IMG/VR virus record: IMGVR_UViG_2795385619_000008
Span: 14,166 to 78,165 of that record
From: a virus
Taxonomy: Duplodnaviria > Heunggongvirae > Uroviricota > Caudoviricetes
Length of the DNA: 64,000 nucleotides
Reading direction: 5' to 3' (one strand)
Shown here: positions 1 through 64,000 of the stretch, one piece after another
Position numbering within the stretch: position 1 is the stretch's first letter
How the letters are laid out: each line of letters begins with the position of its first letter
Translations under genes and position numbers: made by a program
The notes under the pieces: model-generated
Told to the model about the DNA's origin: nothing
Database searches by the model: none
Seen by the model: only the letters and a program-made list of their open reading frames with translations

Positions 1-345
1 CGCGAATACAAGGCCTCGACTGAGCGAGTTAATCTCGCCCGCGACATCGCAGAAGAGATTGGGCTTCCTGCCCGCTTTGCCTCCCGCATCTCGGGAGATG
101 ACGAAGATGCGATGCGTGCCGATGCACAAGAACTACTCGACGTCCTGAGTGAGGGCGGGTCAAACACCAAGAAGACGCCAGCGCAGAAGGCTCCGAAAGA
201 TCCTGCGGCGCAGGGCGATGGACCCCGTAAGGGTCAGAGTGGTGGCGGCGGGTCCAGTGAGGACTCGGACGAGGCGGTGACCGCATCGATCCTCGAGCAG
301 ATTCAGCAGGACCGCGCACGCGGTGGGCTTAATACCCGTCGCTAA
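1..345 (+). CDS. C-terminal fragment of an upstream gene, possibly a scaffolding protein. The ORF is open from the window start, is acidic and Gly-rich at its tail, and ends at TAA 343-345.
   Basis: Frame 1 has no stop from base 1. It lies immediately upstream of the major capsid gene. Confidence 0.45.
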   Translation, partial: REYKASTERVNLARDIAEEIGLPARFASRISGDDEDAMRADAQELLDVLSEGGSNTKKTPAQKAPKDPAAQGDGPRKGQSGGGGSSEDSDEAVTASILEQIQQDRARGGLNTRR

Positions 346-382
346 TCCGGTTTCCCTTTAATCCAAGGACATTTCGTAGCTT

Positions 383-1525
383 ATGGCTAACGCATTCCTG
401 AAGCCGACCGTGATCATTAACACGATCCTCGGCATGCTGCAGTCGGAGCTTGTTCTCCCACACTTCGTGTGGAAGGACGGCCTGGGTGATTTCAGTGGCA
501 AGTACAACGACACGATCACCATCCGCATTCCGCAGCCAACCATCGCCCACACCCGCCAGCTTCGTGCGACTGGGCAGGACCGTCTTATGCAGGTCAGCGA
601 CCTGACTGAGACTTCGGTCGATGTCCGTCTGACGGATGTGGTGTATAACCTGATCGCCCTGACCGACGAGGAGCGCGAGCTTGACGTTCGCAGCTTCGGT
701 GTCGACGTTCTTCCGCGTCAGGTCCGCTCTGTCAGCGAGAAGCTCGAGGCTGGTGTCGCGACCACGATCGTTGATGCTCCATATCAGCAGGTCCACACCG
801 CTGCTGTGGATGCTATCTACAACGCGGTCATCCATGCCCGTCGTCAGCTGAATGACGCTCACGTTCCTCGTGAGGGACGTGTTCTGCTGGTCGGATCGGC
901 TGTCGAAGAGGCACTGCTTCTTGATGACCGCTTCGTACGCTACGACTCGGCTGGACAGGCTGGCGCCGACCGTCTGACCAACGCACGTATCGGTCGCCTG
1001 GCCGGATACGACGTGGTCGTGGTGGACACCATTCCTCACGGTGCGGCGTTCCTGTTCCACCCAACTGCCTTCGTGCTGGTAACCCGCGCGCCAGGTAAGC
1101 CTTTCTCCAACAACGTCGCAGTGTCGACTGTTGGCTCGGACAACGGAATCGGCCTGCGTTGGCTGGGTGACTACGACTCGCAGATCACCACCGACCGCTC
1201 ACTGGTTGACACCTGGGCCGGATACAAGGCTGTGGTAGATCCAGATCCCGGCTTTGTTCGCGCAACTCGCATCCAGCTCGCCGCCACCTCGGTTGCCATT
1301 GGCAACAAGGGGAACGTGGCTGTTGGCGCGACCCGCGCACTGTCGCTGATCGACTCCAACCTGGACAACCGTGCGGGTGACTCCCTGGTTACTTGGACTT
1401 CGGACACCCCAGCCAAGGCCACTGTCAACGCTGACGGTGTCGTGACTGGTGTTGCCGCAGGTGCCGCCAAGATCACCGCGACTATCGGTTCGGTTACGGA
1501 CAACTACACCATCACCGTCGCCTGA
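383..1525 (+). CDS. Major capsid protein with a C-terminal Big_2 (bacterial Ig-like) decoration domain.
   Basis: 380-aa ORF in capsid position. The C-terminal roughly 80 aa (ATSVAIGNKGNVAV...TITVA) is typical of Big_2. Confidence 0.8.
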   Translation: MANAFLKPTVIINTILGMLQSELVLPHFVWKDGLGDFSGKYNDTITIRIPQPTIAHTRQLRATGQDRLMQVSDLTETSVDVRLTDVVYNLIALTDEERELDVRSFGVDVLPRQVRSVSEKLEAGVATTIVDAPYQQVHTAAVDAIYNAVIHARRQLNDAHVPREGRVLLVGSAVEEALLLDDRFVRYDSAGQAGADRLTNARIGRLAGYDVVVVDTIPHGAAFLFHPTAFVLVTRAPGKPFSNNVAVSTVGSDNGIGLRWLGDYDSQITTDRSLVDTWAGYKAVVDPDPGFVRATRIQLAATSVAIGNKGNVAVGATRALSLIDSNLDNRAGDSLVTWTSDTPAKATVNADGVVTGVAAGAAKITATIGSVTDNYTITVA

Positions 1526-1537
1526 TCGGGAGGCAAG

Positions 1538-2020
1538 ATGGCTGACACCCCAGACCAGCTTGCCACCACTGCAGAGCTTGCTACCTGGATGGGCGTCATC
1601 TTTGACGATGACGACAAGGCTCGCGCGGAGTTCATCCTCCGCGTGGCCTCTGGGTGGGCCCGAAGCATTTCGGGGAAGCTCTGGGCTGACCGCGATGATC
1701 CCGCGATCCCGGTCACGGTTCGTGGCATTGTCCTAGCAGGATCGCGCAGGGAGTTTGAAAACCCAAGGCACATCACCTATGAGGTGAAAGGCCCTGAGTC
1801 CGCTTCGTACGACCGGCTGGCTTACCCCCTCGGCTTCTTCACTGATGCCGAGGAGCGATTCCTTAAGAAGTTCCGTCCGAGCGGATCCCTTTGGACCCAG
1901 TCAACATACCGCGAAGACATGGACTTCGTCCTCGGGTACGTGCGGATCTTGGGCTTTGACAAGCCACTTCCGTATTTCAACCCGTGGGATCCGGGGTGGT
2001 TGGAGAGCGAGCACCTGTGA
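1538..2020 (+). CDS. Head-to-tail adaptor or connector protein.
   Basis: Position between capsid and tail genes, and size. Confidence 0.45.
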   Translation: MADTPDQLATTAELATWMGVIFDDDDKARAEFILRVASGWARSISGKLWADRDDPAIPVTVRGIVLAGSRREFENPRHITYEVKGPESASYDRLAYPLGFFTDAEERFLKKFRPSGSLWTQSTYREDMDFVLGYVRILGFDKPLPYFNPWDPGWLESEHL

Positions 2021-2391
2021 TTAGGCGCGGCTCACTATCGGCGAAGGTCTACCGAGCAGTCCACAGTCGCGACAAGCATGGTGACCCGATTGACGCAGAT
2101 GGCAACGTCATCCGTCTCGAGGGCAATGACGGGTCTATCGGAACTGTTTACGGGCTGATCATGGGCGGGCAAGCGCCCTACTCACAGATCGATCGCCAAG
2201 AGTCCTCGAATACCACTGGCCAGATTGGTATCCCGAACAAGAACACCATCAAGGTGCAGTTCGGAGATCGACTGGTTATCAATGGGGTGAAGTACAAAGT
2301 CACCTCGAAGGGCATGTGGGACTACCCGCAACTGATGTCTGGTACCCCACCCGAATTTCATTGGGTGACTGTCGATGCCACCATCAACTGA
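1984..2391 (+). CDS. Head-tail connector or head closure protein. The start may be internal.
   Basis: Synteny. Overlaps the upstream ORF. Confidence 0.4.
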   Translation: MGSGVVGERAPVIRRGSLSAKVYRAVHSRDKHGDPIDADGNVIRLEGNDGSIGTVYGLIMGGQAPYSQIDRQESSNTTGQIGIPNKNTIKVQFGDRLVINGVKYKVTSKGMWDYPQLMSGTPPEFHWVTVDATIN

Positions 2392-2797
2392 ATCAGACGC
2401 AGGTTATCCGCTCCACCGCCACGCCGAGGGTGGATTGGCCTACTTCTACAAGGATCCAAACCCTGCACTAGCGGAAATCCTTGTAGGGACGCGACTTCAC
2501 GCGCTGACCGGTGAATACACCACCAAGGTCGCTGTGAATTACGTGACCAGCCTTGAGGCTCGGCCTAAGCAAACGAGCGACCGTCACCCCGGTGCCATGT
2601 CGAATGCTGTTTCTGCCGAAGTGTTTATCGGTGGATACAAGACTGATCGTTGGATCGGCCAGATCACTGTTGGAGTGCAGTACGCGCTCGCAGATGAGAT
2701 GGGCCGCAAGAACCCGACCGAGGGCCAGCACGGATCCGTTTACCAGGGTTCGGGAGCGCTTCGCTCAGCCCTCTACGCAGAATTGCCGCCTCTATGA
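2375..2797 (+). CDS. Head-tail joining protein, function hypothetical.
   Basis: Synteny in the structural operon. Confidence 0.4.
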   Translation: MPPSTESDAGYPLHRHAEGGLAYFYKDPNPALAEILVGTRLHALTGEYTTKVAVNYVTSLEARPKQTSDRHPGAMSNAVSAEVFIGGYKTDRWIGQITVGVQYALADEMGRKNPTEGQHGSVYQGSGALRSALYAELPPL

Positions 2798-3303
2798 CCA
2801 TGTTGGAACTTCCTGACTGGTATGAGGACGGAGATACCGACGCGGAAGAGCTTGTTATGAGCTATCTTTCGCGGCTCCTTGGAGACAAGGTTCATGTATG
2901 CACCTGGCTTCCACCAGGTTGGTACGAACTGACTCCAGGTGAGGAAGTTGGTGGTACGCAGCCCACTCTGCGGGTATGGCGACAGCCTGGACGGTTTGAT
3001 CCTTCGCTTCGAATGGATCAGGCAGTAATCCAGATTGCCGCGATTACACCGACTCGCAAAGAGTCTTGGAAACTAACCCGTTTCATCCGTCGAGTGATGG
3101 ATGACGAAGTGGTGACCGGCCTTCCGATCACCCTGCCAGATGGCGAGACATCCACTATCCGCAAGTCGGAGGAGTGGCTCGGCCCGCAGCTCGTACCCGA
3201 GCAGTACGTGGACGAGAAGTTCATCCCCATCTCCTTCAAGATCTCGCTCCGCGAGCCCGAAGGGCTGCCGAACTACCGGCAGATCATCAAATCGCTTCCC
3301 TAA
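2794..3303 (+). CDS. Tail terminator-like protein.
   Basis: ATGA overlap with the upstream gene. Lies immediately before the major tail gene. Confidence 0.4.
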   Translation: MTMLELPDWYEDGDTDAEELVMSYLSRLLGDKVHVCTWLPPGWYELTPGEEVGGTQPTLRVWRQPGRFDPSLRMDQAVIQIAAITPTRKESWKLTRFIRRVMDDEVVTGLPITLPDGETSTIRKSEEWLGPQLVPEQYVDEKFIPISFKISLREPEGLPNYRQIIKSLP

Positions 3304-3321
3304 TAAGGACATTCGTAGCCC

Positions 3322-4215
3322 ATGGCTGATTTTGAGACTATTCGCGACGCGAACAACGATCTCATTCGTGCAAACATGCACTTCGCGATCCTGTTCGACG
3401 ACATGGACAACCCTGCTGTCGCGACTCTCGAGGATCTAGTTACCGGCGATCTTGACGTGCCCGCGACCGCTGAGTCTGCAGGCATGATCGAGAAGAAGGC
3501 CGGTGTCTCGATCACCCACAACATCGACTCGACTGACATCGAGTCCTACGGTGACGCAGAGCCTGCGCGCACCATCATCTCCAAGCGCACCGTCCAGTTC
3601 GAGGCCGAGTTCCTGGAGACCAAGAAGGTTGTCCTGGAGAAGTTCTGGGGAACTGTCTTCGGTAGCGACAACCTGACCGTCTCGCCCGGTGGTGGCGTGA
3701 CGCTGAAGGCTCCTACGCTGCCTCGCAACATCTTCTACCGCGCGTATCTGGTCGCAAGCGACGACGTGAACGGCGAGGATCTCTTCGCCTACTACATCAT
3801 GCCGCGCACCAAGCTGGTCAAGGTTGACAACCAGGACAGCAAGGACGACGGAGCCGTCACCTACAAGATGACGTTCCAGGCCTTCCGCGATCGTGACATG
3901 GGCTTCTCGGTCCTTCAGGGTTGGTGCGGTCCTGGCTGGCTACGTCTGGTCGACAAGACCGGATTCGTGGCGCCGGTTGTATCGATCACCGCGACTCCTT
4001 CGACCGCGACCGTGGCCGTTGCCGCGTCCTCGCAGATCACCGTGACTGGTGACAACGGGATCAACTACACCCCAATCGCCAAGTACGTCAGCTCGGCGCC
4101 TACCAAGGCTTCTGTTGACAAGCACGGCAAGGTGACCGGTGTTGCCACTGGTAGCGCGACGATCACCGCTACTTACCAGGGCAAGACCTCGACGGTCTCG
4201 ATCACCGTCAGCTGA
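3322..4215 (+). CDS. Major tail protein with a C-terminal Big_2 Ig-like domain.
   Basis: 297 aa. The C-terminus (VSITATPSTATVAV...TSTVSITVS) is Ig-like. It precedes the chaperone pair. Confidence 0.75.
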   Translation: MADFETIRDANNDLIRANMHFAILFDDMDNPAVATLEDLVTGDLDVPATAESAGMIEKKAGVSITHNIDSTDIESYGDAEPARTIISKRTVQFEAEFLETKKVVLEKFWGTVFGSDNLTVSPGGGVTLKAPTLPRNIFYRAYLVASDDVNGEDLFAYYIMPRTKLVKVDNQDSKDDGAVTYKMTFQAFRDRDMGFSVLQGWCGPGWLRLVDKTGFVAPVVSITATPSTATVAVAASSQITVTGDNGINYTPIAKYVSSAPTKASVDKHGKVTGVATGSATITATYQGKTSTVSITVS

Positions 4216-4309
4216 CCCTGACCTTTTCCTGACTTTCCCCGGCCCTGCGGCGAACCCGTGGGGCTGGGGAATACATCTGTAACAACCACTTTCGATAGGA
4301 GCAGGTCAA

Positions 4310-4600
4310 GTGGCTACTGCAAAGAACGTTGACTCCGTCTGGGAGAAGCTCCAGACCGAGAACGCGATCCCTTCGCTGGAGTTCCAGGGACTGAAGTTCC
4401 TTGAGCCGACTCAGGCGCAGGTGAACGAGTGGCGTTCCGCCCCAACGATTGAGGCCGGTGAGCGCGCCTTGTTCGGTGATCAGTATGACGCCGTGCATGA
4501 GCTGTTCGACCCGCTGCCAAAGCACGTGTGGGAGAACTTCAACACTCTCTACCTGAAGCACTTCTTCGGGGCCCCCGGTGATGACGGCCTAAAAGGCTAA
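4310..4600 (+). CDS. Tail assembly chaperone (G-like).
   Basis: 96-aa ORF directly upstream of the tape measure, with a downstream overlapping ORF in the -1 frame. Confidence 0.65.
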   Translation: MATAKNVDSVWEKLQTENAIPSLEFQGLKFLEPTQAQVNEWRSAPTIEAGERALFGDQYDAVHELFDPLPKHVWENFNTLYLKHFFGAPGDDGLKG

Positions 4601-5049
4601 TCACGATCGTTGACCGTTACTGGTCTGCGATCTGCTGGGACTGCCAGCACATTCTTCATTTCTCTGCCTACGAGTACTTCCAGTGGGAGCCGGTTGGCGA
4701 TGGCCGATGGCGACGCAAGCGGCCCATTGAGGAGCTACTCGGATTCTTTGACACCCTGATGAATATCCAGGGCACTCTGACCAATGAGGCTGTTCTCAAC
4801 GACCCGGAAACTATCGAATGGATGGGGTCTCGGAAGGACAGCGATGACGGTCCATCAAAGGTACGCATCTTCGGGCACACCGAAGACATTGTGTGGTTGA
4901 AGCGCCTCGTTGAGGTGCAAATCGGCAAGTCGCTACCAAGTCCCGTCATTCCCGGCCTCGAATTGCGTCTCCAGCGGAAGTTGATCAAAACCCAGAACGC
5001 TGTCGAGCGCGCGCAACAGCGCAATCGCGAACGGACACAGCGTCAATAG
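4585..5049 (+). CDS. Tail assembly chaperone -1 frameshift extension (T part). The predicted fused GT product spans 4310..5049.
   Basis: The -1 frame is open from 4585 to 5049 and ends 14 nt before the tape measure start. The candidate slip site is CCTAAAAG at 4588-4595. Confidence 0.45.
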   Translation, partial: RPKRLITIVDRYWSAICWDCQHILHFSAYEYFQWEPVGDGRWRRKRPIEELLGFFDTLMNIQGTLTNEAVLNDPETIEWMGSRKDSDDGPSKVRIFGHTEDIVWLKRLVEVQIGKSLPSPVIPGLELRLQRKLIKTQNAVERAQQRNRERTQRQ

Positions 5050-5062
5050 TCCAGGAGACTAA

Positions 5063-8000
5063 ATGGCTGCCACCCTAGTGGGTGAGGCCGCAATCCGCAT
5101 TGTCCCTACTCTGCGTGGGTTCAAGACTGAGGCGGATCGCCGCCTCCAGGCGATGAAGTTCGATCACATTAAGATCGAATTCGACCCGCAGCTTGCCAAG
5201 GCTGAGGCGCAGGTTCAGGCCTGGCGTCAGCGTCAGGAGCATGATGCGGTCACTATCCCGGTTCGGGCAGATCTTCAGACGTTCCGTCGCGACCTATCTC
5301 AGGTCGAGCACATTTTCAAGCGGAACTCTCTTTCCAAGGCACTTCGCCTAAATGTCAAGGTAATTGGGCTCGACGCCCTACCAGCTCTCGCGTATGCGGC
5401 TGGTAGCGCTGCGTCGGGCCTAGACGCGTTGGCCAAGAGTGCCTTCGCTCTTCCTGGCCTTGTCGGAGGAGCTCTGGCGTCGGTCGGTGCCCTAGCTGTT
5501 GGCCTTAACGGTGTAGGTGCTGCTTTCAAGGCCTACTCCTCAGACTCAAAGGACGCCGCCTCGCGCGCCCGTGAGATCGCAACCGCCAACCGCAGTGTTG
5601 AGAGTTCCTACCGCTCATACGGTATGGCAATCCGTGACACGGTCCGTGAAATTCAGGATCTGAATGCGGAGAACCGACGCTCGTCTCTGAATGTCGCGGA
5701 TGCCGTTCTTTCCGTGCAGGAAGCGGCTGACCGTATCCGTGCGGGTGGTCAGCGCTCGCTCACTGAGTTGAAGCGTGATCAGCTTTCGTACCTTCAGGCA
5801 CTGGACCACCTCCAGGAGGTCCAGACCAAGGCGCAGCGGACCGCGCAGGATGCCGCTGACGCGAACGCTCAGGGCGTAGAAGGCGCTGATCGGGTACTAG
5901 ATGCCCTAGACCAGATCGCGAAGAACACAGAGGCTCTCAGCGCCTCGAAGATCAGTGAGGTCGACAAGGCCCTTGGGAAGCTATCGCCAAACATGCGCGC
6001 GACCGTACAGGCGATCCATGGATTGTCGGGTGCGTGGCAGGAACTTCAGCAGGGCGCACAGGACAGCCTCGCAGAGGGTCTTGATAAGCAGATTACTGAC
6101 CTCGGCACCAAGGCAATCCCAGGACTTTCGATCGGAATCCGTCGTACCGCAAGCGGAATCAATGCCGCGCTAAAGAGCGCACTGACCTCAGTCGCCGGCA
6201 ATTCCAACCAGGGCTTCCTGTCCTCCATCTTCGGTAACACCGACATCTTCTGGCGCAACATGGCCAGGGGCATGGATCCACTGATCAGTGGCATCATTCG
6301 CCTGACCAAGGAATCGTCGGACTTCCTGCCACGTATCGGCAACGCATTCACCGCTGTCTTCAACCGTTTCGACCAGTTCACCCAGCGCGTCTCAGCTGAC
6401 GGATCACTGGACCGATGGATCGACACGGGACTGAAGGCTGTTGGCGATCTGGGCAATTCGCTGCTCAACATCGGTGGGATCGTCTCCTCTGTTGCCACTG
6501 CCTTCGACAAGGCATCCGGGCACAAGGGTGGATTGATCTCCTCGCTGGCTGATGGAACTAAGAGGCTCGACGAGTTCCTGAAGTCCACCCGTGGACAGAA
6601 CCTGCTCGCCAAGTACTTCGACGAGGCCCGGGACTTCATCGACCGTCTATGGGATGCACTCAAGCGCATCAAGGGTGGCATTGGTGACGCAGTAGAGGCC
6701 GCACGCGAGTGGTCGGCTGCAATGCTTGGAACACTCGGCGTGTTCATCAGCTCGGCCAGGTGGATTGAGCAGCACACCCACGCGCTCTCCACTCTGCTGA
6801 AGGTCTACCTGACTTACCGCACCGTGAAGCCCATCATCGAGGGGCTTACTTCGACGTGGAAGAACTACAACAAGGTCGTTGAGGCGGCTGCACGCTTCGA
6901 GGGAACTCGCAACCTGCCTGGCGTCCAGTCGACTGCGCGCAACCTGCGGATCGCCAAGGGCGAGGAACTTCCCGGCCTATCGAGTCGCCAGGCCCGCGAG
7001 GAGGCCCTGCGCTTCGGTGAGGCAGTCGACCGTGCGGGCAATAGGTATGACGCCTTCGGTCGCAAGCTGAAGGACGTCGAGCCCAAGCTAACGACTACCG
7101 CGACTGCCGCAAGCAACGCCGGTAAGAGCATCACTAACGCTGGCGATGCAGCTGGCCGCGCTGGCGAGAAGATCGGTGGAGCCGGTAAGGCTTCCATGCT
7201 CACCCGCGTGGGGGCTCTTGCTGGAGCACTCTTTGGCCCACTAGCCCTGACCGCTGCCGTTGGTGGCGCGATCATGGCAATCGACAAGCTGGGGGAGTCG
7301 CACCGCAAGGCCGCTGAGGATGCCAACAGGCAGAGGAGCGCTCTTGAGGATCTTAAGGGAGCTATCGACGATGTCACCGGAAACCTCAACGCGCAGGGCG
7401 TATCCGATACCGCTCAGAAGGCTCAGAAGTACGCAATCCCCGGTCTAGGGGATAGGAACCTCTTTGAGGATGCTCGTCGCACCGGACAGGTGCAAAGCGA
7501 TGCCCAGCTTCTTGCGGCAATGCTCCCGGGTAACGATGCACAGCGCAGTCAGCTTCTCGGGGCAGGTCAGGAGCGACTGAAGTCGGTTATCGGCTCCAGT
7601 GAGGTGTGGCGTGGCGACGCCGACCTATGGAATGAGCGCGGCATCGACCTGGACACATTCGTCGCTGGCCTGCGTGGCGATCAGACGGCCAAGGCGAAGG
7701 TTGACAAGGCCTACAACGACATTCTCGAGAGCCACAACATCTTCTCCTGGATGCCTGCGGCCATCAACACTCCTCGCATTTCAGCTGGGCAGGCCACTGG
7801 ATCCATCCCACACGACTTCACGTCGGTCCTAAAGTCCACTGGGACTATTGACCTTGCGGCCCCTCTGATCGGTCTTAGCGACATTCCGAGCTCACTAGGG
7901 CAGCACAGCGCAGACAAGCGCCAGGTGAATGAGGCGTCCAATGGTCAGGGCCGATTCAAGCCCGGTGGCCGTGGTGGTGCGATCTTCGGGCCCTTTGGTG

Positions 8001-10813
8001 GACTAAACGATTCGTCGCACATCGCAATCGGTCAGGACGGAAATGGTGTCATCACCACCGACCGTGACCCGAACGTTGACGACACCATTGGCTCCACTAC
8101 CCGGGTTCGCGACGGCCAGTATGAGACTCGCCTGACCGCAGATGCCACCGCACAGCTCTTGGACGTTCAGAAGTTCAAGGACGGCGGACTGGTCAAGGGA
8201 ATTGGTGGTCCTCGCGACGATATGAACCTGGTTCGCGTCTCGCCATACGAGCACATCACCAATGCAGACGCGGTGAGTTACTACGGCGTCAAGCTGTTTG
8301 ATGATCTGAACAACAAGCGAATCCCTCGCCACTTCGGTGGAGGATTCCCGTTCGACATTCCACAGCAGCCACCAACTCCCGTTCCGCTGCCAGCACCCGA
8401 CATCACATCGGCAATGCTTGGTCCGTCAGCTCCAGCTCCCGCCCCAGGTCCAACTGGTAACCCAGCGATCGATATCGCAATGGGTAGGCCAGCTCCTGCG
8501 CCACTTCCTGCACCACCTCCTCCGCCTGCTCCCGACCTCGCGCCAATCGGGCCGAAGCAGACCCTAAACCCGGGTGGTCCTCCGTCTATCGGTAAGCCCA
8601 CCCCACACCTCGATGACACGCCTGTCACTCCTGGGCCCGGTGCTGATCTCAGCATCCCAGGTGCAGATGTAGCCCTCGGCGGTGGAATCCCTGCTGTACG
8701 TGAGCCTTACGGACTTGCGCTTGGTTCTAACAGTCAGGGTTATGGCGGTCAGGGTGTCAAGTTCCCTGACTGGGTGAACCAGGTTGGTGCCGCGTTCGGC
8801 GTTAAGCCGTCCACTTACCCTGGCCACCAGGAAAAGGCTGGCCTGAACAAGGGAATCGACTGGTCCGGTCCTCCTGAGAATCTGCGCGCCTTCGCTGAGT
8901 ATGTGAAGTCTGTTCCAGGCATGGAGCAGGTCATCTTCATGGACCCGCGTGATGGAACGAAGATCGGCGTCGATCCTGGTGATCGCGGAGTGAACCAGTC
9001 GATTGAGGATTACTACCGCGATGACTGGGGTGGCCACACCGACCACGTGCACACTCGCCAGAGTTGGTCAATTCCAATGCCGGGTGGACCATCTGGTCTG
9101 CCGGGTGTGTACGAGCAGCTTCCCGGTGGATCCGGTTCGCCAAACCTATTGGCGGCATTGAAGACTCTGCCTGAGAACATCCAGCCAGTTTCGATCGCCA
9201 AGCAGGTAGGTCAGGTTGGCCTACAGGCGTTGGCTGGATTCTTTGGCTTGGACCTGTCATACCTACAGGCCGCTCAGTCCATCGGGAACTTCTACCTGGG
9301 CGACGACTCCAAGCAGAAGAAGGGCAACCCGCTTGACGGCTTCATGGGTGCCCTCAACGGAACTGGCGGGTCAGCCGGAACTGACGTGGCCGACCAGGCG
9401 ATGTCGGACTACACGAACGGTATCGCGGGGCTAAGCCCACAGTTGCAGCAGAAGCTTACGGCCAACGGAATGTCCTTTGACCCGAGCTCCAACAGTTCGG
9501 GTAAGGGTGCAACCCCTACGAGCGGGCTTGGCCAGTCGGTCACTAAGGAGCAGATCCACGCGCGCTACGGAGCTCTCATCGCGCAGATCTGTACCGCGAT
9601 GGGTGTGGATCCTGCGCAGTGGCAGAAGCCCCTTGAGGAGCAGATCTGGACCGAGTCGAAGGGCGACCCGTTCTCGATCAACCCCAATGACACGGACGGC
9701 AAGGGCGGTAAGCAGACCGTCCAGGGCCTATTCAACTTCCTGCCCACCACTTTCGATGCCTACAAGGTCGAGAACATTGGCTCGGGGAGCATCAATGACC
9801 CTGTCTCGCAGATCGCTGCGGCCATCAACTACACCACCAAGCGTTGGGGTGTTAACAAGGATGGATCGCCGAATCAGATTGGTCGCGGGAGTGGATTCGC
9901 CGATGGTGGGTGGGCCAACAATCTTGCATGGCTATCCACTGGCGAGTACCGCACGGGTGGAGACGCGACCCAGTACTACGGGCCCGCTCTGTTTGATGCG
10001 CTGAACAGCAAGAAGATTCCGCGCAATGCTGCCAAGGGATTCGCCGATGGTGGATTCCCGCTCTTCATTCCACCCCCACCTGCCCCTGGTGCCGGTGGAC
10101 AGACTCCTGGACCGCTTGACCTCGGACAGCCTGATCAGCCTGATCAGCAGCCGGGTGGCGTCACCGTGCCATCTATTGGTGCGGCTGGTGCGGTCCCATC
10201 GACCGGAGGTGCGCCAGGGCCAGGTGCGACTGCTCCCGCTCCTGACCCTGGTGCCCTCCCCACCGTCAATGACGCACTAGCTGAGGTGGGTGGTGCTGGC
10301 GCCGCTATGGGTGCTGGGCCACAGGAGGGCGACCCGGGAGCTCAGCCGGGTGCATCGCCAACCGATCAGCCTGACGCGCGCGCAACTCTGGGTGCTGCCC
10401 CCGCTTCGCAGGAGCACAACAACCCGAGCGTCTCGGGTGCGATCAAGGGCGCCGCAGGTGCGATCGGAAGCCTTGCTGCTACCGCCGCATCCATGGCAAC
10501 CAACATGGGCGCCCCCGGCGCTGGTGGTGCTGCAGGGCAGGGGATTCAGGCCGGATTCCAGATCGGTGGCCAGGCGATCTCTGGTGCCGTGAACATCCTG
10601 TCGTCCTTGATGGTTGGTACCGCTACAGGTGGATCCACCCAGTCGGCATCGGGCATTCCACTGATGCCACAGCGTCAGCCGCAGCAGACCGGTGTGCCGA
10701 AGTTGGTGAACGACAACCGCCAGTACCACGTCACGAACCTCGACGAGTTCAAGCGAGTTCAGCAGACGTCGGACGCTCAGGCAGCCATGCCATACATCCA
10801 GAAGTACGGCTAA
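5063..10813 (+). CDS. Tape measure protein of 1916 aa. It has a lytic transglycosylase-like domain, a second cell-wall hydrolase-like domain and Pro-rich linkers.
   Basis: Size and position. It carries an SLT-like motif (WTESKGDPFSINP...QGLFNF). Internal repeated segments of the form YYG..LFD.LN.K.IPR...GGFP occur. Confidence 0.9.
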   Translation: MAATLVGEAAIRIVPTLRGFKTEADRRLQAMKFDHIKIEFDPQLAKAEAQVQAWRQRQEHDAVTIPVRADLQTFRRDLSQVEHIFKRNSLSKALRLNVKVIGLDALPALAYAAGSAASGLDALAKSAFALPGLVGGALASVGALAVGLNGVGAAFKAYSSDSKDAASRAREIATANRSVESSYRSYGMAIRDTVREIQDLNAENRRSSLNVADAVLSVQEAADRIRAGGQRSLTELKRDQLSYLQALDHLQEVQTKAQRTAQDAADANAQGVEGADRVLDALDQIAKNTEALSASKISEVDKALGKLSPNMRATVQAIHGLSGAWQELQQGAQDSLAEGLDKQITDLGTKAIPGLSIGIRRTASGINAALKSALTSVAGNSNQGFLSSIFGNTDIFWRNMARGMDPLISGIIRLTKESSDFLPRIGNAFTAVFNRFDQFTQRVSADGSLDRWIDTGLKAVGDLGNSLLNIGGIVSSVATAFDKASGHKGGLISSLADGTKRLDEFLKSTRGQNLLAKYFDEARDFIDRLWDALKRIKGGIGDAVEAAREWSAAMLGTLGVFISSARWIEQHTHALSTLLKVYLTYRTVKPIIEGLTSTWKNYNKVVEAAARFEGTRNLPGVQSTARNLRIAKGEELPGLSSRQAREEALRFGEAVDRAGNRYDAFGRKLKDVEPKLTTTATAASNAGKSITNAGDAAGRAGEKIGGAGKASMLTRVGALAGALFGPLALTAAVGGAIMAIDKLGESHRKAAEDANRQRSALEDLKGAIDDVTGNLNAQGVSDTAQKAQKYAIPGLGDRNLFEDARRTGQVQSDAQLLAAMLPGNDAQRSQLLGAGQERLKSVIGSSEVWRGDADLWNERGIDLDTFVAGLRGDQTAKAKVDKAYNDILESHNIFSWMPAAINTPRISAGQATGSIPHDFTSVLKSTGTIDLAAPLIGLSDIPSSLGQHSADKRQVNEASNGQGRFKPGGRGGAIFGPFGGLNDSSHIAIGQDGNGVITTDRDPNVDDTIGSTTRVRDGQYETRLTADATAQLLDVQKFKDGGLVKGIGGPRDDMNLVRVSPYEHITNADAVSYYGVKLFDDLNNKRIPRHFGGGFPFDIPQQPPTPVPLPAPDITSAMLGPSAPAPAPGPTGNPAIDIAMGRPAPAPLPAPPPPPAPDLAPIGPKQTLNPGGPPSIGKPTPHLDDTPVTPGPGADLSIPGADVALGGGIPAVREPYGLALGSNSQGYGGQGVKFPDWVNQVGAAFGVKPSTYPGHQEKAGLNKGIDWSGPPENLRAFAEYVKSVPGMEQVIFMDPRDGTKIGVDPGDRGVNQSIEDYYRDDWGGHTDHVHTRQSWSIPMPGGPSGLPGVYEQLPGGSGSPNLLAALKTLPENIQPVSIAKQVGQVGLQALAGFFGLDLSYLQAAQSIGNFYLGDDSKQKKGNPLDGFMGALNGTGGSAGTDVADQAMSDYTNGIAGLSPQLQQKLTANGMSFDPSSNSSGKGATPTSGLGQSVTKEQIHARYGALIAQICTAMGVDPAQWQKPLEEQIWTESKGDPFSINPNDTDGKGGKQTVQGLFNFLPTTFDAYKVENIGSGSINDPVSQIAAAINYTTKRWGVNKDGSPNQIGRGSGFADGGWANNLAWLSTGEYRTGGDATQYYGPALFDALNSKKIPRNAAKGFADGGFPLFIPPPPAPGAGGQTPGPLDLGQPDQPDQQPGGVTVPSIGAAGAVPSTGGAPGPGATAPAPDPGALPTVNDALAEVGGAGAAMGAGPQEGDPGAQPGASPTDQPDARATLGAAPASQEHNNPSVSGAIKGAAGAIGSLAATAASMATNMGAPGAGGAAGQGIQAGFQIGGQAISGAVNILSSLMVGTATGGSTQSASGIPLMPQRQPQQTGVPKLVNDNRQYHVTNLDEFKRVQQTSDAQAAMPYIQKYG

Positions 10814-10857
10814 AGCGCTCTGCCGCTTCTCTTTTCATTGCCCTTCTACGGGAATTT

Positions 10858-11772
10858 GTGATGGACACTATCGATTACACGGCGAAGATTGAGATCTTCG
10901 GCGTTCACGGAGAGTACTTCTGTATCTCCGGGCCCGGTAAGGGCGAGCAGGGCGTTGATCTCATGCCCAAGCTCAAGGGAATGATCGATGCCCCGGTCAA
11001 GTCTCTGTGGCTCCCGGGTGCGTATGGACAGACCTTCGTCGACTTCCGCTGGGAGAGGCGCGACGTCGTCTTCACCGTCAACATCTTTGACGATGGTGGA
11101 GACGCAGAGGTCTGGCGCACGATCGATTCAAAGTGGCGCTTCGCATTTGACTATGTGCAGGAAGCAACTATCCGCTTCACCACCTCTGACGGATACCGTG
11201 ACCTGAAGGTTCGCCTCCTCGAAGAGCCCAAGGCGTACGAGGACGGCGGCTGGGAGGGCAAGGATCCAGCTCTCTACGCCTGCAGCACCGTAGTTATGAC
11301 CCTCGCTGCTGAGCTCCCTTTCTATGTCGGGCCTTCCGACTTCTACGAGTGGTCTGACGATACCGCAAGTGGCCGACAGACATTCAAGCTCGATGTGGAC
11401 TGCGATGTACCGGTCTGGCCGAAGTGGACCTTGACCGACCAGGCGCGGTGGCGCCTGCCTGATTTCTCTTTCGGGAACAAGGAATACGGGCGCGGCATCC
11501 AGGACTCGGGACGCACTGTCGAACTTCCATATCTGCCGAAGGGTGCTGGCTGCGTGGCCGATTCGGATCCACGAGTTCAGACCCTCATGGCAGCCAACAG
11601 GATCCACCTCCAGGGTCTCTGGAAAGGCAAGGATCTGCTGTATCCAATCGCTGGCGGCACCTATAGCCGCATCCCCGTTCAGGTCAAGGACGCTGTCGGG
11701 GGATTCCGCATGCTGCTCGAGGTACCTAAGTGGTACTCGCGCCCATGGAGCCGTCCTGTGGGGGCTGTATGA
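10858..11772 (+). CDS. Minor tail protein (distal tail, Dit-like).
   Basis: First gene after the tape measure. Confidence 0.55.
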   Translation: MMDTIDYTAKIEIFGVHGEYFCISGPGKGEQGVDLMPKLKGMIDAPVKSLWLPGAYGQTFVDFRWERRDVVFTVNIFDDGGDAEVWRTIDSKWRFAFDYVQEATIRFTTSDGYRDLKVRLLEEPKAYEDGGWEGKDPALYACSTVVMTLAAELPFYVGPSDFYEWSDDTASGRQTFKLDVDCDVPVWPKWTLTDQARWRLPDFSFGNKEYGRGIQDSGRTVELPYLPKGAGCVADSDPRVQTLMAANRIHLQGLWKGKDLLYPIAGGTYSRIPVQVKDAVGGFRMLLEVPKWYSRPWSRPVGAV

Positions 11773-13499
11773 GCCTAAGGACTCTCGACGAAATCGCAGG
11801 CATTAACGAGTCTGTCGAGTCGTACCGCCAGGAGTTGATGTGGCTCCGCATGGCCAAGCCCGTTATCTCCTTCTGGCGCAATAAGGAGGATGGTTCCCCG
11901 GGGCTGGAGTACTACGGGCGAGTCGACTACCGCGACACTATCAAGGCGTCGTTTCCATTCAAGAAGAACGTCTCCACGCAGGGTGTTCTGGAACTCCGCT
12001 TCGATCACTACATCTCGGAGTGGATGCGTTCCATTCCCGATGATCCGCACGCGCGCAAGAACGTCGTCATCCGTATCGACTTCTTCGGTGGCAAGCTCCG
12101 CTGGACTGGGCTGCTTCACCACCATGCCAAGAAGATGCGAGATGGCATGGCGTATATGGAATTAACGTTTAACGACGATCTCCAGTTCCTTCAGTTCCTT
12201 CTCGGCCCCCCGAACCCAGCCCTACCCATCCCGGTATTCCAGTGGCCAAGGGTGCTTCCCATCCTGGGACCGGCGAAGTGGGCCTGCTCAATCATGATCC
12301 TGATCAACCTGATTCGAGTACAGGCACCTATCTACCACCTGCCAGACGACCCATTCGACCTCAGTCAGTGGCTAGGGCTACTGCCTACCGAGTGGGAGAA
12401 CTGGCAGTGCCATATCAAGGCCAACCCACTGCCGCTTGACGATTCGTCGCTGTGGACAGTTCTCGGCACCCGCATGAACCCAATCGATTCGGTGATCGCG
12501 GATGCGCTTGAAGATGCCCAGCTCACTGTCAGGTGGAGGCGCTGCTTCTCCGATGAGGGCGAGACTGAGAACGGCATTCTCTTCGTTGAGAATCCCGCTA
12601 ACGGCGCCTTGATCTTTGAGATCGTCGACGACAGTGGGTACTACAACCCGATCCTGGGTGGCACCTTCCTCGGCGGAACTATTGCTGATGGCATGGTCCG
12701 CTCGGTCGTTCAGTACGTCGGTGGATTCATTGAGGACACCGCAACTGTTATCTCCGATGACGAGACGTACCACCCTGACGAATACTACGGGAGCGGGTGG
12801 CTTGCCACCTTGGCGCAAATGCCGTGGTTGGTTATCAGAGATTCAAGCTGGTCTCCGATCGAGACCAGCGAGCTCACGTGGAGTCCAGCCACCGCAGTGT
12901 CTGTGGTGGTCGGTGGTGATAACCCTGCGGCTGATGCCATCGCGCGCCTGATTATCGAAACCACCGGAAATATCCTGGGGTACTTCCTACTTGGTGGTTT
13001 CTCGTCGGCAGGCACTATCGCCGCAGACGTGATCATGCCATTCCTGGTTGGAACCATCGCGGCGTGGCTTGAGTGGAAGAACACTGGCCGTGCGAAGAAC
13101 CTCGGATGGGTTCACCTCTGGGAGCTGTACCAGCAGGGTGCTGAGAACAACTCTTGGTCGCTGTCGGCTCTAGCCGCTCTACGTGGTGGTTTCCTGGCGT
13201 CGAAGTCGGAGACCTCGCATACACTGTCATTGAGGGGCAACTCCTGGATTATTCCGGGTGCGCACTTCGCAATTGGTTCCCGTGTCGGCTCCACGAGCCG
13301 TGGCTACGGTGACCGCATTTTCGTTTCCCAGGTCGAAGAGATCATTCCTTCGTGGGATAACGCGTCCAACACGCCTGTGAGCGTCCAGGTCAAGATCGGC
13401 CAGAACAAGGCAGCGATGTCTGTTGGCGAGCGTCTTGCCCGGCTAACTAAGAAGATCAAGGACATCCTTCAGAACATTGGTGTCCACCTCATTAGCTAG
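11769..13499 (+). CDS. Minor tail protein.
   Basis: ATGA start-stop overlap at 11769-11772. 576 aa. Confidence 0.55.
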   Translation: MSLRTLDEIAGINESVESYRQELMWLRMAKPVISFWRNKEDGSPGLEYYGRVDYRDTIKASFPFKKNVSTQGVLELRFDHYISEWMRSIPDDPHARKNVVIRIDFFGGKLRWTGLLHHHAKKMRDGMAYMELTFNDDLQFLQFLLGPPNPALPIPVFQWPRVLPILGPAKWACSIMILINLIRVQAPIYHLPDDPFDLSQWLGLLPTEWENWQCHIKANPLPLDDSSLWTVLGTRMNPIDSVIADALEDAQLTVRWRRCFSDEGETENGILFVENPANGALIFEIVDDSGYYNPILGGTFLGGTIADGMVRSVVQYVGGFIEDTATVISDDETYHPDEYYGSGWLATLAQMPWLVIRDSSWSPIETSELTWSPATAVSVVVGGDNPAADAIARLIIETTGNILGYFLLGGFSSAGTIAADVIMPFLVGTIAAWLEWKNTGRAKNLGWVHLWELYQQGAENNSWSLSALAALRGGFLASKSETSHTLSLRGNSWIIPGAHFAIGSRVGSTSRGYGDRIFVSQVEEIIPSWDNASNTPVSVQVKIGQNKAAMSVGERLARLTKKIKDILQNIGVHLIS

Positions 13500-13544
13500 T
13501 GCTGTCCCACAGGCGTATTCGTGAGACAATAGAGGTAGGAGCAG

Positions 13545-14000
13545 ATGCCTCCAGTTAATGTTCATCCGCCTGACCCGGAAAGCCCTAAAGGGATGGCCTG
13601 GGTGCTTGGCGTCGGGATGGTTGATCCCCGCCCGGGTGCGAATCCAAACCAGGTAATGGCGATCGTCCAGTCTTGGGAACCCACATCTGAATTGTGGTGG
13701 GAACTCGGATTGCGTTGGCACCCAGAGCTTGCCACTAAGTGGGCAGTCGGTGGTGGCCAGTTCGCTGTAGCAGACATCGTCAAAGAGAAGCCTGAAGATT
13801 TCGGCGAAGAAACCAGCCTTAAGGCGAAAGCCGAAGAGGTTCTTGGGTATATCGCTGAAGAGCATCCCGAGTATGCGGAGCTTCTCAAGAAGATCAAGTC
13901 CGCTGGCTCTGACGAAGAGCGCGCCAAGATCTCCAAGCAGTTCGAGTCCGAGATCAAGAAGTTGATCCTGCTCACTGAATACATCAAGTCCAAGGAGTAA
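13545..14000 (+). CDS. Hypothetical protein.
   Basis: ORF with an AGGAGC ribosome-binding site. Confidence 0.45.
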   Translation: MPPVNVHPPDPESPKGMAWVLGVGMVDPRPGANPNQVMAIVQSWEPTSELWWELGLRWHPELATKWAVGGGQFAVADIVKEKPEDFGEETSLKAKAEEVLGYIAEEHPEYAELLKKIKSAGSDEERAKISKQFESEIKKLILLTEYIKSKE

Positions 14001-14003
14001 CCC

Positions 14004-15662
14004 ATGACGATGCCGACCGGCAGCGATCCGAGTGGGTATGACCTATCTGGACATGATGGCGGTGTTGTTGGTGCGGGACTTGGCAATCTAGCTGGTCGTC
14101 AGCGGGGGCCTATTGAGGACATGCTGAAGGCGCGTGTTCAGAACACCACGTCTCTGAACAACGCATCTGATGCGATCTTCCATGGGCTCAACGCTGCGCT
14201 CGGGTTGCCACTCGCGATTCTTGAGGCCTTGATCAACAGGCTATTTCCGGGGTTGAATATTGACCTCGACGGGGGAATGGAAGCATTCCTCAACAGCCTG
14301 AAGGAAGTTCCGCTCCTCGGAGACATCGTCAAGTGGATCACTGGCGTAGCCGATGGTGGAATCGCGGAGCTCAAGCTCTGGTTCGACAACCTGAAGCAGT
14401 TCCTCGCACATATCGATTTCAACTCGCCATCGTTCAATCCGCTTGCGGCAGCGGGGATCTTCATCGATATGATTCTGGCGCCGGTTGGGAAGCTTGCGAC
14501 CCTTATTGGTGGCTTGATCTCGGGCAGTGTTATTCCCGGCCTTGATGCTTCGAAGATCGTCTCTGGTCAGTTCGCGCAGAGCATGATCAACGGTCTGGGT
14601 AGTGCACTCAGTGGCATCAACTCGATGATCAATCAGGTCATTGACATCTTCCGTGGTGTCCTTGTCACTCCGATCAACCAGGCCCTCCAGGACGTCAAAG
14701 ACTGGTGGAATGCCATCACTGGCAAGACATCGCACCTGAATGGCGAAGGTGGCTTCGATGCCTCAAAGCTGGTTGGTGAGGTGGCGAAGAGTGCCGTTGA
14801 GGGTCTGGTAGACCTGGGGAACGCTGTTGTCGGGGGCTTTCAGGCGATCACCAATGGCTGGTTCGGAGGATCGTCCGCAACGGGCTCTCCCACCGAAGTC
14901 CGAACGACCGTCGAAGCTATTAAGCAAGCCGTCATCAACGGGTACACCGTGGACACCATCACGTCATCACGCTCCTACGACAGGCCTGCCGAGAACATCA
15001 CAGAACTGTTGGTGTGTGGGATTAACGCCGGTAGCTCAGGTTTCGGTGGACAGAGTGGGAACACTTCAGCGGGTGGCGTAGGAGGCTCCGGTGGACTGAA
15101 CGGTGGGTTTCTAGCCCTCAAGTTCAACCCGGACTCGATTACTTGGCCAGTCAATGTGACGATCGGAGTCAACGGGAACGATACGTCCTTCGGTCCTTAC
15201 TTGACGCCCACTTCGGGGGCGGGTGGTGTCCAAGGCGAAATCGCTTACGAGGCAACAGCGTCAACTCCCGGCAGCGGCGGTGCGGGTGGCACCGGAGGCT
15301 ACAAGGCCGGTACGTCAGCCAACTACGGCACAGCAGGTAGAACCGGAACCGCGACGGTAGCTGCTGGCGGGGGGACCGGTGGATCTGCTTCGGCCATGCC
15401 TGCTGGTAATGGAACCGCTGGAGATTCAGTCTCCGCAGGCGCCGAAACTAAGTGTGGTGGTGCCGGTGGTGGAGGTGGTGGAGGTGGAAACCCCACCGGC
15501 ACGCTGGCACAGGCCAAGGGCGGCAATGGTGGAGCCGGAGGTTACCCCGGTGGGGGTGGCGCTGGTGGAGGCGGTGGAGCCGGATTCAGCTCCGGTAGTC
15601 AGGGCTCAGGCGGCACCGGTGGTGCCGGTGCTAGCGGCGTTCTATGGGTGTTCTGGAAGTAG
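14004..15662 (+). CDS. Glycine-rich minor tail protein.
   Basis: The C-terminal half is poly-Gly (GGAGGGGGGGGNPTG...). Confidence 0.6.
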   Translation: MTMPTGSDPSGYDLSGHDGGVVGAGLGNLAGRQRGPIEDMLKARVQNTTSLNNASDAIFHGLNAALGLPLAILEALINRLFPGLNIDLDGGMEAFLNSLKEVPLLGDIVKWITGVADGGIAELKLWFDNLKQFLAHIDFNSPSFNPLAAAGIFIDMILAPVGKLATLIGGLISGSVIPGLDASKIVSGQFAQSMINGLGSALSGINSMINQVIDIFRGVLVTPINQALQDVKDWWNAITGKTSHLNGEGGFDASKLVGEVAKSAVEGLVDLGNAVVGGFQAITNGWFGGSSATGSPTEVRTTVEAIKQAVINGYTVDTITSSRSYDRPAENITELLVCGINAGSSGFGGQSGNTSAGGVGGSGGLNGGFLALKFNPDSITWPVNVTIGVNGNDTSFGPYLTPTSGAGGVQGEIAYEATASTPGSGGAGGTGGYKAGTSANYGTAGRTGTATVAAGGGTGGSASAMPAGNGTAGDSVSAGAETKCGGAGGGGGGGGNPTGTLAQAKGGNGGAGGYPGGGGAGGGGGAGFSSGSQGSGGTGGAGASGVLWVFWK

Positions 15663-15667
15663 GGAAA

Positions 15668-15988
15668 ATGCATACAGCTGAACTTATTTCAGAGTTCCTG
15701 CCGCAGTTCTGCCCGAAAACCAACCACTACCGATGCACTGATGGCGAAACGACTTGGTACCTACTGATCACGGTCGTGTCCCCGAATTCACTGGGCAACC
15801 TAATCGGTATCCCGGTGAGCATGCTTCGCATACCGAAGACGGTAGATGTCTTCCTCTCGGATGAGTACGCGGTAGTCCTAGACGCCGACTTCGACGCTGC
15901 CAATGGTCTAACCCCGCTGTGCCGTATCGATGCCTGCGCATCACATGAACAAGCCCTCGCTCTCATGGGATATGAATTGCAGGCCTAG
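15668..15988 (+). CDS. Hypothetical protein.
   Basis: ORF starting MHTAELIS after GGGAAA. Confidence 0.35.
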   Translation: MHTAELISEFLPQFCPKTNHYRCTDGETTWYLLITVVSPNSLGNLIGIPVSMLRIPKTVDVFLSDEYAVVLDADFDAANGLTPLCRIDACASHEQALALMGYELQA

Positions 15989-16003
15989 TTACTAGGAGTT
16001 TCT

Positions 16004-16285
16004 TTGTCGCTCAGGACATTCAAACAAGATCCTGACGCGGTTCTCGACTACACACTCAACTGGAGTGCCTGGCTCGCCCCTGGCGACACGATTACGTCTG
16101 CAACGGCGACGGTGTCCCCAGCTGGTGGGCTCACAGTCGGAACTGTCTCAAACACGGTTGACGCAGTGACTGTTTGGGTCTCTGGCGGTTCAGCCGCAAC
16201 TAAGTACGACGTCACCGTCCATGTCATTACGAACGGTGCTCGTGAGGATGACCGAACTTTCACGGTCGAAATCAAGGAGATGTAG
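16004..16285 (+). CDS. Hypothetical protein.
   Basis: ORF within the tail gene block. Confidence 0.4.
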   Translation: MSLRTFKQDPDAVLDYTLNWSAWLAPGDTITSATATVSPAGGLTVGTVSNTVDAVTVWVSGGSAATKYDVTVHVITNGAREDDRTFTVEIKEM

Positions 16286-16371
16286 GTGGACGAGCCTACT
16301 CAGATCGTTCTCGCTCTTTCGGTGTGGGCAGACGCCGAAGTTGAGCGCCCCAGTGATTCAAAGGATTCCGC

Positions 16372-16761
16372 ATGACCGTAGGACTTCACACTGCCAATCT
16401 TGCTAACAAGATTCTTGACCACCTATGTGGTGGAACTGCATGGGCCCAGCCCGGTGGATTGTGGGTTCGCCTGCACACCGCTGACCCAGGTGCTGCGGGT
16501 ACTGCTGCGGGATCTGCTGTAACTGCCAGGAGTCAGGCCACTTTCGCGGTCGCCGCCTCCGGGGCTATCGCCCTGACTGGCACCAACCCCTCCTGGTCGA
16601 TGACCGCAACCGAGACCATCACCCACATCTCAGTTTGGGATGCGAGCACTGGCGGCAACTTCCAGTGGTCGGCGGCGTTGTCGGTATCGAAGAACGTTCA
16701 GTCGGGCGACACCCTGACCCTTACGTCCTGCGGGTTGTCTCTAGGCCCACTGGCGGCGTAA
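16372..16761 (+). CDS. Hypothetical protein, possibly a minor tail component.
   Basis: The ORF abuts the next gene (stop 16759-16761, start 16762). Confidence 0.45.
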   Translation: MTVGLHTANLANKILDHLCGGTAWAQPGGLWVRLHTADPGAAGTAAGSAVTARSQATFAVAASGAIALTGTNPSWSMTATETITHISVWDASTGGNFQWSAALSVSKNVQSGDTLTLTSCGLSLGPLAA

Positions 16762-18348
16762 ATGGCGCTGGGGCTGTCGACATTCTCCACTGTCGGCTCG
16801 TACAGCTACACCTTGCCTCCTGAGGCCAACCGCGTTGACGTCATCCTAATCGGTGGTGGTGGCGGTGGTGGTGGAGGCGACGGTGGCCTCGGTTCAACCG
16901 GTGAGGGTGGCAAGAAGGCCACTTGGCAGGCCTATCAGCTTGTGCGGGTGGATGGCGGCTCCTGGGCAGCAGCCGCTGTCACGGGCGTAGTCGGTTCAGC
17001 TGGTACTGCAGGCCCCAAGGAGAACAACGGAGGGGCTGGGGGCAACTCCACAGCCACGTTCAACGGTTCCACAACCACCGCAGTTGGCGGTGCAGGGGGC
17101 GCTGGCGCGTACTCCGGTAACGGCAAGAACAAGCCCGGGGGGAGTCCTGGAGACACCACATACAACGGGCGCACCTATAGCGGGGGCGTAGGCGGCTCCA
17201 CCAACAACGCTGGTACTGATCCAGGCGCTGGTGGTGGACCCGGCTCGGGTGGCGCGTTCGGCATGGCCAATGCTGGCAAGGCTGGTGGCGCAGGCCGCGT
17301 GTGGTTCTATGCCTGGTACGAGCCTGTTGCCTACACAGCTGCTGCGAGCTTGGGTGTAGCCGCAGCTCCTTCGGCTGGGCTCTCTGGTGTATTCACGGCT
17401 GCTGGAGTTCTTCCAGTCGTTGCGACGCCGACTGTGGCTCTATCGCGCGGGCAGTCAATGGGGGCAAATCTTTCTGCGACAGCCACGCCTTCCGGCGCTG
17501 ATCGATATGACGCCAAGGCTCAGGCGAACCTGTTCCTTGGCGTCACACCAATTGGTGCGATCGTCAAAGTTCTGAACGCGGCGTCGACGCTCGCTTTGAC
17601 GGCATCTACCTCAGCGGCTGCCACTGAATTCGGGGTGGGCGATGTCAGTCTCACCCTCGCGGCCTCGATGCTAGCTGGGGCGAACGTAGATCTCGGCGTG
17701 GCAGGCACTCTGGATCTGGCAGCCGAACTTACTGCGGCACTGTCACGTGGTCAGGCCATCGGGGGAGTGCTTGGCGTTACGACCCAGACTCAGGGTGGAC
17801 TCAAGTACGAAGGAAGCCTGGCCGCGAACCTCGTGGCAATGGCATTCCTTACCGCAGAGGCACAGAGGACTGTTAGGGCAGACGCCGTGCTGGCAGTCGC
17901 CGCAGATGGTCCATCAGATGCCACTGGTGGAAATGTCGCTGATACCAGTCTTGACGCAGTAGCCGCGATGACTGCCGCAGCTCAAGTCAACTACGCGGCA
18001 GCGGCGAGCCTGGCTGTTGAGGTACTGAGCGCCGGAATGGTGGGGGCCGAGTTCTCCGCTGACACCGAGCTTGTGGTCAACGCATCTATGTGGGCCTGGT
18101 TCGGATCCGTCCGCGAGATTATCTACGTCGATCCCGTGGACCGTTCGGCGAGTGTCATTGAAAATGAACGCGATATCGCGGTGATTGAAAGCGAACGCAG
18201 CGCAACTGTGGATGTAACTGAGCGGGAGATGGACATCGCCTCAGTTGAGCGAATGGGTGCCGTTTCCGGCGAGAGTCGCGCTCTCTCCATTGATGAGACG
18301 ACACGTGGTGTGGATGTCCCCGGGCTCGATACCACCACATCTGTATAG
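16762..18348 (+). CDS. Glycine-rich minor tail protein.
   Basis: Gly-rich N-terminal region (GGGGGGGGDGGLG...), 528 aa. Confidence 0.6.
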   Translation: MALGLSTFSTVGSYSYTLPPEANRVDVILIGGGGGGGGGDGGLGSTGEGGKKATWQAYQLVRVDGGSWAAAAVTGVVGSAGTAGPKENNGGAGGNSTATFNGSTTTAVGGAGGAGAYSGNGKNKPGGSPGDTTYNGRTYSGGVGGSTNNAGTDPGAGGGPGSGGAFGMANAGKAGGAGRVWFYAWYEPVAYTAAASLGVAAAPSAGLSGVFTAAGVLPVVATPTVALSRGQSMGANLSATATPSGADRYDAKAQANLFLGVTPIGAIVKVLNAASTLALTASTSAAATEFGVGDVSLTLAASMLAGANVDLGVAGTLDLAAELTAALSRGQAIGGVLGVTTQTQGGLKYEGSLAANLVAMAFLTAEAQRTVRADAVLAVAADGPSDATGGNVADTSLDAVAAMTAAAQVNYAAAASLAVEVLSAGMVGAEFSADTELVVNASMWAWFGSVREIIYVDPVDRSASVIENERDIAVIESERSATVDVTEREMDIASVERMGAVSGESRALSIDETTRGVDVPGLDTTTSV

Positions 18349-18493
18349 GAAAACCTTTGACTGACAATAGGACTCCGGAGATTCGCGTCTCAGCGGACCG
18401 GCTTTCCGTTGCGATTCAGCGCGCGGACGGAAGGTGGGCAGTGATGCACTCAGCAGAGGGTGGTCACTATGCCGCCGATGCTGAGGTCGCTGA

Positions 18494-18850
18494 TTGGGCC
18501 GTGTTGTGAGCCTTGTGGACGAACTCATTGATCTTGACGCTGAAACTGTTGTTTCTCTCTTTGGGGCGTTGGCAGCCGGTGGCGTACTAAGCAAGGCTAT
18601 TGAGTTCGTAACTGGTCGGCGCAAGCGCAAGGTCGATGAGGCGCAGGTGCTTTCGGCTATCTCAACGGCGATCCGTGAGGAAGTCCGAAAGGAAAACGCA
18701 GAACTACGGGATCGCCTAGATCAACTATTGGGCGCTGTGACCGGGCTGACGGACATCCTTGATGACCTCTTCCCGAAGATCACGGGCCTTGATGAGGCAG
18801 AGCGTATCGCCTTGCGGCGCAAGCTGAATCTCGCGAAGCGCGTCTCCTGA
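18494..18850 (+). CDS. Hypothetical protein.
   Basis: ORF. Confidence 0.4.
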   Translation: MGRVVSLVDELIDLDAETVVSLFGALAAGGVLSKAIEFVTGRRKRKVDEAQVLSAISTAIREEVRKENAELRDRLDQLLGAVTGLTDILDDLFPKITGLDEAERIALRRKLNLAKRVS

Positions 18851-18872
18851 TACACTGAAAGAGAGAGTTCTG

Positions 18873-19874
18873 ATGGCGATTTGGACGCCTTCGACTCGGG
18901 TTCTCAGCAACCAGCCTCTTGAGCTGAATCGCGACAATCCGCTCCACTACTCGTACACACTGAGTGGCGGTAAGAAGTTCCCCTCGGGTACCACTGCGTT
19001 CCTGACGATCAAGAACACGTATAGCCAGACCCTGGGAACGTATGAGGGCGTCGTCGCGGGCGGAACTGTGACATTCCTTGAAACCAAGTCGATTGCGAAC
19101 GCTTTGCCCCGTGGCGCCTCGTGGACACTGCATGTTCAGACACCAGACTTGGATGAGGCAAGGCTCGAGCTCCAGGGCACCGTGATCCGCAGCGAAGCAC
19201 CTTTCCCTGACGCGCCTCCGCATTCGGGCGAGTTCGATGGCGTGCAGTACCGATACAGCTTCGGCACTCCTGGATTCGTGGTGGATCCTGCGTGGGCCAT
19301 CATGAATGGCAAGCCTCGCGTCTACGACAACTCTAGCCGCAGCCTTCCTAATGCGGTTGCTGCCGCGTCTATCACTGATGGTGCTGGCGGTGGACCAACC
19401 CTGTTCGATGACGTTGCAATGCTGTATTTCGCGCCGTTGAAGACTGACGCAATTCGACTCACGTACAACACTATTCGATTTGGTTCCGGGTCAGCTTGGA
19501 TTGCGATCTGCTCGAACTACGACATGACCAACTTTGCCGCTATCCGGCACAGGGGTGTGTTCCTCTCCGGTCTTTGGGACCACGACACCGTTGAGGTCGT
19601 GACCGGCTCAGGTCCGGTGACCCTCCAGTCACGGACCACTCCAGTGAATCACTCGACGGCGACTAACCAGAACTACACCGCCGAGTACAACCCGCTCACC
19701 AACACTTACTCGCTGTACTTGGGGACCTCCCTGACGCCAATCGTCAGCTGGACGGACACTACGCAGCTCGTGAATCACGGTGAAGGAGAGCGCTATTTCG
19801 GCCTCGGCTTCAAGTCAGACCTGCTGACTCCAGGGGTTGAGATCTCCGACATCATCATCGCCGACACTCCCTAA
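18873..19874 (+). CDS. Minor tail protein.
   Basis: 333-aa ORF before the lysis cassette. Confidence 0.5.
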   Translation: MAIWTPSTRVLSNQPLELNRDNPLHYSYTLSGGKKFPSGTTAFLTIKNTYSQTLGTYEGVVAGGTVTFLETKSIANALPRGASWTLHVQTPDLDEARLELQGTVIRSEAPFPDAPPHSGEFDGVQYRYSFGTPGFVVDPAWAIMNGKPRVYDNSSRSLPNAVAAASITDGAGGGPTLFDDVAMLYFAPLKTDAIRLTYNTIRFGSGSAWIAICSNYDMTNFAAIRHRGVFLSGLWDHDTVEVVTGSGPVTLQSRTTPVNHSTATNQNYTAEYNPLTNTYSLYLGTSLTPIVSWTDTTQLVNHGEGERYFGLGFKSDLLTPGVEISDIIIADTP

Positions 19875-19881
19875 GGGATTC

Positions 19882-21225
19882 ATGTACTACACCCAGGACG
19901 ACATCGGGCGGATCATCATCCGCTGCGGTCAGGATCTCGGCATCACTTCGCGTGGTATCCACATTGCATTGGCAACCGCGTGGGTGGAGTCGAAGTTCGT
20001 GATGTATGCGAACTCGAATTACCCAGAGTCCCTTGACAAGAAGTACAAGTATGACACGGTGGGATCGGACGGTATGTCCGTTAATGAATTTCAGCAGCAG
20101 AATTTTCCTGAGTGGGGTTCGCTCGATGATCGTATGGACCCTTACAAGGCTGCTGCCATGTTTTACGACCATCTGGCGCACCCTACGAAGTTTGGGCTTA
20201 AGGCGTTCGATTACAACGATTCTCGGCTTACCCCAGGCCAGTGCGCCCAAAAGGTACAGCGCTCCGCGTTCCCCGATCGTTATGACCAGGCAATGGGAGT
20301 GGCTGTTGAATACTTCAACAGGCTGACCACGGGGATTGTTCTGCCTCCCAGGTTCTTCGAAGAGACCAACATTATTGGGCAGTGGGCTCCAAATTGGCAG
20401 TCGCGCAACGGTCGCAAGCCGCGTCTCATCGTCCTCCACACCGAGGAAGGTAATGCACTCGGTATGGATCTGGTCAACTACATGGCTGGAGCGGGCGTCT
20501 CCTACCACTATGTGATCGATCCAGACGGAAAGACGTTGGATCTCGTTGATACCGATGATGCTTCATGGTCGGTGTTGGACGCCAATGGATACACGATCAA
20601 TCAGGTGTTCGCCGGTTCGTACGCCTCGATGAGCCGCATTGAGTGGCTTGATAAGTACGACAAGGCAATCCGGGTGTCCGCTTACCTAGCGGTACAGGAC
20701 TGCGTGAAGTACGGAATTCCCGTTCAGTTGTTGGTGGGGAACAAGTATTCCCAGCTGCCGACCACTGACGGAATCACTGACCACAACGGCATCACGGTCG
20801 GCCTGGGGATCGGAAACCACACCGACGTCGGGCCCAACTTTCCTTGGGACGTCTTTAACAACTACCTACTCGAATTCTCAGCCCAGGCTGGAGAGGATGA
20901 CATGTTCACTGACGACGATCGGCTGAAGCTGAACCGCGTCTACTACGAGCTGACCAACCGCTGGGAGTCACGCTCGATCTATCGCACCCCGGGTGAGGGG
21001 CCTGTCGACACTCTTGCCGGAATGCTTCTGAATGACGACGGCATGGAGCACGCCGAGCTCATTGAGCGTCTCGCCGTTCTGGGTGATGAGGACTCATTGC
21101 AGCGCGTAATCCGCACTGCTGCAGGCGAAGGTGCTGTCACCGACAAGGGAAATGTTGCGCGGGCGAAGAGGGTGCTTGCGACTGTTCCTAAGGAAATTCT
21201 CGAGGCCTACAAGGAGACCCAGTGA
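19882..21225 (+). CDS. lysA: Lysin A, with an N-acetylmuramoyl-L-alanine amidase (PGRP/Amidase_2) domain.
   Basis: Amidase_2-like segment (HTEEGNALGMDLVNYMAGAGVSYHYVID). Ribosome-binding site AAGGGA before the ATG at 19882. Confidence 0.75.
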   Translation: MYYTQDDIGRIIIRCGQDLGITSRGIHIALATAWVESKFVMYANSNYPESLDKKYKYDTVGSDGMSVNEFQQQNFPEWGSLDDRMDPYKAAAMFYDHLAHPTKFGLKAFDYNDSRLTPGQCAQKVQRSAFPDRYDQAMGVAVEYFNRLTTGIVLPPRFFEETNIIGQWAPNWQSRNGRKPRLIVLHTEEGNALGMDLVNYMAGAGVSYHYVIDPDGKTLDLVDTDDASWSVLDANGYTINQVFAGSYASMSRIEWLDKYDKAIRVSAYLAVQDCVKYGIPVQLLVGNKYSQLPTTDGITDHNGITVGLGIGNHTDVGPNFPWDVFNNYLLEFSAQAGEDDMFTDDDRLKLNRVYYELTNRWESRSIYRTPGEGPVDTLAGMLLNDDGMEHAELIERLAVLGDEDSLQRVIRTAAGEGAVTDKGNVARAKRVLATVPKEILEAYKETQ

Positions 21226-21431
21226 GCGCACTAGCGAAGTTCGTTGGCGAAGCGGTCGTTACCCCGATCGTTCGTGAGCTGAAACCGGTGATCGAGAAGA
21301 TCATCCGTGAGGAGATCGAGAAGGCGAAGACCGAGGCCTGGGAGATGTTGCCTGACTGCATCGAGAAGACCGTGGAGAACGCGGTAGAGCAGATCCTCGG
21401 TCCGATCGGGAAGCTGTTCGGAGGCAAGTGA
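21222..21431 (+). CDS. Hypothetical small protein.
   Basis: ORF between LysA and the holin-like gene. Confidence 0.4.
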   Translation: MSALAKFVGEAVVTPIVRELKPVIEKIIREEIEKAKTEAWEMLPDCIEKTVENAVEQILGPIGKLFGGK

Positions 21432-21742
21432 TGGACTACCTACGTCGCCTTCCTGAGATCTACAAGGCTCTCGTTGCCTTCCTTGGTGCACTCGCAGCCC
21501 AGGAGGGAACTGTTCTCGCCATCGCTGATGGCCTGCCACCGAATTGGGTTCATGGCCTGATGGTCGGATTCGCCAGTGTCACTGCGGTTTTGACCTTCCT
21601 GAAGAAGAACCGTGCAGCTGTTGAGTTGGTGGAGAAGATCCTTCGCGATGGCTCGACCGACCCCGTCCATGTTGAGGCAGTCGTGAAGGCCAACCCGGAG
21701 TTGGTCCAGGAACTGATCGACCAGTACCGCAGCTCTCACTAA
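21428..21742 (+). CDS. Holin-like membrane protein.
   Basis: Two predicted transmembrane segments. Position in the lysis cassette. Confidence 0.5.
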   Translation: MMDYLRRLPEIYKALVAFLGALAAQEGTVLAIADGLPPNWVHGLMVGFASVTAVLTFLKKNRAAVELVEKILRDGSTDPVHVEAVVKANPELVQELIDQYRSSH

Positions 21743-21807
21743 ACACCAACCACACAACGGGCTCGCCCATATCGGCGGGTCCGTTTGTTTCTCTGAAAGA
21801 AGTACCT

Positions 21808-22773
21808 ATGGCCTGGATTGGCTGGCAAGAGGGCATGGAAGGCCTCCCTGTCCTCGCAGCGATTGGCGAGCTACGTGCGAAGTTCTCGTACGGCAAGTCG
21901 CTCGAGCTGACGCAGAAGTTCACCCCCGAGTTGACGGCAGCGCTGAAGACCTTCCAGCAGAAGAAGGGTGGACTTCGTACGGATGGCGTGATGGATCACG
22001 CCACCCAGAAGGCGCTTGGCGTTCCTGAGGCATTGAAGCCGTGGTTGTTCACGGTGGCCGGTACAGGTGCTGGTTGGGATGCTGGCTTTCCGGCAGACCT
22101 GGCTCGAGCTGTTCTCGACCTGTTCCGCTGGCAGGGAGTTAACTACCCGGCTGCTCCGTTCCCCATGGGCCCATCGGTGGATGCTGGTATCGCTGAGCTC
22201 CTATATCTGATGAAGCTGCGCCTGGACCGCTTCCCGGCTGCGAAGTTCGTCCTTGTCGGATACTCGCAGGGCGCCATTGTGACTTCGATGGTGTGGAAGC
22301 GATACATCAAGGGCACCGACCTCGAGGATCGCATCATCGGTGCTGTCACCTACGGCAACCCATGTCGCGAGGTGGGTGTGGCCAACGGCAACCTTGCTGC
22401 AGGCTGGCCGATTCCGGCTGGTCGCGGCATCGGTGATGACCGACTGGTCAACACCCCGGCTTGGTGGTACGACTACGCCCACGGTGCCAACACCCAGTGG
22501 GGCCGTGACATCTACACCGACACCCCGGACGACAAGACCGGCGAGATGATGACCGCCGTCTACCGCGTGGTGCAGGAACTAAAGAACGCCTTCATCGGCG
22601 CTGACTCGCTCCTTGAGCAAGTGGGTCAGATCATCCGTAATCCTCCAGTGGAGATCTTCGCAGCGTTCCGGGCGATTATCTATGGCGGACAGTTCATCGC
22701 GCAGTCGCCACCAACACTGCCTCATATCAACTACGACATCGGACCTGCGGTCGCGTACCTGCGGTCTCTGTAA
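21808..22773 (+). CDS. lysB: Lysin B (mycolylarabinogalactan esterase, cutinase-like).
   Basis: GYSQGA serine esterase motif, 321 aa. Confidence 0.8.
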   Translation: MAWIGWQEGMEGLPVLAAIGELRAKFSYGKSLELTQKFTPELTAALKTFQQKKGGLRTDGVMDHATQKALGVPEALKPWLFTVAGTGAGWDAGFPADLARAVLDLFRWQGVNYPAAPFPMGPSVDAGIAELLYLMKLRLDRFPAAKFVLVGYSQGAIVTSMVWKRYIKGTDLEDRIIGAVTYGNPCREVGVANGNLAAGWPIPAGRGIGDDRLVNTPAWWYDYAHGANTQWGRDIYTDTPDDKTGEMMTAVYRVVQELKNAFIGADSLLEQVGQIIRNPPVEIFAAFRAIIYGGQFIAQSPPTLPHINYDIGPAVAYLRSL

Positions 22774-22781
22774 GGAATCTC

Positions 22782-23033
22782 TTGACCATCACTGTCTTTT
22801 CTACCGGCCCGTCGTGCCACCGCTGCACCCTAGTGAAGAACCAACTGAAGAAGAACGAAATCCCGTTCGAGGAGATCCGTTTGGATGAGGATGCCACCTG
22901 GCATGAGCGCATCACATCTCACGGGTTCATGAACGCACCTGTGGTGTTGATCGATGATGACAATGTCTGGGAAGGGTTCGCATCCGATGAGCTGAAGGAG
23001 TTGATCGCGGACTACCGCGCAATTGCCGCATAG
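22782..23033 (+). CDS. nrdH: NrdH-like glutaredoxin.
   Basis: CHRC redox motif, 83 aa. Confidence 0.65.
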   Translation: MTITVFSTGPSCHRCTLVKNQLKKNEIPFEEIRLDEDATWHERITSHGFMNAPVVLIDDDNVWEGFASDELKELIADYRAIAA

Positions 23034-23063
23034 TCGCCCTCAGATCGCCGCAGACAAGAGAAA

Positions 23064-23100
23064 ACCCCGACTCCATAGTGGAGCCGGGGTTCTTTCGTTG
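23064..23100. terminator. Bidirectional rho-independent terminator between convergent genes.
   Basis: Hairpin CCCCGACTCC/GGAGCCGGGG followed by TTCTTTCGTT. Confidence 0.5.
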
Positions 23101-23109
23101 TGGAGGATC

Positions 23110-23778
23110 TCAGGGCTTTGCCAGCTCCTGCAGTTGCTTGATCCTCTTTACGACCTGGTCGGCGTTGAACTTGTTGTACAGACCTGAAAGGTCGGGTGGT
23201 TCAACCGATTGCGTGAACGTCAGTGTTGGCTGATCGACTGGAACCACATCCTCGTGCTGAACCAAGAACAGGACAGTGTCAGGTTTCAGGATCTGAATGG
23301 TATGGAGGTCGTCTGCTGACATGTCATATCCCTCACCGCGCGCACACTGCATCGCTCGGTAGTTCTGCAGCGTGATCTCACCACTGAGGGTGAAGCCACC
23401 GCCACCGTTGAGCGGGGTACGCCACTCAAACATGTTGTAACGCTGCGGCCTTGTGTTTCCATTGAATTCAAACGGATACGACCGATACCAGCGATTCTCC
23501 ACTCCACCGGATAAGCATGTGGTGTGGAAGTCGTAGCGGTGGTTGTGTGGGTTCACCACCTCGCTGGCGTTCTGAACGTCGCCTTCGAAGAAGTAGGCCT
23601 TCAGAGTGAGACCCTCTGAGCGATGAAGGCAGAGGTAGTCGAATCCCTTGACGTGGTAGTCCTTGTAGGAGTGTTCGAGCACGGATTCCATGTCGAGATC
23701 CCTGAGATCAGGGAGTGCGGTGGTCATAGCGGATACACCGTGACGAATTCCTGATTGGTGAGGAACTTGTGATTGCAT
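23110..23778 (-). CDS. Hypothetical protein.
   Basis: 222-aa ORF in the reverse island. Confidence 0.45.
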   Translation of the reverse strand: MQSQVPHQSGIRHGVSAMTTALPDLRDLDMESVLEHSYKDYHVKGFDYLCLHRSEGLTLKAYFFEGDVQNASEVVNPHNHRYDFHTTCLSGGVENRWYRSYPFEFNGNTRPQRYNMFEWRTPLNGGGGFTLSGEITLQNYRAMQCARGEGYDMSADDLHTIQILKPDTVLFLVQHEDVVPVDQPTLTFTQSVEPPDLSGLYNKFNADQVVKRIKQLQELAKP

Positions 23779-24008
23779 TCAGCGCAGATGATGTGTCCGA
23801 ACTTCTCTACCTTGCGCTTGTGTCGAGGGATATGCACCTCGATTGCCCGCTTCAAGTGCGCCTCGCACAGGAGGTAATTCGCGCAGGTGTGGCCTACCCA
23901 AAGTCCAGCGATCTTGCCTTGATGCTGGACCTCCTTGGCTGTGGATCCACATTCATCGAATGCTGACTCAACCAGCTGCGATACATCCGCCTCAGTCGTT
24001 GTTGTCAT
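23724..24008 (-). CDS. Hypothetical Cys-rich (zinc-finger-like) protein. The start is uncertain.
   Basis: Several Cys and His pairs. Internal Met start preferred. Confidence 0.4.
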   Translation of the reverse strand: MTTTTEADVSQLVESAFDECGSTAKEVQHQGKIAGLWVGHTCANYLLCEAHLKRAIEVHIPRHKRKVEKFGHIICAECNHKFLTNQEFVTVYPL

Positions 24009-24264
24009 CGCTGTCTCCGTAGTCACGCTGGAACTCGTCGTCAGTGAGTTTCTCGTAGTACCCGTTGGGGTGCTTGATGATCCAGTCACCCTCGTAGGCG
24101 CGAGCTACGTCCAACGTCCCCGGCATGGAGAGTTTGAAGAACGCGAAGGCTCCGCTAGCCTCCTTGACGTGGTGAGCGAATGGGATTGCATCCTGAACTC
24201 GCTTCCATGGCCGCGCCACCTGAATGGCCTCAACCTCGGTGGGGTTGTGGGTGTACGTCTTCAT
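23992..24264 (-). CDS. Hypothetical protein.
   Basis: ORF. Confidence 0.4.
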   Translation of the reverse strand: MKTYTHNPTEVEAIQVARPWKRVQDAIPFAHHVKEASGAFAFFKLSMPGTLDVARAYEGDWIIKHPNGYYEKLTDDEFQRDYGDSDDNND

Positions 24265-24623
24265 CAGGGAACCTCGACGACAGGGTCACCGCTACTGGGG
24301 TCATAGAAGTTGTCTTCGTCGAAGACGACAACATCGCCCGTATCGCCGATGACTAGATGGACGCCTGGCTTAAACTCCGCGAGTGCACCCTCAGCTGAGT
24401 GGATGCTCACTGCGTTCAGGCTGCCATCCTCGTTGAAAGTAATTCCCACGCCGCGCTTCTCGCCTACGCGCTCAGCCTCAATGGAGACGATGTGGGTTAC
24501 CGCGCCGAGGTTGTGTCCAGTGACCCGTGTGCCAACGGCGATGGGTGGGCCTGGCTTCGCGAGCTTCACCATTCCCTGAGTCTTGGAGAGAACTCCGATG
24601 CTGTCCTTGCGCTTGTTACTCAT
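24264..24623 (-). CDS. Hypothetical protein.
   Basis: ORF, overlap-coupled to its neighbour. Confidence 0.45.
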   Translation of the reverse strand: MSNKRKDSIGVLSKTQGMVKLAKPGPPIAVGTRVTGHNLGAVTHIVSIEAERVGEKRGVGITFNEDGSLNAVSIHSAEGALAEFKPGVHLVIGDTGDVVVFDEDNFYDPSSGDPVVEVP

Positions 24624-24641
24624 ATGCGTATCCCTTCGTGT

Positions 24642-25445
24642 TTAGAGTTGGCCGGTGCGTTTCCAGAAGCTGTAGTGCAGGCCAGTCAGAAAGTCATTCA
24701 GTTCGTCATGGTCGACGTGATCGGGGAGAATGGATCGCTCGATATTGACTTCGAGATTTTGGGTGTAAAGATCCAGCCAGTCCGTAACCCTCTTCAGGGG
24801 GTACCGGCCCCTTCGCACATCCCGTAGCCACTCCACCTCAAGTGGGCGCATAGGGATGACGATGTCATGGTCCCGCATTAGTTCCGTGCCCTGAATCGCC
24901 AGGCGTAGAGCGTGGTAGGCCATCTTCGTGTCGAAACCGAACTGCTCCACAAGCTCCCGGCGATTCTTGTGTGTCGAGACACCCTTTTCGCCGAGCATCC
25001 TGGCGCGCTGGGCTTTCAGATACCCGTGGAACCGCCATCCAGCGTCCTTCGAGAGGAACAGACTCCGGGCCCTCAAGAGTTGGGTACCCTCCAACGTCTG
25101 CTGGTAAATCTTTCCCTTCGGCGCGAACAGTGGGAGCAACACGGTTGGATTTCCCTGCGCTGCAAGGCGGGCCCACTTACTTAAGGCGTAGGTGGTGTGG
25201 TCCGTATCGCCGTGCTGACTGCGCACACCGTCAGGTATGCGTGTTCCGTCGACGTGCCAACGATCAGCGTACTGCTCGAATTTCTCAAGCCCCAGAACAC
25301 ATTCCGGTGGGGGAATGCATATACCCATCTCGTCATGGTCGTCGGTGCCCTCCATGGTCACACCGTGCAGACCGGATCCAACCTCGGTGAGGAGGATGAG
25401 GCCCTTTGACGCGATCTCCTTGTGGCGGGGGGAGTGGTGGCTCAC
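24642..25445 (-). CDS. Pol-beta superfamily nucleotidyltransferase.
   Basis: GS-x10-DxD motif (GSGLHGVTMEGTDDHDE). GTG start overlapping the TGA of the upstream gene. Confidence 0.55.
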   Translation of the reverse strand: MSHHSPRHKEIASKGLILLTEVGSGLHGVTMEGTDDHDEMGICIPPPECVLGLEKFEQYADRWHVDGTRIPDGVRSQHGDTDHTTYALSKWARLAAQGNPTVLLPLFAPKGKIYQQTLEGTQLLRARSLFLSKDAGWRFHGYLKAQRARMLGEKGVSTHKNRRELVEQFGFDTKMAYHALRLAIQGTELMRDHDIVIPMRPLEVEWLRDVRRGRYPLKRVTDWLDLYTQNLEVNIERSILPDHVDHDELNDFLTGLHYSFWKRTGQL

Positions 25446-25882
25446 TCGACCACCTCGGTGTAGGGGCCGATGTTGTTCATGTAGAACTCCGAAATGTAGT
25501 CGCCATCCAGTACAAGCGCGACGAAGGGAACGTCGGGATTGTACTGGACACACCAAGCGCCATTGACATAGCGGTATCTCCAGGCATAAGCCGTGTCCTC
25601 TTGCCAGGTGCTGCCATCCCGTGCTTCTTCGCAATCCAATGTCTGGAGCTCACGTGGTTTGACGGGAGCAGGAAACGCGCAGTCGTAGAGCTCGCCGTAC
25701 GCCTGCACTAGCTCCTCGGCCTTGCTTCGATTCCCGGAAAGGATGAAGCGGTGAACGTCGCCAATCGATATGGTCCACTCGTTCTGCCGTGCTGACGTGG
25801 CTACGGCAGAACACGGAATCGTGCCCGACTTGGCTTTGTACTCGATGGATGCTGAACGAGCGGGTGTGTAAGCAATTCCCAT
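25442..25882 (-). CDS. Hypothetical protein, the first gene of the reverse island.
   Basis: 146-aa ORF. Confidence 0.45.
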   Translation of the reverse strand: MGIAYTPARSASIEYKAKSGTIPCSAVATSARQNEWTISIGDVHRFILSGNRSKAEELVQAYGELYDCAFPAPVKPRELQTLDCEEARDGSTWQEDTAYAWRYRYVNGAWCVQYNPDVPFVALVLDGDYISEFYMNNIGPYTEVVE

Positions 25883-25908
25883 AGCTAAAGTGTTGCACCG
25901 CGTTTCGT

Positions 25909-25920
25909 GTTCATGTGGGT
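25909..25920 (+). promoter_or_regulatory. Copy of the conserved motif GTTCATGTGGGT.
   Basis: Exact 12-mer shared with eight other sites. Confidence 0.5.
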
Positions 25921-26170
25921 GGCTATCTCGCGCGCACGCGCTCTAGTACCGTTCCCGACTTACGTAACGACTTCCTCTATGTCAACTTGAGATGCGTTGA
26001 TTGCAAGGGTTATTCATTGCACCGAGAACCTTGCCCAAGTGGGGACGCTGCGGTCTGGAGGTTGATGCCCTTCGGGCAGCCACGCCTACCCGGCGTGGGC
26101 CTCCCTAGCGGGAGGTGCGTGCTCACTGCGTTCGCACTCTCCTTTTAGGGAGGCTACGACACGGTGGAGG

Positions 26171-26182
26171 GTTCATGTGGGT
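26171..26182 (+). promoter_or_regulatory. Copy of the conserved motif GGTTCATGTGGGTAG.
   Basis: Exact match. Confidence 0.5.
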
Positions 26183-26628
26183 AGACCGCCTTGACCTGCT
26201 GAAACACGTAGGAATTCTCAATCGGTAAGTCCAAGAATGGGGGATCAGTAGAATGGGATTCGAGGCTCAGGGAGGCCGAGCAAAGTAGTATCCCTTCCTG
26301 TCGACCTGAGTGCGCAGTCGCGCCGCCGAGGGAGTCGTGACCCTCGGCGCTCAAACCCACACGAACACAGTCGGGGAGTAGCTCCACGCTGGTTGCGTGA
26401 GTGAATCCGCAGCCAAGTTCCTGGAGAGTCGGAACGAAAACATCCTTGAGCTCTTTTTGCTTGATGAGGCAATTCGCGAGCGGCACAAGGAATCTGATAC
26501 TGACGCGGTGTTAACGCTGAAGATCCAGCGCACGCGCATATGCAAAGAGCTCCGAGGAATGGACGTTGAGCCATGGCCTCTTGATGTGGTGCGAGACAAC
26601 AGTTGGCTTGTTGGCCAGCAAACTGCAT

Positions 26629-26640
26629 CATGTGGGTAGT
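26629..26640 (+). promoter_or_regulatory. Variant motif TCATGTGGGTAG, 17 bp upstream of the ATG at 26657.
   Basis: 11 of 12 core match. Confidence 0.4.
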
Positions 26641-26656
26641 TGATAGAATTGCAGCT

Positions 26657-27061
26657 ATGTCTACTGCTAACTGGCTACGTCGCATGGCGCGTAAGAACAA
26701 CGTTGTCGTGCTTGATGATCCAGAGGCAGTATCCGCAACTCTGCAGATCGCAGCCCGTCTACTGGCAAACGGATGGACCCAAGGAATCCGTTTTGAGCGG
26801 GTAGGCGAACGTATGCGCTACGACATCCTTGGGGCTCTTGACGCCGCAGTAGGTAAGTCGGCAGCGAAGGACGATGTGCGCGCCTGGTGGGGAGCCCACC
26901 GGTTGATTTCGCGAGCGATTCCAGCCGGATTCGGTGGGGATGTTTCGGCCTACAACGACGACCCTGCCCGTACGCAGGGGCAGGTCGTGGAACTCATCCG
27001 TGGAGTCGCCCGGAGTCACGGCGCGGTCCTGCAGGCTCAGAAGAAAGTGACACCAGCGTGA
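26657..27061 (+). CDS. Hypothetical protein, the first early-arm gene.
   Basis: ORF starting MSTANW. Confidence 0.45.
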   Translation: MSTANWLRRMARKNNVVVLDDPEAVSATLQIAARLLANGWTQGIRFERVGERMRYDILGALDAAVGKSAAKDDVRAWWGAHRLISRAIPAGFGGDVSAYNDDPARTQGQVVELIRGVARSHGAVLQAQKKVTPA

Positions 27062-27337
27062 GTGATTCCAGCACAGGCGGCACGATTGGCTGCACCCTGC
27101 TCTTCGGCATCCTTGCCCTCCTGAAGATCTGCCCCTGGGATAACCCAGTCCAGGACTGGTCTTGGTGGTGGGTAACCGCTCCCATGTGGGCCGGAACTGC
27201 CTTCCTACTCGTTATGGCCATGCTTGCCGGGATCCTGGTGCTCATCACCAAGGTGCTCGACAAGACCCTCCCCTGATGTTTCAAATCCCATGGTGGCCAT
27301 GGGTATTCATTCTTTTCGTTTTTCTCTACATAGGAGC

Positions 27338-27976
27338 ATGGTGAGCGAAGCCGTCAAGCATTCAACCCTCGCAGAGGCCCTCGTTGCCTTCCAGGCCGAA
27401 GTTGGCTTCGTCGCCAAGGACACTCAGAACCCATTCTTCAAGTCGAAGTATGCAGACCTTCCCGCAGTGATGCGTGAGGCTCAGCCGGTACTGGCCAAGC
27501 ATGGACTCGCCGTGTCGCAGTTGCCGTCCTTCTTCAACGCCGATGGCAAGGTCTACGACACGCTCAAGACTGTTGTCATCCACGAGAGTGGGCAAGAGGT
27601 CGCATCGACGATGGTCCTCCACCCGGTGAAGAACGACCCCCAGGCTCACGGGTCTGCTATCACCTACGCACGTCGCTACGCCTACATGGCCGCGCTTGGT
27701 CTCGTGGCAGATGTGGACGATGACGGTAACGCGGCATCAACTCCAGTCAGGGCCGCTCCGCGTAAGGCCACGCCGAAGAAGGTCACTACCAACCCCGAAG
27801 CCGCTGAGGCACTCGAGCGCGTAAAGGCCGCAGCCAAGGCTGCCGGTGTCGTGTCGAAGGACGTTCAGGCATGGTTCGCCGAGACGTACCCAGATGGAGG
27901 TGCGGTAGTCAGCTCCACTGATGTGGATGCACTGACCGCGACAGCTGCCCACTTCGAGCTGCTTGCGAGCGCCTAA
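27338..27976 (+). CDS. erf: Erf-family single-strand annealing protein.
   Basis: Erf-like N-terminal region (NPFFKSKYADLPAV...TYARRYAYMAALGL). AGGAGC ribosome-binding site. Confidence 0.65.
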   Translation: MVSEAVKHSTLAEALVAFQAEVGFVAKDTQNPFFKSKYADLPAVMREAQPVLAKHGLAVSQLPSFFNADGKVYDTLKTVVIHESGQEVASTMVLHPVKNDPQAHGSAITYARRYAYMAALGLVADVDDDGNAASTPVRAAPRKATPKKVTTNPEAAEALERVKAAAKAAGVVSKDVQAWFAETYPDGGAVVSSTDVDALTATAAHFELLASA

Positions 27977-28017
27977 TTACTGACTGGGCCATCCCTCGGG
28001 ACCGATACCAGCGACCC

Positions 28018-28875
28018 ATGCTGTTCACCCCTGACGGTGGACGTCGGGTCGCCTACTCGCGATGCTCGACGCTGGCTAAGGATCTCGACAAGCCCGGAGA
28101 TGGGTTGTTCGCCTGGCACCAGGCCAATGCCATGTTCGGTCTCGCGCAGAATCCCCAGCTTCTGAACCGCGTCAAGGCGATTATCGCCAAGGGCGGCTCC
28201 TGGGATTCGAGCAAGGGCGAGATCAAAGAGGTCATCTCACAGGCCGAGACTATCGGCGGGGCGATGAACAAGTCCTCCCGGGGAACTTCCATCCACGATT
28301 TCACGGGTGTTCTGGAAGAGGGGAACCTCGACTGGTCACTGGTCGATGAGGATATGAAGCCCATCCTGGATGGGTACCACGAATTCATCGCATCCCTTCC
28401 CGGGATGAACTTCCTGGCGCGTGAGGTCTTCCTGCAGGCGAATGACCGCATCGAGCTGCCGGATGGCCGGATCGCCACGTTGCGCGCTGCCGGATCCGCC
28501 GATCGCATTGTTGAGTGGAATGGCACTCGCTACATGGTCGACATCAAGACTGGTAAGGACGACCAGTACCGGATGGGTGTCTGCGCTCAGCTAGCGCTCT
28601 ACGTACTTGGCAAGCTCTACCAGGATTCCGCTGTCCATCAGGACATTCCGTGGGCCGACTTCTGGCCGAACGCCGATGGCACCGCTGAGTTCGCTGACCA
28701 TGAGTGTGATACCGAGACCGCTCTGATGTTCCATTGCCCGCAGACACCCGACTCGCGTGGCCGCTGGAAGTGGGGGATCTACGAGGTTCCCCTTGCGCGT
28801 GGCCGAGACATTGTTCTTGGTGGCCAGTGGGCCCGCAAGCTTCGTGTCGTTCCCGAGCTGAAGAGGGTTGCCTGA
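28018..28875 (+). CDS. PD-(D/E)XK exonuclease (Cas4/RecB-like), the partner of Erf.
   Basis: D...D-I-K motif (YMVDIKTGK). Confidence 0.55.
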   Translation: MLFTPDGGRRVAYSRCSTLAKDLDKPGDGLFAWHQANAMFGLAQNPQLLNRVKAIIAKGGSWDSSKGEIKEVISQAETIGGAMNKSSRGTSIHDFTGVLEEGNLDWSLVDEDMKPILDGYHEFIASLPGMNFLAREVFLQANDRIELPDGRIATLRAAGSADRIVEWNGTRYMVDIKTGKDDQYRMGVCAQLALYVLGKLYQDSAVHQDIPWADFWPNADGTAEFADHECDTETALMFHCPQTPDSRGRWKWGIYEVPLARGRDIVLGGQWARKLRVVPELKRVA

Positions 28876-29405
28876 TGTCTGCAGAACCATCCGATCCAGC
28901 AGAGCTCAGTCTCCATGGCGAGATCGATGACAAGGTCGCCCGTAAGACCCTGGGCCATCTTCGTGACATCGATATCAATACACCTGGGCGTCCGATCGAT
29001 CTGATCATCAACTCACCTGGTGGGTCTATGGAGCACGGGGACGCCATCTACGACGAGCTCGTGCGGATGTCTATTGCGGGTGGTGGAGGACACCACGTCA
29101 CCACGCGTGTACGCGGTCGTGCTGCATCTGCCGCTTCCTTGATCCTCCAGGCTGGTGATAAGCGCCTTGGTGGACGAATGAGCTACATCTACATGCACGA
29201 GCCGTTGTCTACGTTCCATGACCAGACGATGGCCCAGGTGCGCAATGAGCTCGAGTTCTGCGAGAAGTGGGTGGAGCGATACATCGACGCCCATGACCGC
29301 TGCAATATCTCATACGCCGAATTCCGTGAACGGATTCGGGACAAAGAGTGGTACCTGGCGATGGATGAGGCTGTGGCGCTGGGGATTGTGGACGGTATCG
29401 GATGA
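28875..29405 (+). CDS. clpP: ClpP-like serine protease.
   Basis: INSPGGS, GRAASAAS and MHEP motifs match the ClpP Ser-His region. Confidence 0.65.
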   Translation: MSAEPSDPAELSLHGEIDDKVARKTLGHLRDIDINTPGRPIDLIINSPGGSMEHGDAIYDELVRMSIAGGGGHHVTTRVRGRAASAASLILQAGDKRLGGRMSYIYMHEPLSTFHDQTMAQVRNELEFCEKWVERYIDAHDRCNISYAEFRERIRDKEWYLAMDEAVALGIVDGIG

Positions 29406-29611
29406 GCAGCGTCAGTGAGCAGCTCGAGATCCAGTCTAAGTCGTTGCCAAAGTGCCACCTGGAGTGGAACTTCGCATATCCGTGCGGAGAGCTGGCGCAC
29501 CGCGATGAGGTTGGCGAACTTACAGAGGCGCAGGCGCGAGACTACGCATCCCAGGATCCTGAGCGGAAGCTGATGCAGCGCACTGTCACTGAATGGTATG
29601 AGGCCGAATGA
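29402..29611 (+). CDS. Hypothetical protein.
   Basis: ORF. Confidence 0.35.
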   Translation: MSSVSEQLEIQSKSLPKCHLEWNFAYPCGELAHRDEVGELTEAQARDYASQDPERKLMQRTVTEWYEAE

Positions 29612-29802
29612 TTGCGAATCTCACCGTCAGTCCCGAATCGGCGAACGTCGAAGAGTTTGGCGGCAGGGTTGTGCGCTCCTTCACGTCGTGGCGGATCGAC
29701 TGGCTCGAGTGCAAGAACGATCAGGCCCGTTGCCTGGAGCGTCGCGCACTGCACTACTCAGACATCCCCGGTGTGCTGCAGGAGATCTACCGCAATGAGT
29801 GA
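29608..29802 (+). CDS. Hypothetical protein.
   Basis: ORF. Confidence 0.35.
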   Translation: MIANLTVSPESANVEEFGGRVVRSFTSWRIDWLECKNDQARCLERRALHYSDIPGVLQEIYRNE

Positions 29803-30172
29803 CGAGCTAGAGGGTTACGACTATACGGATCTCACGCCGGATCACATCGATCGTGAGTTGGACCGGGTGAACTACCTGATCACGAAATGGAACAAGATAC
29901 TCGCTTGGCACCGTGCGCAGAAGGACTGGCGCGCGACTCGATTCGCAGTAGCCGAAGCACGTCAAATGATGTCTTTCGGGGGTGCGGTTGGCAAGGCAAA
30001 GGCTCACGCAGCCAAGGAGACTGAGCAAGAGCGAATCGACCTCGACATCGCCAATGCGCAGCTTGGTCTTTGCGAGCGCCGGTTGTCAGCGCTTGAGAAA
30101 GAACTGATCGCGATCGGAATGCGCTCCAAGCTGCTGGCGCAAGTATTCGGAACCGGTGGAGGAAACTTCTAA
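29795..30172 (+). CDS. Hypothetical protein.
   Basis: ORF. Confidence 0.45.
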   Translation: MSDELEGYDYTDLTPDHIDRELDRVNYLITKWNKILAWHRAQKDWRATRFAVAEARQMMSFGGAVGKAKAHAAKETEQERIDLDIANAQLGLCERRLSALEKELIAIGMRSKLLAQVFGTGGGNF

Positions 30173-30531
30173 TGGCCCGCAAGCCAATCCCAGACCCTAT
30201 CCATCTGCCCCCACAGCCCCCGCAGTTCGATCCATTCGCGATCTCACTGCCATTCGCCATCGCCGAAGCGCCGCGAACGTTCATCAACTTCCTTGCGCTA
30301 CACACAAACATCCCCAAGAGCTACCGCGACAAGATTGCGGACTGGCTTCTCGGATACAACGAGATTCTCGCTGAGTACCTTCATGCAGCTTATGGACCCA
30401 TGGGCGTGGCCGCAGGCGAGGCCATCGCGCAGCAGGTTGGCAAGAACTTCCTGGAGACCGTCGAAGGGTTGTACAAAGAGGCCGAGGGAGACTTCTTCAA
30501 TCGCCTTGAGGATGAGATGCGAGATGAGTAG
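30172..30531 (+). CDS. Hypothetical protein.
   Basis: TAATG overlap. Confidence 0.45.
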   Translation: MARKPIPDPIHLPPQPPQFDPFAISLPFAIAEAPRTFINFLALHTNIPKSYRDKIADWLLGYNEILAEYLHAAYGPMGVAAGEAIAQQVGKNFLETVEGLYKEAEGDFFNRLEDEMRDE

Positions 30532-30838
30532 CTCAGCCCAGATCCCCATCTCGTACGGCGAAGTCTTGTATGTAGCTCTCTCGCATGTCCTCGACTACCT
30601 GGAAGAGCACGGTGAGTACCCAGCAGGAATGGCCACGAACATGCGCGTGGTACTCGCCTCCTACAACCACGACCGGACAAAGGCGCTGCAGGCCAGAGGA
30701 ATCTCCGAAGAAGCTGTGAGGCGATATACCGCCCAGTCAGCTGAGGGCCTCGCAAAGTGGTTGGACAGCAAGGCATTACGCGACGAGAACTCGTCGGTGC
30801 ATTTCGAGGAATGGTCGAAGGAGCTGGGCCTTGAGTGA
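30524..30838 (+). CDS. Hypothetical protein.
   Basis: ORF. Confidence 0.45.
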   Translation: MSSSAQIPISYGEVLYVALSHVLDYLEEHGEYPAGMATNMRVVLASYNHDRTKALQARGISEEAVRRYTAQSAEGLAKWLDSKALRDENSSVHFEEWSKELGLE

Positions 30839-31283
30839 AATTGTGCTTCGACTCGTAGGTAAGTGGCCCGATGAGGGGTGGCAAGACCCGGAGACCGGCG
30901 AAGAGTTCTTCAACGACACTGTACTGGCCGAGGGGTATGGCCAGGTTGGACGCTTCTGTGTCGGCCATAGCGACGACGAACCAGTCATTCTGGCTGCTGA
31001 TGAGTACATGCTCGCCGGGAAGGGCCTCGACCCTGTTCTCATGGATAGGGATCGCATTACGGCGATCAACTCTCCCTTCGGGTTCACGATCCTGCGGTGT
31101 GACGCGGCGAACGGCTACGTCGAGTACCGCGTCCTTGATGACGACGTTGTGTGGTGGGACAAGCCTGAGGAGGAGACGAACCTTCGCTTCTGTGTGAGGA
31201 ACTTCCACGACTGGACTCCCACCATGGACGCGCCAAGTCAGTCCCAAAGCTACATCGAGACAAAGTATCTGGGGGAGATGTGA
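30831..31283 (+). CDS. Hypothetical protein.
   Basis: TTG start. Confidence 0.45.
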   Translation: MSEIVLRLVGKWPDEGWQDPETGEEFFNDTVLAEGYGQVGRFCVGHSDDEPVILAADEYMLAGKGLDPVLMDRDRITAINSPFGFTILRCDAANGYVEYRVLDDDVVWWDKPEEETNLRFCVRNFHDWTPTMDAPSQSQSYIETKYLGEM

Positions 31284-31483
31284 ACTCCGTCCGCGTGCGC
31301 CCCGATAGCCGTATCGGGCAAGCGATCCTGACCCATCCTCGTGAGGATTACCAGGTCGCTGTGTCCCTGACCCATGGTGCCGCTCTTCTGACTATCCCGG
31401 GTGGGAATGCGCTGACCTTGCGCGTAACGAATGAGTTGGATGGTACTTGGCTCACGTTGGAATTCGAGGAGAATGCCCTGTGA
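31280..31483 (+). CDS. Hypothetical protein.
   Basis: GTG start overlapping a stop. Confidence 0.35.
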   Translation: MNSVRVRPDSRIGQAILTHPREDYQVAVSLTHGAALLTIPGGNALTLRVTNELDGTWLTLEFEENAL

Positions 31484-31785
31484 ACCCCCTAGCTTGGCTG
31501 CTGCGGAAGCGCGCCATCATCTTCGGCCAGCTCCAGGAGCCGGACCTCACTCCAGGTTCGTGGCTCTGCTACTACCTGGGTGACTATCTCGTTGCACACC
31601 CCGGCGAGAAGACCGTTAAGTCATCGGTAGTCGAACTCTCTACCGGTGAATTCATCTGGGCCACAGAGACGCCCGAATGGGACCGCGACTGGTTCGAGGC
31701 GCGCGGATTCAACTTCCCTCAGCGCTGGACCCTGTACAGCTCGCTCTCTGGGCTCAATGTCGAAATGAAGGGACTTGGATCCTGA
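31480..31785 (+). CDS. Hypothetical protein.
   Basis: GTGA overlap. Confidence 0.35.
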   Translation: MNPLAWLLRKRAIIFGQLQEPDLTPGSWLCYYLGDYLVAHPGEKTVKSSVVELSTGEFIWATETPEWDRDWFEARGFNFPQRWTLYSSLSGLNVEMKGLGS

Positions 31786-31964
31786 TGCGCCCATCCCATT
31801 TTCACGCACCTGGCATGCCGAACAAGCTGCCGGATCAGCGCCCGTACAAAGACATCAACGGCGAGCTGCAGAGCGGAAAGACAATGTCATTCCCGAAGGT
31901 ACTACGCGGTATGCTGGAACGGCGCAAGGCCGAAGAGTTCAAGAGGGGCAAGCGCAATGGCTGA
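31785..31964 (+). CDS. Hypothetical small protein.
   Basis: ORF. Confidence 0.3.
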   Translation: MRPSHFHAPGMPNKLPDQRPYKDINGELQSGKTMSFPKVLRGMLERRKAEEFKRGKRNG

Positions 31965-32090
31965 CTTCGACGCACTACACGCTGAGCTGCGGGACTGGTG
32001 TGGGGTTTATCAATTCCCGCTGTTCGTCTCCCTGGAGAACTTTCGACGCAAGCTAGTGGAAGCCATGCTTGCGTTCAACTCGTCTTTGTT

Positions 32091-32444
32091 GTGACGGAGA
32101 GGCTCTGCCGGATTGAGATCCCTCGGCGCTCAGGTGGGCTGTGTGAGCGCTGCGGCATCGGAGGTGGGTTGTCCATGCACCACCGCAAGAAGAGGTCTCA
32201 GGGAGGCCCCTGGAGCCTCGACAACATCGTCCACGTCTGCGGCCACGGAACTGTCGGGTGCCACGGTTGGATCGAACACAACCCCAACGCAGCACACTCT
32301 GAGGGATATCACGTAAGGCCTTGGGAAGAACCAAGTTCCATCCCGATCTACCAGCACCACCTGGGAAAGTTCACCCACATGAACCTACTAGGGGGCGAAT
32401 ATCATAGAGACGTTGATCTACGAGACCCATGGTCCGACAACTGA
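32091..32444 (+). CDS. HNH endonuclease.
   Basis: CERCG...HHRKKRSQGG...DNIVHVCGHGTVGCHGWIEH. Confidence 0.6.
   Translation: MTERLCRIEIPRRSGGLCERCGIGGGLSMHHRKKRSQGGPWSLDNIVHVCGHGTVGCHGWIEHNPNAAHSEGYHVRPWEEPSSIPIYQHHLGKFTHMNLLGGEYHRDVDLRDPWSDN
32373..32384 (-). repeat. Motif copy ACCCACATGAAC inside the HNH coding sequence.
   Basis: Exact 12-mer. Confidence 0.4.
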
Positions 32445-32465
32445 TCCCGAACGAATCGAGAGCTT

Positions 32466-32900
32466 ATGAGTATCACCCTTCCTGACGTGACCGTTGTCGG
32501 AACCCTCACCCGGGATCCTGAACTGCGCTTCACCGGCAGCGGTAAGGCTGTCGTGAGTGTGTCGGTCGCAACGAACACCCGCAAGAAGGATCCGGCTGGC
32601 AACTGGGTCGACGGCGACACCACCTTCCTGAACGGCAACGTGTGGGACAAGTTCGCGGAGAACATCGCTGAGAGTCTCTCTCGCGGAGACCGAGTCATCG
32701 GCCACGGCCAGATCAAGCAGCGCGAGTTCGAGACGAATGCAGGTGAGAAGCGTCGCGTCCTGGAGGTGGAGTTCGACTCCTTCGGCCCTGATCTGCGATT
32801 CGCAACCGCTGCACCACAGAAGGCCGGTGGCGGTGCACGTCAGAAGCCCGCTGAAGATGCATGGGGTGGCGACGCCAACAACGATGAACCGGATTGGTGA
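32466..32900 (+). CDS. ssb: Single-stranded DNA-binding protein.
   Basis: OB-fold SSB N-terminus, acidic tail DEPDW. Confidence 0.8.
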   Translation: MSITLPDVTVVGTLTRDPELRFTGSGKAVVSVSVATNTRKKDPAGNWVDGDTTFLNGNVWDKFAENIAESLSRGDRVIGHGQIKQREFETNAGEKRRVLEVEFDSFGPDLRFATAAPQKAGGGARQKPAEDAWGGDANNDEPDW

Positions 32901-33415
32901 GCGAGAAGCTCACCCCCGGCGAGGCGCGTAAGAAACACGCTCGGTCCTTCAGGCAGTTCTGGGATGCGTATCCCAAACACATTGCCATCAGTGAGGCCGA
33001 GCGTGTTTTCGCTGACCTCGTTGAGAATAAGGGGCAAGATCCGGCCAGGCTGATTACGTCAGCGCAGAACTTCGCAATGACATGCGATCCAAACGATCTG
33101 ACGTATGTCCCCTCGGCGCATTCCTGGCTCAAGCAGGGCCGGTACGACGATGTCGACCTGTTCGCCGATGAGCGAGCGGCACAGCGAAATTGGCTGAAGC
33201 AGCAATGGAAAAGCGCAAACGTCAAGGCAGTTGAGGACCGATTCGGTATCAAGATGCCCAAGCTGTATCCGCCTGATGAGATGACCAACCCTGAGGCTAT
33301 TCGCTTCTGGCACAGGGAGGAATCGCGGGCATGGATCACCAAAGTTTATAGAGAGAAGGTCGAGTGTCAGGAGACCGAGAGCCAGCCCACGACCTCCGAG
33401 CCGAGCAAGGCGTAA
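32894..33415 (+). CDS. Hypothetical protein.
   Basis: ORF. Confidence 0.45.
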   Translation: MVSEKLTPGEARKKHARSFRQFWDAYPKHIAISEAERVFADLVENKGQDPARLITSAQNFAMTCDPNDLTYVPSAHSWLKQGRYDDVDLFADERAAQRNWLKQQWKSANVKAVEDRFGIKMPKLYPPDEMTNPEAIRFWHREESRAWITKVYREKVECQETESQPTTSEPSKA

Positions 33416-34659
33416 TTGGTGCCCTTCTCCTGAACCCTGATGTGTTCTCCAAACTGGAGGGCCTGAGGGCAGACTACTTCTACCACCCCACAAACGAGCT
33501 CCTCTTCACATGCATCCAGGGGATGTATGCGGAGGCCGTGCCAATCGACGCCATGACGGTGTTTGACCGACTGCGCCGCAATAAGGAACTCCGTCAGTCT
33601 GGCGGTGCCCCCTACCTGCAAACCTGCATGGAGCACTGCAATGTTCCTGGGAACGTGGGGTACTACGCGCGGATCGTCACCGAGCAGTGGAAGATCCGCA
33701 CCGTCAACAGCCTCGGTCAGAGGTTTCAGCAGCTTCACGACGACCCGGGAGAGATCCCTGAGGCGCTTGAGGCCGCGCGCTCATTCCTGGACCAGCTCGA
33801 TGACATGCAGGAGGTCTATTCTCTCGGCTTCCGAGACCTCTACGACCAGTGGTCGACGGCGCAGGAAGACGATCGGCCCTTCCTACCCACTCCGTGGCGC
33901 AACGTCAATGAGCAGCTTGGCGGGGGATATCAGAGCCAGCGCCTGTACGTGACCGGCGCACGCCCTGGATGTGGCAAGACGATCTTTGGAACGCAGGTGT
34001 CGTGGCACATTGCCAAGCAGGGCTTTGAGACGCTCGTGTTCTCACTGGAGCTCTCGAAGGACGACCTGATGGGTCGACTCGCTGCGTGCGGCACTGAAAC
34101 CGCATACACCCCAATCTTCCGGCGCAAGATGGACCCATCTCAGCAGGAGAAGATCAGCCGCTGGGCAGCGGACAACGCGGAGATCCGGTTCACGATTGAT
34201 GATGAGCCAGACCTCACTATTGAGGAGATCGCCCAGCGCTGCCGCGTACACAAGCAGCGCAATGGCCTGGACTTCGTGTTCATTGACTACTTGCAGCTTG
34301 TCAAGTCAGCCAAGCGGTTTGACTCGCGTGTGCTTGAGGTCGACTACATCGCAACCATGGCGCGTAGTATCGCTCGCCGCCTGGATTGCGCGGTTCTTGT
34401 TGCAGCACAGCTCAATCGGAGCCTTGAACAGACGAACGGAAAGCCGCGCATGCCGAACAAGTCAGACTTCCGTGAATCTGGGGGTATTGAACAGACCGCT
34501 GACGTCGCGGTGATCCTCGCGCGGCCACCTGCCTCTAACGGTGATGGTGAGGACCAGAGCGTCCCACTGATGAATGCGTGCTTCGTGAAGAACCGACAGG
34601 GCCCTGAGGATGTCGTGATCCTCGCCGAGCGTTTCGACCAGATGCGGTTTGCGGCATGA
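33364..34659 (+). CDS. dnaB: DnaB-like replicative helicase.
   Basis: Walker A GARPGCGKT, VFIDYLQLV. Confidence 0.8.
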   Translation: MSGDREPAHDLRAEQGVIGALLLNPDVFSKLEGLRADYFYHPTNELLFTCIQGMYAEAVPIDAMTVFDRLRRNKELRQSGGAPYLQTCMEHCNVPGNVGYYARIVTEQWKIRTVNSLGQRFQQLHDDPGEIPEALEAARSFLDQLDDMQEVYSLGFRDLYDQWSTAQEDDRPFLPTPWRNVNEQLGGGYQSQRLYVTGARPGCGKTIFGTQVSWHIAKQGFETLVFSLELSKDDLMGRLAACGTETAYTPIFRRKMDPSQQEKISRWAADNAEIRFTIDDEPDLTIEEIAQRCRVHKQRNGLDFVFIDYLQLVKSAKRFDSRVLEVDYIATMARSIARRLDCAVLVAAQLNRSLEQTNGKPRMPNKSDFRESGGIEQTADVAVILARPPASNGDGEDQSVPLMNACFVKNRQGPEDVVILAERFDQMRFAA

Positions 34660-34979
34660 AGCTCTGGAACTCAAGCCAGGAGTGGTACCAGTACGTACAG
34701 TGCGGTGGGGATATCCGATTCATTATGGATCCCAACGAACTTGGACCGAAAGACACTGCTGAGGTCAAAGCAATTTGCGCGCAGTGCCCGGTGCGGCCCG
34801 AGTGCCTGAAGGCCAATTGCGTTGACCGACAGGAGGCTACGGTCTGGGTGGCTGGGGAATGGATCCCTGAGATGCCTGGCAAGACGAAGAACGCGAAGGC
34901 TCGCCGCGCATCGTTCTATTCAGGCATGGCCAGCCGCATCCCCGCTGAAGAGGCCGTCCGGCCCGATTTCATCCGGTAG
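34656..34979 (+). CDS. whiB: WhiB-family Fe-S transcription factor.
   Basis: CAQCPVRPEC plus an upstream Cys. Confidence 0.7.
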   Translation: MKLWNSSQEWYQYVQCGGDIRFIMDPNELGPKDTAEVKAICAQCPVRPECLKANCVDRQEATVWVAGEWIPEMPGKTKNAKARRASFYSGMASRIPAEEAVRPDFIR

Positions 34980-35108
34980 ACGGCAAACCTCACCCAGTAG
35001 TTGTTTGGTAATCAACAATCCCCAGATTTTTACCCCATGTGACCGGGGTTACAGTCTCCTGACAGGGAGCTGGGAGGAAGCTAATGGGGAGGTGGGGGAT
35101 CGTTTGCA

Positions 35109-35120
35109 GTTCATGTGGGT
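35109..35120 (+). promoter_or_regulatory. Motif copy GTTCATGTGGGT.
   Basis: Exact. Confidence 0.5.
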
Positions 35121-35125
35121 GCCGC

Positions 35126-35602
35126 ATGTCATACCCTCTCGGTATGGTGATTCCAACGACGGACAGCCAACCGGGGAGGTTGACGGTCTGTCGCGTGAGA
35201 AGGTTCGGACGTAAAGGTAGCGGGTCGTTGAGTAGGAACCGAAGTTCGGCGAAAGCCGCAGGGGCGAAGTTCAATCGCCTTATTGTTGATGGGCTGCGAG
35301 AGGCATTGCAGGATCCCAACATTCAAGTTGCACCAAGCTGGGGGAGTGTCGACAAGGGTGACGTTGTCAACTTCCGAATCGGTGGCCAAGACATCGTTAT
35401 CGAAACTAAGGACGTAACTACATTAAGCCTTCCCGAAGGGGTCGGGGAGGCTAAAGTGGAGGCCAAGAACGCGGGCGCTCTTGCCGGGTTCTTCGTTCAC
35501 AAGCGCAAGGGCACAACCGATCCCATGAAGCAGTGGGTTAGCTGTACTCTCGCCGAACTTGTCGCACTTGCAACAAAAATTCCGGTACACGACCGGGATT
35601 GA
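35126..35602 (+). CDS. PD-(D/E)XK fold nuclease, Holliday-junction-resolvase-like. The start is uncertain.
   Basis: GDVVNF...DIVIETKD motif. Confidence 0.45.
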   Translation: MSYPLGMVIPTTDSQPGRLTVCRVRRFGRKGSGSLSRNRSSAKAAGAKFNRLIVDGLREALQDPNIQVAPSWGSVDKGDVVNFRIGGQDIVIETKDVTTLSLPEGVGEAKVEAKNAGALAGFFVHKRKGTTDPMKQWVSCTLAELVALATKIPVHDRD

Positions 35603-36247
35603 TTGAAGGGATACAACCGAATGACCGCTATCATCGACCACCCATCACCGGCTAGCGACCTGGATCTTGATTGGCGCAGCAAAGCTGTGTGCGATCCATC
35701 TGATACTGAGTCCCACTTCCAGACCGTGGAAGACCTCGTAGAGGATGGAGTTCCACAGGAGCTGGCTACAGAAATGGTGGCCTATGCCGAACAACGCGCA
35801 AAGGCCACATGCTCGCGCTGCCCCGTGAGGGATATGTGCCGTACCTGGGCCCTGGAGAACGGGGAGGAGTTCGGCATCTGGGGTGGAACCACCCCCGCTG
35901 AGCGCGCTGCGTTGCGCCCCGAGTGGCCCGCGATCAAGAAGATCACCTATCTGCCGGTAGAGCCACTACCGGGCGAGGCTCTCCATGAGCACAACGGGGT
36001 GGATACCCGCTACCGCAATCGCCTGGTGAAGGCGCGGTTGGCTCACGAGATGCTGTCCTCTCAGCCTGAGTTCGCTGTGTTCCACCGTCGCGTGGGTCAC
36101 CAGGGCCGTCAGGCATGCTTGGACGTGGTGGATGCAATCATTGCCAATCCCTCCACTCCTACTACGGATCTGGCTGCACGCATTGGGAAGTCATCGAACT
36201 TCTTTAGCCAGTTGTTCAGTTTGGTGTGCCGCGAGCTGGGTATCTAG
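35603..36247 (+). CDS. WhiB-like domain protein with a C-terminal extension.
   Basis: CSRCPVRDMC..GIWGG core. Confidence 0.55.
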   Translation: MKGYNRMTAIIDHPSPASDLDLDWRSKAVCDPSDTESHFQTVEDLVEDGVPQELATEMVAYAEQRAKATCSRCPVRDMCRTWALENGEEFGIWGGTTPAERAALRPEWPAIKKITYLPVEPLPGEALHEHNGVDTRYRNRLVKARLAHEMLSSQPEFAVFHRRVGHQGRQACLDVVDAIIANPSTPTTDLAARIGKSSNFFSQLFSLVCRELGI

Positions 36248-36377
36248 CAAACCCGGTCTCGCTCACCATCGCTATATAATATAAGTAGCTGCTGTAGAGC
36301 TACGCTCCAGTAGTCGCCCCGGTCGATGTATCTAGACGCCCTCTCATGCGCCGCCGACCGGGGCTCTACTTTTTCTC

Positions 36378-36389
36378 ACCCACATGAAC
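36378..36389 (-). promoter_or_regulatory. Motif copy ACCCACATGAAC whose ATG is the start of the gene at 36384.
   Basis: Exact. Confidence 0.5.
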
Positions 36390-36632
36390 CCCGACCACGT
36401 CGATACCATTCTATTTATGGATGGAAATGACTGGGGCGCAACAGCATCACTGAATGGCAGCATTCAGGCGCTCTCGGAAACCATTGCGACACAGAAGCTT
36501 CAGGTCGCAGAGCTGAACAAGCAGGTTGGCGACGCGTACTTCGCACTTGGTGAGGTCTACGGCATCGCCGTCCGATCTGGATACGCATCGATTGAACGTG
36601 CGATCGAGCGGTGGGCAGGACTCAACCGATGA
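36384..36632 (+). CDS. Hypothetical protein beginning MNP.
   Basis: ORF. Confidence 0.45.
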   Translation: MNPDHVDTILFMDGNDWGATASLNGSIQALSETIATQKLQVAELNKQVGDAYFALGEVYGIAVRSGYASIERAIERWAGLNR

Positions 36633-37081
36633 GCCGACCACCCGATGTCACGTTGAATCGACAGGATGGAACTCCATACCTGTTGCGGTGGCACGTGATC
36701 CCGCGCAACAAGCGATTCAACATCTACCTTCACAAGTTCCTTGGTTCGGATGATGACCGCGCACTTCACGACCATCCCTGGTGGTTCGTCTCGATCCTGC
36801 TGGACGGCCAGTATTGGGAGCACCGCGAGGACGGGTCTCGGAATCTGCGCAAGGCCCCGAGTGTTGCCTTCCGGCGAGCCACCACGGCTCATCGCGTGGA
36901 GTTGGAAACAGGGGCTCTGGTCGACCCGTGGGATCCAAACGAGGTGTGGGCGCGTTACGAGATCCCCGCTACGACCCTGATCATCACCGGACCGAAGGTG
37001 CGGTCCTGGGGATTTCACTGCCCCAATGGTTGGAAGCACTGGCGAAAGTTCATTAATCACAACGGATGTGGAGAGAAATGA
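36628..37081 (+). CDS. Hypothetical protein.
   Basis: ATGA overlap. Confidence 0.45.
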
Positions 37082-37248
37082 GTTTCCGAACCTTCCTGTT
37101 CATCACCGCGCTTGTGGCCTCGGTGGCGATTGCAACGAGCCTTGGGCCCCCGGGAGTATTTGTGGCGTGGGCGGTTGAGTTCTTGGTTGGCATCGGCGTT
37201 GCTTGGTCCATCCGGAGGGATGTGGATGATGCGAGGCGCGGACGATGA
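37078..37248 (+). CDS. Small membrane protein.
   Basis: Hydrophobic, 56 aa. Confidence 0.35.
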   Translation: MSFRTFLFITALVASVAIATSLGPPGVFVAWAVEFLVGIGVAWSIRRDVDDARRGR

Positions 37249-37445
37249 CCGAGGACCAGGTAGACGTGAGCGACAAGAACCCGATGGTTCCCGCTGACTC
37301 GGCAGGGGCTCGCGAGCGTTGGTCCCGTATCCCGGGCCGCGCGCTGAAGCGCAGCCTTGCCATGGGGCGTGGCGACTACAACCCGAAGCGGTCGCGAGTT
37401 CGCCGTCGCATTCACCGTATCCGTCGACAGAAGGCGTGGCTTTGA
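37245..37445 (+). CDS. Small basic protein.
   Basis: ORF. Confidence 0.3.
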   Translation: MTEDQVDVSDKNPMVPADSAGARERWSRIPGRALKRSLAMGRGDYNPKRSRVRRRIHRIRRQKAWL

Positions 37446-38239
37446 CCACGCTGATCATCGGTTCGACGGCAGCAAGGCACTGGTTTCCTGATTGGCGTGA
37501 GCCCAAGGACGTGGATGCGTTCACCGACAAAGACCAGATCGACGTCTCCATGATCACCGACTGCGGTCTGAAGGGTGACTTCTTCTGGGACGAGCGCCTC
37601 CGCGACCTCATCCATGCAGGCGGGGTCGCTACCCCGGACGAGCTGTACACGATCAAGCATTCGCACGCCTACTGGGAGCTGAAGAACAGCTCCTGGGGTA
37701 AGCACATGACTGACCTGCTGGATCTCAAGCGCAGGGGAGCCAAGCTCATCCCCGCATGGCATGACGTGCTCTACAAGGTTTGGGAAGACCTCCACGGCAA
37801 GAAGCAGGTGGATCTCACCCAGGAGTCGGACGAGTTCTTCACTGACGCGGTGAAGCGCATCTACGACCATGACTCCATCCACCACTCAGTGGCCTACACG
37901 CCCGGGAAGCCCATCTACGACGAGTGCCTGAAGGATGGCAAGTCGGTCCAGATGGACATGGCGAAGGTCTGGGCTATGCCACACGAGCGGATCGTGCAGA
38001 TGTTCCGCGAGGAGATCTGCGTGACCGCGCTGGAGCGGTTGGTGATCCCCAACGACTACAAGTACTCACCCGGGGCGGCATACCAGTGGGCCCTGCGCCG
38101 CACCGTCACTTCCCTGACGAAGGGGAAGAGCGCCCAGTTCATCGTGAGCCACTTCGACGAGTTCCGCGCGCCGGACCTCAACTACGTGCAGTGGCACAAG
38201 GACAACAGCCATTTTCTGAAGCGATTGGAAACCGTATGA
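37436..38239 (+). CDS. Nucleotidyltransferase-like protein.
   Basis: GSTAA...DVDAF motif. Confidence 0.45.
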   Translation: MALTTLIIGSTAARHWFPDWREPKDVDAFTDKDQIDVSMITDCGLKGDFFWDERLRDLIHAGGVATPDELYTIKHSHAYWELKNSSWGKHMTDLLDLKRRGAKLIPAWHDVLYKVWEDLHGKKQVDLTQESDEFFTDAVKRIYDHDSIHHSVAYTPGKPIYDECLKDGKSVQMDMAKVWAMPHERIVQMFREEICVTALERLVIPNDYKYSPGAAYQWALRRTVTSLTKGKSAQFIVSHFDEFRAPDLNYVQWHKDNSHFLKRLETV

Positions 38240-38571
38240 GTTACAACGCAGCTGATATCGACAAGATTGTTGACGGATTCAAGATCGACAAGCCTTGGGT
38301 GTTCTTCTATAACTGCCTCAAAGTTGCGCCTTGGACGCAGCTTGATGGCATCGGCAAGGCCGAGTTCGTCCAGGAGCAAGAGGAGGAGCGCGACTACTGG
38401 AACGAAGGAAGCATCTACTTCGTCTTCAAGGTCACCGACTCCGCTGGGGTGGAGCGCTACTTCCGCAAGTCGGGCGAGTACTCGTCGTATGAGAAGGCCG
38501 AGTACTACGGAAAGCTTGAAGAGGTTAAGGCCGCGAAAGTCCAGCGTCTCGTTTGGGAGAGCGTCCGGTGA
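38236..38571 (+). CDS. Paralog family member 1.
   Basis: Shared FVFKVT..G.ERYFR..GEY motif. Confidence 0.5.
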   Translation: MSYNAADIDKIVDGFKIDKPWVFFYNCLKVAPWTQLDGIGKAEFVQEQEEERDYWNEGSIYFVFKVTDSAGVERYFRKSGEYSSYEKAEYYGKLEEVKAAKVQRLVWESVR

Positions 38572-38903
38572 GCGCCGAACTGATCGACGCCGTGATCCCT
38601 GCAACGTATCCCAGGCCACGTAATTGGTACGGGAGCTGGAACCCGTGGGGCGAATTCTACGAAGCCTTGTCAGAGGGGCCCGTGACGTTGGGTCAACTTG
38701 GCAGCGCCCAGCTTCTATCGCACCACACTCCGCAATACGAGTGGAGCGAGGATAACGACGTGGCGTACTTCGTCTTCTCATTGGGGGAGAGAAGCTTCCG
38801 GCGCGGTGGGTTAGTCGATTCCTACGATGGAGTCGGGTGGCATGGGCCAACTGAAGAGGTTGAGCCAGTGCAGGTTACACGCACTGAGTGGAGGGCGATA
38901 TGA
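38568..38903 (+). CDS. Paralog family member 2, divergent.
   Basis: GTGA overlap. FVFSLGERSFRR. Confidence 0.45.
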   Translation: MSAELIDAVIPATYPRPRNWYGSWNPWGEFYEALSEGPVTLGQLGSAQLLSHHTPQYEWSEDNDVAYFVFSLGERSFRRGGLVDSYDGVGWHGPTEEVEPVQVTRTEWRAI

Positions 38904-39235
38904 GCTACACCATCAAGGATCTCAACAAGGCGATTGAGGACGAGGAGAACTCGTGGGAGGGTTCTTGGTTCGAGTTCGAAGATCGCATTGAGTACGACAG
39001 CGCTGGTGTGGTCGTTCCCAGTATCGGTCGAGCGACCTTTGTCGATCAGTATGGCGGCGAGGGTAAGGGCGAAGACCTCTGGATGATCTTCAAGGTCACG
39101 TCCCTGGACGGCACCGAGCGCTACTTCCGCCGCACTGGCTATTGGGCGTCCTTCAGTGGTGGCGAATACGACGGCCCCACAAGAGAAGTGAAGGCAACAC
39201 AGAAGCTCGTGACCGTTTATGAGGAGATCAAGTGA
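38900..39235 (+). CDS. Paralog family member 3.
   Basis: MSYTIKDL.. IFKVTSLDGTERYFRRTGYWASFSGGEYDGPT. Confidence 0.5.
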   Translation: MSYTIKDLNKAIEDEENSWEGSWFEFEDRIEYDSAGVVVPSIGRATFVDQYGGEGKGEDLWMIFKVTSLDGTERYFRRTGYWASFSGGEYDGPTREVKATQKLVTVYEEIK

Positions 39236-39636
39236 GTTACACCATCGGAGAGCTCGACGAAGCGATCGAGAACGAAGCGGACGAGTGGGGCGGATCCTGG
39301 CATGAGTTCCGCGAGGCAGTCGACCAAACGCATGAATACCGCCGTGATGCGGATGGCAACTTCGTGCGTGACGCGGAAGGTCTGATCATCCGAGACCTGC
39401 TTGAGGTTCCCGGTGCGGAGATCCCTGGCATTGGACAGGCGGTCCTGGTGGATGACTTCGGCGGTGAAGGCCAGGGTGATCAGTACTGGTTCGTCTTCAA
39501 GGTCACCAACGCCGATGGTGAGCGCTTCTTCCGTCGCAATGGCTACTATGCCTCGTTCCATGGCGGGGACTACGACGGCCCGACTGATGAGGTTGTGGCG
39601 CGTGAGAAGACGATCAAGGTCTGGGTGAAGAAGTGA
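39232..39636 (+). CDS. Paralog family member 4.
   Basis: MSYTIGEL.. FVFKVTNADGERFFRRNGYYASFHGGDYDGPT. Confidence 0.5.
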   Translation: MSYTIGELDEAIENEADEWGGSWHEFREAVDQTHEYRRDADGNFVRDAEGLIIRDLLEVPGAEIPGIGQAVLVDDFGGEGQGDQYWFVFKVTNADGERFFRRNGYYASFHGGDYDGPTDEVVAREKTIKVWVKK

Positions 39637-39818
39637 CCCCAGAAGCGATCACCGAAGTCGCGCGCCAGATCGCAATCGAGCACCTGGAAGACGGAATCGA
39701 GTTCAGCTCCGTCTATGAGCGCGACGAGCTCCTTGAGGTAGACGAGGACGTGATGCGCGAGATTCACGACAAAGTAAACGAATTCTTGGACGAAGCAGCA
39801 AGGGATATTGGCGCGTGA
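39633..39818 (+). CDS. Small acidic protein.
   Basis: ORF. Confidence 0.3.
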   Translation: MTPEAITEVARQIAIEHLEDGIEFSSVYERDELLEVDEDVMREIHDKVNEFLDEAARDIGA

Positions 39819-40033
39819 TCGTTGAATCTGACATGGTCCGCGAAGTCATCCGATACCACCTCCTGGAATCTCTAGGAACGTTCGAAGTCAGTGACCTCAT
39901 AGGCAATCTCGCGGACCCCGAGGAATCTGATGAGTACGACGACAGCGAGTGGGAAGAGCTGGCAGAGAGGGTTGCGGACGAGGTCCACTGCCAACTGCGT
40001 AGCGCATGGGACAATTTGAAGGAATCACTATGA
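39815..40033 (+). CDS. Small acidic protein.
   Basis: ORF. Confidence 0.3.
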   Translation: MIVESDMVREVIRYHLLESLGTFEVSDLIGNLADPEESDEYDDSEWEELAERVADEVHCQLRSAWDNLKESL

Positions 40034-40623
40034 GTGTCGGCGAAGTGATCACCACCTCCTCCACTGGAGGACAGAAGGCTGGCAACGACATTCGCATGTC
40101 GCTGGTCCCGATCGAGATCCTTGATGTCGCTGAGCTGTACGGCAAGGGTGCGAAGAAGTACGCGGATCACAACTGGCGTAAGGGCTATGAGTGGTCTAAG
40201 TCGTATGACGCGATGATGCGCCACGCCATGGCTTGGTGGGATGGCGAAGAGTTCGACAACGGCGAGGGTGGAACCGGACTGGAGCACCTCACTGCGGTCA
40301 TCTTCCATGCCCTGGCATTGATGTACTTCCGCAAGAATTTCCCTGAGTTTGACGACCGCTTCAAGGGGCCGGATAAGACGGCGTTGAAGGTGGGGAAGGC
40401 CGTCTTCCCGAAGCTTCCCCACCCTAAGCAGGTTGACGCGCTGAACGAAGAGTGGATGCGCCAGTACGTCTGGAATGCCAAAGCGGGTCAGTACAGTTGG
40501 CGCCAGGTGGGGGACTCCTTTGCCTGGTACTACCGGGGAACGGATGGCAGCTTGCGTTACTCTGGTGAGAACTGTTTTGGCCTCGGGGAGCATTCTTCGA
40601 ACGGCCCATTCACCCGCGACTAA
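40030..40623 (+). CDS. Hypothetical protein, possibly nucleotide-pyrophosphohydrolase-like.
   Basis: ORF. Confidence 0.4.
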   Translation: MSVGEVITTSSTGGQKAGNDIRMSLVPIEILDVAELYGKGAKKYADHNWRKGYEWSKSYDAMMRHAMAWWDGEEFDNGEGGTGLEHLTAVIFHALALMYFRKNFPEFDDRFKGPDKTALKVGKAVFPKLPHPKQVDALNEEWMRQYVWNAKAGQYSWRQVGDSFAWYYRGTDGSLRYSGENCFGLGEHSSNGPFTRD

Positions 40624-40844
40624 TGCGCTATTCCGAAAAGGGCTGGATCGGCCTGGTGGCGTACATCGCTGCCGTTGAATACTTTGCGCCCGAAGATGAG
40701 AAGCTCAGTCACCAGTTCGATAGGTGGCTGAGCTCTCGTCTTGGTTGGGCCATTTGTCATGCTGCAGTGGCTATTACAGGGTTGCATCTTCTGAATTACT
40801 TGAGCGAGAAGGTCGACCCATACGCGGGTTTTGGCCGAAAATAG
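40623..40844 (+). CDS. Small membrane protein.
   Basis: Predicted transmembrane segments. Confidence 0.35.
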   Translation: MRYSEKGWIGLVAYIAAVEYFAPEDEKLSHQFDRWLSSRLGWAICHAAVAITGLHLLNYLSEKVDPYAGFGRK

Positions 40845-40855
40845 CTACCCACATG

Positions 40856-40867
40856 AACCCAGCATGC
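40856..40867 (-). promoter_or_regulatory. Motif copy ACCCACATGAAC whose ATG is the start of the gene at 40862.
   Basis: Exact. Confidence 0.5.
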
Positions 40868-41122
40868 CGAAATACACTGGGACACATGGAAACTTTTAAA
40901 ACACCAGGGACACAGCTCCCATTCCATTACTCCAATGGACACGTCACCGTCGCACTGGAGGATGGACGTTACCTCCTGATCGTCGCAGGCCCCGACACGC
41001 TCGTAGCGTCTCCAAAGAGCGCCTGGGTGCAGACCGTGGAAGAGCGCAACGAAATGGCTGACAGGCTGCTCGAGGCCCTTCTCACTGGTACGACCCTCGA
41101 CTGCTTCGCGGCCTCCGAGTGA
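40862..41122 (+). CDS. Hypothetical protein beginning MNP.
   Basis: ORF. Confidence 0.4.
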   Translation, partial: ACRNTLGHMETFKTPGTQLPFHYSNGHVTVALEDGRYLLIVAGPDTLVASPKSAWVQTVEERNEMADRLLEALLTGTTLDCFAASE

Positions 41123-41352
41123 GCGCTACGGGCGAGTTCGAGCATTTCGGTCAGCTCGAAGCCATCAAGACGGATATGGGCGTGACTATCCGCGTCACCG
41201 AGAACATCTTCGTTCAGGTACTTGCTCACGAGAGCGGTGACGTACATGCCTTCCTCATGTCTGGTGAGCAATTGCGCTCCATGACAGGAGAATTCGTCGC
41301 CCATTGGGATGGGCTCGACATCGCGAAGCTCGAAAAGCAGTTCCAGAACTGA
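41119..41352 (+). CDS. Hypothetical protein.
   Basis: GTGA overlap. Confidence 0.35.
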   Translation: MSATGEFEHFGQLEAIKTDMGVTIRVTENIFVQVLAHESGDVHAFLMSGEQLRSMTGEFVAHWDGLDIAKLEKQFQN

Positions 41353-41366
41353 GATAGGCGAATACA

Positions 41367-42172
41367 TGACGGATGCGAAGATCCTGGCCATCGATATCGA
41401 GCGCCAGTCGGCTTTGGTCGACGGTGTGTGGGAAGGGAAGCAGTACGGCAGTTGGATTGCCCCTGAACGTGTTATCGAGCCACCTCGCACCATCTGCTTT
41501 GCCTACCGGTGGATTGACGATCCTGACCACAAGACACAGTTCGTCGCCGAATGGGATGGAAACCTCCCGCAGGATAACGAGTCCCACACCCCGGGCGGTG
41601 GCCATCAGTCAATGGTGGAGGAAGCCTGGGATCTCCTTTCGGCAGCGGACTACGTCGTCGGTTACAACAGCAAGAACTTCGACGTCAAGCACCTCAACAC
41701 AGCGTTCTGGTACTACGACCTCACCCCACCTGCACCCCATGTGGATATCGACCTCATGAAGGAGATCGCTCGGAACTTTAACCCGTACGCCAAGTCGATG
41801 CGATACGTCGCGAAGGCAAAGGCTATGGACGGCAAGGAAGAAACCGAGAAGGGCCTGTGGCGCACACTGCGCTTCGGTCAAGGTGACGTGCTTCGTCGTG
41901 CGCGAAGGTCGATGAAGAAGTACAACATCCGCGATGTAGACCAGACTGTCGAGCTCTTCTACGACTCGCGACCATGGTTGCGAGGCATGAACCTCGGCAT
42001 GTGGGAGACGGACGGTGAGATGCACTGTCCAAATTGCAGTTCCACGCACATTACCCGCCAGGGGACACGGAAGTCCGCTACTCGTGAATACGCCAGGTTC
42101 CAATGCCAGGAGTGCGGCAAGTGGTTGCGCGATGTCAAGTCCATGAAATCTATTGAAGTAGTGGGAGTTTAG
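41367..42172 (+). CDS. DnaQ-like (DEDD) 3-5 exonuclease with a C-terminal Zn ribbon.
   Basis: Exo motifs LAIDIE, YNSKNFD, YNIRDV. CPNC...CQEC. Confidence 0.6.
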
Positions 42173-42173
42173 T

Positions 42174-42383
42174 ATGAGTTCACAGATTGTTACCACGTTC
42201 AAGATCGTGGGCAAAACCGTGGATATCGGTTTCACGGGTATCCCCATCGAGTCATCCGGCCAGTTCTTCTCGTGGCTTGGCACGGACGCGGGAATCAACG
42301 CACTCGCTGACGCCTTCGTCGCAGCCGCGAAAGACTCGGGCGCCTTCCCTGAGGAGTTCATCGCCGAATTGGAGCAGATCTAG
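42174..42383 (+). CDS. Hypothetical protein.
   Basis: ORF. Confidence 0.35.
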   Translation: MSSQIVTTFKIVGKTVDIGFTGIPIESSGQFFSWLGTDAGINALADAFVAAAKDSGAFPEEFIAELEQI

Positions 42384-42599
42384 GTGAGTTTGCGCCCTGA
42401 CGACACGGTGCTCATCCGCCAGCTCGAAGAGGTATTCGTCAGTGAGCTTGACCGGCAGTACTTGGACGGCGAGATCGAGGAAACCACCACGGGTGAAGTG
42501 TATTTCGACGCCGTGGATGGAGAGCTGAGCGGTCGCCCGGACTGGTACAAGGCAGTCACCAAGGTGATGGAGGCCTACTGGGCTGAGGAAGGACGTTGA
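42384..42599 (+). CDS. Hypothetical protein.
   Basis: ORF. Confidence 0.35.
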   Translation: MSLRPDDTVLIRQLEEVFVSELDRQYLDGEIEETTTGEVYFDAVDGELSGRPDWYKAVTKVMEAYWAEEGR

Positions 42600-43120
42600 T
42601 GGGGAAGCTGAATGTGGATCATCTAGATCCCACTGCGATTGACATCTCCACTAACCCTCTCGAGCGCCGTATGCGCGGCACCACCGCTCACGGCTGGATC
42701 CCGTTCGACGTTCCGTACATGACGGAGATCGGTGAGAACCTCTGGCAGGGTGGATGCGAGACAGGTCTGAAGCTTCCCGGGAACATCAAGCACCTTGTGT
42801 CCCTGTATCCGTGGGAGCGCTACAAGACTCACGAGCATCTCGCCTCGGAGCTTTACGTCACCATGTATGACTCAACAGGGCAGGACACCTCGCAGGTTGA
42901 GGAGATCGCCCTCTGGGTTGCCGCTAAGAGACGTACCGGCCCCGTGCTCGTTCATTGCCAAGCCGGACTAAACCGGTCAGCTCTGATTGCGGCCCGCGCA
43001 CTTTGGCTTGACGGGGAAATCGGTACCGGCAAGGAGATCGTTGAGCACCTTCGTGCCACTCGATCGCCAGCGGTTCTATGCAACCCTGCGTTCGAAGCTG
43101 AGGTGCTGTCGTGGGTGTGA
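42599..43120 (+). CDS. Cys-based protein phosphatase (dual-specificity or tyrosine).
   Basis: CX5R motif HCQAGLNRS. Confidence 0.65.
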   Translation: MGKLNVDHLDPTAIDISTNPLERRMRGTTAHGWIPFDVPYMTEIGENLWQGGCETGLKLPGNIKHLVSLYPWERYKTHEHLASELYVTMYDSTGQDTSQVEEIALWVAAKRRTGPVLVHCQAGLNRSALIAARALWLDGEIGTGKEIVEHLRATRSPAVLCNPAFEAEVLSWV

Positions 43121-43683
43121 CCGGATACAGGAAGCCCTGGAAGACCCCGATGGACACCTGGCCGGAAGTGGAGACGCCTGCGCTGGTGTGGAAGCAGGTC
43201 CCATTTTTGGAGGAACGCTTCCAAGTATCCAACACGGGGCAGGTTCGCACGCGCCCCTACCACAAGGAGTACGTGCGGAAGGATGGCACTACATTCGCCC
43301 GTCACTACCGAGGTCGCCTGCTGATCCAGCGGGTTGGCGGCGGGGGAGGTGGCCGACACCTTCTGAACGACCACCTGTATGTGTCGATCTACCGAGGTTC
43401 GGGCCGCGAAAGCAGCTGGACCCAAGACCACCGAGTCGACACCCTCGTTGCGTCAGCATTCCACGGACTGCCATACGACCGCAATGACCGCAGCGCATGC
43501 CAGCTCTGGCGAGTCCAGCATCTTGACGGCGACCCCGACAACTGCAGCGCGGAGAACCTGAAATGGGTGCACAGCTTCGGTAGTGGGGATATCCAGTCCC
43601 GCTACAACGAGCAGCTGACGAAGTGGGAAGCCCATGACGTGTCTGTCGAGTCCTTTATGGACCGCTTCTACTCGGTCGCATGA
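43111..43683 (+). CDS. HNH endonuclease.
   Basis: HLDGDPDNCSAENL motif. Confidence 0.55.
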   Translation: MGVTGYRKPWKTPMDTWPEVETPALVWKQVPFLEERFQVSNTGQVRTRPYHKEYVRKDGTTFARHYRGRLLIQRVGGGGGGRHLLNDHLYVSIYRGSGRESSWTQDHRVDTLVASAFHGLPYDRNDRSACQLWRVQHLDGDPDNCSAENLKWVHSFGSGDIQSRYNEQLTKWEAHDVSVESFMDRFYSVA

Positions 43684-43788
43684 AGCGACTAATTGAGTTC
43701 TACCGCAGGTTGTTTCACTTCCGGCGCGGGGCTCAACGTCCCGTGACCGTAGCCGAACTACTCACCAACAAACTCTAGGAGAACGCTT

Positions 43789-44649
43789 ATGCCGCCCACA
43801 ATGTGGATCACCCTGATCCTGCTCATCATTGGTGCTGTTGCTTTGGTTGCGACACCGATGCTGCGTAAAGAAGATCGCCCAGCCTCCCTCCTAGTAACTG
43901 GAGTCGCGGGAGTGCTTGCGCTTGTTTTCGGCATCTTCGCCTCGATTACCACCGTTGGTACTCGCCAGATCGGTATCGAGACCACCTTTGGCCGACCCAA
44001 CGGATCGACACTGTCGAACGGCCTGCATTTCAAGGCTCCATGGGCGCAGGTCACTGAGATGGATGGTGCTATCCAGATTGACCAGCACAAGGGCGACAAC
44101 CGCGTGAAGGTTCGTCTTGGCAACTCGTCGACTGCTGACGCCGACGTTTCAGTCCGTTGGCAGATCAAGCAGGACGCCACCCCAGAACTGTTCGTGCAGT
44201 ACAAGACATTCGACAACGTACGAACCAACCTGGTTACCCGTAACCTGCAGGTTGCGCTGAACGAGGTGTTCGCGACGTTCGACCCTTTGGCACCAAAGAA
44301 TCTCGACAAGTCTCCACTGCCGGAACTATCGGAGCAGGCCCGCAAGATCCTTGCCGAAAAGGTGGGCACCCAAGTCGAAATCTTGGACGTAGCTGTCCCG
44401 ACGATCGACTACGACGAGGGCACGGAAGCCAAGATCAACCAGATCAACCAGGCTCGCGCCGCAACCTCGGTAGCCCTCCAGGATCAGCAGACCGCGCTGG
44501 CCCAAGCGGACGCTAACAAGAAGCTTGCCGACTCGGTGTCTCATGATCCCAACGTCCTTGTCTCCAAGTGCTTGGACATTGCTAAGGAGAGAGGCCTCGC
44601 GCTCCTCTGCTGGCCGACACCAGTCCTGCCAACCGTCCCCACCAAGTAG
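43789..44649 (+). CDS. SPFH/band-7 (prohibitin-like) membrane protein.
   Basis: N-terminal transmembrane segment and band-7 core. Confidence 0.65.
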   Translation: MPPTMWITLILLIIGAVALVATPMLRKEDRPASLLVTGVAGVLALVFGIFASITTVGTRQIGIETTFGRPNGSTLSNGLHFKAPWAQVTEMDGAIQIDQHKGDNRVKVRLGNSSTADADVSVRWQIKQDATPELFVQYKTFDNVRTNLVTRNLQVALNEVFATFDPLAPKNLDKSPLPELSEQARKILAEKVGTQVEILDVAVPTIDYDEGTEAKINQINQARAATSVALQDQQTALAQADANKKLADSVSHDPNVLVSKCLDIAKERGLALLCWPTPVLPTVPTK

Positions 44650-44657
44650 GTGGGGAC

Positions 44658-44903
44658 GTGTCCGACGTTGATGTGATGGCCGCGCTGGTCCTCCAGCATT
44701 CAACCGCCAGGGTGCAAGACCGATGGGGTGACTGGAAGAGCCATTACGTGACAGAGTCGTCGGCGAAGAAGTCCGCAGAAGCACTCTACGCGGCTGGATT
44801 CCGTCTGACTGTAGATGACACTGACAGGACCCAGAACTCGCGTCTAGATGAGCTTGAGCGCCGTCTAGTGCGCCTTGAAGGTTGGGCTGGGTTGCCGCTG
44901 TGA
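44658..44903 (+). CDS. Hypothetical protein.
   Basis: ORF. Confidence 0.3.
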   Translation: MSDVDVMAALVLQHSTARVQDRWGDWKSHYVTESSAKKSAEALYAAGFRLTVDDTDRTQNSRLDELERRLVRLEGWAGLPL

Positions 44904-45298
44904 GCAGGCTACTGGTGGTGGCAGACGACACCCGAAAGAAGCCGACTGTCGTCTGCTGGTGGCGTCATGAGCTGCAGGAGCAGGCGGGCACCGGCTACAT
45001 CAGCATCACTCGGCTAGCGGTTGATGGTGGAACGGATTGGAAGGACCCGTGGGCAGGGAGCATCGAATATTTCGATGGCCGCGATGACTGGATCTTTCCC
45101 TACGCCCACCGGGTCACACCCAAGAAGTCTGTAATAGATAGGTATCCCGTCAAGCTCGACATTGTCGAAATCGTCAAAGAGCGCTACTTCCTAGATATCC
45201 TTGATGTGGCTTGGCCGGGGCACGGATGGTTTCGGCTGGGCAAGAACGGAATTCACCACCCGGACGACTACAAAGAGTCAACCTATGACTGGCGCTGA
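44900..45298 (+). CDS. Hypothetical protein.
   Basis: GTGA overlap. Confidence 0.35.
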   Translation: MSRLLVVADDTRKKPTVVCWWRHELQEQAGTGYISITRLAVDGGTDWKDPWAGSIEYFDGRDDWIFPYAHRVTPKKSVIDRYPVKLDIVEIVKERYFLDILDVAWPGHGWFRLGKNGIHHPDDYKESTYDWR

Positions 45299-45497
45299 GA
45301 TTTATGACCTCTGGCGTCCTTGTGGCTCGAAGTACTGGTACGAGCTGGAGCACGAAGAGCAGCTTCGTTGGGAAGACCTGTCACACAGCCTCAGTAGCAC
45401 TAGGGGGCCTGATTACCGGCGCGGTTATGACACCGGGTACAGCGAGGGATACGACATGGGCTACAGCGATGCGGAGAGTGAAGCTGACAGATCGTGA
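45286..45497 (+). CDS. Hypothetical protein.
   Basis: ORF. Confidence 0.3.
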
Positions 45498-45518
45498 GAT
45501 AATGGGTAGAGGAACCCA

Positions 45519-45836
45519 TTGCCGACTTCATCGAAGAACGGCCCGCGCTCTCTCGGTCGCACTGGAGTCAAGTTCGACAAGGCGAAAGCCCGAGTACTAC
45601 GGGCGAACCAGATCTGCGACGAGTGCCATGAAATCATCGACCTAACCCTTCCATGGCCCGATCCTAAGAGCGCGACCGTTGACCATGTTATCCCCGTGAA
45701 AGATCTCGCGTGGGACGACCCGTTGTGCTACGACGTTTCGAATCTCGTTCCCTGCCATCTGGTTTGCAACCAGCGCCGAGGCGGGAAGGCCAAGAAGAAG
45801 GTCAAGCACCCCACCTCGCGTAACTGGCGAGAATAG
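45519..45836 (+). CDS. HNH endonuclease.
   Basis: CDECH...DHVIPV...CHLVCNQRRG. Confidence 0.6.
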   Translation: MPTSSKNGPRSLGRTGVKFDKAKARVLRANQICDECHEIIDLTLPWPDPKSATVDHVIPVKDLAWDDPLCYDVSNLVPCHLVCNQRRGGKAKKKVKHPTSRNWRE

Positions 45837-45913
45837 AGCCAGCAAACACGTGCTATCATTAATGTGTAAGCACAGTGTCTGTGCATCAAAGACTTTCACG
45901 CAAGGACTCTCAA

Positions 45914-46093
45914 ATGGCTAACCAGACCAACAAGCCAGTGGCCGGTACCCCGCAGGCGGATCTCTTCCGCTCGCAGGTGGTCGAGGCCATTTATGGGTCG
46001 GCTGACCGCGACAAGTGGTCACAGGCGAAGGCTCATGGATGGTGGAACGGCACCACTCCCGCGAACGACGGAACCTTCCCAACCCCGCAGTAA
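45914..46093 (+). CDS. Small hypothetical protein.
   Basis: ORF. Confidence 0.3.
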   Translation: MANQTNKPVAGTPQADLFRSQVVEAIYGSADRDKWSQAKAHGWWNGTTPANDGTFPTPQ

Positions 46094-46160
46094 GCACTGA
46101 CTTCTCGGCGTTTGGGCCCCGGTTCCTCAGTGGATCGGGGCCCATTTTTATTCGCCAGAG

Positions 46161-46172
46161 GTTCATGTGGGT
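46161..46172 (+). promoter_or_regulatory. Motif copy GGTTCATGTGGGTAG at the entrance to the RNA island.
   Basis: Exact. Confidence 0.5.
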
Positions 46173-46227
46173 AGGTCGTAAACTGAGTTCAGCAAGAGGG
46201 GCTACCAGGGCCTGAAAATCTGGAAAT

Positions 46228-46298
46228 TCGGATGTGGTCCAGTGGCAGGACAGCGGCTTCCAAACCCGCCAACGGGAGTTCGATTCTCTCCATCCGGG
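46228..46298 (+). tRNA. tRNA-Trp (CCA).
   Basis: Hand-folded cloverleaf. Acceptor TCGGATG/CATCCGG, T-loop TTCGATT, anticodon loop TTCCAAA. Confidence 0.6.
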
Positions 46299-46353
46299 CA
46301 ATGCCTTTGTGTGGCATGACATTTGAAAACTCCATAGAGATAGTAGTTTCAAT

Positions 46354-46699
46354 GGGGCTGACAGGCATTCGATTGCGTGTCAACTTACTGAGAAGCGTGC
46401 CGGGAAGCAACGCCCGCAACAGTGCAACCTTGATAAGCGCAAACGCTCATCAGTCCGACTACGTCCTAGCGGCGTAGTCCGTTGGGGTACAACGGTTCAC
46501 CCGTTCCTTGTACCAATCCACCGTCGCCAATACGGGGAACCCTCTGGCTCACGCCGTCGCACAGAGGCTAAACGTGCTGCGGCAGAACCCTCGTATCAGG
46601 CTGCCCAGCCAAACCGGAGGTAAACGGTATAACAGGGATACGCACGTAGAAGGCAGTGAAGAGAAGCGCAAGACTGCGGTTCAATTCCGCACAGCTCCA
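46354..46699 (+). ncRNA. ssrA: tmRNA (SsrA) encoding the tag ANAHQSDYVLAA.
   Basis: 5-prime GGGGCTG pairs with 3-prime CAGCTCC-A. T-arm TGCGG-TTCAATT-CCGCA. Tag ORF GCA AAC GCT CAT CAG TCC GAC TAC GTC CTA GCG GCG TAG at 46439-46477. Confidence 0.8.
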
Positions 46700-46985
46700 C
46701 GAGAGGGAGGCCACCGGTTCGATCCTGGTCAGCTGGGGAGCGCCCTGGCTGTAGCTCAGTGGCAGAGCGCCCTCGTTAAACGACGCGTGGCCCCGGCTCG
46801 CATAACCAGAACCAAGTACGAGTAGCGCTCGGAACGGAGCGGTTCTTACGGGGAATGTGGAGAGACATCTCCGCGCGGCCATCGGGATGCCGATGGTCAT
46901 ATGGATGACAGGGTAATCCCGCAGTAGGTTCCGATAAAAAGGATCCGACCTGAGGTGCCGTACCTGGGCCGTGTCGTCCATTAAT

Positions 46986-47056
46986 CAGGCTGTAGTGAAA
47001 CGGGATCATGCCGGTTTTGGGTACCGGTGGTGGAGGTTCAATTCCTCCCAGCTTGA
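46986..47056 (+). tRNA. tRNA-Pro (TGG).
   Basis: Hand fold. Anticodon loop TTTGGGT. Confidence 0.6.
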
Positions 47057-47168
47057 CGAGAAGAGTTGTCGGTATATCTCCACGCGCAGGGAACCGTCCG
47101 TCTGATCGCGAACGATAGACGAAAATTCGCGCGCTACGCCCCCCTAGCGTCAACATGGTGGGCACCAT

Positions 47169-47241
47169 TGGCCTGTAGCTCAATTGGTAGAGCAGCGAGC
47201 TGTTAACTCGCGAGGTGTAGGTTCGACTCCTGCCAAGCCAG
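47169..47241 (+). tRNA. tRNA-Asn (GTT).
   Basis: TAGCTCAATTGGTAGAGC D-arm. Loop CTGTTAA. Confidence 0.65.
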
Positions 47242-47351
47242 CGTTGGAACGTGGTGCAAGCGTAGAGCAGCCAAGCGCGACGGCGAGTGGTGAGCACATC
47301 GGCAGTCGACGGTCGAAGATGCCAGGGAAAAGCTGTTCGTTCCTAACCAAT

Positions 47352-47428
47352 CTCGTCGCGAATAGGCGATCAACGCAGACTGTAAATCTGTTCCTTCGGG
47401 TGTGCAGGTTCGACTCCTGACGGCGAGA
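47352..47428 (+). tRNA. tRNA-Tyr (GTA).
   Basis: Loop CTGTAAA, long variable arm. Confidence 0.55.
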
Positions 47429-47507
47429 CAATGAGACTGGTGTGGAACGAACTGAAGGCTTGCGGCAAGCAGAAACGTTCCCCCGCCCGCAAGGCCAGTC
47501 TCAGCCT

Positions 47508-47580
47508 TGATGATTGGTGTAACCGGCAGCACACGTGGCTCTGAACCACGTAGGTCTTGGTTCGAATCCAGGGTCATCAG
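47508..47580 (+). tRNA. tRNA-Gln (CTG).
   Basis: Loop CTCTGAA. Confidence 0.55.
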
Positions 47581-47662
47581 CTTTTGGGTCAACCGGTAGG
47601 TACCTGCCATGAGTTGACTGTCCGGTGGCTCGCATGCCCTCCGTCACAGAAGCATGCCGCAT

Positions 47663-47747
47663 GGAAGGCTCCGCTGAATGGTCGGCAACCGGCGTCGAAT
47701 ACCGGGGCAGGCAGTGCGTCCTGGGGGTTCGAGTCCTCAGCTTTCCG
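47663..47747 (+). tRNA. tRNA-Ser (CGA).
   Basis: Long variable arm. Loop GTCGAAT. Confidence 0.45.
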
Positions 47748-47829
47748 CTCCTAAAGTCTTCCACCTGCCTGAATGGTGGCTAATCAGGTGTGCTCCAAGA
47801 TCGCGTGGACACGGCAACAGGTGGACCAA

Positions 47830-47913
47830 GGAGAGCGCAACTAGTTAGGTGACTAGGCCCGGTTGCTAACCGGATCGCTGCTCTGCAGTAGGTTTCGAAT
47901 ACCTGCCTCTCCA
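47830..47913 (+). tRNA. tRNA-Ser (GCT).
   Basis: Loop TTGCTAA, long variable arm. Confidence 0.55.
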
Positions 47914-48363
47914 CGCACCCACACGAACTCTGTTGTGGGAGATATAGTTAAGACATTCGGGGCATGGCCCATAAGCCACCGCAAGGTGGTGAAAGGTGGG
48001 GTGACAACCCACCACCCGCAAGGGCAATCCATGCAATCCAATCCTTGAGCAGTCAGTGATGGCTGCCAGGTCGTGAGTCTGCCCGTGACCGACGCCGAAT
48101 GTGGTGAGGTCAGCAGCCCGTATCGTGCGGGTGCTCCGTGGGAGTAATGCAGGGGACAGGACAAGCGGCCTGTGGAACGGAAGGAACTGAGTCCGAGCCT
48201 CGCAAGCAAGGGCGTGTTCCATGATCGATCTCGCGTCGGGCGACGGCTCGCAATGCGGTTGAGAGAGAGTGTAATTAGCCCCGCCAGGCGAAAGCACGAG
48301 AGGCGTGAAGCATTCTGTGCCACAAAAGGGTTCGGAACTTCATGGGGAAGCACGTCTTTGGTC

Positions 48364-48436
48364 AAACATCTAGCTCATTTGGTAGAGCATCTGTCGCATA
48401 AACAGTTGGTAGCCGGTTCAATTCCGGCGATGTATA
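48364..48436 (+). tRNA. tRNA-Met (CAT).
   Basis: TAGCTCATTTGGTAGAGC. Loop CGCATAA. Confidence 0.55.
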
Positions 48437-48729
48437 CAAGCAAAAGTCCTTCCCCTGCCGAGGAGCAAAAGCGCCTTAATCCCAGACCTTCGGGAATCTG
48501 GGCCGCACAATAGTCCCGCAAGGTGAGTGCGGTTTGTAGGCAAGTACTGCAGCAGTGAGACGGCCATCTCATCGCGAAGGGAAAGCCGCAGAGTAGCTTT
48601 CGGCATGACGAGTGGTTCACGGTAACGGACCAGGCGTGAGAACTAGGTCAGGGATGGCCTGGAGAAGCAGCGAATCAATAATGCTGCGAAAGGTTCTCGA
48701 TAGCGGGTGTACTCTCAGCCTCTAACAAT

Positions 48730-48803
48730 CGACTCTTAGCTCAGTTAGGTAAGAGCGACCGGTTGAAGCCCGGTGCGCCCCCGTTCGATTCGGGGAGAGT
48801 CGG
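48730..48803 (+). tRNA. tRNA-Phe (GAA).
   Basis: Perfect acceptor CGACTCT/AGAGTCG. Loop TTGAAGC. Confidence 0.65.
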
Positions 48804-48925
48804 CGTGTAAGGGAAACCAGGTTCCACAGCTACTGGTGAAAAGCTGGGCACTCCACGTAAAAGGTCGCGTTGACTCGCGCGGATACGGTAGGCGATGAAC
48901 TGTCCTACCGGAATGAGTCACTCAT

Positions 48926-49000
48926 AGCGGGTTAGAGAAGTTCGGCCATCTCGCGAGCCTCATAAGCTTGAGACCACCGGTTCAAATCCGGTACCCGCCA
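48926..49000 (+). tRNA. tRNA with anticodon CAT (Met, or Ile-lysidine). The 1:72 pair is mismatched.
   Basis: Loop CTCATAA. D-stem GAGA/TCTC. Confidence 0.55.
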
Positions 49001-49064
49001 CAGGGTCCGCTCGCCAGCAAGTCTGGTCCTGAAACCCACGGAGACGGTTAAAGAGTCGGGCAAT

Positions 49065-49139
49065 CCCGTTGTTGGGCAATGGAGCGCCCACCGCCCTACG
49101 AAGGCGCAACGCATGCAGGTTCGAATCCTGTCAACGGGT
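49065..49139 (+). tRNA. tRNA-Arg (ACG).
   Basis: Acceptor CCCGTTG/CAACGGG. Loop CTACGAA. Confidence 0.6.
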
Positions 49140-49203
49140 CTGAGCGCTGTCGGTACAAAGCCCGAACGAACAGAGATGCCATGCTGCTCTGGCCAGCGCC
49201 ATA

Positions 49204-49274
49204 CCTTGTGTAGCTCAATGGCAGAGCTCCTCGCTGTGACCGAGGTTATCGCGGTTCAACTCCGCGCATAGGGA
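49204..49274 (+). tRNA. tRNA-His (GTG).
   Basis: Loop CTGTGAC. Confidence 0.55.
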
Positions 49275-49297
49275 CGTACAGACACTGAAAGGCCAAG

Positions 49298-49462
49298 ATG
49301 ACTGACAAGCTGCGCACGGGTATCGCCCATATCGACATCGTCAAGGCGGTGAACGATCTGATCGATCGCATGGATGCTCTTGAGGGCTTCCATTACGCGG
49401 TGGATGAGAAGCCGGTGGCCAAGAAGGCTCCCGCAAAGAAGGTAGCCCCACCTGCAGAGTAG
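49298..49462 (+). CDS. Small basic protein (54 aa) embedded in the tRNA array.
   Basis: ATG preceded by GAAAGG. MTDKLRTGIAHIDIVKAV...KKAPAKKVAPPAE. Confidence 0.35.
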   Translation: MTDKLRTGIAHIDIVKAVNDLIDRMDALEGFHYAVDEKPVAKKAPAKKVAPPAE

Positions 49463-49471
49463 GTGGCATAA

Positions 49472-49543
49472 GGCGAAGTGAGTGAGTGGCTAGCTGGCAG
49501 GCTGCAACCCTGACCCACACCGGTTCGAATCCGGTCTTCGTCT
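49472..49543 (+). tRNA. tRNA-Cys (GCA).
   Basis: Loop CTGCAAC. Confidence 0.55.
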
Positions 49544-49613
49544 CCGACGCGCTCGATGGGGCTGGTGAGCCATCGTAAAGCCGACGCGTTAGACCATGAA
49601 ATATCGGCACCAT

Positions 49614-49688
49614 GCTCCGGTAGCCCAATTTGGCAGAGGCGACAGGCTTAGACCCTGGAGGTTGTGGGTTCGAATCCCTCTCGGAGTA
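49614..49688 (+). tRNA. tRNA with anticodon TAG (a Leu anticodon) but a short class-I variable arm.
   Basis: Loop CTTAGAC. Variable AGGTT. Discriminator A. Confidence 0.45.
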
Positions 49689-49757
49689 CTCGACGGGTGG
49701 CCCCCGTGAAAGGGCCTGCAGTACTTCGGTAAAGCTGCGTCATCAAACACCGAGCCT

Positions 49758-49832
49758 GGTCGGCTAGGCAAACCTGGCAAAGCCGCCGAGCTCAAACCTC
49801 GGTGTCTGCGAGTTCGATCCTCGCGCCGACTA
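49758..49832 (+). tRNA. tRNA with anticodon CAA (a Leu anticodon) but a short class-I variable arm.
   Basis: Loop CTCAAAC. Variable TGTCT. Discriminator A. Confidence 0.45.
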
Positions 49833-49833
49833 C

Positions 49834-50046
49834 GTGAACAAGTATCGCCTGACAGCTGCGGGGGTCTCATATCTTGCCTGGGGCAAGGAGCTCACCCCGG
49901 AAGGTGCTAGGGCCCTGGTTGAAGCAGAGTGCGGCGTTAGGGCCAGTGACTGTCAGCGATACCACCCAGAGCGCTCACGTGGGCGCGATGGATACAGGAA
50001 GGCGTACCCGCATGTGTGGGCAGCGTTTCCCGCGATCACAAGTTAA
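49834..50046 (+). CDS. Possible small protein gene within the tRNA array.
   Basis: GTG-start ORF of 70 aa between tRNAs. Confidence 0.25.
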   Translation: MNKYRLTAAGVSYLAWGKELTPEGARALVEAECGVRASDCQRYHPERSRGRDGYRKAYPHVWAAFPAITS

Positions 50047-50047
50047 T

Positions 50048-50118
50048 GGGCGTTGGTGAAACGGAATCACCCTAGACTTTTAATCTATGAGTTGAGGGTT
50101 CAAATCCCTTGCGCCCTA
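50048..50118 (+). tRNA. tRNA-Lys (TTT), imperfect acceptor.
   Basis: Loop CTTTTAA. Confidence 0.45.
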
Positions 50119-50119
50119 C

Positions 50120-50191
50120 GGGAGTATAGTTAAGCGGTTATAACTCTTGGCTCTTACCCATGAATCCCAGGTTCGATCCCTGGTGCTCCCA
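50120..50191 (+). tRNA. tRNA-Lys (CTT).
   Basis: Loop CTCTTAC. D-stem GTTA/TAAC. Confidence 0.55.
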
Positions 50192-50192
50192 C

Positions 50193-50264
50193 TAGCTCGT
50201 CGTCCAATGGTTAGGACACCGCTCTGATAAGGCGGAAACCAGTGTTCAACTCACTGCGGGCTTA
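50193..50264 (+). tRNA. tRNA-Ile (GAT).
   Basis: Loop CTGATAA. Confidence 0.5.
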
Positions 50265-50271
50265 CCAACTT

Positions 50272-50342
50272 ACGACTGTAACTCGGACAGACCAACGGCC
50301 TCCTAAGCCGCGTGGAAGCAGGTTCAACTCCTGTCGGTCGTG
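50272..50342 (+). tRNA. tRNA-Arg (CCT).
   Basis: Loop CTCCTAA. Confidence 0.5.
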
Positions 50343-50390
50343 CGCCAGTATGCATTTCGTACCCCTCGGGCCTACGTTCTGCATACTCAT

Positions 50391-50464
50391 GCGAGTGTGA
50401 TGTTTAACGGTTAGCATCTCTGTCTTCCAAACAGATCGTGCCAGTTCGAATCTGGTCACTCGTT
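50391..50464 (+). tRNA. tRNA-Gly (TCC).
   Basis: Loop CTTCCAA. Confidence 0.55.
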
Positions 50465-50590
50465 CGACGTCCTGGGATGGACGACCCTACGGTGGAGACT
50501 TCGGTTGTCGCCGGAAGCTTGTGCGCGGATAGAGCATCCGCCAGGGACCTCTCGCTGCAGCATTGGCACCCTCAACCAAAAGCTCGATAT

Positions 50591-50658
50591 GCCTGGTTAG
50601 TCTGGGACGAAAGCTGGCTTACATCCAGCCAAGCGGTGTTCGATTCACCGACTGGGTA
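50591..50658 (+). tRNA. tRNA-Val (TAC), short D-arm.
   Basis: Loop CTTACAT. Confidence 0.45.
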
Positions 50659-50663
50659 CGCAG

Positions 50664-50737
50664 GCCTCATTAGCTCATCCGGCTAGAGCACTTCCTTAGT
50701 AACGAAGAGGCGCGGGGTTCGAGACCTCGATGAGGCC
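50664..50737 (+). tRNA. tRNA-Thr (AGT).
   Basis: Perfect acceptor GCCTCAT/ATGAGGC. Loop TTAGTAA. Confidence 0.55.
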
Positions 50738-50976
50738 CGACGTTCAGTCTTTCTGCATGTTCAGCTTTGTTGAACAGCAGGGGGATTGAACACTTGGGGG
50801 CGCATGTTCCAAGGTGGCGACCGATCCTTGCAAGATTGGTGTGGTCGCGTTCAATTCGCACCGTCTCCACGGGAGTTTTGGCCAAGCAGCTCCAGGGTTT
50901 GATTCCCAGAAAGTTGGCTCAGGTTGTTCGTACCTGCCCCAGTGGCCTCGAAAACCGCTGGGGGTAAACGTCCTAA

Positions 50977-51049
50977 GCACGTGTAGCTCAATCGGGAGAG
51001 CGCCACCCTGTCAAGGTGGAGGCAGCGGGATCAAAACCCGCCACGGGCG
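50977..51049 (+). tRNA. tRNA-Asp (GTC) with a non-canonical T-loop ATCAAAA.
   Basis: Loop CTGTCAA. Confidence 0.55.
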
Positions 51050-51050
51050 C

Positions 51051-51389
51051 GTGAGTAGAGAACTAGTGCTGTCAGTGACCCTGAAGGATTGTCGTGTAGA
51101 CACATTCCGATCAGGTGGCAAGGGTGGCCAGAACCAGAACAAGCGCGAGACGGGTGTGCGGATTACGCACGAGCCATCTGGTGCGATTGGTGAGTCGCGC
51201 GAGGAGCGTAGTCAGCTTCAGAACAAGCAGGCTGCGTTTCGTCGAATGGCGGGCTCACCGAAGTTCCAGCTCTGGGTGAAGCGTCAAGTCGGTCGTGATG
51301 ACCTGCAGAAGGCCCAGGTGGAGCGCGATATGTGGCCGGTGAACCTCAAGACCGAGGTTCGCGAGTCCGGCAAATGGGTTGAGCAGTAA
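51051..51389 (+). CDS. GGQ-motif peptidyl-tRNA hydrolase domain protein (stand-alone class-I release-factor catalytic domain, ArfB/PrfH-like).
   Basis: DCRVDTFRSGGKGGQNQNKRETGVRITHEPSGAIGESREERSQLQNKQ matches release-factor domain 3. GTG start 2 nt after tRNA-Asp. Confidence 0.65.
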   Translation: MSRELVLSVTLKDCRVDTFRSGGKGGQNQNKRETGVRITHEPSGAIGESREERSQLQNKQAAFRRMAGSPKFQLWVKRQVGRDDLQKAQVERDMWPVNLKTEVRESGKWVEQ

Positions 51390-51430
51390 CCCGTTCGATG
51401 TTCGGTATTGACCGCACAGCGAACACTCAA

Positions 51431-51501
51431 GGTCCATTGGTGTAGTGAGAGCACACCACCCTCTCAAGGTGTTGGTGCGGGTTTGATTCCCGCATGGACT
51501 A
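51431..51501 (+). tRNA. tRNA-Glu (CTC).
   Basis: Loop CTCTCAA. T-loop TTTGATT. Confidence 0.55.
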
Positions 51502-51505
51502 CTCG

Positions 51506-51548
51506 GAAGGCCCTCAGCGCAAGCTGGGGGCCTTTTTCGTACCCACAT
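51506..51548 (+). terminator. Rho-independent terminator closing the RNA island.
   Basis: Hairpin CCCTCAGC-GCAA-GCTGGGGG followed by CCTTTTTCGT. Confidence 0.55.
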
Positions 51549-51552
51549 GAAC
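51541..51552 (-). promoter_or_regulatory. Motif copy ACCCACATGAAC. Its ATG opens an 11-codon leader (MNPKALNTIGT) whose TGA overlaps the ATG at 51579.
   Basis: Exact 12-mer. Confidence 0.45.
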
Positions 51553-51578
51553 CCCAAAGCTCTCAATACCATTGGTAC

Positions 51579-51692
51579 ATGAAGGAATTCAGGAAGCACC
51601 TCTGCATCGCGATCTTCGCTCTCACTGTCATTGACGCCGTGCTGTCGGTGCTCGAGCTGATTGATGCCATCAAGCAGGGACGTGACGCATGA
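51579..51692 (+). CDS. Small membrane protein of 37 aa.
   Basis: Hydrophobic ORF. Confidence 0.3.
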   Translation: MKEFRKHLCIAIFALTVIDAVLSVLELIDAIKQGRDA

Positions 51693-51988
51693 GCGCCAAT
51701 CCCTATGACTTCGAGAAGATTCCGACCGTCACGTCAGAGATGATCCGATTCGCACGGGACATCATGTGGCGTGGTGTTTCGTCTGGCCCATCTAGTCCCG
51801 GTACGAGCCTGATCAATGAGGTCGTGCTCTGGCTCGAAGAGCGTGCTGCGAGTTACCAGGCAGTTGAAGAGCAGGAAGCTGTCGAGAGGGCCTTCATCGA
51901 CGCCGTGGAAGAAGAGGTCGGACAGGGCTGGACGTATCCAGGCGCGATCCGGAAGGTTCTTTCTACCCACAAACTGGAGAAGTTGTGA
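51689..51988 (+). CDS. Hypothetical protein.
   Basis: ATGA overlap. Confidence 0.4.
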   Translation: MSANPYDFEKIPTVTSEMIRFARDIMWRGVSSGPSSPGTSLINEVVLWLEERAASYQAVEEQEAVERAFIDAVEEEVGQGWTYPGAIRKVLSTHKLEKL

Positions 51989-52082
51989 AGCGCCTGGACG
52001 ATTGGGCCTGGTACGTGTCACTCGCCATGGGTGGGTTCGTGATCATCCTGGTCCTGCTCTTCCCGGTTCTGATGGAGCTGAG

Positions 52083-52619
52083 GTGGGGGCATTGAGCGAG
52101 GCTGACCGCGTGAGTCGCCGTGTGCTTGTCACTGGTAGCCGCGACTGGCCGGACCCGAAGCCGGTTATCTACGCCCTCAACAGCCAGTGGCTCAAGGCGC
52201 ACAAGAAGGGCGAGAAGCTCGTTGTTGTGCAAGGGGAGTGTCCCAAGGGTGCTGATCTCTTCGCTGCCGAGTGGGCCCAGTTCCGCGAGGATCGCGGTTG
52301 CCGCGTCAAGAATGAGTCGCATCCCGCAGATTGGGATCGCGACTGTGACTACCACTGCACCCATCCACCTCGGTGGAAGTGGGGTAAGCCGTACTGTCCG
52401 CTCGCTGGACATCTACGCAACCAGGCGATGGTGGACCTTGGCGCTGACATCTGCATTGCATTCCCACTGAAGGACTCTCGGGGTACTTGGGACTGCATGA
52501 AGCGCGCTAAGAAGGCTGGAATCTCCGTCATCAACTTCGGGTACGACGGGCCCCTGTGCGCTCCCTGGATCGACTATCACATTGATCCACATACAGGTCC
52601 GTGTGCACGTGCCCGCTGA
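52083..52619 (+). CDS. Rossmann-fold SLOG/DUF2493-like (DprA/Smf-related) protein with a C-terminal Cys/His cluster.
   Basis: RVLVTGSRDW...VVVQGECPKGADLFAAEWA. GTG start. Confidence 0.45.
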   Translation: MGALSEADRVSRRVLVTGSRDWPDPKPVIYALNSQWLKAHKKGEKLVVVQGECPKGADLFAAEWAQFREDRGCRVKNESHPADWDRDCDYHCTHPPRWKWGKPYCPLAGHLRNQAMVDLGADICIAFPLKDSRGTWDCMKRAKKAGISVINFGYDGPLCAPWIDYHIDPHTGPCARAR

Positions 52620-52738
52620 TCCGTTCTGGTTTGAGAAGTACCCCGCAATTCCCGGCAAGGGTTACCGCGACTCGGCATGCGACTACGACCCAGTGACTGT
52701 CTATGACGGAGCTCAGATCATGGGAGAGGTGAACAGCG

Positions 52739-53092
52739 ATGAGTGAACTGAAGCAAATGATTGTCATGCGTAAGGATCTCGGCATGCGTGCCGGGAAGAT
52801 GGTTTCACAAGGTGCTCACGCCTCTCTGGGTGCCGTTCTCGAGTACCGCGATGACCCACGGGTGGTTGAGTGGCTCGCCGGTTCGTTCACGAAGGTCTGT
52901 GTGCGGGTGGAGAGCGAAGACGCACTGATTGACCTCTGGGGCAAGGCAATTAAAGCCAACCTCCCAAACGCGCTGATTACGGATAACGGTAAGACCGAAT
53001 TCCATGGCATCTTGACCACTACGTGCTGCGCTATCGGCCCCGCAACGGCTGAAGAGCTTGCACCGATCACGGGGGCGTTGAAGCTTCTATGA
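52739..53092 (+). CDS. pth2: Peptidyl-tRNA hydrolase, Pth2 family.
   Basis: MIVMRKDLGMRAGKMVSQGAHAS signature, 117 aa. Confidence 0.7.
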   Translation: MSELKQMIVMRKDLGMRAGKMVSQGAHASLGAVLEYRDDPRVVEWLAGSFTKVCVRVESEDALIDLWGKAIKANLPNALITDNGKTEFHGILTTTCCAIGPATAEELAPITGALKLL

Positions 53093-53403
53093 CCAACAAG
53101 CCTGCACTACCTGAATTGACTTGCGATGTATGCCATGACGAGCCAGCACGCGGTGTTTGTTCCGTTCCAGGTGTTCCCATCTCTATGGCATATGGAGATG
53201 AGTGCCTGAGGGCGAACGCACATCCGTGGTTCATTCTTGTCGGCGAGACCGCCACGATGGGTGGTCTTGATGGCGTGGCCGAGTGGTGGATTCACATGGT
53301 AGAGGACACCATTGCCCACCTTGGCGCCGAGTACACGCGTGAGCGTTTCGATCGTGAGGTGGCTGAGGCTCATGCGGAGATGAAGGCAGCGGGGTGGGTA
53401 TGA
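53089..53403 (+). CDS. Hypothetical Cys-containing protein.
   Basis: ATGA overlap. Confidence 0.4.
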   Translation: MTNKPALPELTCDVCHDEPARGVCSVPGVPISMAYGDECLRANAHPWFILVGETATMGGLDGVAEWWIHMVEDTIAHLGAEYTRERFDREVAEAHAEMKAAGWV

Positions 53404-54089
53404 CCACCTACTGGTTCAATCGTAACCCCGTGGTGATCGGGCCCCGGGCATATTCAGACCCCCCTGGCTTGATCGAGGCGACACCTAACCTGCGGCGGGC
53501 GAGTCTCTCTAGCGCTGTGCTGTTCGGTGGTCCACTTTTGCGTCAGCTGCTGCAGTCGGCCCCAATTGTGGGGGACCACAAGCACATCACGGTGGACACG
53601 AAGGTGTCGATGCTGATGCCCGGGTGGTGGCCTGCGATTCCCGGGTGGCATACGGATGGGGTTCCGCGCTACAGCGTGACAGACAAGACTGTAACCCCGG
53701 CGAATTGGGGCATGCCGTCCCTTCCGCTGCAGAATGACCGGTCCCTTGAGGGCTATTGCCCGCGCTACCACACGCTGCACGTTGGAAATGACTGCCCAAC
53801 TGTGTTCATTGATGGCTTACTGCACTTGCCAATTGAGCACGACGAAGACGAGCAGATGTACTCAGAGCTGACTCGCCGGATTGATGGGTGCACCACTCTA
53901 CGGAAGCTGGTTGCGCAAGAAGCTGTTTGGTACTCGTGGGATTGGTGGAACATTCACCAGGCATCGCAAGCCACTGAGCGTGGTTGGCGTCTACTGATCC
54001 GTATCACAGAGTCGGATATGCCACCCGCTGATTCGGACTTCATTCGTCCACAGAACCAAGTCTATGTACCGAGGGAGTTCGGCTGGTGA
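53400..54089 (+). CDS. Possible Fe(II)/2-oxoglutarate-dependent oxygenase.
   Basis: WHTDG motif. 229 aa. Confidence 0.35.
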   Translation: MTTYWFNRNPVVIGPRAYSDPPGLIEATPNLRRASLSSAVLFGGPLLRQLLQSAPIVGDHKHITVDTKVSMLMPGWWPAIPGWHTDGVPRYSVTDKTVTPANWGMPSLPLQNDRSLEGYCPRYHTLHVGNDCPTVFIDGLLHLPIEHDEDEQMYSELTRRIDGCTTLRKLVAQEAVWYSWDWWNIHQASQATERGWRLLIRITESDMPPADSDFIRPQNQVYVPREFGW

Positions 54090-55087
54090 GCACGAAGCTG
54101 GAACTAACGGAACCAATTCGAAAAGCCATGGCGCGTAGGCTGTGTGAGTCTCTCGGCCTAGACGAAGAAGTTGGCTTGTACGAGGTAGATCACATGATCG
54201 CTGCTGCTATCAGCATCCCTGAACTGCCTGTTGGCACGATTACACTCCGACCAGATGGGAAATGGGTTGGGGTTCGGGACAATAAGCGTCGCGGAGTGCC
54301 TTGGCTCTACTGCCCCCTGAGTGATTCGGCGGCTGACTGGCCAGCCCTTCGCGCCGCTGACTCCTGGCGTGTCATCCACAACCCGACAAATCCTGGGTGC
54401 CCGGAATGTTCCAACTATGCCGCAGTGGGATTGGAATTGGTGGAGAAGCTCGCGGCTGCCGAGGGCGCACGTCTCGCGCTCGAGGAGATCGTCTCGAAGT
54501 GTAAGTGTGGGGCTGACTCAAGAGCGCAACAGGAACCGAGTATTGACGACGCCATCCGCGTGGACGATATTCCGGTTGGCACCATCGCACGACGACCAGA
54601 CGGGGCGTGGGTTGCGCATAGGTACGCCAATCTCAAAGGGGAGGGGCATTGGAACTACTTCCGCGTGGACTACAACGCACCGTTTCGCTCACCCGGCGAC
54701 GCCGATTCTTGGCCTGTCATCTACGACCCGACAAAGCCGGACCCGCTGGAGACGTTCAATCAGCAGGCGTATTTTGATGACAGCGACGAGTTGCCCGGCT
54801 CGACAGCACAACAGGAACCGGAAGTGGGACCACCGTGTGACACGAGAGGATGGCCGCGAGAAGAGGTTGCCAAGCCCCGCACCCCACGTGTTGTTGACCG
54901 TCTAGGGGTAGACGAGCGAGACGCCGAGTGGACACGAATCGAAGTTTGCCGCGACACCTATGTCTGGGAGTACCGCTTCCGCCATGGAGTTTGGAAGTAC
55001 CGGCAACTTGGCCACAAGAACTGGATTGCAATGAAGCCTGGCGACGAACCACTTGCTAGTGGCCCATTCACGGAGGTAGTCGAATGA
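54086..55087 (+). CDS. Hypothetical protein.
   Basis: ORF. Confidence 0.4.
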   Translation: MSTKLELTEPIRKAMARRLCESLGLDEEVGLYEVDHMIAAAISIPELPVGTITLRPDGKWVGVRDNKRRGVPWLYCPLSDSAADWPALRAADSWRVIHNPTNPGCPECSNYAAVGLELVEKLAAAEGARLALEEIVSKCKCGADSRAQQEPSIDDAIRVDDIPVGTIARRPDGAWVAHRYANLKGEGHWNYFRVDYNAPFRSPGDADSWPVIYDPTKPDPLETFNQQAYFDDSDELPGSTAQQEPEVGPPCDTRGWPREEVAKPRTPRVVDRLGVDERDAEWTRIEVCRDTYVWEYRFRHGVWKYRQLGHKNWIAMKPGDEPLASGPFTEVVE

Positions 55088-55773
55088 GCAAGGTCTGGTT
55101 TACCTCTGACCTGCATGTTGGCCATCCGAAGGTGGCCCAGTTGCGAGCGGACGACGTTGGCCTAGTGCTGGATGCGTCCTATCGCACTGAGGAAGAGACA
55201 CGTGCTCGCATCGTGGATTGGCATGACAACATGCTGGCCGACCGGTGGGATGCCCTGGTAGGCAAGGGCGATGTCGTTTGGGTGTGTGGTGACATCTCAT
55301 CCGGCACCAGTGAGGGACAGCTGAGGGCTCTGGATTGGTTTAGGGAGCGACCGGGGGACAAGCACCTAATCCCTGGCAATCACTGCAGCCCTCACCCACT
55401 TCACCGCGACTCGCACAAGTGGCTGCCTATCTATCTAGATGGGGTGTTCAAGACGGTCCAGTTGGCCGCTAAGCGACGAATCCCACTGCGCGAGGGTCAT
55501 GTAACCGCGATGCTGTCCCACTTCCCGTACAAGGGCGACCACACCGAGATAGACCGCTACCCGGAGTGGCGTCTGCCGGACTATGGGCACTACATCCTGC
55601 ATGGACACACGCACAGCGGTGAGAAGCTCAGCTATGGCACTCCTCGTTGGGATGGCGCTACCTCGATAACCAGGACGCCCCAAATTCATGTTGGTGTGGA
55701 TGCGTGGGACTACACGCCTGTGGCGCTCGAGCAGATCGTGGAGATCATCCAGGGATTGGAAGACCTCAAGTGA
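55084..55773 (+). CDS. Calcineurin-like metallophosphoesterase.
   Basis: GDISSG and GNHC motifs. Confidence 0.65.
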   Translation: MSKVWFTSDLHVGHPKVAQLRADDVGLVLDASYRTEEETRARIVDWHDNMLADRWDALVGKGDVVWVCGDISSGTSEGQLRALDWFRERPGDKHLIPGNHCSPHPLHRDSHKWLPIYLDGVFKTVQLAAKRRIPLREGHVTAMLSHFPYKGDHTEIDRYPEWRLPDYGHYILHGHTHSGEKLSYGTPRWDGATSITRTPQIHVGVDAWDYTPVALEQIVEIIQGLEDLK

Positions 55774-56354
55774 GCGAGCAAGACCTTGCTGGGATAATCA
55801 CGCTAATCGTGTTGTTAGTGCTCTTTGTTATTGTGCCTGTGGTTGAGGATTGGCTTGACAGCAGACCGCGTAAGAGTGTCATCGCTGACCGTCTCGCTAT
55901 GCGCGCGCTCGCACAGCATTCCAAGCTGATGAATGGGGAACCAGGCGCAGAGTACGGTAACTACCAGCCTGTCGATCTTGACTCAGATGAAGTGCTGCGT
56001 CATTCAACAATCACGCTTCCTGATGAGGTTGACATCGAATCGCACTGGGCTGCAAAGAGTTTGCGAAACGCTGCTGTAGCGGTCGAGTTGCGCAAACGCT
56101 CCAAGACCATGAAGGAGAGCTCCAAGAAGTTCGACTGGGGCGACAATGACCAGGTGCGCAAGCTCCACTATTTAAGTCAGTCGGCGCACTACGCGCGACT
56201 TGCTTCCGAGGTTGAAGAGCTTGGCCTCGACACGGTGCTAGCGCGGCTAAGGCGTGAGCTGGATGGCATTGGTGGATGGGATGGACGTATGTACACCTCA
56301 CGTGCCGCGCTCGCCGAGCAGGTAAGCGTATTGAGTGGGGAGCCGATCGCCTGA
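55770..56354 (+). CDS. Hypothetical membrane-anchored protein.
   Basis: GTGA overlap, N-terminal transmembrane segment. Confidence 0.4.
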   Translation: MSEQDLAGIITLIVLLVLFVIVPVVEDWLDSRPRKSVIADRLAMRALAQHSKLMNGEPGAEYGNYQPVDLDSDEVLRHSTITLPDEVDIESHWAAKSLRNAAVAVELRKRSKTMKESSKKFDWGDNDQVRKLHYLSQSAHYARLASEVEELGLDTVLARLRRELDGIGGWDGRMYTSRAALAEQVSVLSGEPIA

Positions 56355-56608
56355 TGCTCTCGATACCAATCATGCTCAACGACAGAGTCATTGGTTCAGT
56401 GACAATCCGCAGGCTAGAGAGCTTCAGTCAGTCCCACTGGAATCACCAATACGAGTGGCATGCGACCCAGAATGAAGGGAAGCTGCTTGACGGTACGAAG
56501 ATCCCGTATGGGGTTGCCACCGGGAAGATCTTCCACACCTATCGCGATGGTTCCTGGGCACTCACCGCGCGCGTGTTGGAAGCTGCGGGGAAGGCATTGG
56601 GGCGGTGA
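56354..56608 (+). CDS. Hypothetical protein.
   Basis: ORF. Confidence 0.35.
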   Translation: MLSIPIMLNDRVIGSVTIRRLESFSQSHWNHQYEWHATQNEGKLLDGTKIPYGVATGKIFHTYRDGSWALTARVLEAAGKALGR

Positions 56609-56697
56609 CTTGGTCAGTGGGGGATGAGGAGTTGTTCGCAGCCTCGCTGGCGAATGCGCCACAGTGCGGACCGGCCCAGATGGGACGTATCGCTGGC

Positions 56698-58080
56698 CTA
56701 GTTGGACTGACGCCAGTGGACGGTGACGTTGTGTCCAGCGGAGAGCTTGTGCACGCCCTTACCCTTAGTGCCTAGCGAGTTGACTTCGAGCTTCTCGATA
56801 ACCTGCTGTATCACACTGCGCTGCCGGTCAATTGGGAGGCTAGACCATGTCTCCCTGAGATTTGATGCGCCAACGAGACCATCTAATACGTTGGCCTCCA
56901 ACGCCTTCTGGATATTATCGTTAGCCATCTCCAGCTTCTGCTGAAGACTATCAGTTGCGATCTTGACCTGCGCAGCGGTGAGATTACCCTCTGCGTAGTC
57001 GACGGCCAGCTGGTCGATGCGGGCCCTGAGCGCGTTGGCTTCCTCATTGAGTGCGGGTGTGTTCGATGTGGTGACCTGAGTCCACGTGGCCTGGCTCTCG
57101 AGATGACGTAGGACAAGCTCCTCTATCCATCCGTCCAGTGCTTCCTGGCGACGCTGAACTCCTGAGCAGCCGAACGCACCACCCTTGCAGCGATACACGC
57201 CGTGCCCACCATCCGTGGCCGCAGTGAGTGGGCCCCCGCATTTCCCGCAGCGGGCGATCACTGACAGCAGGTGCTTAGGGTCGCGGCGACCCGTGTAGCT
57301 GGATCTTGACGGGTTGGTAATGATCGCATGGACAGACCGCCAGGTGTTCTCGTCGACAATGGCAGGCCAATTCCCAAACCCCACGATCTCGCCATGTAGT
57401 GCCCGCAGACCCGCATTGCGCGGGTTCTTAATGAGCCTGGAGAGGTTGGAGGTATCCCACCTACTTCCGCGCTTAGTGGTGACACCCTGCTTGTTCCACT
57501 GCTGGGCAATGCCGTAGAGGGTGCGCCCGGAGAGAATGTCGCGGTATGCATCACGGATGAGGTCAGCCTCTTCCGGCACGAGTGCAGGGTTCTCATGGTC
57601 GCCCGAGTAGCCAAACTGTGGTGGCCCCCAGCCCTTACCGGACTGCGCCAGCTGGAGGTGGGCTCGCTTCTGTCTTACTGACTTGCGTTCGATCTCAGCT
57701 CGTGCCACAGCGCCCTTGATTCGGGCGACCAACCGGCCTTGGTCGGTTCCCAAATCGGTATCGCCACCAACGGTCGCTAGCGCTATGCCCATCTTGTCGG
57801 CCAGTGTGATGAAGTCTTCGAGCTCACGCGGCTGCCGGTGGAGTCTGTCGAGATCCCACGTCACCACGGCGTCGATCTGGCCGTCACGAATGTCTTGCAG
57901 CATCGCCTGGTACTGGGGGCGCACGCCTTTGGTGGCCGACGTGTCGTTGTCGACGTACTTGACGATGTCATTCCAGCCCTTGCGTTCACACAGGGCCGCA
58001 CAGTCCTCTTCCTGGCGTGCAACGGCTAGTCCTTCGCCAGTCCGGTCGAGCGATTGGCGCAGATACATCCCCGTCCTCAT
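56698..58080 (-). CDS. int: Large serine recombinase (integrase). The preferred start is the Met at 58080.
   Basis: N-terminal catalytic domain MYLRQSLDRTGEG. Zn-ribbon and coiled-coil C-terminus. 461 aa. Confidence 0.8.
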   Translation of the reverse strand: MRTGMYLRQSLDRTGEGLAVARQEEDCAALCERKGWNDIVKYVDNDTSATKGVRPQYQAMLQDIRDGQIDAVVTWDLDRLHRQPRELEDFITLADKMGIALATVGGDTDLGTDQGRLVARIKGAVARAEIERKSVRQKRAHLQLAQSGKGWGPPQFGYSGDHENPALVPEEADLIRDAYRDILSGRTLYGIAQQWNKQGVTTKRGSRWDTSNLSRLIKNPRNAGLRALHGEIVGFGNWPAIVDENTWRSVHAIITNPSRSSYTGRRDPKHLLSVIARCGKCGGPLTAATDGGHGVYRCKGGAFGCSGVQRRQEALDGWIEELVLRHLESQATWTQVTTSNTPALNEEANALRARIDQLAVDYAEGNLTAAQVKIATDSLQQKLEMANDNIQKALEANVLDGLVGASNLRETWSSLPIDRQRSVIQQVIEKLEVNSLGTKGKGVHKLSAGHNVTVHWRQSN

Positions 58081-58110
58081 GCCGCCTATTGTAGCCGATT
58101 GCGTTGGACG

Positions 58111-58152
58111 TAAAACGATTAGGTTGGCTAACGATCCGGGTAAAAGAAAAGG
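58111..58152 (-). terminator. Rho-independent terminator on the minus strand upstream of int.
   Basis: Minus-strand GGTCAGCCC-TTCG-GGGTTGGCC followed by TTTTCTTTT. Confidence 0.45.
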
Positions 58153-58180
58153 GCCAACCCCGAAGGGCTGACCCGTTTCT

Positions 58181-58375
58181 CTATCGCCTCCTGAACTTCG
58201 CCTTGTCAATGGTGCACAGGTGGTACTCACCGCACCGGCATGGGTAGGGCTCCACCGGTATGTACCGCCTATTGGAGTGTGGCGCCTTGCATCGCTTGCG
58301 GATGTCCTTAACGGCTTTCAGTGCCACACCCTTGTTGGCGTACACCTCCTTGTAAGGGGTAGGGCAGCAGTTCAC
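58181..58375 (-). CDS. Small Cys-rich protein.
   Basis: ORF. Confidence 0.35.
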   Translation of the reverse strand: MNCCPTPYKEVYANKGVALKAVKDIRKRCKAPHSNRRYIPVEPYPCRCGEYHLCTIDKAKFRRR

Positions 58376-58644
58376 TGCCGCTTCTCCCTCTGGATATTGG
58401 TCAGCGTCTTGTTGATCCGATGTACGCGTGTGACACGTTCTGGATAGACAGAGACGAACCGCTCACCCTGGCCATGAAGTGGGCCACCAACAAACGTCAG
58501 CTCGTCGAGGCCACCAGATGTTCTGCGCCAGTACTGGAACCGGAACCGGCCAGTCTTGCTCTTGATGGATACTTCAACCCCCGGAGTGAGGGTGCGTTTC
58601 CCGAGCGGGGTACTCGTAATGGATATCCCGCTTAACCAGGGTGT

Positions 58645-58842
58645 TCATCGCAGGCCAGCCAGCCGCTGATTGATGTACTCATCAGAGACCTTGAAACCCT
58701 TGGCATCTAGGCGATTTGCCAGCTTGTAGCGATTGCGCCGATCGCCTCGGGTGTCCTTCGGTCGGTATGTCTGGCCATAGTGGTGACTGCACATCTCTTT
58801 TGAGACGGCATCCTCCCAGCAGTAGCTGATCGAGCACTTCAC
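58645..58842 (-). CDS. Small Cys/His-rich protein.
   Basis: ORF. Confidence 0.35.
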   Translation of the reverse strand: MKCSISYCWEDAVSKEMCSHHYGQTYRPKDTRGDRRNRYKLANRLDAKGFKVSDEYINQRLAGLR

Positions 58843-58988
58843 TGAGTCAACCTCCCCGACTCCTGCAGGTAGTCACCCCACCACTCGGGGCCGTAGTCGA
58901 TCTCTTCCTCTTCGAACATTTTGGGTATCCCTTCCGTCGTGTATTTAGAACGTAAACCCGACCCACTTAATGCAGGTCAGACCATGTT

Positions 58989-59453
58989 TCAGGCCATAAG
59001 TAGGTAGGCCTTGAATGACCGATATGTGCGGTCACTGGAGATGTCACCGGTGTGGCTATCGCCGCAGTGACGGCACAGCTTGTATCGGTCCGCGATGAAC
59101 TTCCTTGACCGACCGGCGAATTGGGGGAGTGGATGTAACACGGTCTCCCCATTGATGCATCGGCACGTGAGTGTGGTGTGGACGGCCCCACCACGCACCT
59201 GGTAGTACCGGCTCCAGCGCCCGTGGCGCTCCCAACGTCCGTGGGCGTACAGCATGGACGGGGCCATGTCCCTCAGTGCCTCAGCGAGGCTCTCAGCCCG
59301 TTTCGCATCCTTCATCCACACTGCACGGTCGTACTTGCGCCGCAGGTTGCGCGCCTTCAAAACCATCTTGGCCCAGTAGCGCTCGTGTTCCACAACCTCA
59401 GCGCGAGTGAGTCGTTCGTATTCAATCGGTGTTGATGTCCAGCCTTCCAATAA
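58989..59453 (-). CDS. Hypothetical protein.
   Basis: Ribosome-binding site AGGAAGGGA before the ATG. Confidence 0.45.
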   Translation of the reverse strand, partial: LLEGWTSTPIEYERLTRAEVVEHERYWAKMVLKARNLRRKYDRAVWMKDAKRAESLAEALRDMAPSMLYAHGRWERHGRWSRYYQVRGGAVHTTLTCRCINGETVLHPLPQFAGRSRKFIADRYKLCRHCGDSHTGDISSDRTYRSFKAYLLMA

Positions 59454-59584
59454 CATGCGGTCCCTTCCTATGGGCATAGAAAAAGGGCACGGGTTCGTGA
59501 GTCCCATGCCCTGTAGAGTGCTGAAAACAGCAGAGCCGCAACGGGAATGGCTCCCGCTGCGGCTCCTCCGTATTCAGATGTGTG

Positions 59585-59806
59585 TTAGATGACTGGCGTT
59601 ACGTCAGCCCATCCTGTTGCGTAGTCGCCATCGTCTCCCGAGTAGATGACGGATCCAATCTTGTCGACGCTGTCAAGAACGACGTTACCGTTGTGTTCCT
59701 TGGCTAATGCGTTCGCGTTGGCAATGAGCTGCGGAAGATCTTCTCCCACCTCTTCATTCACGAACCCATCTGCCATCTTCAGCGTGACGCGGTATTGCTG
59801 TGTCAA
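59585..59806 (-). CDS. Hypothetical protein.
   Basis: ORF. Confidence 0.4.
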   Translation of the reverse strand: MTQQYRVTLKMADGFVNEEVGEDLPQLIANANALAKEHNGNVVLDSVDKIGSVIYSGDDGDYATGWADVTPVI

Positions 59807-59952
59807 CTGGCCTCCTCAACTCCGAGCTCGGCCAGCACATTGCGTGCGGTACGAGCGTCATTACTCCCCTCGGGGGCCTCCGCGAGCACCTTGCGCGCCC
59901 ACCGAGCCATCCCAGCAGTGTCTGGGGTGATATCAATTGTGTTGCTACTCAT
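59803..59952 (-). CDS. Small hypothetical protein of 49 aa.
   Basis: Coupled ORF. Confidence 0.3.
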   Translation of the reverse strand: MSSNTIDITPDTAGMARWARKVLAEAPEGSNDARTARNVLAELGVEEAS

Positions 59953-60185
59953 CACTTCTCCTTGTGTTGCTGTAGGTAGGCGATAACCTGGTCTGCGATG
60001 CCTTTACCACTTATAGGTATGCCCTCAGCCGGGCAGTATCCGCTCATGGCCCTGTCAGCCTTGTTGTACTTGACCCGAATCTCATGGCTGGCCGTGCGGT
60101 AGTTCCACTGACCCATGAGAATTGACTTATAGGTGACGAAACCCGCGTCTTTGGCTGCTTGTTCTATACGTTCACGCCCGGTCAT
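59952..60185 (-). CDS. Hypothetical protein.
   Basis: ORF. Confidence 0.4.
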   Translation of the reverse strand: MTGRERIEQAAKDAGFVTYKSILMGQWNYRTASHEIRVKYNKADRAMSGYCPAEGIPISGKGIADQVIAYLQQHKEK

Positions 60186-60379
60186 ACGTGTCCCCGGTAC
60201 TTGAGTGCGTACCGCTTGATGGCTTTCACGGTTGGTGAAAGCATGTCCGAGCCCAGGTCGACATCAATCGTTGATTCCATTCGATCCAAGAAGTCATGCC
60301 AGTCGACTGGCCCACTGGGGTACCAGCCGTCAACGATTGACTCGATCGCTTCTTCCATTTCTGCTGTCAGTTCGGTCAT
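60182..60379 (-). CDS. Hypothetical protein.
   Basis: ORF. Confidence 0.35.
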   Translation of the reverse strand: MTELTAEMEEAIESIVDGWYPSGPVDWHDFLDRMESTIDVDLGSDMLSPTVKAIKRYALKYRGHV

Positions 60380-60382
60380 GTC

Positions 60383-60613
60383 CTAGCTCCCTGACACAAC
60401 TTGCCGACACTGGTATGTGACCGGGTCGCACAAGACTGGATTAGTCGTCCAACCCCCATACGTGCCTGGTGTGTTCCAGGTGGGCATGAGGGGACCGTTG
60501 TATCCCGGCTGATACTTGCACACGTCAAAACGCGCACAGTCGGGAACCGTTGGGGGAGTGAGAGATACACCCCCGGCAATGAGGATGGCCGCGAGTATCA
60601 TGTTCTCCTCCAT
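60383..60613 (-). CDS. Small secreted or lipoprotein-like Cys-containing protein.
   Basis: N-terminal hydrophobic segment. Confidence 0.35.
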   Translation of the reverse strand: MEENMILAAILIAGGVSLTPPTVPDCARFDVCKYQPGYNGPLMPTWNTPGTYGGWTTNPVLCDPVTYQCRQVVSGS

Positions 60614-61242
60614 AACTCTTGCTCGATGAGTGACCGACTACGCCACCCTTGCTCTGTCCTCACCATCTGGTGGTGGTAGATACCACCGCTCTGGTAGTGC
60701 CCTTCAGTGCCTTCAACCTCGTATGTCATCGGGTTGATGTAGTAGGCCATAACCTTGGCGACGTCACCATCTAGTTCAATGGAGATCTGGCCGATGAGGT
60801 GCTGCCTGTGAGTGAACAGTGAGAGTGCCTGTGGCAGCCACTCTTTCACCTCAGAGAACGAGCCGACAATGCCGCCAGCGGTGGAGTAATCGATCTGAGC
60901 ATCGGCAGTGAACACCGAGTCGAGTTCAGTCCAGTTGCCCAGATCGATTGCCAACGTGTAGCGCGTGATGACATCCGTGATGTCCTGCCGATCCTGCAGG
61001 CTTAGTGCCACTGTGCAGTACCTATGCCTCATAGAGCTGGCCACGATGTCCGCGACATCGTCCGGGGTGAGACCCTGCTCCTTGTTCAGACCCTCAGCGA
61101 TGGTGACCGCATCACTGAGCTGCCGGTGGTGTCCGGGTAGTGGCTCATAACCTGCCGCATTCTCGGTGATCTTGGCGATTGAATAGCCCTGGTGGTCGCG
61201 ACTGAAGTAAGACTCGTTGGCGTGGTAACAGATTCGTGCCAT
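60598..61242 (-). CDS. Hypothetical protein with an NTF2/SnoaL-like C-terminal domain.
   Basis: Ribosome-binding site GAGAAGGGA. Confidence 0.45.
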   Translation of the reverse strand: MARICYHANESYFSRDHQGYSIAKITENAAGYEPLPGHHRQLSDAVTIAEGLNKEQGLTPDDVADIVASSMRHRYCTVALSLQDRQDITDVITRYTLAIDLGNWTELDSVFTADAQIDYSTAGGIVGSFSEVKEWLPQALSLFTHRQHLIGQISIELDGDVAKVMAYYINPMTYEVEGTEGHYQSGGIYHHQMVRTEQGWRSRSLIEQELWRRT

Positions 61243-61326
61243 GTTGTATCCCTTCTCGTGTTGGTGCTGAGCACACCAGACGGGCCGCGAGAAACACTCG
61301 CGACCCATCCTGCCTACTCAGGCTCA

Positions 61327-61689
61327 TTAGCTATAGACAACCTCACCGAACAGACCTGCTTGAATGATGCAGTCGTAGTCGATTGCGTCCGCGTCAGCCT
61401 CATCACCGTTAGTTCGGTTGTACGCCGTGATGCGGCTGCGGGTGGCGCCGTCATATCCGGCGTTGAAGTACTCAACCTTGCCATCGCAGACAAGACGCAA
61501 CCCTCGCGCAACCACATCAATGTCAACTGTGACTGCGGGCGACTCGCCCTCGGGTAAGAACTCAACGACATTGGTACCGTCATCGCGCACGTGCCACGAC
61601 TGTCCGAGTGCCCAGTACCTAGCCGCTGCCATGCCCTGATCCAGGATGTCTCCAAGGAATGTGACCCGCTCTTCGGTGCGATTTGCCAT
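61327..61689 (-). CDS. Hypothetical protein.
   Basis: ORF. Confidence 0.4.
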   Translation of the reverse strand: MANRTEERVTFLGDILDQGMAAARYWALGQSWHVRDDGTNVVEFLPEGESPAVTVDIDVVARGLRLVCDGKVEYFNAGYDGATRSRITAYNRTNGDEADADAIDYDCIIQAGLFGEVVYS

Positions 61690-61692
61690 GGT

Positions 61693-61899
61693 CTAAACCC
61701 TCTCTACCAGGATGTCTGCGACGTGCTCCCCATTGCGGATTATCTTAGTTTTGTTAACCGACACGTCGCCGCTCTTCCGACCAAACCAGTAAAGTGCGTG
61801 GTCAGTGGCCTCCTTGAGAGCCTCGGCGCGCTTGACCCGGCCTGGGCCCTGCCACATGAGCCCTTCTCCCTTGAGTCCGAGAATGCTGGACGTATGCAT
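61693..61899 (-). CDS. Hypothetical protein.
   Basis: ORF. Confidence 0.4.
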   Translation of the reverse strand: MHTSSILGLKGEGLMWQGPGRVKRAEALKEATDHALYWFGRKSGDVSVNKTKIIRNGEHVADILVERV

Positions 61900-62119
61900 T
61901 GCTTACCCCTTCCGTGTATTGCTGTCTGAATACAGCAGGCGTACGACAGCTCGGCTGCCGTACACCTTCCCTATTCAGTGATGAGCCGGTCACCAACGCC
62001 GCCCACCGGCATACCGCCGAGAGTCCAGCGGTTGCCGCACCCGTCGCAGTGCCAGTACTTCCAGAAGACCTCGTTGAAATCTGCGGTCACATCGTTGCCG
62101 TCATATGGGCATGTAGCGC

Positions 62120-62362
62120 TCATCCGAGGATCTCCGTCAGCTCCCTCTTAATCCGGCGCGCTACTTGCCCGCGCCAGGTTCCAGAGTTGGCCAGGAAGTG
62201 CAGGACGATGGACTCAGCAGAGTCACACCCGTAGCGTTCATCGATGTCTCCGAGTGCTGCCATTGCATCGAGGTAGGGGACAGCGCCGAAATATGGCTTG
62301 AGCCAGTCCCTTTTGATCTCGTCCGCGATTACGTTCAACGGACGTGCCGTGATTGTTGCCAT
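62120..62362 (-). CDS. Hypothetical protein.
   Basis: ORF. Confidence 0.4.
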   Translation of the reverse strand: MATITARPLNVIADEIKRDWLKPYFGAVPYLDAMAALGDIDERYGCDSAESIVLHFLANSGTWRGQVARRIKRELTEILG

Positions 62363-62520
62363 TGGTACCCCTTCCGTGTGTGCCGCCTAAATACAGCAGG
62401 CGGGCCGCGAAAAGGATTGCACCCCTTCGTGTCCCACCTTCCCTACTTAGACTGTTTCCATTGGGCCATGAAGATTGCCGCGCAGATGATCCATGCGACA
62501 ATCCATCCGACATCCATGAG

Positions 62521-63285
62521 TCACCCAATCGCTCGCGCGAACTGAGCCTGACTTCCATCGCGCTGACCATGGCTGTAGCCGTCACGGTCAAATCGGGTGC
62601 GTGTCTTGGCCTGTCGTGCACGTGGGTGTGCGTCTCTCATTGCCAACTCGGCACGTTGTTCGTCACCCCGATAGAGCACGAGGGCAACCCCGCCGACTGA
62701 CTCAATGGCAATCGTTTCCTGCTCACGAATACGTGACTCGATAGTCTGTGCGTACCCAGCAAGCCATGAACGTCGGTACGTCTTGAGTCGGCCAGCGTCT
62801 CTCACCACCTTTGTAGTGAAAGTGTCAGTGGCCCAGTCGTACCGTTCCTGAATCCGTTGATAATCCGATGGTGGCCGCACGGTATCCACGAGTCGGATCA
62901 TCTGCGGTCGCAGCATGTCCCAGAGGAACTGGAGACGCTCGATGTGGTGAGGAACTCCATACACCCATACAACGTAGGTACCCCCGCTGCTCGCATACAC
63001 GGTGTGGCAGTGGAGGGCTCGAGCCATGCCGTGTAGCAGCAAGGCCTGAGCTGACTGGTACTTCCCATGCACGTACACTTCCCACTGGATAGCATTCGGT
63101 AGGTCTGAGATATCCAAACCTTCTTTACGCGCATGGATTTGGGCCATATCAAGCCCATACTTGGCCACTATCTCGAACGCCCGTGCTTGGAACACCCCCT
63201 CCTCGGGGGTACCTGCAACGTCCTCGGCCTGTCGGAGCAGCTTGGCCACTTTCTCAGTGACCTTGGCACGCTTGTCATTGTCCAT
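62521..63285 (-). CDS. Hypothetical protein.
   Basis: Ribosome-binding site GGAAGGGA before the ATG at 63285. Confidence 0.45.
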
Positions 63286-63415
63286 TTCAGCATCCCTTCC
63301 GTGTGGTGAAACCATCCGACCACGCACCCAATTGATGCTGGTCACAGGATGTTTTGGTGCTAGATACACCAAGCGGGCCGCGAGAAGACTCGCGACCCAC
63401 TCTGCCTATCTAGAA

Positions 63416-64000
63416 CTATTCGGCTTTGCCTCTAATGGCCACCCAGACTGTTGCCTGCATAACTGAGGCAGGAACACCGGCGTGAGCAGCTGCCTTGCGA
63501 TATGCGTCAGCCACCTTGTCATAGGCGCCAGCCCACGCAATCGTTTGTGCCGCAATGGCTTTGTCCATCGTGCCGAACGCTGCACGTGCTGCCCAAACAT
63601 CGACAGTCACGGCGTCGGTATCCCCAAGGATGTTGCGCGCGAACGCTTTAACCTTCGGTCCGTTGCCCAATCCATCTAAGCCCTGCTCAATGACAGCAGC
63701 CGCGCGACGAACGTTCGCCCCCATCACTCCAGAGCGCAGGGGGGAACCTGCTAGGTGATACTCAGCGTCCCGAAGGTTGTCTACCCATCGAGTCTGAGGG
63801 GAGTAGGCCGCGATAACACCGGCCACCACCTCATTGCTTACGTTGTGACGCTCAGCAGCCTCAATAACCCACTGCCGTGCGCTGTCGTACCACTTAGTTC
63901 CCGCATCGTGCTGCCACGGTGCCGCGCTCTGCCAGATTGAAAAGAGCCGGTCGGCCATCTCATCGACTGAGAGGCTGTCAGACTTCCGATTCTTCGACAT
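63416..64000 (-). CDS. Hypothetical protein. The ATG coincides with the window end.
   Basis: ORF of 194 aa. Confidence 0.45.
   Translation of the reverse strand: MSKNRKSDSLSVDEMADRLFSIWQSAAPWQHDAGTKWYDSARQWVIEAAERHNVSNEVVAGVIAAYSPQTRWVDNLRDAEYHLAGSPLRSGVMGANVRRAAAVIEQGLDGLGNGPKVKAFARNILGDTDAVTVDVWAARAAFGTMDKAIAAQTIAWAGAYDKVADAYRKAAAHAGVPASVMQATVWVAIRGKAE

Follow-up and report, generated by a model that had tools for sequence, protein, structure and literature searches.

We have analyzed a 64,000 nt stretch of DNA of a mycobacteriophage (Caudoviricetes), referred to here as the window. A tmRNA gene is followed in it, on the plus strand, by a permuted tRNA-like element (46703-46781), which begins 3 nt downstream of the tmRNA discriminator. 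A structured region, here called domain W, extends from there to a tRNA-Pro gene. The features of the locus are the following:

43789-44649, plus strand: gene for a Band-7/SPFH protein (Pfam PF01145, E = 7e-20), 2 kb upstream of the element
46354-46699, plus strand: tmRNA, with tag ANAHQSDYVLAA-stop (ARAGORN; Rfam RF00023, 101.7 bits)
46700-46702, plus strand: 3 nt spacer CGA (direct reading)
46703-46707, plus strand: 5' strand of the closing stem, GAGGG, approximately tRNA positions 39-43, which pairs with 46770-46774
46708-46712, plus strand: variable loop AGGCC, 4-5 nt among copies
46713-46729, plus strand: T arm ACCGG-TTCGATC-CTGGT (stem 46713-17, loop 46718-24, stem 46725-29), 98.8% paired
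46730-46751, plus strand: closed acceptor arm CAGCTGG(GG)-AGCG-(CC)CTGGCTG, a 9-bp hairpin (MFE folds and alignment)
46752-46769, plus strand: U8-A9, D arm GCTC-AGTGGCA-GAGC and G26, with conserved contacts
46770-46774, plus strand: 3' strand of the closing stem, CCCTC, approximately tRNA positions 27-31 (covarying alignment)
46775-46790, plus strand: single-stranded tail and linker GTTAAAC-GACGCGTGG, where GTTAAAC is 46775-81
46791-46985, plus strand: domain W, structured (consensus fold), which extends to tRNA-Pro
46986-47057, plus strand: tRNA-Pro(tgg) (ARAGORN, Rfam)

The element contains, in this order, the 3' strand of the anticodon (AC) stem, the variable loop, the T arm, the 3' strand of the acceptor, a short loop, the 5' strand of the acceptor, the D arm, the 5' strand of the AC stem and GTTAAAC. 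An initial annotation had proposed that a 3' tRNA half precedes a 5' half, and direct reading of the window agrees with this layout to the base. ARAGORN and Rfam give no tRNA call (RF00005) within 46700-46985, as expected from the permuted order. The acceptor arm consists of CAGCTGG (46730-36), GGAGCGCC (46737-44) and CTGGCTG (46745-51). The stretch between the two halves had been described as a spacer: its sequence was correctly given, but it is not free, since a GG/CC pair lengthens the acceptor to the 9-bp hairpin with an AGCG cap, CAGCTGGGG-AGCG-CCCTGGCTG in MFE folds. It is followed by TA (46752-53), by the D arm, made up of GCTC (46754-57), AGTGGCA (46758-64) and GAGC (46765-68), and by G (46769).

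The boundaries of the element also have recurrent features. CAGCTCCA, the 3' strand of the tmRNA acceptor plus the discriminator (last base A46699 according to ARAGORN), precedes all the verified copies located after a tmRNA or a tRNA-Ala (11/11). In most copies the spacer reads C-N-A (CGA, CTA, CCA), a near-CCA sequence. The tail has 5-8 nt, depending on the copy, and a TAA or TAG is usually present in it. No terminator was found between the tmRNA and the element.

We have compared 16 distinct copies, found in cluster-M mycobacteriophages, M. abscessus prophages and two unrelated viral contigs. The initial annotation had suggested a search for the same arrangement in relatives: They keep the permuted order, with no intact tRNA in its place, and the permuted cloverleaf is retained in all 16 copies. 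MAFFT placed the variable-loop gaps wrongly, and its alignment was replaced by a hand-curated, sequence-verified, N-padded gapless alignment. In the 16 copies 96.1% of the cells are paired, as compared with 64.6 ± 2.0 when shuffled and 35-46% in slid registers. Compensatory double changes are found at 17 of the 21 pairs, a count for which a second, independent script was also run, and they are present in all four helices. The closing stem is 100% paired, with double changes at each of its five pairs. Nucleotides involved in tRNA tertiary contacts are conserved as well: the T loop is TTCGANY in 11 copies and TTCRANY over all 16, T is present at position 8 in 15 of 16, A14 is conserved and the GG corresponding to G18G19 appears in the D loop of 10 out of 11 copies.

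A strict descriptor of the structure (T arm, acceptor of 5 bp, D arm and closing stem of 5 bp) gives 18 full-score matches in 4.3 Mb of real sequence and none in three shuffled replicates. In the window there is a single full-score match, 46703-46774, compared with none in 40 window shuffles. A chance origin of the fold can be excluded. The isolated element has a folding z of +0.39, so that single-sequence thermodynamics is not distinguishing: the support for the element is comparative, as it comes from aligned sequences. A relaxed version of the descriptor was swamped by noise and has been discarded.

These data also bear on a group of readings in which the element is a rearrangement scar, as had been suggested initially, a pseudo-tRNA, two tRNA fragments joined by chance or a second tmRNA gene, of the permuted (two-piece) kind. 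The tmRNA locus is part of a recombination-prone array with HNH endonucleases, and there is a weak Rfam tmRNA_permuted match of about 20 bits at 46672-46722. Nevertheless, the compensatory changes in four helices of the 16 copies refute a scar, and independent copies exist in unrelated contigs. The tmRNA match (RF04321, 20.2 bits against a cutoff of 47) covers model positions 33-105, T-arm positions only. Domain W has no conserved tag-like ORF: its indels are not multiples of three and its stems covary. We consider the probability of all these readings to be negligible.

The copies differ in their acceptor arm. Window-type copies and those located after a tRNA-Asn have acceptor helices of 7-9 bp stacked on the 5-bp T stem. 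In Bongo-type copies and in contig L043 the acceptor loop is replaced by a conserved insertion of about 60-65 nt; here the acceptor helix has only 5 bp and is followed by a covarying two-hairpin structure. The L043 copy was found with the pattern CAGCTCCAC-N13-17-GGTTCGA over viral and genome contigs, which is too unspecific when used alone, after filtering for a preceding T arm.

When the two halves are put in the usual order, ARAGORN calls a tRNA in 15 of 15 de-permuted copies (of 16, L059 being left out). For the window copy the call is tRNA-Leu(taa), in agreement with the anticodon that the initial annotation had given for the reassembled halves. Anticodons are mostly of the Leu type (taa in nine copies, tag in two, caa in one), the 7 nt window tail GUUAAAC has both U33 and A37, the L043 tail stops exactly at the 5' end of a tRNA-Pro, and ARAGORN finds no tRNA-Leu(taa) in the array. 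RtcB is encoded beside the array in some relatives: a true RtcB gene is present in prophiGD54-2 and in one Bongo-like contig. All this would fit a genuine permuted tRNA-Leu(UAA) gene, whose anticodon-loop ends would be ligated, for instance by RtcB, and whose circle would be opened by RNase P and RNase Z into a decoding tRNA. Nevertheless, we find such a gene highly improbable. Tails of 5, 6, 7 or 8 nt are found, and either U33 or a purine at 37 is missing in Rey (GAUAGAC), T49-2 (GUUAGUC), the Rey post-Asn copy (GCCAACU) and L059 (CGCGA). Joining of the ends adds the 2-4 nt spacer and gives loops of 9-11 nt. The acceptor arm is closed, and in insertion-type copies it has 5 bp with the conserved, covarying two-hairpin structure. 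The discriminator is G or C, is not conserved and is not A73, which bacterial LeuRS requires, and the body is class I. UUA accounts for 0.8% of Leu codons, and the termini have no BHB-like motif.

The ligation step deserves a separate comment. Ends produced by RNase P and RNase Z (3'-OH, 5'-P) are not RtcB substrates. Only a 33-aa remnant of RtcB is found in the window: the gene has been deleted in the present phage and in T49-2-like phages, which still keep the element. Because of this deletion there is no conserved ligation pathway, and the link of the element to a ligase is not obligatory.

The Leu anticodons are not evidence of selection. Leu is retained in three of the four substitutions inferred, but it would also be retained in two of the three transitions that can start from UAA, and such a transition bias accounts for the abundance of Leu anticodons. 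Another reading that we have rejected is a group I intron within a tRNA-Leu(UAA): intron models give no match at E <= 10, and a 3' exon is missing downstream. After de-permutation, the element does not reproduce any of the tRNAs of the array, its best match being tRNA-Asn with 74% identity.

Other forms of the same idea are very unlikely as well. A true phage permuted tRNA gene might give a ligase-sealed circle for decoding, or a tRNA related to stop codons or Leu, with ends generated by tmRNA 3' processing and by a cut after GUUAAAC, and with a ligase that might be RtcB, from the phage or the host, or an enzyme of the Rnl type. Alternatively, a chargeable two-piece variant, nicked by RNase P and provided with CCA, might enter the ribosome alongside tmRNA and the RF-1-domain rescue factors. 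The element is probably not a decoding tRNA. The permuted or split tRNA gene of the initial annotation has a genuine counterpart in the permuted tRNA-shaped fold, while a decoding or split gene is unlikely.

A better parallel is provided by YrlA, one of the bacterial Y RNAs. In the window copy, the T arm, the acceptor hairpin and the D arm are all aligned with the Rfam YrlA model (RF02553; 21.6 bits, model positions 23-87, cmscan), and other cluster-M copies reach 27-44 bits. Ro60-linked phage YrlAs have similar values (Bxz1 32.5, L258 35, L262 33 and 31 bits), and the classical YrlA of L259 scores 59.8 bits; all these scores, including those of genuine Ro60-linked phage YrlAs, are below the gathering cutoff of 69 bits. 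R1, a covariance model trained with the elements, finds the Bxz1 YrlA, which is outside its training set, at 41.4 bits, but junctions of adjacent ordinary tRNAs (L059) score 45-48 bits with this model, so scores alone are not proof of homology. The R1 score does not discriminate by itself and is used as supporting evidence only; both covariance model and Rfam scores come largely from T-loop and D-arm sequence. Other features point in the same direction. The element shares with classical YrlAs a GTTA placed straight after the closing stem, and a single pattern (D arm, 6 nt, GTTA) recovers cluster-M copies and classical YrlAs alike. No normal tRNA carries the full signature ending in GTTAAAC. 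In L259, the classical YrlA is located 1 nt downstream of a tRNA.

YrlA Y RNAs have been reported in 22 bacteriophages (PMC4201824), and they have been likened to circularly permuted tRNAs with closed acceptor stems (10.1101/312249). The initial opinion that such an arrangement is unprecedented in phages does not hold, as the element matches the YrlA module. The explanation we favor, to which we give somewhat more than an even chance, is that the element is a non-decoding tRNA mimic of the YrlA type, which lacks the basal stem that binds Ro60 (Rsr).

A classical Y RNA, bound by the Ro60 (Rsr) of the host, would account for the YrlA-like module and its 3' GUUA signature, and M. smegmatis does encode Rsr (PMC4201824). 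On the other hand, the Ro60 motif GNCGAAN0-1G is absent within 400 nt on either side of the element (46300-47000, both strands), while it is found in the positive controls: GCCGAGAG and GCCGAAGG in Bxz1, GGCGAATG in L259. A YrlA would be expected to have a Ro60/TROVE gene on its strand within about 4 kb. Leaving aside the tape-measure ORF, we have found no TROVE domain in the six largest ORFs of the window, and no TROVE gene is annotated in prophiGD54-2 between 30 and 79 kb; the controls do have such a gene, namely Bxz1 gp220 and the TROVE ORF beside the YrlA matches of L262. The alignment of cmscan proposes an outer stem which overlaps the T arm of the tmRNA, whose sequence is different in relatives. 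Since the element begins 3 nt after the tmRNA, a basal stem has no 5' strand. A classical Y RNA is extremely improbable here.

On its 3' side the element runs into domain W. As modelled, the element is the 5' module of a structured RNA of about 285 nt, formed by this module and domain W. The consensus fold of domain W has 46 pairs, eight of them with compensatory changes in the alignment, and includes an enclosing helix (CCCCG/CGGGG), a multibranch 3' part and the hairpins GUGGAGA-GACA-UCUCCGC and GGCCAUCGG-GAUG-CCGAUGGUC. The domain contains an invariant 25-mer, whose exact sequence gave no match in genome contigs, and none of the Rfam families matches domain W.

The element might be a 5' cap, with a role in structure or processing, for larger RNAs embedded in the array, such as domain W or the GOLLD 5' region of Rey-type phages, with no decoy role: its tRNA fold would insulate neighbors, recruit tRNA maturation or modification enzymes or sit on an RNA assembly. 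Several facts suggest this. Rey, MrMagoo, Aziz and Reindeer have a copy with a short acceptor after tRNA-Asn, which runs into a region of about 345-410 nt ahead of the Rfam GOLLD core. In the window, the GOLLD 5' region begins with GTTAAGACATTCGGGGCATGGCCC, and a T-arm/acceptor remnant lies just before it. The motifs GGAGAG-GACATCTCC and TGCCGTAC are common to domain W and this GOLLD 5' region, and tRNAs are carried in GOLLD linkers (PMC12286853). However, the elements of L043 and L059 stand alone between two tRNAs, without a downstream domain, MrMagoo has a post-tmRNA downstream domain without the element, and the tail is unpaired in the consensus fold of domain W. We consider a cap rather unlikely.

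The genes around the element suggest what a YrlA-type mimic might do. The tRNA array and the tmRNA form an island with genes for the Band-7 protein and, also encoded in the window, an RF-1-domain protein and PTH2, to which relatives add RtcB. A Band-7 gene on the same strand is what RtcB/Band-7 systems of RNA repair would lead one to expect (10.1101/312249, citing Burroughs & Aravind 2016), and YrlA or b7a-tRNA has been predicted beside Band-7 and RtcB (10.1101/312249). The element would be transcribed together with the tmRNA/tRNA array, and its unit would be bounded by the tRNA processing of its neighbors, upstream by the maturation of the 3' end of the tmRNA and downstream by a cut of RNase P at the 5' end of tRNA-Pro. 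The parts of a tRNA which form the L shape (T arm, D arm, acceptor helix and a 5-bp "anticodon" stem) would assemble in permuted order, with a loop closing the acceptor end and an open anticodon end, as in an inside-out tRNA. Such a tRNA-shaped elbow may serve as a handle or decoy for factors that recognize tRNAs in this translation-protection and RNA-repair island. It might, for example, compete with the substrates of anticodon nucleases as a mimic that cannot be cleaved, or be a repair cofactor. A role as decoy against an anticodon nuclease has already been suggested (PMC7790460).

By analogy with M. smegmatis YrlA, an RNA with 7 bp in its acceptor stem that RNase P cleaves and that acquires CCA in vivo (PMC4201824; 10.1101/312249), the acceptor hairpin of 7-9 bp in window-type copies may be nicked by RNase P and CCA-tailed. 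RNase P would cut on the 5' side of CTGGCTG (46745), the two pieces would stay paired, and the upstream piece would be trimmed and CCA-tailed as in the M. smegmatis RNA. This two-piece tRNA-like RNA is compatible with the explanation we favor, and we regard it as unlikely. It would fit the 7-9-bp acceptor helices on a 5-bp T stem of window-type and post-Asn copies, the cleavage and CCA addition of a YrlA with a 7-bp acceptor (PMC4201824), and the mycobacterial hosts. However, insertion-type copies have only 5 bp ahead of the junction, the discriminator and next bases are not conserved, and no C is encoded for CCA.

These results provide a well-studied group of phages of interest for phage therapy, the cluster M mycobacteriophages and M. 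abscessus prophages, with an RNA gene that had not been annotated and that covaries strongly. If our explanation is correct, a YrlA-type tRNA mimic occurs without Ro60, which separates the function of the module from Ro60 binding. The mimic is fused to other structured RNAs, including in some phages the 5' side of GOLLD, and is embedded in tRNA/tmRNA arrays beside translation-rescue and RNA-repair genes. The M. smegmatis phages Bongo, Rey and Reindeer offer a genetically tractable system to study tRNA-shaped decoys during infection, for example as a protection against tRNA-targeting defence nucleases. There is also a warning for annotation: a "half-tRNA" found beside a tRNA or a tmRNA gene can be part of a permuted mimic that has a function.

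The element may be compared with several known systems. The permuted tRNA genes of Cyanidioschyzon merolae and Thermofilum pendens have the same order (3' half, intervening sequence, 5' half), and their de-permuted sequences are also recognized as tRNAs. These genes have a terminal BHB which is cut by the splicing endonuclease, and the ligated circle is opened to give a decoding tRNA. In contrast, the element has no BHB and no conserved loop length or discriminator, its acceptor insertion is structured and conserved, and its bacterial host has no splicing endonuclease. In the two-piece tmRNA (RF04321) an acceptor/T-arm piece also comes before the 5' acceptor piece, and the element adjoins a tmRNA, but it has no tag frame and presents a closed acceptor arm, a full D arm and an anticodon-like stem. 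The mascRNA of MALAT1 is likewise a tRNA-shaped module, located where two RNAs of a single precursor meet. It is not permuted, however, and its RNase P site sets the 3' end of the upstream RNA, while that of the element would lie inside the module. The b7a-tRNA is also a tRNA-shaped ncRNA found near a Band-7 gene and, as in relatives of the present phage, RtcB; its description likens it to an authentic, non-permuted tRNA.

YrlA, especially as found in mycobacteria (M. smegmatis) and mycobacteriophages (Bxz1/ET08), is the closest in our opinion. The element differs in having no GNCGAAN0-1G site, no basal stem joining its 5' and 3' ends and no nearby Ro60/TROVE gene, and in its surroundings: its 5' end adjoins a tmRNA and its 3' side runs into a different structured domain of about 200 nt. 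Both share the permuted tRNA topology, with an acceptor stem-loop that is closed and varies in length, T and D arms like those of a tRNA, in which the bases for tertiary contacts are conserved, and a short "anticodon" stem followed by GUUA. Both are found in mycobacteriophages, can adjoin the 3' end of a tRNA and may be genetically associated with RtcB/Band-7 RNA repair.

The element at 46703-46781 (+) is a conserved tRNA-shaped permuted module, with the same orientation as the tmRNA and tRNAs around it. It is found at the beginning of an array of 20 tRNAs (46228-51502), which also holds a tmRNA and a GOLLD RNA with an embedded tRNA. The window is from a mycobacteriophage resembling those of cluster M or from an M. 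abscessus prophage (Vilmaviridae/Mclasvirinae); its nearest records are prophiGD54-2, prophiT49-2 and prophi86-1. The tmRNA discriminator is 46699 (ARAGORN; Rfam tmRNA 101.7 bits), and direct reading of the window agrees exactly, segment by segment, with the initial annotation.

Segments of the element (+ strand)
3 nt between the tmRNA discriminator and GAGGG: spacer CGA
46703-07: GAGGG, closing stem
46708-12: AGGCC
46713-29: T arm, ACCGG-TTCGATC-CTGGT
46730-36: CAGCTGG, acceptor
46737-44: GGAGCGCC
46745-51: CTGGCTG, acceptor
46752-53: TA
46754-68: D arm, GCTC-AGTGGCA-GAGC
46769: G
46770-74: CCCTC, closing stem
46775-81: GTTAAAC, tail

The spacer between the two halves has the sequence which had been described, but it is not free: GG and CC lengthen the acceptor to a 9-bp hairpin with an AGCG cap. 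The element is therefore closed at its acceptor end and open at its anticodon end. Neither ARAGORN nor the Rfam tRNA model makes a call at this position, and the thermodynamics of the single sequence are uninformative (z = +0.39). Our own script, a strict structural descriptor (T arm, 5-bp acceptor, D arm and 5-bp closing stem), gives a single full-score match in the window, 46703-46774, and 18 in the 4.3 Mb of fetched sequence; none is found in three shuffled replicates of the latter or in 40 window shuffles.

Relatives present the same permuted arrangement at this position with different stem sequences, and none has an intact tRNA there. We have segmented 11 distinct copies by hand, verifying each string in its source sequence; all 11 are directly preceded by CAGCTCCA. 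With five further copies they form a gapless, N-padded alignment of 16 sequences, in which 96.1% of the cells are standard pairs, versus 64.6 +/- 2.0 after column shuffling and 35-46% when partners are moved by 1-3 columns. Covariation scores 0.871 (0.246 shuffled, at most 0.184 in slid registers), with double-sided changes in 17 of the 21 pairs. In the closing "anticodon" stem pairing reaches 100% and all five pairs show double changes; its variants include GAGGG/CCCTC, GAGGA/TCCTC, GCCGG/CCGGC, GGCCT/GGGCC, AGCCC/GGGCT and GCGGG/CCCGC. The tRNA-elbow bases are conserved in the 11-copy set: T loop TTCGANY, U8 and A14, with the D-loop GG in 10 copies. Covariation and conserved elbow bases refute the rearrangement scar which the initial annotation had considered. 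A pseudo-tRNA is ruled out on the same grounds.

Reassembly into a tRNA with anticodon TAA, as originally suggested, formally works. ARAGORN calls all 15 de-permuted copies tRNAs (taa in nine, tag in two, caa and tac in one each, abnormal loops in two). Nevertheless, a permuted gene for a decoding tRNA is very improbable. The tail varies from 5 to 8 nt, several copies lack U33 or a purine at 37, and with the 2-4-nt spacer included a sealed loop would grow to 9-11 nt. In place of A73 the discriminator is G or C, and the acceptor arm is closed, often with a covarying insertion. UUA represents 0.8% of Leu codons (5/592, in 15 confident ORFs). Transition bias, starting from UAA, would produce the apparent excess of Leu anticodons. 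RtcB could not ligate the ends left by RNase P and RNase Z, and it is absent from the window phage as well as other element carriers. A true RtcB ligase is encoded right after the array in prophiGD54-2 and in a Bongo-like contig (L233, 35037-36362); in the window it is deleted, leaving a 33-aa remnant (first 33 codons, 52002-52100) fused upstream of a YspA/SLOG-domain ORF.

A tRNA-Tyr(gta)-like gene of the array (47352-47429) has an odd D arm and needs the relaxed ARAGORN setting -ps80 to be called; a syntenic tRNA-Tyr is annotated in relatives. tRNA-Leu(tag) and tRNA-Leu(caa) (49614-49689 and 49758-49833) have A73 and only 76 nt each, so that they lack a long variable arm. An orphan T-arm-like hairpin, GCAGG-TTCAACT-CCTGT (50308-50345), belongs to no called tRNA; it lies in the 123 nt that separate tRNA-Ile from tRNA-Gly.

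The element is found in two forms. In the short-acceptor form the acceptor is a 7-9-bp hairpin; copies 3' of the tmRNA are found in the window, prophiGD54-2, T49-2-like phages and two other fetched sequences (L004 and L007). The insertion form has a 5-bp acceptor helix followed by an insertion of about 60-65 nt, which itself folds into two conserved hairpins, 12 of whose 25 pairs have compensatory changes; this form is found 3' of the tmRNA in Bongo, Reindeer, Nanosmite, Rey and prophi86-1, and also in L043. Rey, MrMagoo, Aziz and Reindeer have a second, paralogous short-acceptor copy directly 3' of tRNA-Asn. Two unrelated viral contigs contain independent copies. In L043 (151 kb) a tRNA-Ala with a tmRNA-like acceptor and a tRNA-Pro flank the copy, whose tail GTTAAAC stops exactly at the 5' end of tRNA-Pro and whose MFE fold gives the permuted cloverleaf perfectly (z = -3.2). 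In L059 (77 kb, 36 tRNAs) it lies between tRNA-Asp and tRNA-Arg, with the tail CGCGA.

The sequence 3' of the module is modular, it differs by phage type. Window-type phages have domain W there (46791-46985, about 200 nt), which fills the stretch up to tRNA-Pro. It is a structured RNA, self-contained and partly covarying, with an invariant 25-mer, TACGGGGAATGTGGAGAGACATCTC, and no matching Rfam family. Its consensus fold has 46 pairs, eight of them with compensatory changes, and leaves the module tail unpaired. Bongo-type phages have a different domain, which MrMagoo keeps without the element. The post-Asn copy of Rey-type phages leads into a region of about 345-410 nt ahead of the Rfam GOLLD core; this region shares the motifs GGAGAG-GACATCTCC and TGCCGTAC with domain W. 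In the window, the less conserved GOLLD 5' region apparently begins near 47945 with GTTAAGACATTCGGGGCATGGCCC, preceded by a T-arm/acceptor-hairpin remnant without D arm (about 47880-47940), at a position where Rey, MrMagoo, Aziz and Reindeer have a complete permuted module. As an alternative, the element might mainly be a structural or processing cap for such larger RNAs (domain W, GOLLD).

tRNA-Met(cat), 48364-48437, is embedded in the linker of the window GOLLD. The syntenic tRNAs of relatives L003 (3684-3757), L006 (4622-4693) and L233 (32268-32339), likewise embedded in the GOLLD linker, are called with a two-base anticodon, "(tg)", a sign of an abnormal anticodon loop. Weak, recurrent matches to Rfam wcaG RNA (L010 1977-2086, L011 1975-2054, L013 1926-2032) span the insertion-type element's 3' part and the next CGGTTTCC...GGTGGAAAC domain; they score 25-28 bits where the cutoff is 42 (E = 0.15-1) and are unlikely to be significant.

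Genes for translation rescue and RNA repair are numerous at this locus. Upstream of the array are genes for a dual-specificity phosphatase, for an HNH endonuclease and for a Band-7/SPFH protein, and the YspA/SLOG protein is also among those encoded inside or after it.

Other features of the locus
43789-44649: Band-7/SPFH protein, upstream of the array
47945-48721: GOLLD RNA including 5' region (Rfam match 48298-48721)
51051-51389: RF-1-domain (GGQ) protein, 112 aa, without codon-recognition domains, inside the array
52739-53092: PTH2-type peptidyl-tRNA hydrolase, just 3' of the array

The RF-1-domain protein, PTH2 and the tmRNA form a ribosome-rescue gene set. There is a promoter-like site before the tmRNA and a strong terminator before tRNA-Trp, with no terminator between tmRNA and element, which is apparently co-transcribed with the tmRNA and tRNAs. 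Maturation of the neighbouring RNAs would define its ends, through formation of the tmRNA 3' end on one side and RNase P cleavage at tRNA-Pro on the other. The element would act through its tRNA elbow, as a handle or decoy for tRNA-recognising factors. The tRNA-like domain in YrlA has been suggested to be an anticodon-nuclease decoy (PMC7790460); such a role fits the element, since it has no closed anticodon loop and anticodon-loop cleavage cannot inactivate it. For tRNA-like RNAs beside Band-7 and RtcB, a passage in 10.1101/312249, citing Burroughs & Aravind 2016, predicts an aid to RNA ligation.

The topology of the element is that described for the tRNA-like domain in bacterial Y RNAs of the YrlA type (Y RNA-like A, RF02553), whose acceptor stem differs in length among species; in M. 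smegmatis YrlA this stem is of 7 bp, and the RNA is RNase P-cleaved and CCA-tailed in vivo (PMC4201824; bioRxiv 10.1101/312249). By likeness, the element may also be RNase P-nicked and CCA-tailed. The Rfam YrlA model aligns its T arm, acceptor hairpin and D arm (21.6 bits, E = 0.065) and gives 27-44 bits with other cluster-M copies, all below the gathering cutoff of 69 bits. Genuine Ro60-linked phage YrlAs, our positive controls, also fall below it: Bxz1, upstream of the Ro60-like gp220 (32.5 bits), two tandem copies adjoining a TROVE ORF in L262 (33 and 31), L258 (35) and L259 (59.8). A covariance model of the element detects the Bxz1 YrlA at 41.4 bits, but reaches 45-48 bits where ordinary tRNAs adjoin each other in L059, the "dimeric tRNA" artefact which PMC4201824 mentions. 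Both kinds of score are thus supportive only; it is stem complementarity that discriminates.

In 2.9 million viral contigs, the element-derived pattern TAGCTCAGT-N0-2-GGCAGAGC-N6-GTTA matches only cluster-M copies and control YrlAs, besides two ordinary tRNAs and one unclassified match; the narrower GGCAGAGC-N6-GTTAAAC is absent from ordinary tRNAs. Bxz1 YrlA has ...GAGC-G-CTT-AAACGCCGGTGG where the window element has ...GAGC-G-CCCTC-GTTAAACGACGCGTGG, and the classical YrlA of L259 lies 1 nt 3' of a tRNA, the same abutting arrangement. On the other hand, the element lacks the Ro60 parts which define YrlA. The motif GNCGAAN0-1G, present in the controls, is not found within +/-400 nt; there is no room for the basal stem, since the element begins 3 nt after the tmRNA, and no TROVE/Ro60 protein is found among the ORFs tested. 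As a probable YrlA-type permuted tRNA mimic, the element is of a kind already known, also from phages, so the arrangement is not, as had been supposed, unprecedented in phages. This variant appears to be undescribed in the literature examined, although an earlier mention is possible. It is Ro60-independent, lies directly against a tmRNA or tRNA within phage tRNA arrays, is joined to other structured RNAs and exists in two forms.

Follow-up and report, generated by a model that had tools for sequence, protein, structure and literature searches.

The window analysed here, a 64,000-nucleotide stretch of a Caudoviricetes genome (IMG/VR record IMGVR_UViG_2795385619_000008, positions 14,166 to 78,165), very probably codes on its plus strand, judging from sequence comparisons, for one GOLLD RNA of ~770 nt at positions 47953-48721. 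With equally high confidence we place the element in the tRNA/tmRNA array of a cluster-M-like Mycobacterium (abscessus-type) prophage. A sequence-only reading had singled out positions 47914-48363 within this array as a candidate structured non-tRNA RNA of about 450 nt, possibly a novel one. That stretch is not new and makes up the 5′ half of the large phage non-coding RNA GOLLD. It consists of a 38-nt lineage-specific leader, the whole GOLLD 5′ domain and the first hairpin of the 3′ domain, and the full RNA runs on through an embedded tRNA-like element. The broader proposal, that the tRNA array harbors a conserved, structured, non-tRNA and non-coding phage RNA, is borne out by covariation in relatives, the test that the same reading had named. 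GOLLD RNA is reportedly the subject of Weinberg et al. 2009, and the GOLLD of Mycobacterium tRNA arrays is said to be treated in Morgado et al. 2020 (RNA Biol 17:1001).

The 3′ domain belongs to the GOLLD family: cmscan against Rfam matched RF02032 (GOLLD) to 48298-48721 with a score of 191.6 bits (E = 1.9e-52; the gathering score is 150), and the alignment covers all 416 model positions (1-416). The match overlaps only the last 66 nt of the flagged stretch, continues across the gene called tRNA-Met, and is preceded by a 345-nt block, which gives 769 nt in total from 47953 to 48721. Of the ~800-nt GOLLD RNA, the public RF02032 model represents the conserved 3′ half alone, and it is because of this restriction to the back half that the 5′ half had appeared unexplained.

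The element lies in an array that has a tmRNA and, with default thresholds, 20 tRNAs, to which a relaxed threshold adds at least 4; the records nearest to the window are Mycobacterium phages of the Mclasvirinae. Both tRNAs said to flank the stretch are present. Upstream is a divergent type-II tRNA-Ser(GCT) at 47830-47914, found by ARAGORN at the relaxed threshold only, whose Bongo orthologue is annotated tRNA-Ser(gct), and downstream is the Met-like tRNA at 48364-48437. No tRNA was found in 47915-48363 by ARAGORN (default, ps90 and ps80) or by the Rfam tRNA model, as had been claimed. The leader (47915-47952) contains a small hairpin (47918-47939; fold z-score −1.37) and is outside the conserved GOLLD core; it is 92-100% identical in M. 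abscessus-type prophages and missing from Bongo, in which the core directly adjoins tRNA-Asn. The downstream boundary of the element is tRNA-Phe(gaa) at 48730-48804, which starts 8 nt past the GOLLD 3′ end.

The 5′ block is constantly linked to the GOLLD 3′ domain. RF02032 matched all 17 relatives that were compared (cluster-M mycobacteriophages and prophages, 11 from the phage database and 6 from IMG/VR), and in 18 of 18 sequences, counting the window, the match is immediately preceded by a block of 329-345 nt. Its position is constant despite differing upstream tRNAs (tRNA-Ser in the window, tRNA-Asn in Bongo). Identity is 86-89% with the M. abscessus prophages prophi86-1, prophiGD54-2 and prophiT49-2, and ~73% with Bongo and PegLeg.

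The block is also homologous to the 5′ ends of other Rfam-confirmed GOLLDs. A covariance model (R1) built on 47955-48040, approximately the first 87 nt, and its cluster-M orthologues matched 10 unrelated viral contigs, always on the same strand; these contigs had been retrieved through the GOLLD 3′-end motif alone. The R1 match is 733-877 nt upstream of that motif in the nine contigs with both mapped, and 329-393 nt upstream of the Rfam GOLLD match in the eight with an Rfam-confirmed, untruncated 3′ domain. On these matches 98.2% of cells are paired (~40% in slid controls), a fraction inflated by the fitting of the alignment to the model; compensatory changes occur in 17 of the 20 pairs of this fitted alignment. 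With filters off, R1 did not detect the 5′ module where it would be expected in the lake-type GOLLDs L050, L060 and L038 and gave a weak match in L031. The 5′ domain of the window has no detectable sequence similarity to the 5′ ends of lake-type GOLLDs. A degenerate 5′ motif, TTYGRGGYATGGCYCATARG, gave seven matches in genome contigs of unrelated phyla, which we rejected as chance: none came with a GOLLD match, and ~35 chance matches are expected in 596 Gb. A motif filter intended to tell true GOLLDs from 15-mer matches due to chance proved too strict, as it passed only 2 of 10 verified loci, and Rfam was run on a sample instead.

It is improbable that the 5′ block is a separate, undescribed phage RNA of ~350-450 nt that sits next to GOLLD or is freed from it by excision of the tRNA-like module. 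This reading draws on the failure of the Rfam model to extend over the block and on the intervening cloverleaf, which could serve as a substrate for RNase P and RNase Z, yet it must contend with the fixed position and spacing of the block upstream of Rfam-confirmed 3′ domains, which hold for 17 relatives as well as for 8 unrelated contigs. Moreover, no promoter-like or terminator-like site was found between the block and the 3′ domain. Nor can excision be general, since the module is without its 3′ acceptor strand in Bongo, Reindeer, MrMagoo and Aziz and the linker of Nanosmite is without any tRNA-like element; the pseudo-tRNA product was not detected in M. aubagnense (PMC6582537). If RNase P and RNase Z did excise the module, the GOLLD molecule would be split in two.

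The module itself, called tRNA-Met(cat) by ARAGORN and scoring 47.6 bits with the Rfam tRNA model, occupies the variable linker of GOLLD at 48364-48437, which corresponds to RF02032 model positions ~66-140, after the first 3′-domain hairpin. It has several oddities as a tRNA (A.A at 2-71, G33, and no encoded CCA). Relatives carry tRNA-like elements at the equivalent linker position with very different anticodons (cat, tag, gga, atg, ata, att, tat and others).

The structure of the 5′ domain (345 nt, 47953-48297), the conserved block directly upstream of the Rfam match, is backed by covariation. In the 18-sequence alignment RNAalifold gives a consensus of 73 pairs, 26 of them with compensatory changes. 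The best-defined part is a 5′ module at 47955-48040, the region of the R1 model, in which a 5′ hairpin is followed by three hairpins enclosed by GCAUGG and CCAUGC. The 5′ hairpin, GGG-GCAUGG-CCC (47959-47970), has a covarying local stem, and its entire 6-nt loop (47962-47967) pairs with the distal strand CCAUGC at 48029-48034, 6 of 6 pairs forming in all 14 unique sequences; the local stem and the loop-to-distal pairing each covary in this set. Hairpin A (GCCACC-GCAA-GGUGGU, 47975-47990) shows compensatory changes in 4 of its 6 pairs within cluster M and in all 6 once distant GOLLDs are included, and its loop is always GNRA (GCAA, GUGA, GAGA or GUAA). Hairpin B (GGUGGG-GUGACAA-CCCACC, 47995-48013), with a 7-nt loop and a conserved GUGAC, has compensatory changes both in cluster M and in distant GOLLDs. 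Hairpin C (CCC-GCAA-GGG, 48015-48024) does not vary across cluster M, save for a GUGA loop in Nanosmite, and 3 of its 3 pairs covary when distant GOLLDs are added. An RNAalifold 'closing' helix, 47958-47961 with 48280-48283, was rejected, as it clashes with the local GGG/CCC stem, which covaries perfectly in cluster M and distant GOLLDs.

Downstream of the module, the central region (48041-48175) is variable, with 9-18% invariant columns in 7 lineages, some compensatory changes in long-range helices and a 14-nt insert (48134-48147) specific to this window. It includes a GNRA hairpin that had been overlooked, GCAGUCA-GUGA-UGGCUGC (GCAGTCA-GTGA-TGGCTGC in the DNA) at 48049-48066. A second 5′ motif follows at 48179-48220, where GUCCGAG...AAGGGC is set inside GGAA...UUCC; 46% of its columns are invariant and its local helices covary. 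It occurs in 6 of 11 distant GOLLDs at an offset of 232-283, against a background of one per 27 kb. Hairpin D (CGGGC-GACG-GCUCG, 48237-48250) has a covarying stem (GC, AU, UA, UG) and a conserved loop.

All the motifs quoted in the sequence-only reading are present: CCACCGCAAGGTGG at 47976-47989, GGTGGGGTGACAACCCACC at 47995-48013, CCCGCAAGGG at 48015-48024, GCGAAAGC at 48288-48295, GAGTCCGAGCC at 48189-48199, within the second motif, and GGTTCGGAACTTCA at 48329-48342. The first three of the quoted hairpins are backed by compensatory changes. The description of four GNRA-capped hairpins holds for two, which have a GNRA tetraloop on a stem of at least 3 bp; the GGTGGG/CCCACC loop is 7 nt long, and GC-GAAA-GC has a stem of only 2 bp and is not retained in Rey, MrMagoo and Aziz.

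A long-range, P4-like helix between GAGUCCGAGCC and GGUUCGGAACUUCA had been taken as faintly reminiscent of RNase P RNA, and a ribozyme of that kind or its remnant, held by this helix, is a reading to which we give next to no credence. The segments are complementary in the window (8+3 possible pairs), and across cluster M 91.9% of cells can pair, against at most 63% in slid controls. However, the pairing shows zero compensatory changes and conflicts with better-supported local helices. Position 48194 varies among C, G, A and U against an invariant partner, whereas locally it pairs with 48210 as C-G, G-C or U-G. The changes of Bongo in the 3′ strand are compensated within the local Rfam hairpin, and distant GOLLDs such as L143 keep the 5′ motif while the sequence of the 3′ hairpin differs. 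Bacterial RNase P RNA is likewise a large structured RNA with GNRA loops, long-range helices and a functional tie to tRNA clusters, but no RNase P family matched at E ≤ 1 in an Rfam scan of 46200-51700, and no conserved P4 or catalytic-core sequence was identified here. The local hairpin in question, which includes GGTTCGGAACTTCA, is the first of the GOLLD 3′ domain (48298-48362, Rfam model positions 1-65 in the cmscan alignment), with 80% invariant columns. Within its stem RNAalifold drew a small CUUC/GAAG hairpin that disagrees with the Rfam structure; the columns do not vary, and the Rfam pairing was retained.

Several relatives are annotated with small proteins in this region (PegLeg gp94, Reindeer gp95, Estes gp105, Rey gp107 and Aziz gp105), and we consider it extremely unlikely that the stretch encodes any. 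Open frames do exist, including minus-strand ORFs of 170 and 143 aa in the window, and 'hypothetical protein' CDSs overlap the orthologous blocks in relatives, yet conserved coding capacity is absent. The longest open frame switches strand and frame among close relatives, no ORF is conserved, and the indels (1, 2, 4, 5, 11 and 14 nt) are mostly not multiples of three. The ORFs have no match in Pfam or PHROGs, and substitutions track the RNA pairing.

From the single sequence the structural signal is modest to weak; what decides the matter is the comparison with other sequences. The single sequence has 2 GNRA hairpins whose stems are 5 bp or longer, where 0.16 would be expected (P = 0.01), and 3 when stems down to 3 bp are counted, where 1.16 would be expected (P = 0.10); the folding-energy z-score is −1.51 on the plus strand and +1.29 on the minus strand. 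Although these modest values, that P of 0.10 and the tRNA fragments present in the array could suggest a non-functional spacer or decayed tRNA genes with chance hairpins in G+C-rich DNA, the conservation of the block with compensatory changes among phages ~73% identical and in unrelated metagenomic viruses leaves this reading a negligible probability.

Four other spacers of the array had been listed as similarly unexplained. The one at 48437-48729 is the GOLLD 3′ domain, and the one at 50738-50976 holds a divergent tRNA-Ala(tgc) at 50796-50870. Part of a third (46855-46985) is unusually stable (z = −3.28) and conserved in close relatives only, and the fourth (47430-47507) forms a stable stem-loop (z = −2.27).

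The identification as GOLLD agrees with what is known of the family. The 3′ domain scores above the curated threshold, the total length is within ~770-810 nt, the layout is in two domains with a variable linker after the first 3′-domain hairpin that holds a tRNA-like element, and the setting is a phage or prophage beside tRNAs and a tmRNA. Beyond the linker, the 3′ domain continues at 48438-48721 in agreement with RF02032 and includes the Rfam-annotated pseudoknot (L20 with J13/15), whose 5′ strand at 48456-48466 pairs with the 3′ strand at 48596-48605; 10 of 10 model pairs form in the cmscan alignment. The GOLLD of the window falls in a lower-scoring subclass (156-262 bits) in which the linker tRNA-like module is nearly always present. 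It shares with the Mycobacterium and cluster-M GOLLDs both the element and its context (tRNA cluster, HNH endonuclease, tmRNA and internal pseudo-tRNA), and differs from the other Mycobacterium copies by its own Met-like (cat) linker module and its 14-nt insert. Another large, structured RNA of phages, ROOL, likewise occurs close to tRNA islands and assembles into a homo-oligomeric cage whose internal linker is disordered, but its sequence and fold are unrelated, and Rfam gave no ROOL match in the window.

The suggestion of a novel RNA is thus overtaken both by the RF02032 match to the adjoining part and by earlier publication of GOLLD for Mycobacterium tRNA arrays and cluster-M phages. In Mycobacterium tRNA clusters, GOLLD has been reported with a northern signal (M. 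aubagnense) and an internal pseudo-tRNA (Behra et al. 2019, PMC6582537), and the published GOLLD alignment, which comprises the ~414-nt 3′ part, includes the 3′ ends of Bongo, PegLeg, Reindeer and Aziz (Kretsch et al. 2025, PMC12286853, supplementary). The boundaries and structure of the 5′ domain are not in Behra 2019 or in the Kretsch 2025 alignment. The new points are minor ones: a signature of the 5′-domain subclass, the doubly covarying pairing of the 5′-hairpin loop, and a tRNA-like module in the linker whose anticodon is unconstrained.

No promoter-like or terminator-like site was found within the array, which suggests that GOLLD would be made within a polycistronic tRNA-array transcript. 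Its ends may be set by RNase P and 3′-end processing of the flanking tRNA-Ser and tRNA-Phe. According to the literature, the GOLLD level rises during phage lysis. Cryo-EM of GOLLD env-38, the sole member so known, revealed a homo-14-mer cage (Kretsch et al. 2025, PMC12286853). By extrapolation from this one distant family member, the RNA of the window probably forms a 14-mer cage too. On the env-38 analogy, 14 copies would assemble into a hollow cage of D7 symmetry, with the 5′ domains in the two caps, the 3′ domains in the rings, and the linker with its tRNA-like module facing the interior. A-minor contacts might be contributed by GNRA loops and A-rich junctions such as AUAAG and UGAAAG. Compared by eye, env-38 has the same 5′ order (hairpin, A-rich linker, GNRA hairpin, (U/A)AAAG linker, hairpin with a 7-10-nt loop, GNRA hairpin), whereas its 5′ domain is ~420 nt long and that of the window ~345 nt. 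The GNRA loop of hairpin A would be the positional equivalent of the env-38 GAAA loop (A34/A35), which makes intermolecular bridge B1.

The Rfam pseudoknot pairing is intermolecular bridge B7 in env-38 (PMC12286853). Since this L20-J13/15 'pseudoknot', predicted by covariation, proved to be intermolecular, the pairing between the 5′-hairpin loop and 48029-48034 could likewise act between molecules, as a loop-to-strand bridge by which protomers are strung together in the cage cap, instead of forming an intramolecular pseudoknot. When the env-38 P1 loop was paired by hand with a distal strand, only 4 pairs were possible. In the linker module the body is kept while the anticodon is free to drift, a pattern that would be in keeping with a structural handle, cargo or decoy (for example for tRNA-binding or tRNA-cleaving host factors) and not a decoding tRNA. 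Taken jointly, the bridge and the linker module in such a role are a tentative proposal, which we regard as rather unlikely.

The main value of these results is a correction of annotation. Rfam-based scans see only the 3′ half of GOLLD, so that ~350-420 nt of highly structured RNA upstream seem unexplained, and several deposited cluster-M phage genomes annotate the 5′ stretch as small hypothetical proteins. The ~87-nt 5′ module together with GUCCGAG...AAGGGC gives a workable signature by which full-length members of this GOLLD subclass can be recognized, and could seed a covariance model of the 5′ domain. Cluster-M mycobacteriophages are genetically tractable, with M. smegmatis hosts and many sequenced relatives, and their natural linker variants (a full tRNA-like module, one without the 3′ acceptor strand, or none) offer a possible means of testing the role of the cage and of its tRNA-like insert.

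A scan with all Rfam families returned a single strong non-tRNA match, GOLLD (RF02032), a large phage non-coding RNA. The match, at 48298-48721, reaches 191.6 bits, above the gathering score of 150 (E = 1.9e-52), and covers 416 of 416 model positions. Its first hairpin (48298-48362, including the motif GGTTCGGAACTTCA) corresponds to the last 66 nt of 47914-48363, which the sequence-only reading had proposed as a novel structured RNA within a tRNA array. A Met-like tRNA at 48364-48437 falls within the unstructured linker of the model, and the RF02032 pseudoknot (48456-48466 with 48596-48605) forms 10 of 10 pairs. In env-38, the GOLLD with a cryo-EM structure, residues 1-420 are described as the 5′ domain and 421-833 as the 3′ domain, with a disordered linker (497-538) that holds tRNAs in some cases (Kretsch et al. 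2025, PMC12286853). The supplementary alignment of that study uses 'GOLLD_env-38_3end'. The public model therefore spans only the 3′ half, and the 5′ domain is expected in the unexplained stretch upstream. We conclude that 47914-48363, a real and conserved structured RNA, is the 5′ half of a known GOLLD RNA: the proposal of a structured RNA was right, but that of a novel one was not.

Taken on its own, the window sequence gives modest evidence of structure. All motifs quoted in the sequence-only reading are present where it placed them. GNRA-capped hairpins whose stems reach 5 bp or more are in excess (2 observed, 0.16 expected, P = 0.01); when stems of 3 bp or more are counted, the figures are 3 and 1.16 (P = 0.10). 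The folding energy of the plus strand has z = −1.51, with 8 of 100 shuffles folding equally well, and that of the minus strand z = +1.29.

Based on BLAST against phage records, the window groups with cluster-M-type Mycobacterium phages (Vilmaviridae, Mclasvirinae). Identity is 86-89% to the M. abscessus prophages prophi86-1, prophiGD54-2 and prophiT49-2, and about 70-79% to Bongo, PegLeg, Reindeer, Nanosmite, Estes, Rey, MrMagoo and Aziz. RF02032 matches all 11 fetched loci and six further IMG/VR contigs at 182-216 bits. Each of the 18 sequences has a conserved 329-345-nt block (47953-48297 in the window) that starts with GRGGYATGGCYCATARG (R = A/G, Y = C/T) and ends exactly at the Rfam match. 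Its 5′ neighbour is tRNA-Ser plus a 38-nt leader in the window versus an abutting tRNA-Asn in Bongo; since the neighbour varies by lineage, the block moves with GOLLD and not with any particular tRNA.

Covariation among the relatives, a check named in the sequence-only reading, bears out the structure of this block. For the 18 sequences RNAalifold predicts 73 pairs, 26 of them with compensatory double changes. The first hairpin, CCACC-GCAA-GGUGG, becomes CUGAG-GUGA-CUCAG, CCAGG-GAGA-CCUGG or UCGGG-GAGA-CCCGG, always keeping a GNRA loop; the second, with a 7-nt loop, covaries too, and the third is CCC-GCAA-GGG across cluster M with the sole exception of Nanosmite (loop GUGA). A pairing of GCAUGG (47962-67) with CCAUGC (48029-34) encloses all three. 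Conservation, computed over seven lineages, is patchy: 57% of columns are invariant in module 1 (47953-48040), 9% and 18% in the variable regions 48041-48075 and 48076-48175, 46% in a second motif (motif 2, 48176-48225), 17% in 48226-48297 and 80% in the first 3′-domain hairpin (48298-48362). A 14-nt insert at 48134-48147 is private to the window. Among 14 unique sequences, the 5′-terminal hairpin (47959-47970) covaries both in its 3-5-bp stem and in the pairing of all six loop nucleotides with the strand 60 nt downstream (48029-48034). This loop-to-distal pairing could be either a tight pseudoknot or an intermolecular bridge between protomers; in env-38, the predicted L20-J13/15 pairing proved to be an intermolecular bridge, a precedent for the 5′ loop pairing.

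The same domain occurs in more distant GOLLDs. We built R1, a covariance model of module 1 (47955-48040; 87 positions, 20 pairs), from ten distinct cluster-M sequences and searched viral contigs fetched solely through the GOLLD 3′-terminal motif GGTGTANTCTCAGCC. Ten contigs match at E values of 4e-10 to 0.28 (L086, L059, L143, L076, L052, L090, L047, L056, L117 and L102), as does the more distant L015, which came from a metagenome, was fetched with another motif and has no copy of GGTGTANTCTCAGCC. Wherever the 3′-terminal motif is present, the R1 match shares its strand. The distance from R1 start to motif end is 825-877 nt across nine of the ten contigs; in L143, whose linker lacks a tRNA-like element, it is 733 nt. 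The Rfam GOLLD 3′ domain is confirmed in eight R1-matched contigs, starting 329-393 nt past the R1 start (343 in the window). In the aligned matches 98.2% of cells are paired, with the caveat that the alignment was fitted to the model, and compensatory changes occur at 17 of the 20 pairs; controls with partners slid by 1-3 columns are 37-43% paired. Of 11 distant GOLLDs, 6 carry the core of motif 2, GUYNGAR...ARGGC (48191-48213 in the window, including GAGTCCGAGCC), at an offset of 232-283 from the R1 start, against a background of one match per 27 kb. R1 had no match, even with filters off, in the lake-type GOLLDs L050, L060 and L038, which have very high Rfam scores; the window-type 5′ domain thus defines a subclass, which fits the published description of the GOLLD 5′ region as less conserved (Kretsch et al.). 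L031 has a weak R1 match in the expected place.

The sequence-only reading had also seen a P4-like pairing faintly reminiscent of RNase P RNA. This helix is formable in 91.9% of cluster-M cells, with zero compensatory changes. Position 48194 is C, G, A or U against an invariant P4-like partner, and pairs locally with 48210 as C-G, G-C or U-G (A·C mismatch in three sequences). Substitutions in the P4-like 3′ strand of Bongo are compensated within the local Rfam hairpin, and distant GOLLDs such as L143 retain the 5′ motif with a different 3′ hairpin sequence. The Rfam scan listed no RNase P family at E ≤ 1. We do not regard the element as RNase P-like, and the complementarity most likely arose by coincidence or is at most a lineage-specific tertiary contact.

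A protein-coding block might be argued from two minus-strand ORFs in the window (170 and 143 aa) and from 38-47-aa 'hypothetical proteins' annotated within the orthologous block of several relatives (PegLeg gp94, L005 1172-1315; Reindeer gp95, L007 1174-1317; Estes gp105, L008 973-1089; Rey gp107, L009 887-1030; Aziz gp105, L011 1073-1201). It is rejected by the longest open frame, which differs in strand and frame between close relatives, by indels mostly of 1, 2, 4, 5, 11 or 14 nt, and by the lack of Pfam or PHROGs matches for the ORFs. As the frames are not conserved, these annotations within the GOLLD 5′ domain are probably errors.

The linker tRNA-like module (48364-48437) has G33, lacks an encoded CCA and is mismatched (A·A) at 2-71. 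Orthologous bodies carry the anticodons cat (window), tag (Estes) and gga (Rey); we compared the window module with those at L001 3164-3237, L008 1174-1245, L009 1086-1157 and L012 2206-2276. Linker anticodons in other GOLLDs (L086, L076, L052, L090, L047, L056, L117, L102 and L015 were compared) are the A34 anticodons atg, ata and att, together with tat, tct, ttg, tga and agg. One linker module gives only a 2-nt 'tg' call. Bongo-type copies have no 3′ acceptor strand, and Nanosmite keeps only a hairpin. The position of the module is kept, as are the acceptor and D arms among orthologues, and the anticodon is unconstrained and often abnormal. These features suggest that the module serves as a structural element or decoy and not as an ordinary decoding tRNA.

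Compared by eye, the elements at the env-38 5′ end follow the order seen in the window 5′ domain: hairpin, A-rich linker, GNRA hairpin (UAC-GAAA-GUA), GAUAAAG linker, 10-nt-loop hairpin and GNRA hairpin (GUAA). In env-38 the B1 contact, A34 and A35 of the first GNRA loop, is described as the sole 5′-to-3′-domain bridge between chains (Kretsch et al.). Judging from position only, CCACC-GCAA-GGUGG may be its equivalent. By analogy with env-38, 14 GOLLD copies would form a D7 cage, with 5′ domains as caps, 3′ domains as rings and the linker facing inwards. A consensus scan of plus strand 46144-52500 found no terminator-like site and only one promoter-like site, 5′ of the tmRNA, so GOLLD is probably co-transcribed with the tRNAs of the array. 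It would be released by processing of tRNA-Ser (41 nt 5′ of module 1) and tRNA-Phe (8 nt 3′). GOLLD expression is reported to rise during phage lysis in Lactobacillus; for M. aubagnense, PMC6582537 describes a weak GOLLD northern signal and no pseudo-tRNA product.

The array itself is dense and on one strand, with a tmRNA (46354-46700) and 20 tRNAs within 46228-51502 at ARAGORN default settings. The tmRNA heads the array, preceded by a promoter-like site (46316-46344), and encodes the tag peptide ANAHQSDYVLAA; tags in relatives differ (AASAQSDYALAA and AAFVAADYAVGA). Relaxed thresholds recover the divergent tRNA-Tyr(gta) (47352-47429), tRNA-Ser(cga) (47663-47748), tRNA-Ser(gct) (47830-47914) and tRNA-Ala(tgc) (50796-50870), and a candidate at 50272-50342 scores 28.9 bits, just below the Rfam tRNA cut-off of 29. 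ARAGORN confirms tRNA-Ser(gct) and the Met-like tRNA as flanks of 47914-48363, and no tRNA is callable between them at any ARAGORN threshold or by Rfam. Since default thresholds miss divergent tRNAs, several other spacers that had seemed structured and unexplained are cryptic tRNAs; 50738-50976 contains the tRNA-Ala. Spacer 48437-48729 is indeed structured but is explained as the remainder of GOLLD. Part of 46756-46985 stands as a candidate: 46855-46985, about 130 nt just 5′ of tRNA-Pro, folds with unusual stability (z = −3.28, 0 of 200 shuffles) and has three strong hairpins, one being GGCCAUCGG-GAUG-CCGAUGGUC. It has no Rfam match. Conservation is confined to M. abscessus-type prophages, with a few compensatory changes, and Bongo- and Rey-type phages showed no copy. 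Between tRNA-Tyr and tRNA-Gln, a 78-nt stem-loop (47430-47507, z = −2.27) has a core (47433-47505) of which 70-73 nt are 100% identical in five relatives, with flanks at about 85-90%; a 24-nt core is present in Reindeer too.

After the tmRNA, 46752-46779 (GCTGTAGCTCAGTGGCAGAGCGCCCTCGTT) resembles the front of a tRNA, from the acceptor strand through the D arm to the beginning of the anticodon stem. The same fragment lies directly 5′ of GOLLD in Rey-type phages (L008 738-765, with equivalents in Rey, MrMagoo, Aziz and Reindeer), and has the look of a tRNA copy that decayed, or of a recombination scar. A small ORF in the array (49296-49463, start MTDKLRTGIAHIDIV) has its counterpart in prophi86-1 gp122, annotated as a hypothetical protein; at the DNA level, conservation among relatives is about 88%. 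For the 380-nt gap between tRNA-Asp and tRNA-Glu (51051-51430), two IMG/VR relatives show 85-87% conservation.

GOLLD has been published in Mycobacterium tRNA clusters, namely in M. aubagnense, in M. abscessus M24 and in M. conceptionense (PMC6582537, PMC9569102; also Morgado et al. 2020, as cited by later papers), and Bongo, PegLeg, Reindeer and Aziz feature in the Kretsch supplementary alignment. We therefore count the element as already known. Our additions are small: 5′-domain boundaries and a covariation-supported module map for the subclass, absent from Rfam and from that alignment, the doubly covarying 5′-terminal hairpin, and the pattern of the linker tRNA-like module. The value of the result lies in a fixed annotation and a few testable structural details.

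Follow-up and report, generated by a model that had tools for sequence, protein, structure and literature searches.

Background

GGQ domains hydrolyse peptidyl-tRNA at the peptidyl-transferase centre, and their stand-alone forms are rescue factors (PMC6514570, PMC8012679, PMC12829566). ArfB is targeted through a linker and a strongly basic C-terminal helix that occupies the empty mRNA channel (PMC6514570, PMC12829566), and PrfH, a protein of ca. 200-230 aa, possesses an N-terminal ribosome-recognition domain that reads cleaved 16S rRNA (PMC9304027, PMC12829566), its pairing with RtcB being an established precedent (PMC9304027, PMC6514570). Phages are nowhere mentioned in the principal review on the evolution of the hydrolase domains of release factors (PMC6514570). 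A phage family of GGQ/RF-1 proteins has already been mentioned in print, by Dedrick et al. (PMC8092301) and by Morgado and Vicente in 2018, who listed mycobacterial tRNA arrays with RF-1, Pth and tmRNA genes (PMC5966550). Trans-translation is essential in Mycobacterium tuberculosis (PMC8012679).

Here we describe a member of that family encoded in a stretch of 64,000 nt of phage DNA (the window), the right half of which shows ca. 85% nucleotide identity to the Mycobacterium abscessus prophages prophiGD54-2, prophiT49-2 and prophi86-1. These three prophages are ascribed to the Vilmaviridae, Mclasvirinae, and to cluster MabI, which is related to cluster M. A preliminary description of the locus, based on the letters and their translation, had recognized a stand-alone GGQ domain lacking codon-recognition domains and had suggested a role in ribosome rescue. 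Its observation is confirmed by our analysis, and its interpretation is supported in part.

Results and discussion

A GGQ-domain gene under purifying selection

The GGQ-domain gene extends from 51051 to 51389 on the plus strand and is a coding sequence that begins with GTG and comprises 112 codons ahead of its TAA stop; it is backed by its translation, by Pfam and PHROG matches and by codon substitutions. The translation runs from VSRELVLSVTLKDCRVDTFRSGGKGGQNQNKRETGVRITHEPSGAIGESREERSQLQNK to KWVEQ and reads in full VSRELVLSVTLKDCRVDTFRSGGKGGQNQNKRETGVRITHEPSGAIGESREERSQLQNKQAAFRRMAGSPKFQLWVKRQVGRDDLQKAQVERDMWPVNLKTEVRESGKWVEQ. The catalytic tripeptide of release factors can be read directly off the sequence as the codons ggt ggc cag at 51123..51131 (+), which make up residues 25-27 of the protein, in the loop that joins strands 1 and 2. 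The motifs that had been quoted in the preliminary description are all present, and Pfam, AlphaFold2 and Foldseek agree on a stand-alone GGQ domain. Comparison with Pfam PF00472 (RF-1), which had been proposed there as a check, rendered a match over residues 8-67 (51072..51251, +; model positions 6-66 of 116), a part that takes in the GGQ loop, three beta-strands and the first helix. At 66.2 bits (E 3.1e-18) the match exceeds the gathering cut-off of 35, so that the similarity is far above chance.

That the ORF is conserved as coding, the other point on which the initial proposal had been made to depend, is borne out by comparison with prophiT49-2. The two genes differ at 52 nucleotides, 43 of them at third codon positions, which correspond to 38 synonymous and 7 non-synonymous codon changes, and the comparison with prophi86-1 resembles it. 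The gene is under strong purifying selection. In an alignment of 30 close relatives the N-terminus M-[ST]-[RK]-E is aligned with codon 1 at 51051, GGQ is found in all 30, and W75 and W109 are likewise invariant. The family N-terminus and the pattern of codon substitutions indicate that the ORF is coding and that its start is the GTG abutting tRNA-Asp. A reading frame extended upstream to the GTG at 50814 was discarded, since it would cross tRNA-Asp and since the family N-terminus aligns with codon 1 at 51051.

Predicted fold and C-terminal cap

The AlphaFold2 model of the 112-aa protein has a mean pLDDT of 86. It consists of strands 15-21, 32-40 and 45-49, of which the first two flank the GGQ loop, a helix 55-68 that continues, after a kink at a Ser-Pro, as helix 70-93, and then a loop and a beta-hairpin (102-111). 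A Foldseek search of the PDB retrieved ribosome-bound RF2, RF1, mtRF1/mtRF1a and PrfH chains with probability 1.00, in alignments of 84-97 columns with an rmsd of ca. 4.5-6.8 Å, a span which indicates that the helix is broadly continuous in the manner of release factors. The three-stranded sheet, GGQ loop and long helix of the model can thus be assigned with confidence to the predicted fold of class-I release-factor domain 3.

The C-terminal cap (residues 68-112; 51252..51386, +), formed by the kinked helix continuation 70-93 and the beta-hairpin 102-111, is not basic. The net charge of the last 45 aa is +2 (the family mean is -0.7), and the last 26 residues include 5 basic and 5 acidic ones. 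Among 94 representatives with no more than 50% identity, the conserved positions of the cap are F72, W75, M94, N98, E102, G107 and W109, which suggests that they may form a small hydrophobic cap. With a profile of close relatives, the stretch DMWPVNLKTEV is aligned with DIGWGSQIRSYV of RF2, placing W95 on W319, and the alignment is collinear to RF2 residue 331. A retained RF2 switch-loop Trp was nonetheless rejected as an explanation, because W95 is not conserved in the 94 diverse representatives, outside the mycobacteriophage clade, and the switch-loop region of RF2 was not detected with a profile restricted to the C-terminal part. Given these two results, a location of the cap near the decoding centre would be a geometric guess.

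Descent from class-I release factors

In profile comparisons with solved structures, the highest scores corresponded to mtRF1 (66 bits), RF1 (60) and RF2 (57), followed by PrfH (55), C12orf65 (32) and ArfB (23), a ranking which indicates that the domain is of the RF1/RF2 type and not of the ArfB/ICT1 type. The only stretch of RF2 matched confidently comprised residues ca. 232-294. In BLAST alignments, two members of 117 aa are collinear with RF2 through residues 327-332 ('LIRSEV' on 'QIRSYV'), and the Pfam match of one family member reaches position 112 of 116 in the RF-1 model. Moreover, five relatives of 129-151 aa combine the N-terminal signature of the family, M.RE..L.VT.KDC.V.TFR.GG.GGQNQNK, with a C-terminus in which the release-factor sequence RTYN..RV.DHRTG...LDG.LD is still present. 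These longer relatives, together with the collinear 117-aa members, indicate that, as far as can be judged by sequence, the family is a class-I release factor truncated at both ends, of which the 112-aa form keeps only the first hairpin after the long helix.

The protein was also compared with models of the established subfamilies. The prfA/prfB equivalog models gave 61-68 bits, to be compared with cut-offs of 370-423, so the full RF1/RF2 architecture is absent. Membership of ArfB, to which the protein had been likened at first, was rejected: NF006718 scored 24.3 bits against a cut-off of 100 over residues 7-40 only, and the search for a basic tail that had been recommended found none. The likeness to PrfH did not hold either, since TIGR03072 scored 52.6 bits against a cut-off of 166.65 in a match confined to the GGQ domain (model positions 104-162 of 200). 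Only 7 residues, beginning with M-S-R-E, precede the domain-3 match, so that the N-terminal ribosome-recognition domain of PrfH is absent. The window protein is therefore devoid of every known ribosome-targeting device, be it a basic tail, a ribosome-recognition domain or a codon-recognition domain.

A known and widespread phage family

The window protein matches PHROG 3122 with E 2.7e-61, its residues 1-112 aligning with profile positions 19-130 of 136. By tblastn the family was found in 257 phage records, 206 of which are Mycobacterium phages; it is already annotated in hundreds of mycobacteriophage genomes, and nearly all of the inspected records carry the annotation. These counts, together with PHROG 3122 and the two reports in print (PMC8092301, PMC5966550), contradict the initial remark that such proteins are rarely noted in phages. 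Among 5.8 billion clustered proteins, 1411 relatives were retrieved; the 120 best matches have lengths of 97-142 aa and identities of 61-94%, and almost without exception they extend over 94% or more of the query. A similar length is shared by at least ca. 90 of the listed representatives of 50%-identity clusters. The full 112 aa are conserved across more than 1400 proteins. Identity amounts to 90-93% with the copies of M. abscessus prophages and to 74-78% with those of cluster C phages. The exact protein sequence was absent from a collection of 15 billion proteins, in which the nearest entry is 92% identical. No extra Pfam domain was found in the longer family members, and no functional study on any of the members came up in a literature search.

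In view of the existing annotations and mentions in print the feature is already catalogued, and the window protein adds a new sequence to a phage family that is known and annotated but uncharacterised. The gene would not surprise a specialist in mycobacteriophages; it is the absent targeting module and the tRNA-bracketed expression that are noteworthy and worth testing.

In a broad alignment of 95 sequences (the 94 representatives and the window protein), the glutamine of GGQ is kept in 89. The remaining 6 have GGS or GGT instead, among them P0151, otherwise a full-length family member. It is possible therefore that some members of the family are non-catalytic, to judge by this replacement.

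Expression layout

The gene is bracketed by two tRNA genes. Upstream lies tRNA-Asp (anticodon GTC), located at 50977..51050 (+) by ARAGORN and at 50977-51049 by Rfam (61.5 bits), which ends at the discriminator base, so that the GTG starts 0-1 nt after the tRNA. The preliminary description was right about this adjacency; the spacing of 2 nt that it gave differs trivially. Reading of the junctions showed that the GTG also directly abuts tRNA-Asp in prophiT49-2 and prophi86-1, despite a differing acceptor sequence of the tRNA. Downstream, tRNA-Glu (anticodon CTC; 51431..51502, +; ARAGORN and Rfam) begins 41 nt past the stop codon, and only 6 nt separate stop codon and tRNA-Glu in prophiT49-2 and prophi86-1. 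With tRNA-Asp and tRNA-Glu bracketing the mRNA there is no space for a leader or a Shine-Dalgarno sequence.

A GC-rich hairpin with arms GGCCCUCAGC and GCUGGGGGCC and loop GCAA, followed by UUUUU, is located after tRNA-Glu at 51509..51537 (+) and is conserved in prophiT49-2 and prophi86-1. A simple scan for terminators did not include it; RNA folding supported it, with -27.4 kcal/mol and a z value of -5.0 for 51500-51545, none of 200 shuffled sequences being as stable. It is likely to be the intrinsic terminator of the transcription unit that comprises the tRNAs and the GGQ gene.

In the window a GTG is found at offset 0 after 3 of the 21 tRNA/tmRNA ends, for which the probability of chance occurrence, calculated from the local frequency of GTG, is ca. 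0.01. After tRNA-Leu(CAA), an ORF of 70 codons, whose C-terminus relatives conserve, exactly spans the gap to tRNA-Lys. The GTG after tRNA-Phe is directly followed by TAA in the window, and in prophi86-1 it is the start of an ORF of 94 aa. The GGQ protein is probably translated from a GUG mRNA, leaderless or nearly so, that would be freed by 3'-end processing of the tRNA, which is consistent with the efficient leaderless translation known in mycobacteria.

Genomic neighbourhood

Twenty tRNAs and a tmRNA form an array at 46228-51502 according to ARAGORN. The phage tmRNA (46354..46702, +; Rfam RF00023, 101.7 bits; ARAGORN tag peptide ANAHQSDYVLAA) is located at its head. A gene for a PTH2-type peptidyl-tRNA hydrolase (52739..53092, +; Pfam PF01981, E 4.4e-30), whose counterpart in relatives is annotated as 'peptidyl tRNA hydrolase', is found 1.35 kb downstream of the GGQ gene, being preceded, after tRNA-Glu, by an ORF of 99 aa and an ORF with a SLOG/YspA domain. 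A serine integrase is encoded at 56698-58230 (-). With 20 tRNAs, tmRNA and PTH2, and with RtcB in three relatives, the local setting has the appearance of a translation-maintenance island.

The order in prophiT49-2, prophi86-1 and prophiGD54-2 is tRNA-Asp, the GGQ gene, tRNA-Glu, 0-2 small ORFs, RtcB and, further on, PTH2. RtcB was not found anywhere in the 64,000-nt window by tblastn with the prophiT49-2 protein. The suggestion that the locus follows an RtcB-PrfH logic thus has limited support by context: the gene order of the three close prophages fits it, and that of the window itself does not. Placement within a tRNA/tmRNA island, which had also been put forward as indicative, holds for the window lineage and not elsewhere. 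In cluster C phages the GGQ gene is located in the replication module, between the genes for DNA polymerase III alpha and UvsX/RecA. In the cluster M phage Nanosmite, whose tRNA-Asp and tRNA-Glu genes adjoin each other, it lies 7 kb past the tRNA array; in the cluster J phage WXIN it is found amid small ORFs, and in metagenomic relatives its neighbours are DnaB/primase or genes without known function. RtcB adjoins it in none of the cluster C, Nanosmite and metagenomic contexts.

RtcB was detected in 221 Mycobacterium phage records, mostly of other clusters, and among the sampled RtcB matches there was no cluster C genome of ca. 155 kb. PTH2 of the type of the window was found in only 12 Mycobacterium records. 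A general co-occurrence of the GGQ gene with RtcB or PTH2 was considered and not found. The association with RtcB and tRNAs is real in the MabI-type prophage lineage and is not general. No conserved neighbour or fused domain was seen across the contexts examined (MabI, cluster C, cluster J, Nanosmite and metagenomic relatives), which fits a single-component factor; the GGQ protein looks like a self-sufficient accessory factor.

Proposed function and alternatives

The role in ribosome rescue that had been suggested in the preliminary description is the most reasonable inference. We consider it somewhat probable, on the basis of sequence, that the protein is a codon-independent, ribosome-dependent peptidyl-tRNA hydrolase that would free stalled translation complexes in lytic growth. 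We infer its catalytic activity, its substrate, its benefit for the phage and its mode of expression as follows. The GGQ protein is a minimal derivative of a class-I release factor, reduced to domain 3 with the GGQ loop, the long helix and a short beta-hairpin cap, that would act as a single component beside the phage tRNAs, tmRNA and PTH2. During lytic growth it may occupy the empty A site of stalled translation complexes, where the GGQ would be set in the peptidyl-transferase centre and the peptidyl-tRNA hydrolysed without codon reading, so that ribosomes and tRNAs would again be available to make phage proteins. Since it has no decoding domain that could keep it closed, the protein would be constitutively 'open', which implies that its selectivity would come solely from competition for the A site and that it would act on ribosomes that have been waiting for too long. 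Such long waiting may follow cleavage or depletion of tRNAs, or damage to the mRNA.

A more far-reaching version is that the protein represents a new mechanistic class of rescue, an open release factor that would release peptides from ribosomes halted on intact mRNA at a sense codon in the A site and that would be expressed from a tRNA-punctuated leaderless GUG mRNA. We put this forward tentatively, as a rather unlikely case. Stalling at sense codons would result from the loss of a tRNA to host anticodon nucleases or toxins, and to our knowledge neither tmRNA nor ArfA nor ArfB can handle such a stall on intact mRNA directly. The transcript would then be punctuated by tRNAs in a manner reminiscent of mitochondria, 3' processing of tRNA-Asp yielding the leaderless GUG mRNA in the MabI-type prophage lineage.

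Other activities can be envisaged for the same domain. The protein might act after subunit splitting, freeing the chain from 50S-peptidyl-tRNA as mtRF-R (C12orf65)/MTRES1 does, and not on the 70S ribosome. It has no element able to sense the 30S mRNA channel or the decoding centre, its similarity to C12orf65 is weak but significant (30-32 bits, with the Foldseek match 7a5h_C, a split mitoribosomal large subunit with mtRF-R), and a PTH2 gene is nearby. This alternative seems to us unlikely, however, because the sequence is nearer to domain 3 of RF1/RF2 than to C12orf65, no conserved S4/MTRES1-like partner gene was found in the contexts examined, and nothing specifically favours 50S over 70S. 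The protein could also be the PrfH-like member of a phage repair pair with RtcB, in which peptide release from ribosomes with nuclease-cut rRNA or tRNA would be followed by re-ligation by RtcB. The RtcB gene downstream of tRNA-Glu in the three close prophages would fit such a pair, as would the precedent of PrfH and RtcB (PMC9304027, PMC6514570). Such a pairing is nevertheless improbable for a protein whose gene occurs without RtcB in the window, and in the replication module in cluster C, a cluster for which no genome of ca. 155 kb appeared among the sampled RtcB matches, RtcB belonging mainly to other Mycobacterium phage clusters; besides, the protein lacks the ribosome-recognition domain with which PrfH reads the damaged A1493 (PMC12829566).

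Lacking any module for codon reading or stall sensing, a GGQ domain could in principle hit any transiently empty A site, so that the protein might instead be a weapon, an unregulated release factor that ends host translation early, either in lytic host shut-off or as an abortive-infection toxin of the prophage. Its occurrence in unrelated genome contexts would suit an accessory 'moron' gene of this kind. The translation of the phage would suffer equally, however, and the gene is part of a predicted early lytic unit and has the same orientation as translation-boosting tRNAs (PMC8092301); the protein matched none of the PADLOC defence-system models, and no conserved antitoxin-like partner is adjacent to its gene, so we do not expect this role either and rate it as improbable as the repair pair. 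Very improbable, finally, is a non-catalytic binder, which would serve as a decoy for the host PrmC methyltransferase or would block the A site or the peptidyl-transferase centre, thereby modulating termination or parking ribosomes. The GGS or GGT of 6 of the 95 aligned sequences, including the otherwise full-length P0151, would be in line with it. Against it stand the GGQ of all 30 close relatives, the glutamine kept in 94% of the broad-family alignment, and the conservation of the catalytic-loop residues GGxGGQNxNK, as expected of an active enzyme.

If the rescue activity proposed above is real, phages with large tRNA sets would also bring their own means of clearing jammed ribosomes, and the protein would be the smallest release-factor derivative known, without any of the targeting devices described so far. 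It would then be relevant to the arms race over tRNA- and rRNA-cleaving defences, and it would matter for translation quality control in mycobacteria given that M. tuberculosis cannot dispense with trans-translation. More than 1400 sequences belong to the family, whose members are short and easily purified, so that the question is directly testable.

Comparison with known systems

The window protein resembles RF1/RF2 in its GGQ motif, in its fold of sheet and helix and in its best matches of both sequence and structure. It differs from them in lacking domain 1, domain 2 with its codon-reading motif (PxT/SPF) and most of domain 4, which leaves 112 aa of the ca. 360 aa of those factors, and, unlike them, it is incapable of reading stop codons. 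With ArfB (YaeJ)/ICT1 it shares the condition of a small, single-component GGQ protein without codon recognition and, in the outcome proposed here, codon-independent hydrolysis of peptidyl-tRNA on stalled ribosomes. Sequence similarity to ArfB is limited to the GGQ loop, however, with 22.7 bits by profile, and the C-terminal 45 aa of the window protein are near neutral and form a helix and a hairpin.

PrfH (RFH), the partner of RtcB2, is likewise a rescue factor derived from RF2 that lacks domain 1. The GGQ domains of both proteins are similar (ca. 53-55 bits), and RtcB adjoins the gene in three close relatives of the prophage, but the recognition domain is absent from the window protein and RtcB from the window. 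The mitochondrial factor mtRF-R (C12orf65), which acts on split large subunits together with its partner protein MTRES1, is another GGQ domain that stands alone, is extended briefly at the C-terminus and takes no part in decoding; the window protein is closer in sequence to RF1/RF2, and no conserved partner gene was seen. The closest resemblance is to the annotated RF-1 family of phages. Its prophage copies differ in that RtcB follows the gene in the three closest relatives and not in the window prophage, whereas the match extends over the full length of the protein, and the gene occupies the slot between tRNA-Asp and tRNA-Glu that it also has in the MabI prophages.

ORFs beginning at tRNA 3' ends

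Besides the GGQ gene (51051-51389, plus strand), which encodes a stand-alone release-factor domain 3 protein, the array contains further ORFs whose GTG start lies exactly at the 3' end of a tRNA. A 70-codon ORF with a GTG start (49834-50046, plus strand) exactly fills the gap between tRNA-Leu(CAA) and tRNA-Lys(TTT), and its C-terminal motif GYRxAYPHVWxxFP is kept in two relatives. After tRNA-Phe there is only a GTG-TAA (48805-48810, plus strand), and in the Mycobacterium abscessus prophage prophi86-1 a 94-aa ORF begins at the GTG that matches it. The placement of these GTG starts at tRNA 3' ends suggests leaderless mRNAs that are punctuated by tRNAs.

The tRNA-Asp located upstream of the GGQ gene (50977-51050, plus strand) differs in sequence, in both the acceptor and the T-arm, from its counterpart at that position in prophi86-1 and the related prophage prophiT49-2, and yet the start of the ORF downstream is identical in all three. 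Inspection by eye indicated an A3/G70 mismatch in the acceptor stem of the window tRNA-Asp. For the majority of tRNAs in the array, the DNA supplies just one nucleotide of the CCA, its first C.

Structured RNAs in the array

A full-length GOLLD RNA (48298-48721, plus strand; Rfam RF02032, model positions 1-416, 191.6 bits versus a gathering score of 150) is located within the tRNA array and encloses a tRNA called as tRNA-Met(CAT) (48364-48437). The GOLLD RNA is kept in prophiT49-2 and prophi86-1 (comparison loci L001 3795-4238 and L002 4018-4461), each with an embedded tRNA, and is conserved in the cluster M phage Nanosmite (L010 1986-2363) as well, but there it lacks the embedded tRNA. None of these three GenBank records carries a GOLLD annotation, and a full-text literature search found no paper discussing GOLLD in mycobacteriophages.

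The array begins with tRNA-Trp, just upstream of which lies a strong terminator-like hairpin (46113-46144, plus strand). A phage tmRNA (46354-46702, plus strand; Rfam, 101.7 bits), with the tag ANAHQSDYVLAA, has a promoter-like site on its 5' side (46316-46344, plus strand). Nanosmite also has a tmRNA (L010 747-1099, approximately 56746-57098 of the record; RF00023, 111.5 bits), flanked by tRNA-Trp and tRNA-Asn and not annotated in its GenBank record, MW578836.1.

Translation-related genes

The RtcB-like RNA ligase gene, which lies after tRNA-Glu in prophiT49-2, prophi86-1 and a further relative, prophiGD54-2, is absent from the window, its position (51540-52740, plus strand) being occupied instead by a small ORF, a 99-aa ORF with no family match (51689-51988, plus strand) and a SLOG/YspA-domain ORF (within 51816-52619, plus strand; Pfam PF10686, E 5e-11). 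An archaeal/eukaryotic-type peptidyl-tRNA hydrolase, PTH2, is encoded at 52739-53092 (plus strand; PF01981, E 4.4e-30), 1.35 kb 3' of the GGQ gene; among Mycobacterium phages just 12 records have a close homologue, and several jumbo phages have one too.

Five metagenomic representative proteins (P0154, P0176, P0218, P0223 and P0267), of 129-151 aa, combine the N-terminal signature of the phage GGQ family with a complete release factor-like C-terminus (RTYN..RV.DHRTG..LDG.LD), and so have the appearance of intermediate forms linking complete release factors to the 112-aa protein.
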